Positions 1 to 64,000 of a DNA stretch of 64,000 nt are shown here, in pieces. The stretch covers positions 21,824,001 to 21,888,000 of the forward strand of contig OZ024758.1 of assembly GCA_964016885.1 (NCBI GenBank), given 5' to 3'. The notes beneath the pieces were generated by a model that was not told where the DNA came from, did not search any database, and worked only from the letters and a program-made list of their open reading frames with translations. Positions within the stretch are counted from its first letter, which is position 1. Each line of letters starts with the position of its first letter. The stretch is from Eledone cirrhosa. Its lineage: Eukaryota. The position numbers were made by a program, and so were the translations under genes.

Positions 1-14959: not shown

Positions 14960-15430
14960 AAAACTATTTATCTTCGAAAAGCTTAAGGCTTACGTTGAAA
15001 CCAATCGGAATAGTCATTTGAATATCAAGAAACGTATATAGTAATCCAGTTATATACAAAGAAAATTCTAAACTTGCCTTCGTTGATTGCTTTGTATATC
15101 TCAAAAGCTCCAGCTTATGATGGTAATTTTGAAAGATTGATTTCCTCGAGAATACAAAATGCTTCGGATTTTTTATGGTAAGCCTATTCCAAGTGACTTT
15201 ATTCTTAACATGGCGTCGAATCACGAAATAAGTACACATATCAATTTACTAATACTGAAGGTCTTTTGTGTACATCATAAAATTTTTACTGGCCTGCTTC
15301 ATTCATTCAGCATTGCCTGAAATAAAATGGACAAGTTCCTTTTCTGACAACTGAATGCCTTGCGTTATCCAGAATCCACAGTATTGGGTTTTAAAATGCG
15401 TCGTCATTTTCTAGGCCGGCCCCATATCGT
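14960..15430 (-). pseudogene. Decayed pogo/Tigger-like transposase N-terminus (HTH-psq and CENP-B HTH-like)
   Basis: Frameshifted pieces GRPRK, MKQA, FSI, YFVIRRHVK, VFS...LELLRYTKQSTK...LLYTF resemble pogo DNA-binding domains by eye. Confidence 0.4.
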
Positions 15431-15627
15431 CAAATTAACTTTCACAACTACTACACTACATCGCAAAAATTATGTCAAATGCTGTGAATTCCTTTCAAGA
15501 CTATAAGATATTTCAGTACTGAACAGTTAGACACAGACGCTCCATAATGCTCAAACGTAACTCACGCAAGCGCACTGCATACATATATTATAAATAATAT
15601 TTTTCTCATCCATAAACACTATTGGTA

Positions 15628-15765
15628 GGCGGTGGATTAGCAGAGGGGTTAGAACGGCGGATAGGATGCTTTACAGTATTCGTTTAGGGTATCTGCTCTC
15701 TGAGTCCGTATCCCGGCCAGATCAACTTAGCGTTTCATCCATTGAAGGTCGATAGAAAAAGTATA
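15628..15765 (+). mobile_element. Diverged family A SINE
   Basis: ggcggtggattagcagag...tttcatccattgaaggtcgatagaaaaagta. Confidence 0.65.
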
Positions 15766-15788
15766 CATAGTAATATATAAGAATTTTG

Positions 15789-15827
<39 letters not shown>

Positions 15828-15973
15828 TTTTGAGTTTATGTTGGTTGTAAACCAACACCTCAGTATGCAGGCTGGAGCACTCGACGAAGTGCGCAGGTTG
15901 GTTTGGTTACTCCGGAGTAGTGTAAAATAAAGTTAAATAAAAGTCAAATGATTAAAATTTAGCTTCGTTTATT

Positions 15974-16028
15974 ACTGCTATATATATTTCAGTGACAGCC
16001 ATCTTTGGCTGTGACCTCTTCAGGCAGT
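15974..16028 (-). ncRNA. Minimal type I hammerhead ribozyme, minus-strand copy
   Basis: Exact reverse complement of 16263-16317. Confidence 0.85.
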
Positions 16029-16262
16029 TTGGATTAGTATGGTATAGACAAGTACATATGTTGTTTAGGTGTATGATATTGTCAATACTCTGATATGCCC
16101 AGTTCCTTGTTGGGTTGTTAATTCACTGACTCCAGTTGTTAATTCATATGACTCCAGTTCCCCAGTGAATTAACAACCCAACAAGGAACTGGGCATATCA
16201 GAGTATTGACAATATCATACACCTAAACAACATATGTACTTGTCTATACCATACTAATCCAA

Positions 16263-16317
16263 ACTGCCTGAAGAGGTCACAGCCAAAGATGGCTGTCACT
16301 GAAATATATATAGCAGT
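16263..16317 (+). ncRNA. Minimal type I hammerhead ribozyme; predicted cleavage after A16312
   Basis: actgc-CTGAAGA-ggtcacagcca(aaga)tggctgtcact-GAAA-tatata-TA-gcagt: complete core, 5-bp stem I, long stem II, palindromic stem III. Confidence 0.85.
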
Positions 16318-16361
16318 AATAAACGAAGCTAAATTTTAATCATTTGACTTTTATTTAACTT

Positions 16362-16389
<28 letters not shown>

Positions 16390-16392
<3 letters not shown>

Positions 16393-16455
16393 ACGAAGGG
16401 AGTAGCTGTCGAAACGGATTGAGCTCTGCCGTCGGGGTCCTGACTATTTTCCTAT
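16390..16455 (+). mobile_element. Short family H1 fragment in (TA)n with an inverted terminal piece (ataacgaagg)
   Basis: tagctgtcGAAAcggattgagctctgccGTCggggtcc. Confidence 0.65.
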
Positions 16456-16477
16456 ATATATACATATATATATATTA

Positions 16478-16598
16478 ATTGTTTCTACTTTTTGGCACAA
16501 GGCGACCAAATACCCAGTGCATTACTGGTACTTTATTACCAAAGGCGGTAACTCTATGCGTCAAAGCATGGCGTCCGACCCCTACCGATACTGCCAAT
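16478..16598 (-). mobile_element. Internally deleted family A SINE
   Basis: gcatggcgtccgacccctaccgatactgccaat head; tgtttctactttttggcacaagg tail. Confidence 0.75.
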
Positions 16599-17127
16599 AT
16601 ATATATTAATATATATTAATATTGTTATACTTGGGGAGGGTCATATTTGCGTAATATTGCCAGAATTAATAACAGAACACACTCACTGTTTGGTTGGATT
16701 TCGCTTCTCGCTGTCTTTTATATCTGCGATCTAACTTAATCGGTCCTCAATGTTGCCATTGACTGACCGACGGTCAAAAATAATACAGATACAATATAGA
16801 CACAAACACATATATATAGTTTACATAATTTACATAAATCTTTCGTTGCACATCTGCAACATCGTCAGTGGTGTTATATTTTTTCCTCCTGTTGTGTTGT
16901 ATGTCTACGCCATTTTTTATTCAGTCTGTCTATATATAAATATATATTAATATATAATTGAATATAAAAGAGAGATAAACACAGATATATACATATATGC
17001 GTTCAAATCGTAAGGGACCAGATTCGCTAGGATGAAAAAAATACTATGAACATTTTTTTTTCCTTGAGCTATTTCATTGTAAGAAACTATTTTGAGTTTC
17101 TAACTCAATATACACTTTTGATAAATA

Positions 17128-17189
<62 letters not shown>

Positions 17190-17571
17190 AAGGAAAAGCG
17201 AAGTAGTTTCAGATGTTCAAGTCCTTTAATAATAATGCTGTGATATATATTTCAATGGCGACAGTGTCCACACTGTTCCGTGCGCCAGTGCCGCGACATC
17301 GTCAGACAGCTTGTTACATAATAAGGTTATGTTTCCGAGGCAATATATATATATGTATGGATGTATTAATGCGTAGAAATATCCATGATCCCCAGCAGAC
17401 AACTGAAAAAGGGAAATTGCCCCCCCCCCCCCCCTCCACACCCCCACACCCCACCACCCCCGATCGTGCTTTCCTCTTATTTATAAATACACCTTATCCA
17501 GCAACTACACAGCCCCTGTTTCTTTTCTCTCTCGCTCTCAATTTTTTTTTTTTTTCGATATACTTCAGTCA

Positions 17572-17643
17572 AATCGGACCGAGGAAACAATGTTTGCATT
17601 GATCTTTCCAATTGGTGATACTATCTATCGGTCGCAACTCCAG
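17572..17643 (-). mobile_element. Family B SINE tail fragment
   Basis: Reverse complement matches ctggagttgcgaccgatagatagtatt...ctcggtccgatttgac of 42821-42896. Confidence 0.7.
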
Positions 17644-18061
17644 TTTGCAATTTTCAACAGTTGAAAATTGCAAACTTGATTGCGAAACCATGAAAGTACA
17701 TGTTCAATTAATATTTAACATTTAATATTCTACCATACTATTTCATTATAATATCATTATAATTTTAAAGGATTGTAAATAAAACGAGTAAATCAGACAA
17801 AGTTGGAATTCCTTTTATTAATATAATCTTCTATACACAATCATACACACCCGTGTATATTTATATATATATATATATTTATTAAAATAACAGATTAAAG
17901 TTTAAGCAAAGAATCACCTAAGGGTGAAAGCAGCGATTCTTTGCTTAAACTTTAATCTGTTATTTTAATAAATATTTGCTTTACGGTTCTTATATATTTG
18001 ATATATATTTATCCTTATCGAGCCCTCTTTGGATTTTAGTCTTCAAATTTATTATTATTAC

Positions 18062-18146
<85 letters not shown>

Positions 18147-18487
18147 AACCATAACTATGTTAAAGAAGTAACAAGAACGTTCAGGCTTTTTCCTGTACCA
18201 AAAATAAATTGTTTCAAAGTTCATTGCACAGTTAAATGTTAAAAATGTTTCGAGGGGGGATCATGGTAAAGGAAATAGAATCATTTGATATTTCCAAAAA
18301 TGTATGCGATATTGACAATTTTATTTGCTGTAGACTAGACCAGAGATTCTCAAACTTTTTGGGCCACCGCCCCCATCACGGCCACCTAAAATCCTCAGCG
18401 CCCCCCAACCCTATTTCCAGAAAGAGACCTACCTACATGTAAATTGTAAATAATATATAATAAATAAAATCGTTAATTTATATATAG

Positions 18488-18700
18488 TGATTTCTAGTAT
18501 AGGCACAAGGCCAGAAATTTTGGGGGACTGGAAAGGCGATTAAATCGACCCCAGTACGTTACTGGTACTTTATTTTATCGACTCCTTAAGAATGAAAGGC
18601 AAAGTTAACCTCGGCTGGATTTGAACTCGGAACATAAAGGGCCTTAACTCTATGCTGCAAAGCATGGCGTCCGACCCTCTACCGATACTGCCAATCCCCC
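18488..18700 (-). mobile_element. Family A SINE, full length
   Basis: Reverse-complement A/B boxes and conserved domain. Confidence 0.9.
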
Positions 18701-18747
18701 GTCCTTGTTAATTTATATATAATAAACATTATAATATATACTATGTG

Positions 18748-18932
18748 TGGTGGATTGGCAGTATCGGTAGAGGGTCGGACGCCATGCTTTCCAGCATAGT
18801 TAAGTCCCTTTACGATCTGAGTTCAAATCCCGCCGAGGTTGACTTTGCTTTTTCATCCTTACGGGGTCGATAAAATAAAGTACCAGTAATGCACTGGGTA
18901 ATTGCTGGCCTTGTGCCTAAAGTAGAAACAAT
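18748..18932 (+). mobile_element. Family A SINE, full length, head-to-head with the previous copy
   Basis: ggattggcagtatcggtagagggtcggacgcc...gagttcaaatcccgccgagg...agtagaaacaatt. Confidence 0.9.
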
Positions 18933-19132
18933 TATAATATATACTATGTATAAATAAATATTATATATTTTTTATTTTTACTATATTTATATTATGTATC
19001 ATGCTATATTTAATATACTATTATATCATTTTTACCACCTCTCACTGTCCTCTTAGTTCCCAGCGCCCCCTGGGGGCAATAGCGCCCATTTTGAGAACCT
19101 CTGCTGTAGATGTACCATTTATTTTTATAGAG

Positions 19133-19285
19133 GCGATGGATTGAAAGAATCGGTAGATTTGTGGTATTTCTTGTGGCTCTTTATATTCTGAGTTCAAATC
19201 CCACTGAGGTCAACTTTGCCTTTCATCCTTCCAGAGTCAACAAAATAAAGTACCAATCAAATACTGAGGGCTGACTTAAACGATT
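19133..19285 (+). mobile_element. Diverged family A SINE
   Basis: ctgagttcaaatcccactgaggtcaactttgcctttcatcc. Confidence 0.75.
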
Positions 19286-19294
19286 ATACCTGGG

Positions 19295-20452
19295 GAAGGC
19301 GCATGCCTTAGTGGTTAGAGTATCTGGTTTACAATCGTGAAGTTGTGAGTTCGATTCCCGGGCCGGAATGTGTATTGTGTTCTTAAGCAAGACACTTTAT
19401 TTCACGTTGCTCCAATTTACTCAGCTGTAGAAATGAGTTGCGACGTCATTTGTGCCAAGCTGTATCTGCCATTGCCTTTCTCTTGGATATCATCATATAT
19501 AATGAATATATAGAGTATATACAGTGTATATACAGTGTATATTTAATGTATATATAGTGTATATATAATATATATATAGTGTATATTTAATGTATATATA
19601 GTGTATATTTAATATATATATAGTGTATATTTAATGTATATATAGTGTATATATGAATTGCGACGTCATTTGTGCCAAGCTGTATCAGCCATAGCCTGTT
19701 CCTTGGACAGCATAATATATAATGAATATATAGAGTATATACAGTGTATATTTAATGTATATATAGTGTATATATAATATATATATAGTGTATATATAAT
19801 ATATATATAGTGTATATTTAATGTATATATAGTGTATACTAGCAGATTTACCCGGCGTTGCTCGGGGTTTGAAATTATGCTAAGAATATACAGCTAGGAA
19901 GTAAAAGAAGAACATTATTTGTCCCCAACCTGTCAAAATAAGCAGAAGTCTTCAATAATTAATGCAAACGAATATATTTGGTGAAAAGGTTATCTCCTTT
20001 TTTATAAGGATCGTCAATAAAGTTTGTTATCTCCCTTACACCAATTTTTCTACCGATAATTTTGATATCGATTTTTTATTGCTCAACGTGAGTCGATTTG
20101 AAAAATGTTTGTGATGTGGCAATCTTAGCGACCTGTGCAACGTGCACAGGAAATTTTGTCAAATTCAGTTGGTAATTGTGAAAACCTTATGCATGCATAG
20201 TTGTACACAGACACACACACATCCTCGCTTTTATATATATAAAGATATGAATTGCGATCACTGGTGCCAAACAGTATCAGACATAACCTTTGCTTTGGAC
20301 AGCATCGCTGACGTTGTGAGGTGAGACTGGTATGCATGAGCGACTGCTGGTCTGCCGCAAATAACTTTGCCCGGACTTGTGCCTCAGAGAGCAACATTCT
20401 AGGTATAAATCTCATGGTCTCTTGTGACCGAAGGGTGTCTTTACCCTTTACC
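19295..20452 (+). mobile_element. Family B CORE-type SINE interrupted by a local tandem duplication and a Helitron
   Basis: Head and core 19295-19435; atga.ttgcga...tgccaa...gtatc recurs near 19434, 19653 and 20247; tail resumes 20247-20452. Confidence 0.75.
19839..20245 (-). mobile_element. Non-autonomous Helitron
   Basis: Minus strand starts A|TCtttatatatataaaagcg and ends with hairpin cccgagcaacgccggg then CTAG|T; no TSD. Confidence 0.85.
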
Positions 20453-21006
20453 TCATAAATATATATTTGGCATTATGCCTAAATTAGAAAACGTTTTTGT
20501 ATTTGCTGCATTTAAATTTGGAACCTTATCCAAATAGCTGTTAATATTCTAATCAACACTTCTATAAATGCTATTTCTCTGCTGTTAAAATCATTAGTGC
20601 CACTATAATAATTTGCCAGCACCACAACGAATTAAATAGTGTTATAATGTGTTATAAAGTGTCAAAAGATTTGTCAGGCGCCAATAGTGTTGTAAAACAC
20701 CAAAGAGAATAATTTGCATTTGTTTTCCTTCTTAATTCAAAGTATTTAATTAAAAGGATACTTTCTGACTGTAAAAAGACGCAAGTGTCTTTTGTGGTTA
20801 TGAAAACTGAAACGGAAGGGAAATTCAAGGGCTGTAGAGTCACAAGAGAATGGGAGGGGGAATGAGAAAGGTGGTGGTCTCTAGGCCCAGAGCGCAGTGG
20901 TGTCGGGTCAGTGACCCACACACAAGACCGCAAAAACATTACTGAAGTTGATTCAGCCAACAAAATGAAACATCAGTCCTCTACGGGTAGGGCTGTGTGT
21001 AAATAG

Positions 21007-21325
21007 TGATTTCTACTATAGGCCCAAGGCCAGCAATTTTTGGGAGGGGGAAGTCGATTAAATCGACCTCAGTGCATTACTGGTACTTTATTTTATCGAT
21101 CCCATAAGGATGAAAGGCAAAGCTAATCTCTGATCAGGCACAAGGCCAACAATATTTTGGAGGGAAAAGTCGATTAAATCGACCCCAGTGAATTACTGGT
21201 ACTTTATTTTATCGACCCCCATAAGGATGAAAGGCAAAGCTAATCTCAGCGGCATTTGAACTCAGGACGTAACACTATGCTGCAAATCATGGTGTCCGAT
21301 GCTCTACCGTTTCTGCCAATCCACC
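21007..21325 (-). mobile_element. Family A SINE with duplicated 3' half
   Basis: agtcgattaaatcgacc...aaggatgaaaggcaaagctaatctc occurs twice. Confidence 0.8.
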
Positions 21326-21408
21326 ATTGCAATGCTATAATATCGTGAAGACATCATGAAATGTAAAACACACTTGAAGACGGGGAAACTGAAACAAAAT
21401 ATTAATTA

Positions 21409-22256
21409 TACAGGGAGACCACAAAAACACTCCGAACTTGATTATCATATTGATGTTTGCCGAGCAACAAAAGGGGACCACATCGTGTGTCTATGATATC
21501 AACCAACACCACACGAAACTTTGTTAATTTATGCAACTGTAGCCACCAATATTGTAAGAATATTCATTTAACTTTTCATATTATAAGAATTTGTTCTTAT
21601 TGAGTTTCCTATCATTTGAAGGCTAAGATCTTTGATACTTACATCATACCAGTTGTGTTATAGAGTCTTGACTGTTTTAATTGGACGACAAGGTCACTTC
21701 AGAAGCTCTCTACATTCCAGAACTACATCACGAGACTTATAACTGTCAAGCGGCTCAGTGACTGTATCTGTATCAGTGAGCTGCTCAACATTACCATGCT
21801 TAAACCAATTACATCAATTGTCAAGTCAAGAGTATTCAAACTATAGGGTCATATAAAAATATCAACTCGTGGTGTGAGTAGGTTTTGCCTGGAAGGAAGG
21901 TTGGCTGGTATGAGAAGCAGAGGCTGGCAGCCAAAACGATGGCTTGATAATGTCAACTTATGGCTAGACTTGATCTTTGATCTTTAAACTTTGCTGTTGG
22001 TGATCGAAAGGTATTAAATATTACTGGAAGGAAGGTTGGCTGGTAAGAGAAGCAGAGGCCGACATCCAAGACGATGGCTCGGTAATGTCAACCTATGAAC
22101 TGGACTTCGTCCTTGCACTTTAAACCGTACTGTTGTTGATCGAACTTTGTGGAGAAAAATATCTCATGTTGATGCGTAGTCTGCAACTGACGAAGTTTAG
22201 CGTCACAAGAATTATAAGAATTTGAAATCAAGGAGCAATTTTGTGGTCACCCTGTA
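21409..22256. mobile_element. Tc1/mariner-type MITE hosting an RTE LINE insertion
   Basis: TA-flanked TIRs tacagggagaccacaaaa / ttttgtggtcaccctgta. Confidence 0.75.
21594..22210 (+). mobile_element. 5'-truncated RTE-clade LINE with a 135-bp internal duplication and 14-bp TSD
   Basis: HLKAKIFDTYIIPVVL*...GHIK...LEGRLAGMRSRGWQPKRWLDNV; TSD attataagaatttg at 21580-21593 and 22211-22224. Confidence 0.9.
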
Positions 22257-22901
22257 TATTCAATTGAAACTAGTGGTATCATTTTTATGATTAAAGATCT
22301 TGGTAATGCTATCTATTAGTACATATATAGGCTCTTATTCAACAAATCTGTGATCAAATGTCTTCCTGGCGTGATTTGCACAACTATTCTCGTACCTAGG
22401 ATCACATTTATTTTATATGTCCTTCAATTTTTTAATACGATACAATATGACTTGTGAGGATTTAGATGTTATTTCTAACAGATAGAAAAATTATATAGAA
22501 GCTCCTTTACTGGTTCTGCCCTCTGGTTATCATATATAATTCTGACAATAATGATAGTGCTGATATGGTAATGGTAATGGTAATATTACCATAATACTGG
22601 TGGTGGTCCAGTGATAAGATTCATGGGAGAATTTCTATGCTGCATATAGCACTGCAACCCTTTCATTTCACCGACATTCTATAACACCTATAATTCTTCA
22701 TGATATAGATTGCTTCAGCTTTTTATTTCGCCTCTGGAGTAGCGTTAGTTCTTTATCGTATTACATCGTTTGTTGTCAGACGCTGTTTGAAATAGTGTCA
22801 GCTCTAAATTAACAGTTAACAAAAAGACGACTAAGAAGTGAAGACGGGGCAGCAGAGATAGATAGGGCGATAGATAGATAGAAAGAGAGATAGAGAGACT
22901 C

Positions 22902-23040
<139 letters not shown>

Positions 23041-24188
23041 TTGAAAAGGCTAGAATGAGAGATTAGGTGTGAGTAACTAAGTAAGTGGGTGAATGAAGAG
23101 GTGTTTGTGAGAAGGAATAAGTGAGAATAAGTTTCGTAATATAGTTAGAATTAAATTGGACGTGTCGGAAATTAAAACGGTCTGTCTTTTGGGAGAGGAA
23201 GAACACGGCTCTCTGGGCATTTAAAGACATTCTGTTGATCAGAATTCAGCAGATAGTTGAATGTAAATCTGAAATCAAAATTGTTAACGAGCTTCAACGT
23301 TGTAAAAGATGCAGGATGAAGACAGAGGGTGGAAAAAAACTCCATGATTTATGACTGAAATAGAATGAAAACTATCATCAGAATTACTAAATCTCTCAAC
23401 GACCAATAACAAATTAGAAGCCGTTTCCATAAAAACTTGCTTACAGAACTGAAAAGATATTATCTGAATCAAAATCATTTTGATGTTCGTGTTTTATAGA
23501 CCAGATCAGGGTGGTATTTACGTTGTAAGATTTTTTTCCGATTTCTCGTTATTGGAGTTTTTTTTTTATTTATTTATTTGTATTCTGTGTCGCTTTTTTC
23601 TTTTTTTCTTTTTTTTTTGGATCTTTGGTTAGCTTTTGGTATTTTTTATTTGTTTATTTTTCCTTTCTTTCTTTCGTTCTTTCTTTCGTTCTTTCTTTCG
23701 TTCTTTCTTTCGTTCTTTCTTTCGTTCTTTCATTCATTGTAAAGACACGTTACAATTTGTGTAGACGATGGTAGCCTCACAGTCGATATTGAGGCTGATA
23801 AGAACGCTTCGAGTTAAAGAAGAGTTCTTTCTTTTCTTGTTCTTCGTTGTTTGAATTCAAGTCATTCCATCTGGCACACAGTAAATAAATGTAGTCACTT
23901 TGCCAGTTTGTTACCTGTGGTATGTCTGACGACGACGACGACGATAACGTCGATGACGATGATGATGATGGTGACAAAGATAATGATGGTGATGAGAGCG
24001 ACGGCGATGGTGATGGTGCTGGTGACAATGGTGATGATGATGATGATGATGATGGTGAGGGCGACGAGAGGGAATAACAATGGTGTTAGATATGAATTGG
24101 TTATTATAAGAAACTTATTGTAAATGCTGTAAAGCTATGTTATATAAGAGAGTTTATATGTCTGTGTTTATCGTCCCCCACCCACCCA

Positions 24189-24189
<1 letters not shown>

Positions 24190-24219
<30 letters not shown>

Positions 24220-24263
24220 CATATACGTATATATATATATACATTTATACATCTATATAGATA

Positions 24264-24317
<54 letters not shown>

Positions 24318-24415
24318 TAGATAGATGTATATATATATATATATATATATAGATAGATGTATATATATATATATATATATATAGATAGATGTATATATAT
24401 ATATATATATAGATA

Positions 24416-24449
<34 letters not shown>

Positions 24450-24924
24450 TAGATAGATGTATATATATATATAGATAGATAGATGTATATATATATATAG
24501 ATAGATAGATGTATATATATATATATATATATATAGATATATTTCTTTATTAGCCACAGGGGCACAAAAGAAGGGGACAAATACAATATATATATATATA
24601 TAATATATATAGATAGATAGATAGATAGATAGATGTATATATATAGATAGATAGATAGATGTATATATATAGATAGATAGATAGATGTATATATATAGAT
24701 AGATAGATAGATAGATGTATATATATATATATAGATAGATAGATAGATGTATATATATATATAGATAGATAGATAGATGTATATATATATATAGATATAT
24801 ATATATATATATAGATAGATAGATAGATGTATATATATATATATACATATTATATATATATATATATATACATATAATATATATATATATATATATACAT
24901 CTATATAGATAGATAGATGTATAA

Positions 24925-24965
<41 letters not shown>

Positions 24966-24967
24966 TG

Positions 24968-24998
<31 letters not shown>

Positions 24999-25103
24999 AT
25001 ACAGCTAGATACACATCTACATATATATAGAGAGATATATATATATATATATAGATGTATGTAAATATATATAAAAATATTAATATAGGTATACATATAA
25101 GTA

Positions 25104-25149
<46 letters not shown>

Positions 25150-25160
25150 GTGTGTGTGTG
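24190..25160. repeat. (TA)n/(GATA)n compound microsatellite containing a short Tx1-like 3' end at about 24541-24586 (-)
   Basis: tttctttattagccacaggggcacaaaagaaggggaca resembles the reverse complement of 49064-49103. Confidence 0.85.
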
Positions 25161-25459
25161 TGCTTAATGATTATTTAATGACTCAAATATCGCTTCTGGT
25201 GACGCAATCATGAGAAAAATAACTTGTGTTTAACAGAGAATCAGAGAATATCATTAGACTCAAGGTGAAATAAGAAGTCATCATATAAATGGCGGGAAAA
25301 TAATACATCACTTGATTCCTCGTTGAAAGTTTGAAAAGAATGAAGTTAGACGCCTGAATGAAAGGAAGGCGTAAACGATACATATAGCTTCAGGTGAAAT
25401 AGGCTTTGTTAGAGAAATATGGAATAGAGAAAGATGAAAATGGTCAGAACAAAAGAAAG

Positions 25460-25500
25460 CTTTCTCTCTCTTTCTAGCTACATAGCTGTCTATATCTCTG

Positions 25501-25531
<31 letters not shown>

Positions 25532-25736
25532 ATCTCTCTCTCTCTCTCTCTTTCTTTCGTTCTCTCTTTCTCTCTCTCTCTCTCTTCCTTTCTCTCTCTT
25601 CCTTTCTCTCTCTCTCTCTCGTTCTCTGTATATATATATATATATATATATACATTATATATATTATATATATGTATATATATATTTCTGTCTCTCACTC
25701 TCTCTCTCTCGCTTTCTTTGACTCTCTCTCTCGTTC

Positions 25737-25787
<51 letters not shown>

Positions 25788-25870
25788 GTTATATATATTA
25801 TATATATGTATATATATATTTCTGTCTCTCACTCTCTCTCTCTCACTTTCTTTGACTCTCTCTCTCGTTC

Positions 25871-25943
<73 letters not shown>

Positions 25944-26028
25944 TATATATATTATATATATGTATATATATATTTCTGTCTCTCACGCTCTCTCTCTCTC
26001 GCTTTCTTTGACTCTCTCTCTCGTTCTC

Positions 26029-26059
<31 letters not shown>

Positions 26060-26361
26060 ACATTATATATATTATATATATGTATATATATATTTCTGTC
26101 TCTCACTCTCTCTCGCTTTCTTTGTCTCTCTCTCTCTGTAGATATATATGTATATATATACATTATATATAATATATATATGTATATTGTATATATATAT
26201 ATATATATATTTCTGTCTCTCACTCTCTCTTTCTAGCTACCTAGCTGTCTATATCTCTGTCTTTCTTTCTTTCTTTCTATCTTTCTCTCTCTCTCTCTCT
26301 CTTTCTTTCGTTCTCTCTTTCTCTCTCTCTTTCTCTTCCTTTCTCTCTCTCTCTCTCGTTC

Positions 26362-26424
<63 letters not shown>

Positions 26425-26587
26425 TATATATATTATATATATGTATATATATATTTCTGTCTCTCACTCTCTCACTCGCTTTCTTTGTCTCTCTCTCTCT
26501 GTATATGTATATATATATATATATACATTATATAATATATATATATGTATATTGTATATATATATATATATATATTTCTGTCTCTCA

Positions 26588-26618
<31 letters not shown>

Positions 26619-26630
26619 GCTTTCTTTGTA

Positions 26631-26676
<46 letters not shown>

Positions 26677-26750
26677 ACTCTGTCTCTTTCTCTCTCTCTT
26701 TTTCTCTCCCTCTCTCCTACACACCCACAAAGACACACACACATACAATG
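25460..26750. repeat. Nested tandem duplications of (TC)n/(TA)n blocks
   Basis: tttctagctac.tagctgtctatatctctg at about 25470 and 26230; recurring cattatatatattatatatatgtatatatatatttctgtctctcac. Confidence 0.85.
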
Positions 26751-26917
26751 AAAAGAACGAAGGAAAGAAAGAAAGAGAGGAAAGAAAAGAAAGAAAACTG
26801 GTATGAAAGGAAAAAAAGCAAGGAAGAATAAAAGATATAACCAGCTATAAATTTAACTGAATGATGCAACGAGAGAAATTATGGATATCCATATTTAAAA
26901 AGACTAAATACACTCTA

Positions 26918-26996
<79 letters not shown>

Positions 26997-27056
26997 GAAA
27001 AATGAACGTACAAAACACAGGAGGCAATTGTACACAGTTACATTAGGTTCATATAC

Positions 27057-27095
<39 letters not shown>

Positions 27096-27145
27096 TGCCT
27101 ATATATGTGTGTATATATATGTGTGTGTGTGTATATATATATATA

Positions 27146-27178
<33 letters not shown>

Positions 27179-27224
27179 GGGAGGAGGTTATAGTTCACTT
27201 GAAGCATTGTGTAATGAGGTATAA

Positions 27225-27485
27225 ACGTTAGAATATGTGTAATAAGGCCAAGACAATGCAGATATGGACATAGAAAAAAAAGAATGCAATAGTGAAAGAT
27301 ATTGATGAGAATTCGTCTTTCACCTTGAATTTATTTAAATGTCCTTAATTTTCGAGATAATATCTCTTCTTCGGAGGGAAGTAAAAGTCTCAGACCAGCG
27401 TCTAAATTTCCAATGAAGCCATGCATTCTTTTTTTTCTATGTCCATATCTGCATTGTCTTGGCCTTATTACACATATTCTAACGT
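27225..27485. repeat. Perfect 64-bp inverted repeat (27225-27288 / 27422-27485) with 133-nt spacer
   Basis: acgttagaatatgtg...aaagaatgca / tgcattcttt...cacatattctaacgt. Confidence 0.9.
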
Positions 27486-27624
27486 ATATATATATATATA
27501 TATACGCCCACACATACGTATATATGTGTATACATGCATATATTTACATATGCATATATATATGTATATAAAGAATATTTATATATATAAAATGTATATG
27601 TATATATAAAATATATATTAATAA

Positions 27625-27668
<44 letters not shown>

Positions 27669-27730
27669 GTATATGTATATATATAATGTATATGTATGCA
27701 TAAAATGTATATGTGTATATGAAATATATA

Positions 27731-27780
<50 letters not shown>

Positions 27781-28148
27781 GTATATGTATATATAAAAAT
27801 ATATATTAATACACACACACACAAACACACACACATATATATGGCCTCTCACATTCACAAGAAACAAGTAAGGAGGCTGCATTCACACAATCACACATTA
27901 ATATGATGTTAAATACTAGCTTCAGTTTCAAGACATTGTATATATGTATATATATTGATTTCTGAAGAAAACATAAGGTTGACCATTGAAATGAATTAAG
28001 TTGTAACGCGTGTCGCGGCTCATAAGTTTCTCAAGTGAACCAACCATATAAATGATATGAAATAGATATTGATACAAATAGAAGAGAAAACTTGAACCAT
28101 TAATTGGAATTAACGATCAGTTCACTTGACTTTTTTTATATATATATA

Positions 28149-28367
28149 TTGGTTTCTTATATAGGCACAAGGCCAGTGATTTTAGGGGAGGGGAAAGTCG
28201 ATTAAATCGACCCCAGTGCGTGACTGGTACTTTATTTTATCGACCCCCGTGAGTATGAAAGGCAAAGTTAACCTCGGCGGGATTTGAACTCAGATCATAA
28301 AGGGCCGTAATTCTTTGCTGCAAAGCATGGAGTCCGACTCTCTACCGATACTGCCAATCCACCACCC
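28149..28367 (-). mobile_element. Family A SINE, full length
   Basis: Reverse-complement A/B boxes and conserved domain. Confidence 0.9.
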
Positions 28368-28396
28368 TCTTTTTATATATATATATATTGTTTATA

Positions 28397-28969
28397 AGAC
28401 AGGTTGTACTGGGATACATGGTCGGGTCGTTGGCGACTAAACTTGCAACCCCACCTAGGTTTCTTGGTGAGGAGGGTGACTGGACATCCTGCAGGACTAA
28501 AAATAAAACCTGTCAAAGGGCAAAGGAGCTCTTAAGAGTCAATGGTCATACAAAATCACCGGGAGAGATGACTCCTTAGCCTTTGTCAAGGCAGAATTCT
28601 ATGAGAAGGAAAACTCTGATATAACACCTGCAACCCTGATGATATCCAATGATGTTGACTTGTTCTTCTTTTTGGTAAATATCATCTTGGTTAAGAGAGT
28701 GGGACTGGCTTTGTGCAATGCCTTTGCTCACTATAAAAGCTTCACGGCACAGGCATTGCTTTATATCTGGAGATCTCTCTGCACTTGTCATCACATGGTA
28801 CCATGGGCCCACCACTATGTGTCAATATTTGTCACAAGTGTAGTGTTTGTACCAGAGTTTTCAAGTCACTGGCTGGACTAAAAAGTCACACTCGTTCAGC
28901 GCATCGGTAGGGGTTCTCCTACATGGATATAAAGTAGTGGCCGTACTCGAAAACGAGTTGGCAGCCACC
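28397..28969 (+). mobile_element. Non-autonomous RTE-related retroelement (RTE-like head plus C2H2-finger-encoding 3' end) with 12-bp TSD
   Basis: TSD atattgtttata at 28385-28396 and 28970-28981; CSVCTRVFKSLAGLKSHTRSAH at 28839-28904. Confidence 0.7.
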
Positions 28970-28986
28970 ATATTGTTTATATATAT

Positions 28987-29678
28987 TGTGTGTTGTGTGT
29001 TGTGTTGTGTTGCGTTGTATTGTGTGTTGTGTTGTGTTGTGTGATGTGTTGTGTGTTGTGTGTTGTGTGTTGTGTGTTGTGTTGTGTTGTGTTGTGTTGT
29101 GTTGTGTGCTGGGGTAAGTTATTTATTTTTTCTTATTTGAGTTTAGTGGTTGTGGTTGTTGTTGGTGGTGGTGGTTTTTGTGCTAGTGGTGGTGGAGGTG
29201 TTGGCGTTGGCTGTAGTGGTAGTATTGGTGGTGGTGGTGGTGATGATGGTGTTGGCGGTGGTGGTCGTAGTGCTGTTGTTGTTGGTGTTGGTGGTGGAGG
29301 TATAGAGACTGTGTTGGTGTTGGTGGTGGTTGTTGTGGTAGTGTTGGTATTGGTGGCGGAGGTGTTGGCGGTGGTTGTTGTGGTAGTGTTGGTGGTGGTG
29401 GTGGTGTTAGCGGTGGTTGTTGTGCTAATGTTGGTAGTGGTGGTGGTAGTGGTGGTATAGAGGCTGTGTGTTTGGTGGAGGTTGTTGTGGTAGCGGTGGT
29501 GGTGGTGGTGGTTGTGATGTTGTTGATGCTGCTGCTGTTGTTGGCGGTGGTGGTGGTAATTGTGGCATTAAAAGTGGCGCTAGTAGTGCTGATGTTGGTG
29601 ATGGTGGTGGTGGTAGGGACGGTGATCTTAGTGGTGGTGGTAGTGTTGTTGTTGTTGGTGGTGGTGGTGGTGGATGAA
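28987..29678. repeat. (TGTGT)n then (GGT/GTT)n low-complexity block
   Basis: Direct inspection. Confidence 0.9.
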
Positions 29679-29730
29679 GTTTTGTTTATATATATATATA
29701 TTTATTTATGCTTTTTATCGTGTATCGACA

Positions 29731-29816
29731 TGTTACGCGCGTTTCGGAGAGGATTGGCTCAAGGTCACCCATGGAAGTCATAGATCTGACAGCAGTATAA
29801 ATCTTCTCGTCAGATT
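29731..29816 (-). ncRNA. Degenerate hammerhead-like motif
   Basis: Minus strand CTGACGA-gaagatt...aatcctctcc-GAAA-cgcgcg-TA; stem I poorly paired. Confidence 0.4.
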
Positions 29817-30127
29817 GGTGATTCAATAAAGAATATATTTTCGGTGGATTTATCCACAAAAGAACCCATATCTTTTGGAGAAAAACACTATAACATTTTT
29901 TTCACATACTTCTTTTGATGTTAAACATAAAAATTTATCATCCGAGTCCGCTTGGTATCGAACCCCCATCTCCGTATTCACTCAGCTATTGCGTGGGTTT
30001 GTCCCCTCCAAATCATACAGTTTACTAAGCTCACCATTGCTGATAACTCAGACGAAAGAGTATTTATACAAAGCATATTGTTTCATTTATGTTTTAGATA
30101 TTTTCTGACAGTAGACGTTTTATTCAT

Positions 30128-30166
<39 letters not shown>

Positions 30167-31238
30167 TTCTTAATGATAATTTGTTGCATATTTAAGGAAT
30201 GCTGTTATCGATTATACCACCACCAATACTTTATAGTACTTATTTTACAAAACTTCCCGCAATGATGAAAGGTAAAAGTTGATAACGATGAGATTGGAAC
30301 TCAGAATAATAAATCTTACAGTCAAGAGCCAGTTGATAGGGAACGACTTTAAAAGGTTAGTTTCTGGTTGCTAATTAATACTGTATAGTTATTGTACAAC
30401 TCCCAGCTTGCCTTCGAAATTTTGCAAATAAATCAGAGCTGAGAGACGAGAACTGCACAGTGTTAATATACGCATACTGAGTAGTTATTAAGAAGTGATT
30501 TATTTACTCCGAGGCGTGATCCGTCATTCATTCAGGTATAACTAAAACTAATTTTTGTTATAAATACAAACCTAAATGATTTATGCCACGAGGATTGGTG
30601 ACAATTGAAAATGACAGTTGTTAACATTGAATTTACGAGTTCGGATTAAAAGCTAAGGGTGAATTTTTGCAATTTGTAGTTCTGTTGAAGCTAGAAATCA
30701 ATATTGGTAATTTTCATTTCGTTTGAACCATCGTTTCGTTTTAGTTAAATATTCAAATAAGTTGACTTCCGTGTTTGTGATTTAATATCAGTGTTTAGGT
30801 CAAAGTGGTGGATTAGCCGAATCAGTAGAGAATCGAGGGATATAATACTCTATTTTATTTATTTTCTTTCCATAATGTTCTGAGTTAACTTCCAACCGCG
30901 GTCAACCTTGCCCTTCAATCTAGTCCAATCCAGGGCCGAACTCTTGTTGGCGGAACTCTTTCCTGGTTGACTTCCACTGTTTTCTGTTTAGTTTTTGGAC
31001 AAATTGCCACAAAAAAAAAAAAAAGATAAATATGAAGTCGAGCATTGGACTCACGAGTCTAAACACTTCTTTAACAAAGAAAATCGCTTTGAAACAATTG
31101 TTGTGTTGTATCTATGTCAAGACAGTCTGGAGGCTGCTCCCATGCTTCAACAAGCTACAGTCACAATATAATTTCAACTTAGCTATTATCTCAGGAATAT
31201 ATTTACTATACATACTATATTACCAAGGTGTACTCTAC

Positions 31239-31542
31239 CAGTGGTCACCAACCTTTCGGACCTCACGAACCACTAAATTCATAAATTTAAATCCCGCGGA
31301 CCACTAATATAATTTTTTTTAAAAGATAAATACATTTGTAAAATAATGATCAGAGAACTTCCATTTTATTAATATGAAATACATCAATACATCAATTAAA
31401 ACAACTTTTCGGGTGTTATAAAATATATTTTAACCGAATATTATTTTTGTTTTATTAATAAAACATAAAAATTGCAAATAATGTCCACATTTTTCTGCAG
31501 ACTACCAATTTTTTCTCTCAGATCACCAGTTGGCGACTGCTG
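31239..31542. mobile_element. hAT-type MITE
   Basis: Imperfect TIRs cagtggtcaccaac / gttggcgactgctg. Confidence 0.65.
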
Positions 31543-31934
31543 TCCTATATTATCCTATTACTAGCTATTTGAAATTAAGTGAACCAGATGACCCACTTCT
31601 TACTAACGAGGTGCTAGTAACTTCTCTCAACAACATTGTAAAATAAAACTAATTATGTCATAGTGTGACTAGTATGAAAGAGATGACTGTAAATAAGTAT
31701 TATTGGCACTAAGCCTTGTTGGTAACCCAATTTCTATTCCCAAAGAACATCGTTTCCCTTTACCTTCGCCAGTAAAATTTCCTCTCCTATCCTTATATCT
31801 CATGAATTAAGCTTCGTAAGAAATCAATATCGCTGGTTTAATTGTGCCGATTGTTATAGAATTGAGATAAGCACTCATCGAACTGTTTTCATGACATGGT
31901 TCTTAATTCCGTCGTGCTAGCATTTCATTTTTTG

Positions 31935-32180
31935 ACTGAATGGTTAGAGAATTGGATTAGCATTCGGTAGGTTGAGAGTTCGATTCCCCGACCGATCGGT
32001 GCATTATATCCTTGAGCAAGACACTTCATTTCACGTTGCTCTTTCTACCAGGAGTTGTGAACGGTAGATAGAATCAGTAATTGGAAAAATCAATAGAAAC
32101 ATTGTTTCCTTAGTTCGATTTGACGAGTTCCACCCTACTTTGTAAGCAAAAGAGATCTGGGATCTTGTCGGGCGATTCCA
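31935..32180 (+). mobile_element. Family B SINE
   Basis: gagttcgattcccc...ccttgagcaagacacttcatttcacgttgct. Confidence 0.8.
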
Positions 32181-32210
32181 CCCCCATATATATATATATA
32201 TATTCCACTC

Positions 32211-32278
<68 letters not shown>

Positions 32279-32434
32279 TGCCAGAGATCTCAATTCTACA
32301 ATATGGTATGGTCTCGTAACTTCTGATGGAGTCGAAAGGGTGTCGTAGTGGTATATGGCGTTACTTGGGCATTTTAAGCCTGGCGGGGCCCATACCTTTC
32401 CATTCTAGAATATACTCCCTCGTAAAGACGTGAT

Positions 32435-32590
32435 GGTCACGGATAGAAATGCTACTAGAACGTTGTATAGAATGCTTTATGGTATTTTTTTTTTACTCTC
32501 TCCTCTCTGAATACAAATCCGGCTGAGGTCAACTTTACCTTTCATCGTTTCGAGGTCGATAAAAAAAGTACCAGTCTAGTACTCGAGTCT
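32435..32590 (+). mobile_element. Diverged family A SINE
   Basis: aaatccggctgaggtcaactttacctttcatcgtttcgaggtcgataaaaaaagtaccag. Confidence 0.7.
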
Positions 32591-32813
32591 ATTCTTCCTC
32601 TATATCTCTTTGTCATTTCTTTTCTCTCACTTTCTATCATTCTCTGGAAGAAACCTGCTGTACTCAGGCCTGGTGAGGGATGGGCTCCATCAGGCTGTAA
32701 ATGCCCACAAGAAACGCCGTATGTTAATACGGCACCCCTACGACTATATCATGAGTTACGGAACCATACATACATACATACATACATACATACATACATA
32801 CATACATACATAC

Positions 32814-33168
32814 ATGATGGCTGCCAACTCGTTTTCGAGTACGGCCACTACTTTATATCCATGTAGGAGAACCCCTCTCGATGCACTGAACGAGTGTGAC
32901 TTTTTAGTCCAGCCAGCGACTTGAAAACTCTGGTACAAACACTACACTTGTGACAATTATTGACACATAGTGCTTGGCCCATGGTACCATGTGACGACAA
33001 GTGCAGAGAGATCTCCAGATATAAAGCAATGCCTATGCCGTGAAGCTTTTATAGTGAGCAAAGGCACTGCACAAAGCCAGTCCCACTCTCTTAACCAAGA
33101 TGATATTTACCAAAAAGAAGAACAAGTCAACATCATTGGATACCATCAGGGTTGTAGGTGTTATATCA
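32814..33168 (-). mobile_element. 5'-truncated copy of the 28397-28969 element, embedded in (CATA)n
   Basis: Reverse complement aligns to 28617-28970; (CATA)n on both sides. Confidence 0.85.
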
Positions 33169-33389
33169 TACATACATACATACATACATACATACATACA
33201 TACATACATACATACATACATACATAAGTAGAGCAATTACATAGAAGTACTCTAGATGTAGCTGACTTGTTGTTTGTCTAACTGGTCACGAGGTATTTAT
33301 TTTTTATGTGATTTCGACATATAGGTCTGGAACAACTGTTCAGATGATCTAAAACGATCGAAGCAATGATAGAAGAAACAAAAGGTATA

Positions 33390-33490
33390 AAGGTAACTAC
33401 TGAGGATTCGCAATCGGTAGGTTGCGAGTTCGATTCCCCGACCGATCGGTGCATTATGTCCTTGAGCAAAACACTTCATTTCACGTTGCA
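33390..33490 (+). mobile_element. Family B SINE 5' part
   Basis: gagttcgattccccgaccg...gtccttgagcaaaacacttcatttcacgttgc. Confidence 0.75.
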
Positions 33491-33511
33491 AGACAATAGA
33501 AATAAATTAAT

Positions 33512-33698
33512 TGTTTCTACTTTAGGCACAAGGTCAGCAATTACCCAGTGCATTACTGGTACTTTATTTTATCGACCCTGTAAGGATGAAAGGCAAAGTC
33601 AACCTCGGCGGGATTTGAACTCAGATCGTAAAGGGACGTAACTATGCTGGAAAGCATGGCGTCCGACCCTCTACTGATACTGCCAATCCACTGCCCTT
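33512..33698 (-). mobile_element. Family A SINE with 17-bp TSD
   Basis: TSD aatagaaataaattaat at 33495-33511 and 33699-33715. Confidence 0.9.
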
Positions 33699-33934
33699 AA
33701 TAGAAATAAATTAATGCGAAATAAAAGATGTAATGATATAATTCTAGAGGGTTTACTTGAGAGAATCTTTTCAATGTTCTTTCTTCAATTTTGTGGGGGT
33801 TTTTTGTTGTTGTTGGTGGTTTTGCTTGGTTTGTTTTCAAGACATTTAAATGATCAGCTTCCATATATGAAACACATGCACCTTCTCCACTTTACTTCTC
33901 CCACTACCGCTTAGAAGAAACCACTGTCTCCACA

Positions 33935-34730
33935 CCACCACCATCATTATTATTATTATCATCATCATCATCAGCAGCGCCTTCATAATCACCATTATCA
34001 TTATTATCATCATCAGCAGCATCAGCATCATCGTTATCATCACTGTCATCAGCGCCATTAACATCATCATCATCATCATCATCACCACAATCAACATCAA
34101 CGCCATCATTATCATCATCATCATCATTATCAGCATGGCCATCATCCTCACCACCATCATATCATCACCATCGCCATCATCACCATCACAATCACCACCA
34201 CAATCACCATCATAATCATCATCATCACCACCGCAATCACCATCATAATCATCGTCATCACCATCGCCATCATAATCATCATCATCACCATCACCATCAT
34301 CATCACCATCATCACCATCACAAATCACCATCACCATCAGCATCGCAATCATCATCACCATCATAGTCATCACAAATCACCATCACAATCATCACCATTA
34401 CCAACACAATCATCATCATCACCATCACCAACACCATCACCATCACCATCACCAACACAATCATCACCATCACCATCACCAACACCATCACCATCACAAT
34501 CACAATCACCATCACCAACACAATCATCACCATCACCATCACCAACACCATCACCATCACCATCACCATCACCATCACCAACACAATCATCACCATCACC
34601 ATCACCAACACCATCACCATCACAATCACAATCACCATCACCAACACAATCATCACCATCACCATCACCAACACCATCACCATCACCAACACAATCATCA
34701 CCATCACCATCACCATCACAATCATCATCA
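33935..34730. repeat. (CAT/CAC)n trinucleotide-derived low-complexity block
   Basis: Direct inspection. Confidence 0.95.
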
Positions 34731-34879
34731 ATGTTTTCTATACATTTCAGTGTGTGTAGTCAATATATTTCCCCGGCAGCAAATACATTTGAACCTTAAT
34801 TGATTCTATTCAAATACAAAATCAATGCTTGGCTTCATTTTGAAAATGGATTGAAGGACAGTATGTGTATGACTAAGCA

Positions 34880-35960
34880 GCAACAACATGGCCTCAAAAA
34901 CTCTTCATAGAATATACCACAACAACAACAACAACACCAACAACAACAACAGTACAGTAACATCAGCAACATGGCACAACAACCCTTCATAGAATATACC
35001 ACAACAACAACAACAACAACACCAACAACAACAACAGTACAGTAACATCAGCAACATGGCACAACAACCCTTCATAGAATATACCACAACAACAACAACA
35101 ACAACAACACCAACAACAACAACAGTACAGTAACATCAGCAACATGGCACAACAACCCTTCATAGAATATACCACAACAACAACAACAACAACACCAACA
35201 ACAACAACAGTACAGTAACATCAGCAACATGGCACAACAACCCTTCATAGAATATACCACAACAACAACAACAACAACAACACCAACAACAACAACAGTA
35301 CAGTAACATCAGCAACATGGCACAACAACCCTTCATAGAATATACCACAACAACAACAACAACAACACCAACAACAACAACAGTACAGTAACATCAGCAA
35401 CATGGCACAACAACCCTTCATAGAATATACCACAACAACAACAACAACAACAACACCAACAACAACAACAGTACAGTAACATCAGCAACATGGCACAACA
35501 ACCCTTCATAGAATATACCACAACAACAACAACAACAACACCAACAACAACAACAGTACAGTAACATCAGCAACATGGCACAACAACCCTTCATAGAATA
35601 TACCACAACAACAACAACAACAACAACACCAACAACAACAACAGTACAGTAACATCAGCAACATGGCACAACAACCCTTCATAGAATATACCACAACAAC
35701 AACAACAACAACACCAACAACAACAACAGTACAGTAACATCAGCAACATGGCACAACAACCCTTCATAGAATATACCACAACAACAACAACAACAACAAC
35801 ACCAACAACAACAACAGTACAGTAACATCAGCAACATGGCACAACAACCCTTCATAGAATATACCACAACAACAACAACAACAACACCAACAACAACAAC
35901 AGTACAGTAACATCAGCAACATGGCACAACAACCCTTCATAGAATATACCACAACAACAG
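34880..35960. repeat. CAA-rich minisatellite, about 12 units alternating 85 and 88 bp (173-bp dimer)
   Basis: tcatagaatatacc recurs at 34905, 34987, 35072, 35160, 35245, 35333 ... 35937. Confidence 0.95.
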
Positions 35961-37760
35961 TAACACAAACAACAACAGTAACATCAACAACATGGCACAA
36001 CAACAACAGTAACATCACAACATGGCCACAACAACAACAACAGTAACATCACAACATGGCCACAACAACAACAGTAACACCAATAACATGGCCACAATAA
36101 TAACAACAACAGTAACATCACATGACCACAACAACAACAGCAGCAGTAACATCAACAACATTACCACAACAACCCTTGATCGAATATAACAACAGCAACA
36201 ACAGTAACACCAACAACATGGCCACAACAACAACAGCAGTAACATCAACAACATGGCCACAACAACAACAGCAGTAACACCAACAACATGGCCACAACAA
36301 CAGCAGTAACACCAACAACATGGCCACAACAACAACAGCAGTAACACCAACAACATGGCCACAACAACAGCAGTAACACCAACAACATGGCCACAACAAC
36401 AACAGCAGTAACATCAACAACATGGCCACAACAACAGCAGTAACACCAACAACATGGCCACAACAACAGCAGTAACACCAACAACATGGCCACAACAACA
36501 ACAGCAGTAACACCAACAACATGGCCACAACAACAGCAGTAACACCAACAACATGGCCACAACAACAACAGCAGTAGCACCAACAACATGGCCACAACAA
36601 CAACAGCAGTAACACCAACAACATGGCCACAACAACAACAGCAGTAACACCAACAACATGGCCACAACAACAACAGCAGTAGCACCAACAACATGGCCAC
36701 AACAACAGCAGTAACACCAACAACATGGCCACAACAACAACAGCAGTAACACCAACAACATGGCCACAACAACAACAGCAGTAGCACCAACAACATGGCC
36801 ACAACAACAACAGCAGTAACACCAACAACATGGCCACAACAACAGCAGTAACACCAACAACAAGGCCACAACAACAACAGCAGTAACACCAACAACATGG
36901 CCACAACAACAACAGTAACACCAACAACATGGCCACAACAACAACAGCAGTAACACCAACAACATGGCCACAACAACAACAGCAGTAGCACCAACAACAT
37001 GGCCACAACAACAACAGCAGTAACACCAACAACATGGCCACAACAACAACAGCAGTAACACCAACAACATGGCCACAACAACCCATTAAAAAATTAACAC
37101 CGACAACAGTAACACCAACAATATTACCACAACAACCTTTGATAAAATATAACAACATCAACAGTAACAACAACAGTAACATCACAACATGGCCACAACA
37201 ACCTATGATAAAATATACCAACAACAACAACAACAGTAACAACAGCAACAACAGTAACATCACAACATGGCCACAACAACCTATGATTAAATATATCACC
37301 AGCAAAACAACAACAGCAGTAACATCAACAACAACAACAACAACAGTAACACCAACAACAACAGTAACACCAACCTGGGCACTACAACCCTTGATAAAAT
37401 ATACCAACAACAACAACAGTAACAACAGCAACAACAGTAACACCAACAACAACAGTAACAACAACATCACCACTACAACCTATGATAAAATGAAAAATAT
37501 ATATATATATATAAAAGAAAAAACTAAACGACAACAACAACAACCAAATAATACTACGTCAACAAACAACAACAACAGCAACGACGACAACAACAACCAA
37601 ATAATACTACATGTCAACAAACAACAACAACAACAGCAACGACGACAACAACAACCAAATAATACTACATGTCAACAAACAACAACGACAACAACGACGA
37701 CGATAACAACAACAACCAAATAATACTACATGTCAACAAACAACAACAACAACAACAACA
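35961..37760. repeat. 30/33-bp minisatellite (caacaacatggccacaacaac[aac]agcagtaacac) grading into degenerate CAA repeats
   Basis: Direct inspection. Confidence 0.95.
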
Positions 37761-38049
37761 TTTCTTAACAAACAGAAACAACAGAATCATTTTAATGGGG
37801 TTTTTTTCCCCTCCATTGGTTGCATGATTTCAAGATGGCCGCAACACAAGACATTGACTTTCTACATACAAATATACATATGATATTGTGTGTGAGCGTA
37901 TGTTTGTGTTGGTGTGTATGGTGGCTGTGTTTGTGTTTGTGTCTTCGTTCGCGCGTAGGAGTGTTTTTACATCGATATTTTCATGGATACAAAAAGAAAT
38001 ATATGTGTATATATGTGTATATATGTATATATATGTGTATATATGTATA

Positions 38050-38108
<59 letters not shown>

Positions 38109-38740
38109 AGAGGGAAGTACAGCGAATTGAAGATGCAAAAACAGATAATTAACTCTATATATGTGTGTATATACTTGTATATATATCTATATATATGTGT
38201 GTGTATGTGTGTGTGTGTGTGTGTTTGTATACACATACATAAATATATGTATATGTATATATATACACTTAATACCTGCACCGATGTAAGTAAATATAAT
38301 AAACTTTGTTGTATTCATTTCCATGATGCTCTATGCGCGCGTAAGCACGCGCGAGGCCGTGCGTGCATGTGTGTAAGTGCATGTGTGTGTGTGTATATGC
38401 GTATATACATGTATGTATGCGTACGTCTCTAACTCTCTATATCTATCTGTCTATCTATCTATCTATCTTACTATCTCTCTCTCTCTATCCATCTATCTCT
38501 ATGCTTAGTAGTTTGGCCAAAGGGGTCTGATGTGTATAATTGATTACTATTGGCAAATAGAAAGCAATTTACAAATCTCGAACATGGAAGCTAGATATCT
38601 ATGCTGTAGGCAACGATCTGCTAATAATTGATCGATTATAGCGAAATCTAAGATAAATATCTATAAAAGATATATAAAGTGAAACTGTCTTACACGACAT
38701 TTCTTTGTTTCTTACCCTCGAAACCGATCATGCCCAACTG

Positions 38741-39074
38741 AAGCCTGTTTTCAGGGAAATAGAAAGAATGGAGAATATGATAAGAAAAAACATATATATA
38801 TTTAGCAAGTGTATATTGTATATATGTATATATGTATATATGTGTGTGTGTGTGTGTTTGTTTGTGTGTGTATATATATATGTATGTCTGTGTGTGTATG
38901 TATATATATATATATGTGTGTGTGTGTGTATCATGTATGTTTGTATATTTTATATATATATATATACATACACACACACACACACATATATACATATATT
39001 CAATATACACTTGCTAAATATATATGTTTTTTTCTTATATTCTCCATTCTTTCTATTTCCCTGAAATCAAGCTT
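38741..39074. repeat. Imperfect inverted repeat with arms of about 100 bp around a microsatellite spacer
   Basis: ttcagggaaatagaaagaatggagaatat...tttagcaagtgtatattg versus caatatacacttgctaaa...atattctccattctttctatttccctgaa. Confidence 0.85.
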
Positions 39075-39100
39075 ATATATATATATATACATACACACAC

Positions 39101-39131
<31 letters not shown>

Positions 39132-39141
39132 TATATATGTG

Positions 39142-39226
<85 letters not shown>

Positions 39227-39239
39227 CATGTATGTTTGA

Positions 39240-39295
<56 letters not shown>

Positions 39296-39348
39296 GTGTG
39301 TGTGTGTATATATATATATATGTGTGTGTGTGTATCATGTATGTTTGA

Positions 39349-39391
<43 letters not shown>

Positions 39392-39573
39392 ATATATACA
39401 TATCTGTGTGTGTGTGTATGTGTGTGTGTGTATAGGTGTGTGTGTGTGCGTGTTTGTTTTCCTTGTTTGCCATCTACTTTTGTTTATGCTTTTATCTTTG
39501 TTTGATACTTCTGTTGTTGTTGTTGTTGTTGTTGATTTATGTAAAAAGATGCGTTTAACTATTATGTATGTCG

Positions 39574-39758
39574 ATGGATTAGCAGTATCGGTAGAGGGTT
39601 GGACGCCATGCTTTCTAGCATAGAGTTACGTCCCTTTACGGTCTGGGTTCAAATCACGCCGAGGTTAACTTTGCCTTTCATCCTTACGGGGTCGATAAAA
39701 TAAAGTACCAGTAATGTACTGGGTTATTGCTGGCCTTGTGCCAAAAGTATAAACAATT
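39574..39758 (+). mobile_element. Family A SINE
   Basis: A/B boxes, conserved domain and tail. Confidence 0.9.
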
Positions 39759-40102
39759 ATGTTCATTGGATGATAGATAGATAGATAAGGAGAGAGAGAG
39801 AGAGTGGTAAATAGATAGACAGATAGATAGATAGATAGAGAGGGGGGAGGGTAAATAGATAGACAGATAGAGAGAGGTAAATAGATAGACAGAGAGAGAG
39901 AGAGAGATCGGTAAGCAGATAGCTAAATAGATAGATAGTCATGAGGCAGATGAATGAACAGGCAGATCGATAGATAAATAGATACATAGACTAAACTCAA
40001 TTAATTTACCGGTGATAGATATATTCATTAATCATAATTAAGGTATTCTTTTGTTTCTTCACGATTAGATTTATCAAGAAATTTAACATGTACATACATG
40101 TC

Positions 40103-40137
<35 letters not shown>

Positions 40138-40184
40138 CTGTGTGTGTGTGTTTGTGTATGTGCGCGTGTGGGTTTGTGTGTGTG

Positions 40185-40223
<39 letters not shown>

Positions 40224-40526
40224 CTCTGTGTGCAAAAAGCAGACAACACAGTACAATGAAGAAATATATTATTATTATTATTATTATAGTAGGAAAAAAA
40301 GTCTTAATGATTTGACTTTCACTGTTTCCAGGTCGATAAATAAGGTACAAGCCTAATGCTAGGTTCAATTCTCTCTCTCTCTGCCTCAACCCCACCGTTC
40401 ACTATCTCTCTCTCTCTATCTCTCTCTCACTCTCTCTCTATCTCTCTCTCACTCTCTCTCTCTATCTTTCTCTCTTCCTTTCTCCCTTTCTCTCCCTCTT
40501 TTCCTCTTTTTCTCACTGGAAAAATA

Positions 40527-40737
40527 TTGGTTTCTTATATATAGGCACAAGGCCAACAATTTTGGGGAAGGGGAAAGTCGATTAAATGAACCCTAGTGCG
40601 TGACTGGTACTTTATTTTATCGACCCCGTAAGGATGAAAGGCAAAGTTAACTTCGGCGGGATTTAAACTCAGATCATAAAGGGCCGTAACTCTATGTTGC
40701 AAAGCATGGCATTCGACCCTCTACCGATACTACCAAT
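40527..40737 (-). mobile_element. Family A SINE
   Basis: Reverse-complement A/B boxes, conserved domain and tail. Confidence 0.9.
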
Positions 40738-40984
40738 GAGACCTGGAAAGGATAATTTTAATACCCTAGGACCTCTTGAGAAATTAAAGGCCCAGGGATA
40801 CGGACATGTATTTTTGTGATTAATCTGGCCCTGACGCTTTTAACATTTCGAGTTCATAATTTCTTTGTTTGGGGGATCTGATTGACAGAAATGTATTTGG
40901 TGGTGAGGGGGTGGTCTGATTGACGGAAGGGCTCCAAATAAGTAGAATGTGACTATTTTTCAATTCTTATTCCTGTTTTCCAGT

Positions 40985-41230
40985 TCTCTAACCACTCAGC
41001 CACACGCGGTCTTGAGGTTGTGATTTCGATTCCCAGACCGGACGATGCGTTATGTTCTTGAGCAAGACACTCTATTTCACATTGCTCCTTCTGCCTGGAG
41101 TTGCGACTAATAGATAGTATTAACAATTGAAAAGACCAATGGAAACATTGTCTCCTCGGTCCGATTTAACGAGCTCTAACCCCACCCCCACTCGTTAAGC
41201 GAATGAGGTCTGGAACCTTGTCGTTCGACT
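40985..41230 (+). mobile_element. Family B SINE with an inverted 5' head
   Basis: ctctaaccactcagccacacgc is the reverse complement of the head gcgtgtggctgagtggttagag; body follows in + orientation. Confidence 0.7.
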
Positions 41231-42039
41231 ATCAATTCCTGTTTTCTGTCGGCCATTAGTTGGATAATAATCTAAAAATATGTTTATAAGAATGTTAGAT
41301 TGGTATTGCAATGCAGGTGTACGATATCACATGAAGTTCTTACTGTAACACGTGATGTAGTATAGCTTGAACGCCATTGTTTCTTTGTGATACTAATTAC
41401 TCTAAACTTTGTTTTATTCTTAGCTTTTATGATTTATGTTGGGTACAAATATTCGACATAATTTTTTTTATTTTAATGTTTATTTCGTTTGCTATTCCTT
41501 ATCTAGTTAGTGTGTGTGAAATTTATTTCGCTTGCATGTCGTTTTAGTTTATTATGTTTGAGATAGTCTCCAGTTTTTTATGACATTAGCAATTTCTAGT
41601 GTGTAATTTGAGTTGTATTTTTTTTTTAATGTTTCCTAGTGGAATGTGGTTTTTAGATGCACCAATAATTATTTTGTTGGATTTATTTTCTGGTATGTCT
41701 GTGTTGGTGGAGGTGAAATTGTTAAATTCTGAAAACAGTAGCTCTCTTTTGTTTTAGTTGTGTATGTTTTTGTGTTAGTGTATGTGTGTTTTGTTTGTTT
41801 GTTTGTTTATTGGTATGTGTGTGTATGTGTGTGTTTGTGTGTGTGTGTGTGTGTGTTTGTGTGTGTCTGTGGGTGTGTGTTATTTTTCTCTCTTTTGCTG
41901 AACTCGCTCCATTTTGGTGTTTTTAAATTTATGGAAGTATTTCGTTTTTGTTTAGTTTTATTGTTTTTTTTTTGTTGTTTTTGGGGGGTGGGGGGTTGCT
42001 TTTCAACGTTGATATGTGAATGTGTTGTGATGACGACAA

Positions 42040-42207
42040 ACAGTTTAGCTGCGTAAAGAGATAAAACTATTTGCCAAGAAGTGATACACTGTTTAGCTGA
42101 GTAAAGAGATGGAACAATTTACCAAGAGGTTGTGGTAACGGACTATGATACACAGTTTAACTGAGTAAAGAGATAGAGCTTACCAAGAGGTTGTGGTAGT
42201 GAACTGT
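42040..42207. repeat. Three degenerate tandem units
   Basis: gttta.ctg.gtaaagagat...ccaaga recurs three times. Confidence 0.75.
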
Positions 42208-42696
42208 ACTAAGTAAAATGTTCAGATTTCTATCCAATAAATGAAAACTAATCTGAGACTAGTAAATGATACTCAGTGGTACATTGCTAAAGTGATCTTA
42301 TCTGAACAGAAAATGTCTACTTGAAAATACTTTGGTTCTATTTTACTACGTATTATAAATATTTTATTAAGTAAATTACAGCAATGTCGGTGTTGATTTC
42401 CTATTTCCATAAGTCATTCACTGCATTTGGCTGTTTCACTTCATTTCACTTCACGTTTACATGCATGTTCTAAAAAGAGATAAAGATTGGTGTTTTTGAA
42501 GCGCGAAAAAATAATTTGCTTCCTAAAGTATATTTAAAGTCACGTAAACCTAAGAGTGGGCTCTAAGAGTTCGCTCTAAGAGCAGGCAATTAGCTCTGTT
42601 TCCTTAATATGAAATGTATAAAAAGTAACTCTACTTTCCTATGAATGTAACAAAGGTTTATTCCTGGTAATATTTCAGATGATTTGGTGCTTCAGT

Positions 42697-42905
42697 GAAG
42701 GCGTGTGGTTGAGTGGTTTGAGAATGGATTCGCAATCGTGAGGTTGTGAGTTCGATTCCCGGACCAGGCGATGCGTTATGTCCTTGAGCAAGACACTTTA
42801 TTTCACATTGCTCCTTCTACCTGGAGTTTCGACCGATAGATAGTATTAGCAATTGGAAAGACCAATGCAAACATTGTTTCCTCGGTCCGATTTGACGAAA
42901 GTCGA
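42697..42905 (+). mobile_element. Family B SINE
   Basis: ggcgtgtggttgagtgg...gagttcgattccc...gtccttgagcaagacactttatttcac. Confidence 0.9.
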
Positions 42906-43081
42906 TCGTTCCTTTAGTGCTTATCTACAATAGTCAGGTAAAGAGAAATGTGTAGAGTCTCTGTTTTTACAATATGTTGGCAGTGATTTTAGAAATGAAA
43001 TATTACAAATAGCATATTTATGTCGATTCCTTCATTTCCAATTTGCTACGAAAGATTTGTTCATGAAAGTATGTGTGACTG

Positions 43082-43148
<67 letters not shown>

Positions 43149-43189
43149 ACGTATGTATATATATATATATATATATACTCACACACATA

Positions 43190-43243
<54 letters not shown>

Positions 43244-43244
43244 A

Positions 43245-43283
<39 letters not shown>

Positions 43284-43584
43284 AGTATATATATATATAT
43301 ATATATATACATACATATGTGTGCTGAGATCGATCGTTTTAAGAGATATGTTACATTTATGAGGTTGCAGTATGTAAGACATCACTTCTGCGACTTATCG
43401 TCTGCTTACTTAATTGTTACATTAGACGCTATTTAAACTGGTGTTTGTGCAATGGTTGTCACCAAGCAACATATTTTTTTCAATTTGTTAAGTAAACACA
43501 TCTAGCTAAGAGTAGTTACAAGGAAACATGGCAATGTTGTAACCATTTCTTTCCATCCCCTACCCAACCCTTATATATATATGC

Positions 43585-43618
<34 letters not shown>

Positions 43619-43645
43619 GGGGGGGGGAGAGAGAGAGAGAGATAT

Positions 43646-43694
<49 letters not shown>

Positions 43695-44524
43695 TATATT
43701 TATGTATAGGCACAAATACATACATACATATATATATATGTGTGTGTATATATATATATATACATATATGTGTGTGTGTATGCGTGCGTGTGTTGTATAG
43801 TTTTTGTATGTGGTTAAATGTATATATGTATGTGTGTGTATATACTTATATATATATACTTATGTATATATATATATATATATACGCGTCTGTGTATGTC
43901 TGTTTATATATTTGTATGTTAGGGATACGTATAAATTATTTATTTTGTTTTACTAAGTTATGTATGACACTTTGATGAATTTGTGAGGAATTGGTTTTAT
44001 GTCAATGTGAGGAATCGATACTCCCCACCGCACCACTCACCCCACACACAAGCACCCCTCACCCCGACACCACCACACCTCACCCCCTATATACAACAGT
44101 ACATACATCATATAAGCTTATGAAAGGTTATATAGTAATATTGCATGGTACATAAGCTACCAGAAATATATTGATTATTATAAATTGATTAAACCAAAAT
44201 TTATATGGGATCGATATCCAGTGGGATAAACATTATTTGTTTAATGACAATATTTCCATCACAGAAATGTGCTGGAACTCCACCAATTCCGACGACAAGT
44301 ATCGCAGCTGTTTTATCAATTGAAAAAGCCTGCGAGAATCGAACTCATGACCTGTGATCCTGAGCCGAACTCTCTAACCACTTTGAAGCCATGCTCCTTC
44401 ACAAACACAGAAGTAGCACGAGGCATGAGGCACTCCGTCGGTTTCGACGACGAGTGTTCTAGCTGATCCGATCAAGAGAACGCTGTTTTATATTGAATTT
44501 GAATAAATAGATGTATTGATAATT

Positions 44525-44897
44525 CTTCTTGTGACGCTAAACTCCGCCAGTTGCAGACTGCGCATTAGCATGTGATATCTCTCTCCAGAAAGTTTGATCA
44601 CCAACAGCAGAGTTCAAAGATCAAAGATCAAGTCCAGTCCATAAGTTGACATTGTCAAGCCATCGTTTTGACTGCCGGCCTCTGCTTCTCTTACCAGCCA
44701 ACCTTCCTCCCAGGAATATATAATACCTTTCAATCACCAACAGCAGAGTTTAAAGAGCAAAGCTCAAGTCCGATCCATAAGTTGACATCATCAAGCATCG
44801 TTTTGGCTGCCGGCATCTGCTTCTCTTACCAGCCGACCTTCCTTCCAGAAATAACCTACTCACACCACGACTTGATCTTTTTATATTACCGTATAGT
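44525..44897 (-). mobile_element. RTE LINE 3' end, same family as 21594-22210 with the same internal duplication; 9-bp TSD
   Basis: ctgcttctcttaccagcc.accttcc occurs twice; TSD ttgataatt at 44516-44524 and 44898-44906. Confidence 0.85.
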
Positions 44898-45589
44898 TTG
44901 ATAATTATCAATAGATATATTGATATAACTGATTATAATCAGTAATAATCATTAATGTGAGAATATTTTCAGACTGATTGACTCCACTTCAGAGAAGAGA
45001 TAAACAATTTTTGTGATACCCATGTCTTTCCTGTGTGCTATTACCGGGGTCCATGAAACGAACTCTCTGCCACAGGTATTTGTCATGACTGGAGTCTTAC
45101 GTCTTACTTTCCTACTTATATGTTACTATAAAATTATATAAGGTAAGGTTGTTGCTAGTAAATGGAATAATATATCAAAAGAAAGTACGATTTATATGTT
45201 TTGTAGCCTTATCATTAAATACGAGTTATTTCTTTAAAACAAAATTAAGTGTCGAGAAATATACAAAGATAAACTAATGCAAATTTCTCATTCCTAATAT
45301 CAATTTACTTATCAGTAAATAAACACACGTTTTTTTTGTTTTTTTTTATTTTTAGTTTTTTTTTTTCATTTATCTTCTTTTTTTTTTTTGGTAATTCTAT
45401 TCCGCTATTAAAATTCTAATTATAACGGACTTGATTAATTTCTTTAGCTTTAGATTATAATGGAATCTAGTTTTTAAGTATTTTTCAATATACAGAGTAC
45501 TTCTAGCGAGACAAGAAGTAAAGAAAAAATGTGATAATGAAGAAAATTAGTTGTTGTTTAATGAATAACATTTTTTTTTTGCTTCTTTT

Positions 45590-45640
<51 letters not shown>

Positions 45641-45814
45641 TCTTTTTCAGTGATAAATCATTTCCTCTTCACAGCAATATTTTGTTGTTATTTTTAATAA
45701 AATGGTAGCTAGCGATATTTATTGCGAAATTGCTCAGTGTTAGATTGTTTAATCACATAAACAAGCAATCGAGTAATACTGTATTGTACTTATAGAATCT
45801 GGTTCTACAGATCA

Positions 45815-46505
45815 TGGTGATGATGGTGATGGTGATGGTGGTGGTGTGATGATGGTGGTGGTGGTGGTAGTGGTAGTGGTGATGTTCGTGGTGGTGATGA
45901 TGGTGGTGGTGGTGATTGTGGTGATGTCATGGTGGTGGTGGTAGTGGTAGTGGTAGTGGTGATGTTGGTGGCGGTGATGATGGTGGTGGTGGTGGTAGTG
46001 GTGATGCTGGTGGTGGTGATGGTGGTGGTGGTGGTGATTGTGGTGATGTCATGGTCACCATCATCACCATCACCACCATCACCATCACCACCATCACCAT
46101 CATCACCATCATCATCATCATCCCCATCATTCTCATCAGCACCATCATCACCATCACCATCATCATCATCATCACCATCATTCTCATCAGCACCACCATC
46201 ATCATCACCATCATCACCATCATCACCATCATCATCACCATCACCATCATTCTCATCAGCACCATCATCACCATCATGATCATCACCATCATCATCATCA
46301 CCATCACCATCATCACCATCATCACCATCATCACCATCGCCACCATCACCATCATCACCATCATCATCACCACCAGTACCACCATCACCATCACCATCAT
46401 CATCACCATCGCCATCATCATCATCATCACCATCACCATCATCACCATCATCACCATCATCATCATCACCATCATCATCGCCATCATCATCACTATCATC
46501 AACAT
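45815..46505. repeat. (GGT/GAT)n block abutting an oppositely oriented (ACC/ATC)n block
   Basis: Strand switch at about 46050. Confidence 0.9.
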
Positions 46506-46560
46506 CAACTCCAATTCTTCAGCCAGGGTATGATACCAGTGTATTCTCCTTAATCTGCTT

Positions 46561-46751
46561 CTCATCCTTACACACTCATCCTTACACACTCATCCTTACA
46601 CACTCATCCTTACACACTCATCCTTACACACTCATCCTTACACACTCATCCTTACACACTCATCCTTACACACTCATCCTTACACACTCATCCTTACACA
46701 CTCATCCTTACACACTCATCCTTACACACTCATCCTTACACACTCATCCTT
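46561..46751. repeat. Perfect 14-bp tandem repeat (ctcatccttacaca), about 13.6 copies
   Basis: Direct inspection. Confidence 0.95.
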
Positions 46752-47229
46752 CACAGACAATTTTCTTCCCCGTTTTCCAGTGTTTTCATCAAATAATCAA
46801 CTTCGGTAATTTCTAACTTCAGAGCTTTTTGCAATTCATTTTCATTCAACGGTTATTCTGTTATTCTGTTATTCTGCGTTCTTGCGTGTATTTTCCATTC
46901 TTGTAAGCAGAAACATTTAAATAGTTTCTATGGCAGTCTTGAATGATCTATTCGATTCACATGATATGGCTGACTATATCAATACAGAATACAAATTCTG
47001 AGGTATTTTTTGTTGTTTTTTTTAAAGCGATCGTGTTTGTAGCTATTACCGGAACCGGAACGAGGTCAACTATCGACAAACTATTTATACCCAATATAAA
47101 AATACGTTTATCAAATTCTAAGGTAAAAAAAAAAAAAAACCATTAGCGCTGATTTCGACGAATCTAAATATTAGCCATGTGTATGTGTTTTATTGAAATA
47201 AATATTTATCGTCTGCTTCCTGTGTCTAA

Positions 47230-48127
47230 TACGAGGGGTGTTGTAAAGTTCCTGGCTTTGGGTAAAAGAAAATATAGGAGGATCAGTAGTTAATTGCAGG
47301 GGCTCCCACAGGAGCACTGAGTGCAGTGTCAACTCTGGATGTCAGTGAGCATGTTTAGCTAACCTCGGTCTTCCACTTCCAGTGTATCCATGCAGGGACT
47401 CCCACAGGAACACTGAGTGCAGTGTCAACTCTGGATGTCAGTGAGCATGTCCAGCTAACCTCGGTCTTCCTGTTCCAGTGTATCCATGCAGGGGCTCCCA
47501 CAGGAAGACTGAGTGCAGTGTCAACTCTGGATGTCAGTGAGCATGTCCAGCTAACCTCAGTCTTCCTGTTCCAGTGTATCCATGCAGGGGCTCCCACAGG
47601 AAGACTGAGTGCAGTGTCAACTCTGGATGTCAGTGAGCATGTCCAGCTAACCTCATTCTCCTCTGTGCTACTCTCGAGCTGACTTTTGGGAGGCTCCCGT
47701 ACAGCTCTGGGTTCTTCATCCTCAGTGTATACTGATTAATGTTCAGAGCCATCCTCAGCATTCTCGTGTAGCACCCATCCACCATCTGAGTGAGTTTCTG
47801 CATGGACACACTGGAAGAGGAAAACCAAGGTTAACATATGTTGATGCCCTAAGAACAAACACTGGTCTATTAGAGACGCAGGACATGGCAGCGATAATGA
47901 GGGACAGAGACCGCTGGAGAGAACTCGTCCATGGATCTCGGGAATTTTACTCGCCCTAGAGAGTAGTTAATTATGATTTTATTCAACATACTTATTGCAG
48001 ATCCACATACTTATTGCAGCGGTCCTTCGGGCATTCTAATTCCTGTAAATAGAACTTGAAAGGTTGGGTCTCCAACCAGGCCTCGGTGATTCCCTTCAAG
48101 TCAGGAATATTTCAACAACCCCTCGTA
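47230..48127. mobile_element. Mariner-derived MITE interrupted by an RTE LINE insertion
   Basis: TA-flanked TIRs tacgaggggtgttgtaaagttcctggctt / aagtcaggaatatttcaacaacccctcgta. Confidence 0.85.
47296..47961 (+). mobile_element. 5'-inverted RTE LINE (minus 47296-47797, plus 47798-47961) with a 96-bp tandem array and 11-bp TSD
   Basis: Minus: VDGCYTRMLRMALNI...ELYGSLPKVSSRVAQRRMRLAGH; plus: LHGHTGRGKPRLTYVDAL...MRDRDRWRELV; TSD agtagttaatt at 47285-47295 and 47962-47972. Confidence 0.9.
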
Positions 48128-48574
48128 TAACCCAGTAAGATCATGTTTAAAGGAAGAGATTTAAATCCTTCTATAAAGAAACATCTAGAATATAAATATG
48201 ATTTCAGAGATCTTTATATTTTCTCTTTCACTAAGACAGTTATTCGCTGCTGACTTGTACGAGTATTTAAGTAGAACTTGAATTCAATACGAATTGAAAT
48301 CAAAACTACAAATTGCAATTTCACTCTGTCTATCGTCTTTGAAATGCTTCTATTACTTTCTGGTTACAGTTCGGTGGACTAGTTCATTTAGGAACTTCAT
48401 TAGTTCAGTCAGTGGGAACTATTGACTCAACACAGTGCAAGTTACTTAACATGATCCTCCAAAATTACATTGCTAGTCGATATCAATTAACACGAACAAA
48501 TCTTTCTCTCCTCAATCTATCTATCTATTTAACTACCTATATATATATATACATATATATAACTAATTATCTAT

Positions 48575-49299
48575 CCATAGTAAGGATCAAACCGCCACCT
48601 TCATTTAAAAACGAAAGAGAGGCGGTTTTCGTCTGTATAGTGTCTATGGTGAAGGAAGTTATATGGTGGACATGATTGAGAGGACTGAGGGCAGATGCCT
48701 TTCTCTCCGGACAACAACTCATTTCCTTCTTTAGGTACCACTTTAGAAGGAGTATCAGAGTGGAGAGAGAGGTACTGCACCCCAGTAAATTTACTGAAAG
48801 GTGGGTGAATGTGGCAAAAGTGGCCCGAATGATTGGGCCTTCTTTGTATATAATCCTGTAGGTTGAAGAAGAAAGCGCAAGGAAGTAAGGAGCACTTGCA
48901 CAACATGCTCCTAGAATTGAGGGTTTTTCTATCTACGGGGTATAAAGCAACCCATTTGTAACGCCTCCCCCCCCCCTATTGGGGATTTCGATTGTTATAT
49001 TTTCATGTTAAAACTCTTTTTTATCCGATTGTATGTAAATTCCCCGCCATATGTCTTTGTATATGTCCCCTTTTCTTGTGCGCCCTTGTGGCAAATAAAG
49101 AAATCTATCGATCTACTTATAAACAACTCCGCAGTAACGTCCCCTCCCCCCTATTGGGGATTTCGATTGTTATTTTATTTTAATATATAGTTTATTCTAA
49201 TTTATTAATGTTAAAGTTTACATAATTTTGATGTAAAACCCCCGCCGTCACGTCTTGTAATGTCCCATTTCTTGTACGCTCTTGTGGCAAATAAAGAAA
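48575..49299 (+). mobile_element. Tx1/L1-like LINE 3' end with duplicated 3' UTR, in (TATC)n context
   Basis: VSMVKEVIWWT*LRG...LISFFRYHFRRSIRVEREVL...FTERW...* then two copies of cccctattgggga...cttgtggcaaataaagaaa. Confidence 0.65.
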
Positions 49300-49896
49300 G
49301 ATATCTATCTCACTAACTACCTATCTATCTATCTAATTAACTATCTAACTATCTATTTATCTATTTATCTATCGCACGCAGTAGTTTACCATAACAAAAA
49401 TAATTTGTTTTTAACGTAGAAATATAAAGGAAAGTATCTGACAGTGCCACAACTACTACCACTAAAACTTTAAGTATACAACAAAAATAGTAGTCGTTGT
49501 AAATTAATTGGTTTCCAAAGATTATATTGATAGCAAAACACCTAATCGACTTATTTTAAAGCTTCGCTTATATTATGCTTTTAAGTTGTTCCAAATTATC
49601 TTCTGTCCAAGGAAAAATTTCTGGTTATCTGAAGTTATATACTTACAAAGACCTAATATACTGGTATTTATATCCCCTTTCTAAATCATTAAACAAATGA
49701 GATACTAATTTCTAATCTATTTTACGTATAAATAGGAATATATAATTTCATTGTTACTTATTACAATATTTCTAGCAGACGACATTTTTTTCTTTTTTTT
49801 TTCCCCCAAGCTTGATAAGTTTCTACGTTTTAAACAATGATAAACGTATGTTTCGATAATCTGAATTCACGTAAATACGTTTAATAACGCTTACAG

Positions 49897-49972
<76 letters not shown>

Positions 49973-50369
49973 ATAAAACCAGTCCAGATCTAGCTGTAGA
50001 AATGGCAAGAGCTCAGCTGTTGGGTGCAGACTCTTTATAATATATATATATATATATATAAGTTTATTCCGGGTTCAATCAGGGGTAACCACAGTAAGTA
50101 AGGTACTCAGTATATAGCAGAGTATAAACATTTAATTATGATTTCTCCCGACTGAAACAGTTCTAGTCCTGTAGAAGCTATTTCTATATTATATATATAT
50201 ATATATATACATACATACATATATATATATAAGTGTGGTCGAGTTGTCGGTGACTAAAGCAGCTCCCCACTAAACCCTGATCTGGTGAGGAGGGTAAGTG
50301 AAACCCCAGCAGCACTAAAAACAAGTTTAATATAAAAATGACTTCTACGGGACTAGGACTGTTTCATTT

Positions 50370-50832
50370 ACTCAGCGTGGTAGAGTGGTAACAGAATTGG
50401 AATCGCAATCGTGAGGTTGTGAGTTCGATTTCTTGACCGAGCGGGCGATGCGTTATGTCCTTGAGCAAGACACTTTATTTCACGTTGCTCCTTCTATCTG
50501 GAGTTGCGACCGATAGATAGTATTAGCAATTGGAAAGGCCAACGGAAACATTGTTCCCTCGGTCCGATTTGACGAAAGTCGATCGTCTCTTTCTATATGT
50601 CCCAAGGCTCTGATACCATCAACACTATACACACAGAGCTGGCATATCTAAGAACTGACTAACTGCCTGATGAGGTCATGACCATTCAATGGCTATCATC
50701 GAAATATATAGCAAGACACTTTATTTCACGTTGCTCCTTCTATCTGGAGTTGCGACCGATAGATAGTATTAGCAGTTGGAAAGGCCAATGAAAATATTCT
50801 TTCCTTGGTCCGATTTGGTGTAAGTCAATCGA
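50370..50832 (+). mobile_element. Family B SINE (50370-50585) and a second partial copy (50710-50832) separated by an HHR-bearing insert
   Basis: agcaagacactttatttcacgttgctccttctatctggagttgcgaccgatagatagtattagca occurs twice. Confidence 0.85.
50664..50713 (+). ncRNA. Minimal type I hammerhead ribozyme motif related to 16263-16317; predicted cleavage after A50710
   Basis: tgc-CTGATGA-ggtcatgacca(ttcaa)tggctatcatc-GAAA-tata-TA-gca. Confidence 0.75.
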
Positions 50833-51127
50833 CTGTCGGTATTTAATAATAGACCGAATGCTTATAGAGATTGTGCGACTCTGCGTTTTCTTTTCACAGT
50901 TAATTCCTCCATTTTAACAAGTGAAATATACATATATGAAAAGATGGCTTCCATTTCTCAATTCCTTTTCTTTCCTTTTTCTCGAGTAGCTTCTTTGTTT
51001 ATTACTTTATATTTGTTATGTTTCATCCTGAGTAACTCCATGAGTTGTTTTAGCCAAATCCAGCCCTGGGAACTAATAGTCATCTATTTCTAGTTACATT
51101 TTACGTGATTATTTAATTATCTATTCG

Positions 51128-51178
51128 TGTATATATATATATATATATATATATTTGTGTATATATATATATATATAT

Positions 51179-51223
<45 letters not shown>

Positions 51224-51260
51224 ATATATACATACATACATATATATTTATATATATACT

Positions 51261-51352
<92 letters not shown>

Positions 51353-51502
51353 GTAATAATAATAGATGAGAAGACTAAAATCCGAAGAGGGCTCGGTAAG
51401 GATAATATATATATAATATATATAAAACCGTAGAGCAAATATATATATATATATATATATATATGAATATATAAATAAATATATATATATGTATACATAT
51501 AT

Positions 51503-51577
<75 letters not shown>

Positions 51578-51589
51578 CACATATATATA

Positions 51590-51631
<42 letters not shown>

Positions 51632-51761
51632 TAATTAAAGTGTTTAACCAAGACTATACATATATACCCACTGTTATCCATGATTCCAAAATTATTTTCT
51701 TAAAATAACATGTCATATAACGATAAGACACTGTCTTCTCTCTCTATATATGTGTGTGTGT

Positions 51762-51836
<75 letters not shown>

Positions 51837-52104
51837 GTATGGAAAGTTTGCAAAGTCTCATTAGATAACACGTTGAAGTGAATGACAATCTTAGAAATAT
51901 AAATATTTCACACTAATCTAAGTATTGTGTTCTCTGTTCTGTTAATGTTTTATTATTTTTATTTATAACTAACAAATTAATATATATATGTGTGTGTATA
52001 TATATATATACATACACATATATGTATGTGTATATATATATGTATATACATGTATATATATATATATATACATACACATATATATATGTGTATATATATA
52101 TATA

Positions 52105-52150
<46 letters not shown>

Positions 52151-52292
52151 ATATACATGTATATATATATATATGTATATATATATATACATGTATATAT
52201 ATATATATGTATATATGTACGTATATCATTATCACCGTTTAACGTACATTTTTCCACGCTAGCATAGGTTTATATATATATATATATATATT
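51128..52292. repeat. (TA)n/(TG)n compound microsatellite field
   Basis: Direct inspection. Confidence 0.9.
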
Positions 52293-52775
52293 ATGATATA
52301 TATCATAAGATTTTTGACATGAAATAATGCATATTTCTAAATTCCCTTGTCTCTCGTCTCCAATATATCCAGTATATTCAGTAGTATCGATTATATTAGT
52401 GCTACAGTGGCCTAGCAGAAACTAATATTCATATATCTTTCTACAGTCTGTTTACACAATATCTGTATAATTCTTTGCTAAATATATTTCTCAGTTCCTA
52501 ACTCTTTGGAATTAGCCGTAAGTAAAACGACTCGTACATCTCATACATCAGGCTTACTTATCATTATCTGTTAGAGAATATTACTAAAGGTTTTCCTAAA
52601 GAACGTTAATTTTCTATATTTGTATTGTGTCAATTGTCAAAGAATTTTTCCATTCCTCTATTTTCTTTTTAGTTTTTTCATTTCTTTTGTCTTTTTTTTT
52701 GCTCTCTTTCTCTTTGTTTCGTTTTTTTTGTTAGGGTTTTTTGTTGTTGTTTTTTTTTGCTTTCTTTTTCTTCTG

Positions 52776-52808
<33 letters not shown>

Positions 52809-52959
52809 CTCTACCTCCTGCGCTCTCTTTTTCTCTCTCTCTATCTATCTATCTATCTATCTATCTATCCATCTGTATCTATCTCTATCTCCTGCTCTCT
52901 CTCTCTATATATATATATATATATGTCTACTTACATCTATCTATCTCTTTCCCCCTAGC

Positions 52960-53041
<82 letters not shown>

Positions 53042-53442
53042 GATACACACACACACACACACACACTGAAAGAGAGATATGCCGATGTTTAGGAGGATTC
53101 TACCAGTGAAGTCTTCGCAGTATTCTCTACAGTATCTCGATAACATTGTTCAGTATATATCTCAATATTTTCTGATCACTGTTATTACAACTTGCTTCAT
53201 TCTTCTATCTGAAATCCTCCAATATAGTAAAGCCGTTTTCGATAATTTCTTTTCTTTCCATCAAAGTTGTTTGCAATTATGCGACAAAACTCAAGGCAAT
53301 TTTTACTTACTCTTCGTGTTTACAGTACATTTAACTGTATTATGTTATGCAAGAATCTCTAAACCTTCTATAGCTCGATTATAAATCTCAATGTGATTGT
53401 AGGTTCAATAGAATATCCCCTATATCATATAATTTTTCCTGG

Positions 53443-53830
53443 GGGATGGATTGGCAGTATCGATAGAGGGTTGGACTCCATGCTTTTCACCATAGAGTTA
53501 CGCCCCTTTACGATATGAGTTCAAATACTGCCGTGGTTAACTTTGCCTTTCATCCTTATGGAGTCGATAAAATATAGTACCAGTAGTGCACTGGGGTAAT
53601 TGCTGGCCTTGTGCCAAAAGTAGAATTGGCAGTATCGGTAGAGCATCGGACGCTATGTTTTGCATTATAGAGTTATGCCCCCTTACGATCTCAGTTCAAA
53701 CCCCGCCGCGGTTAGCTTTGCCTTTCATCCTTACGGGATAAAATAAAGTACCAGTAATGCACTGGGGTCGATTTAATCGATTTTCCTCTCCCCCCAAATT
53801 GCTGGCTTTTTGCCTAAAATAGAAACAATT
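53443..53830 (+). mobile_element. Two head-to-tail family A SINEs
   Basis: attggcagtatcg.tagag heads near 53450 and 53625. Confidence 0.9.
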
Positions 53831-53839
53831 TTGGATGTT

Positions 53840-54229
53840 TGTATATCAAGAACTACTTTGCCCAATATATCCTTCCTTTTACAATACGATAAGATATTAT
53901 TTGTCGAAGATGTATCTATTCTTTCTATCAGATGAAACTAACAAGGGAACTCGTCTTCTTTAAAACATGTTTCAAAGAAGATAGTCTATGGGATAGGAAT
54001 TGGTGGTGGTCAACCAGGGATGGGTCCCTCCAAAAGGGGTGAGAAAGCCCTGGATTTTTGGATTTAGATTTTGGAAGCGTGTATATCAGGAACTACTTTA
54101 TCCAATGTTTCCTTTCTTTTATAAAACGATAATATGTTATTTGTCGAAGATATATCTACTCTTTCTATCAGATGAAACTAGCGAGAGAACCCTTCTTCTT
54201 TAAAACATGTTTCAAAGAAGATAGTCTAT
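53840..54229. repeat. Diverged 150-bp direct duplication (53840-53989 / 54080-54229)
   Basis: tgtatatca.gaactacttt...ttctttaaaacatgtttcaaagaagatagtctat occurs twice, period 240 bp. Confidence 0.9.
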
Positions 54230-54702
54230 TACAGAAAACCAACTGGTTGGATTGAGAGATAATGTAGAAGATAATATTTATAAAACCGAAGTGAATATTT
54301 CCTTGAACAAACTTAAAACAACTATATTTTTTCTACTTGTATTCTCGTGCTTATCTTTAATTTCCACAGCATTAAGCAGCTTACAGATAAGAGTTCCAGA
54401 GAGAGTTCTGTTAATCTCGGCTATGATTTATTGCCGTTTTAACATTTCCCTTAATGTTCTTTAACAAAGCAAAAACTAATCAGTATCTGAACCAGAACAC
54501 TCCCTTTGGTATTCTTCTAACAGCGATGACTGAATTAACAAAAGTTCTGGAAAATTTTATACATTTTTCCATTGCCTGATATTCCTAACCTTGACTCAAG
54601 CTGTACAAAACAATTGACTTCCTACATTTAGAGAAAGTAACTTTCCAAGGCATATTTTAACTTAGTCATCTACCTTGATCCTTATCAATTCAAATGAGAT
54701 AT

Positions 54703-54942
54703 ATTCTTCTTCTTCTCTTCTTCTTCGCCTACTTATTCCTGAGATGGTCGGGGGTGGGGCTGAGTCCTATCAGAAGCAACCGTCTCCAACTGATCCGGCT
54801 GGATCCCTAAGCATGACCAGCCAAGCTCATGGATGTTATGCAACCATCTTGCTCGGGGCTTACCCCTGAGTCTCCTACCGGCTGGTTTTGCCCGTAAAAT
54901 CTGTTCAGCGATTCGTTCCTGAGACATTCTAATCACATGCAC
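54703..54942 (-). mobile_element. 5'-truncated RTE LINE 3' end with (GAA)n tail and 12-bp TSD
   Basis: HVIRMSQERIAEQILRAKPAGRRLRGKPRARWLHNI; TSD caaatgagatat at 54691-54702 and 54943-54954. Confidence 0.85.

Positions 54943-64000: not shown

Follow-up and report, generated by a model that had tools for sequence, protein, structure and literature searches.

Two head-to-head terminal-repeat pieces of a Hydra-type Penelope-like retrotransposon, each with a minimal hammerhead motif, in Eledone cirrhosa

A 542-nt insertion at 15827-16368 of the 64-kb stretch of Eledone cirrhosa DNA analysed here (the window) is almost certainly, at roughly 97% by our own estimate, one insertion in which two terminal-repeat pieces of a Penelope-like retrotransposon (PLE), young and of Hydra type, stand head-to-head. 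Comparison of loci places the whole insertion within a (TA)n run, the target, whose left side occupies 15790-15826 and right side 16368-16392; other copies also end at (TA)n. A minus-strand arm with a 96-nt tail lies head-to-head with a tail-less plus-strand arm. The tail (15827-15922, minus strand, about +57 to +152, where signed positions are counted from the ribozyme cut) is present on this arm only, and it is followed by a 5'-truncated terminal repeat (pLTR) running from -149 to +56 (15923-16128, minus strand). The tail-less arm (16146-16368, plus strand) is a pLTR extending to +56 from -166, the main 5' boundary of the family according to the boundary counts. The preliminary description had reported a perfect 206-bp inverted repeat with a 34-nt spacer, and in the window the arms at 15923-16128 and 16163-16368 are indeed each 206 nt and 100% complementary, with a 34-nt gap. 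Its limits of 15923 and 16368 hold for the arms and not for the left side of the element, which reaches 15827 through the tail, so that both ends adjoin (TA)n. A target-site duplication is not discernible, as (TA)n stands on both flanks of 15827-16368. The tailed arm differs from its nearest sampled relatives by 2 substitutions in 302 nt, which agrees with the earlier view of a very young insertion; that view overstated the case, since much of the family is equally young and the arms are identical in 10 of the 29 sampled pairs with enough overlap for comparison.

Each arm contains one type I hammerhead. A descriptor scan of the 64-kb window located CUGAAGA cores at 16268 on the plus strand and 16023 on the minus strand, within motifs spanning 16263-16317 and 15974-16028, respectively. 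The predicted cut falls after A16312 on the plus strand and at the mirror position, 15979, on the minus strand. The minimal type I core (CUGANGA, GAAA, and UH with helices I and II) is present, with a helix I of 5 bp and a helix II of 10 bp that includes one C-C mismatch and has a 4-nt loop. An 8-nt AU palindrome forms the helix III segment; it is computed to be unfavourable as a monomer (+4.7 to +5.8 kcal/mol) and favourable as a dimer (-3.2 kcal/mol). As a chance test, 300 composition-matched resampled windows were scanned; a strict match occurred in none of them and a loose match in 11, and the real window yielded exactly these two motifs. A complete minimal hammerhead of the dimer type in each arm had been described from the start, and both points are upheld by the scan and the computed energies. 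The label "canonical" was too strong, for the pair 10.1-11.1 is G.U instead of the conserved G-C and Rfam makes no hammerhead call: nothing reached the gathering threshold, and the 16 matches at E<=5, none of them to a hammerhead family, were discarded as hairpin look-alikes. Metazoan PLE minimal hammerheads, as described by Cervera and de la Pena (2014, PMC4209133), are similar in their full core, short helix I, long helix II, and dimer-suited palindromic helix III, and their G10.1-C11.1 pair is highly conserved. The young subfamily studied here differs in its G.U pair, found at this locus and in 148 of 204 aligned copies, the commonest form, and in a predicted fold that leaves no base unpaired between positions 9 and 10.1; several divergent copies have G-C. 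Position 11.1 corresponds to 16300 (plus strand) and 15991 (minus strand) of the window, with U in the young subfamily and C in divergent copies. Both alleles are seen in sequencing reads, and the more prolific form is the less canonical ribozyme. Further hammerhead families with different stems occur in the fetched loci, one with the same AU-palindrome helix III and two with an ACUAGU palindrome, and the combination of hammerhead core and palindrome thus recurs across unrelated families.

The hammerhead lies in the pLTR of a young PLE of about 4.1 kb that has an RT-endonuclease ORF, which substantiates the Penelope-like origin suggested earlier. One long copy (L019) contains, in a single unit, an inverted tail-less copy, a coding region for RT and GIY-YIG in which a stop codon and a frameshift break the reading frame, a 3' region, the hammerhead, and the tail. 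A 1-kb RT probe returned 2,505 candidates; 40 were scored, and all but the source copy were 97-98% identical. Among the 20 RT-bearing loci fetched, 19 reach the hammerhead-bearing 3' end. In tandem copies, the tail continues into the 5' region and ATG of the next unit, giving a unit of about 4.1 kb. Partial tandems forming pLTRs, an inverted 5'-truncated copy, and a tail at one end all fit the PLE build. A second locus (L038) has two long copies head-to-head (2879-5554 and 5605-7899), one with an unbroken 891-aa ORF that encodes RWK (at 37), DKT (at 120), YRDD, CxCx5C (751), YIG, CxxC..E (849), and CxH (877), with no GxKF/Y. Inspection of the alignment by eye found no cysteine pair within the GIY-YIG core, so no CCHH. 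Most of these motifs are kept in seven aligned homologues, and among 43 homologues of the protein one has PF00078 and two have octopod names. Pfam assigned no RT family to the 891-aa protein, and PDB returned no match; GIY-YIG fell just below its Pfam cut-off (21.6 versus 22.6 bits; E 2.8e-4). The RT identity of the protein is read from its motifs and homologues, and the Hydra-type assignment from its motifs and the published description of the clade, which is marked by RWK, DKT, a CxCx5C linker, CxxC and CxH around conserved E and N, and no GxKF/Y (Craig et al. 2021, PMC8557442). The element also has a hammerhead and a (TA)n target in common with the Hydra clade PLEs in that source. Those elements are, as a descriptive matter, generally shorter than 3 kb (PMC8557442), in contrast to the roughly 4.1-kb unit, 891-aa protein, and low-complexity inserts found here. 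The inserts in the L038 ORF are absent or shorter in the homologues and resemble inserts of rotifer Penelope ORFs. A literature search, with subscription papers largely outside its reach, found no paper on the hammerhead of this family; 336 recently active Penelope-like insertions have been described in Octopus vulgaris, in passages that mention neither hammerheads nor Hydra (PMC13282606).

The layout at this locus is common. The exact 55-nt hammerhead motif occurs in 3,638 genome copies (1,822 + 1,816), and control matches numbered 0. We compared 81 loci: the window itself and 80 taken from the first 100 entries in the list of hammerhead matches (contig C1; four duplicates dropped). This sample was picked by an exact hammerhead in one arm and covers the first 103 Mb of one contig, and it hides arms that start at the cut. 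Close head-to-head arms were found in 40 of the 81 loci, and 38 had no head-to-head terminal pair in the fetched span. Genome-wide, a spacer-free palindromic junction is present at 201 loci. The rarity implied by the preliminary description was therefore overstated; the layout is a routine insertion product of the family, and the locus itself is one among hundreds of similar stubs belonging to a known class. Published descriptions exist both of inverted pLTRs with a one-sided tail (PMC8557442, PMC3846280) and of dual minimal hammerheads on opposite strands 100-700 bp apart (PMC4209133). Adineta Pen2a (PMC3846280; legend to Fig. 2 of PMC8557442) has the same head-to-head pLTRs of about 200 bp, a junction palindrome, and a tail at one end. 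Unlike that element, the present insertion consists of end pieces only, with no ORF between them; its tail is about 96-100 nt rather than 30-40 nt, and a target-site duplication is unreadable because the target is (TA)n (PMC3846280).

A perfect inverted repeat could also be a product of assembly or of long-read fold-back. The 100% identity of the arms is what such an artefact would give, and no contig or read from four sequencing runs crosses 15827-16368; family sequence is plentiful in two of these runs, appears as 14 contigs in one, and is missing from one. We nevertheless hold an artefact to be extremely unlikely, as the outer flanks differ, the tail is one-sided, the filler is templated, and older loci with diverged arms are built alike.

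The junction between the arms (16127-16146) is made of two short re-copied pieces, which overlap through microhomologies of 2-4 nt. Positions 16127-16137 repeat 16149-16159, and 16135-16146 repeat 16114-16125. The tailed arm thus halts at -149 and is followed by 11 nt re-copied from the sense arm, then by 12 nt from the antisense arm, and then by the sense arm itself from about 16146. The re-copied pieces had been noticed earlier as a sign of template switching within the 34-nt spacer. The pieces are confirmed and the extent is not, for filler is confined to about 16129-16145 and 16146-16162 is native element sequence. The filler may come from RT jumps or from host end-joining. The sequence at 16127-16146 has a single match in the genome, and a palindromic master element was rejected on account of this unique junction. 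This result also bears on a self-propagating palindromic mini-element, MITE- or retrozyme-like and copied as a unit, for which the recurrence of one junction form at 201 loci would speak. That form follows from the fixed 5' boundary, junctions differ widely among loci, and there is no head-to-tail tandem array as in retrozymes, all of which makes such an element very unlikely. Non-LTR retrozymes resemble the insertion in being short, non-coding, and PLE-derived with a type I hammerhead, but they comprise at least two head-to-tail units, each with a hammerhead, in contrast to the head-to-head arrangement with one hammerhead per strand found here (bioRxiv 10.64898/2026.07.22.740005).

The 3' ends of copies provide the first indication of how such pairs may arise. 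Genome-wide, tail-less copies end at +56 (1,303 exact matches) and tailed copies run to about +156 (1,704). Among close pairs, 39 of 40 combine one tailed with one tail-less arm, where free choice predicts 49% (P ~2e-11). A partly overlapping list gave 35 of 37; of the two exceptions there, one proved to be a compound insertion whose outer ends are mixed, and the other is a real tailed-tailed pair (L151). Divergence between arms is 1.07% within loci and 2.92% between loci (0 of 10,000 permutations), and in pairs with no more than 2 differences the arms agree at variable sites in 9/10, 13/13, 17/17, and 19/19 pairs. The two arms of a locus therefore come from one source lineage. Inner ends are also related: away from the 5' hot spot, they lie within 15 nt of each other in 6 of 12 pairs, against 1.3 expected (4 of 20,000 permutations), as they would if both copies ran off one molecule or if one folded back. 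These observations weigh against a version in which a protein dimer holds two separate RNAs, each priming on its own side of the cut. In its favour, a dimeric state has been predicted for the anole PLE protein, which extends both strands (PMC11167929), and one young pair (L137) differs at one variable site, as two RNAs would allow. Arms nearly always agree where co-existing young copies differ, however, and the matched inner ends and the rule of one tailed and one tail-less arm would demand extra assumptions, so that we think the use of two RNAs improbable.

We favour a mechanism in which the two DNA ends left by an endonuclease cut each primed reverse transcription, both of them on the same uncleaved RNA but at different fixed positions, and consider it probable on the strength of the DNA statistics of the family and the analogy with in vitro work on an anole PLE. 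The element RNA would begin at -166. The RT-endonuclease would cut both strands of the (TA)n target, and each 3' end would prime, one at +156 and the other at +56. Each cDNA would then extend toward the 5' end of the RNA, with the +156 copy often stalling near or behind the second. The cDNA ends would finally be joined by microhomology, at this locus after two short template switches. Twin priming is familiar from LINE-1, where one RNA is primed from the two ends of the target and the resulting inversion is joined by microhomology. In LINE-1 the second priming site is variable and the arms barely overlap, whereas the present family has two fixed sites and its arms can duplicate as much as a whole pLTR; the element is not a LINE-1 member. 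PLE RTs are not known to have RNase H, and one RNA could then be copied twice. An experimental parallel is Poseidon_Ac from the green anole, for which both strands were cut and extended in vitro, two internal RT starts bound the tail, the target is AT-rich, and ribozyme cleavage was apparently dispensable (Frangieh et al. 2024, PMC11167929). Poseidon_Ac belongs to another clade, its ORF starts inside the hammerhead rather than about 200 nt past the cut as here, and two-armed products do not seem to have been traced in that work (PMC11167929).

The shared variants and matched inner ends are also compatible with fold-back copying or later gene conversion. In a fold-back or self-priming model, the copying of one strand reverses at a short palindrome or microhomology and returns over the same strand, and later tip deletions or repair produce uneven inner ends and filler. 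Templated filler at this junction would be compatible with cruciform repair. The 201 junctions join exactly at an 8-nt palindrome at the pLTR 5' boundary, as a turning strand would leave them, and self-priming on an antisense template has already been proposed (Arkhipova et al. 2013, PMC3846280). The lengths of the arms are more difficult to accommodate. In 21 of 39 pairs (window included) the tail-less arm extends at least 10 nt farther 5', with the reverse in 5 (P 0.0025). Simple fold-back fails in those 21 pairs, because the tail-less arm has sequence that is absent from the tailed arm and the tail is absent from the tail-less arm. Fold-back would need secondary deletions in all of them, with the tailed arm affected four times as frequently as the other. 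Short arms (under 140 nt) are mostly tailed, 10 against 2 tail-less (P 0.04). Ten tailed arms stop at +22 to +118, near the second start site, which is where twin priming would place their ends. The end of the return strand at +56, a position also common in solo copies, is unexplained by the fold-back model alone. Antisense self-priming survives if later deletions are allowed, and we regard it as a tentative and rather doubtful alternative to twin priming on one RNA.

The proposed start of the template comes from the 5' ends of copies. A hot spot at -175 to -155 accounts for the beginning of 50 of 129 sampled arms, and 136 solo copies adjoin (TA)n at the -166 boundary. A predicted hairpin has its 5' base here, and two CCAAT boxes, which we take to be promoter boxes, lie upstream; from the DNA ends alone we infer that the RNA starts at -166. 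None of the 20 RT-bearing loci has an upstream pLTR starting at -166, and 795 copies continue through the boundary, so other templates exist. What looked like a second 5' boundary at -228 proved to be due to an indel in the sequence that serves as the coordinate frame. Ribozyme cleavage was considered as the maker of the template 5' end and is a minor route at most. No arm of the 129 begins within 14 nt of the cut, in a sample biased against such arms, and (TA)n meets the cut in 39 genome matches; among 12 of these examined, 7 keep an upstream hammerhead with a longer helix III. The other 5, and one long copy (L037), truly begin at the cut. Across the family, cleaved RNA seems to serve as template only rarely. 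The upstream pLTR of L037 starts at the ribozyme cut, where it adjoins (TA)n. At L153:1123-1349, a head-to-head pair with one tailed and one tail-less arm is joined exactly in the helix III palindrome at the cut, and it is a candidate product of cleaved RNA.

Read-through transcription of the completed insertion would leave little room for ribozyme activity. The tails point outward, and thus the antisense arm would be made first from either flank, with a 206-bp duplex and a single sense hammerhead as the outcome. One sense hammerhead per transcript means that no dimer forms in cis, and no cleavage would be expected. The 542-nt RNA is predicted to fold at -391 or -384 kcal/mol, depending on direction, and the hammerhead helices, if forced, would cost 83 kcal/mol in both. 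The masking of the ribozyme by its own duplex, put forward in the preliminary description, is thus sustained at the level of prediction, and the hammerheads at this locus are predicted to be inactive passengers. That the copy has a function, whether as a transcribed dsRNA that is diced or undergoes ADAR editing or as a working ribozyme switch, seems unlikely to us. The predicted duplex of about -390 kcal/mol would suit such a role, and Penelope copies give small RNAs in a rotifer (PMC3846280). Hundreds of loci are equivalent, however, and nothing marks out this one; the sole sense hammerhead of each transcript would be buried in duplex, and in vitro minimal PLE hammerheads are inactive as monomers and weak as dimers (PMC4209133). 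No host gene was evident by eye among 127 long ORFs, a survey that short exons would escape.

Other repeats surround the insertion. Stubs of a second, unrelated family occur at 16393-16452, 10538-10585, 12648-12691, 13959-13997, and 55308-55418 and share the right-hand (TA)n run. They contain an apparent 3' hammerhead half only (GAAA, a palindromic-loop helix, and UC), often turning head-to-head there, and similar sequence is present in 18 of 129 fetched loci. A short perfect hairpin family with 41-nt arms and a 19-nt spacer adjoins (TA)n at 17875-17975 and 13494-13550 of the window and appears in 15 of the 129 fetched loci. Pieces of a very abundant short repeat, often inverted, lie at 16480-16600 and 18549-18930.

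PLEs are the retroelements closest to telomerase, and this family bears on how they insert. The origin of PLE inverted repeats and tails has been named as an open question (PMC8557442). One general answer, to which we would give even odds, is that PLEs insert by fixed-site twin priming: a single protein complex, working from the two ends of a double-strand cut, would prime one uncleaved RNA at two set positions and copy its leader twice, and the cDNAs would be joined via an AUAU that opens the RNA, is self-complementary, and matches (TA)n as well. If true, fixed-site twin priming would account at once for the inverted pLTR and for the one-sided tail, the antisense self-priming model would be replaced, and the hammerhead would stand outside the integration reaction. 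The family is young and has fixed ends, junctions that can be counted, and an intact ORF in at least one copy, which makes these predictions testable in vitro, and the thousands of near-identical stubs in the genome are a ready data set for fixed-site twin priming. For Eledone cirrhosa itself, the genome has hundreds of long near-perfect hairpins, which would be relevant if any fall in transcripts.
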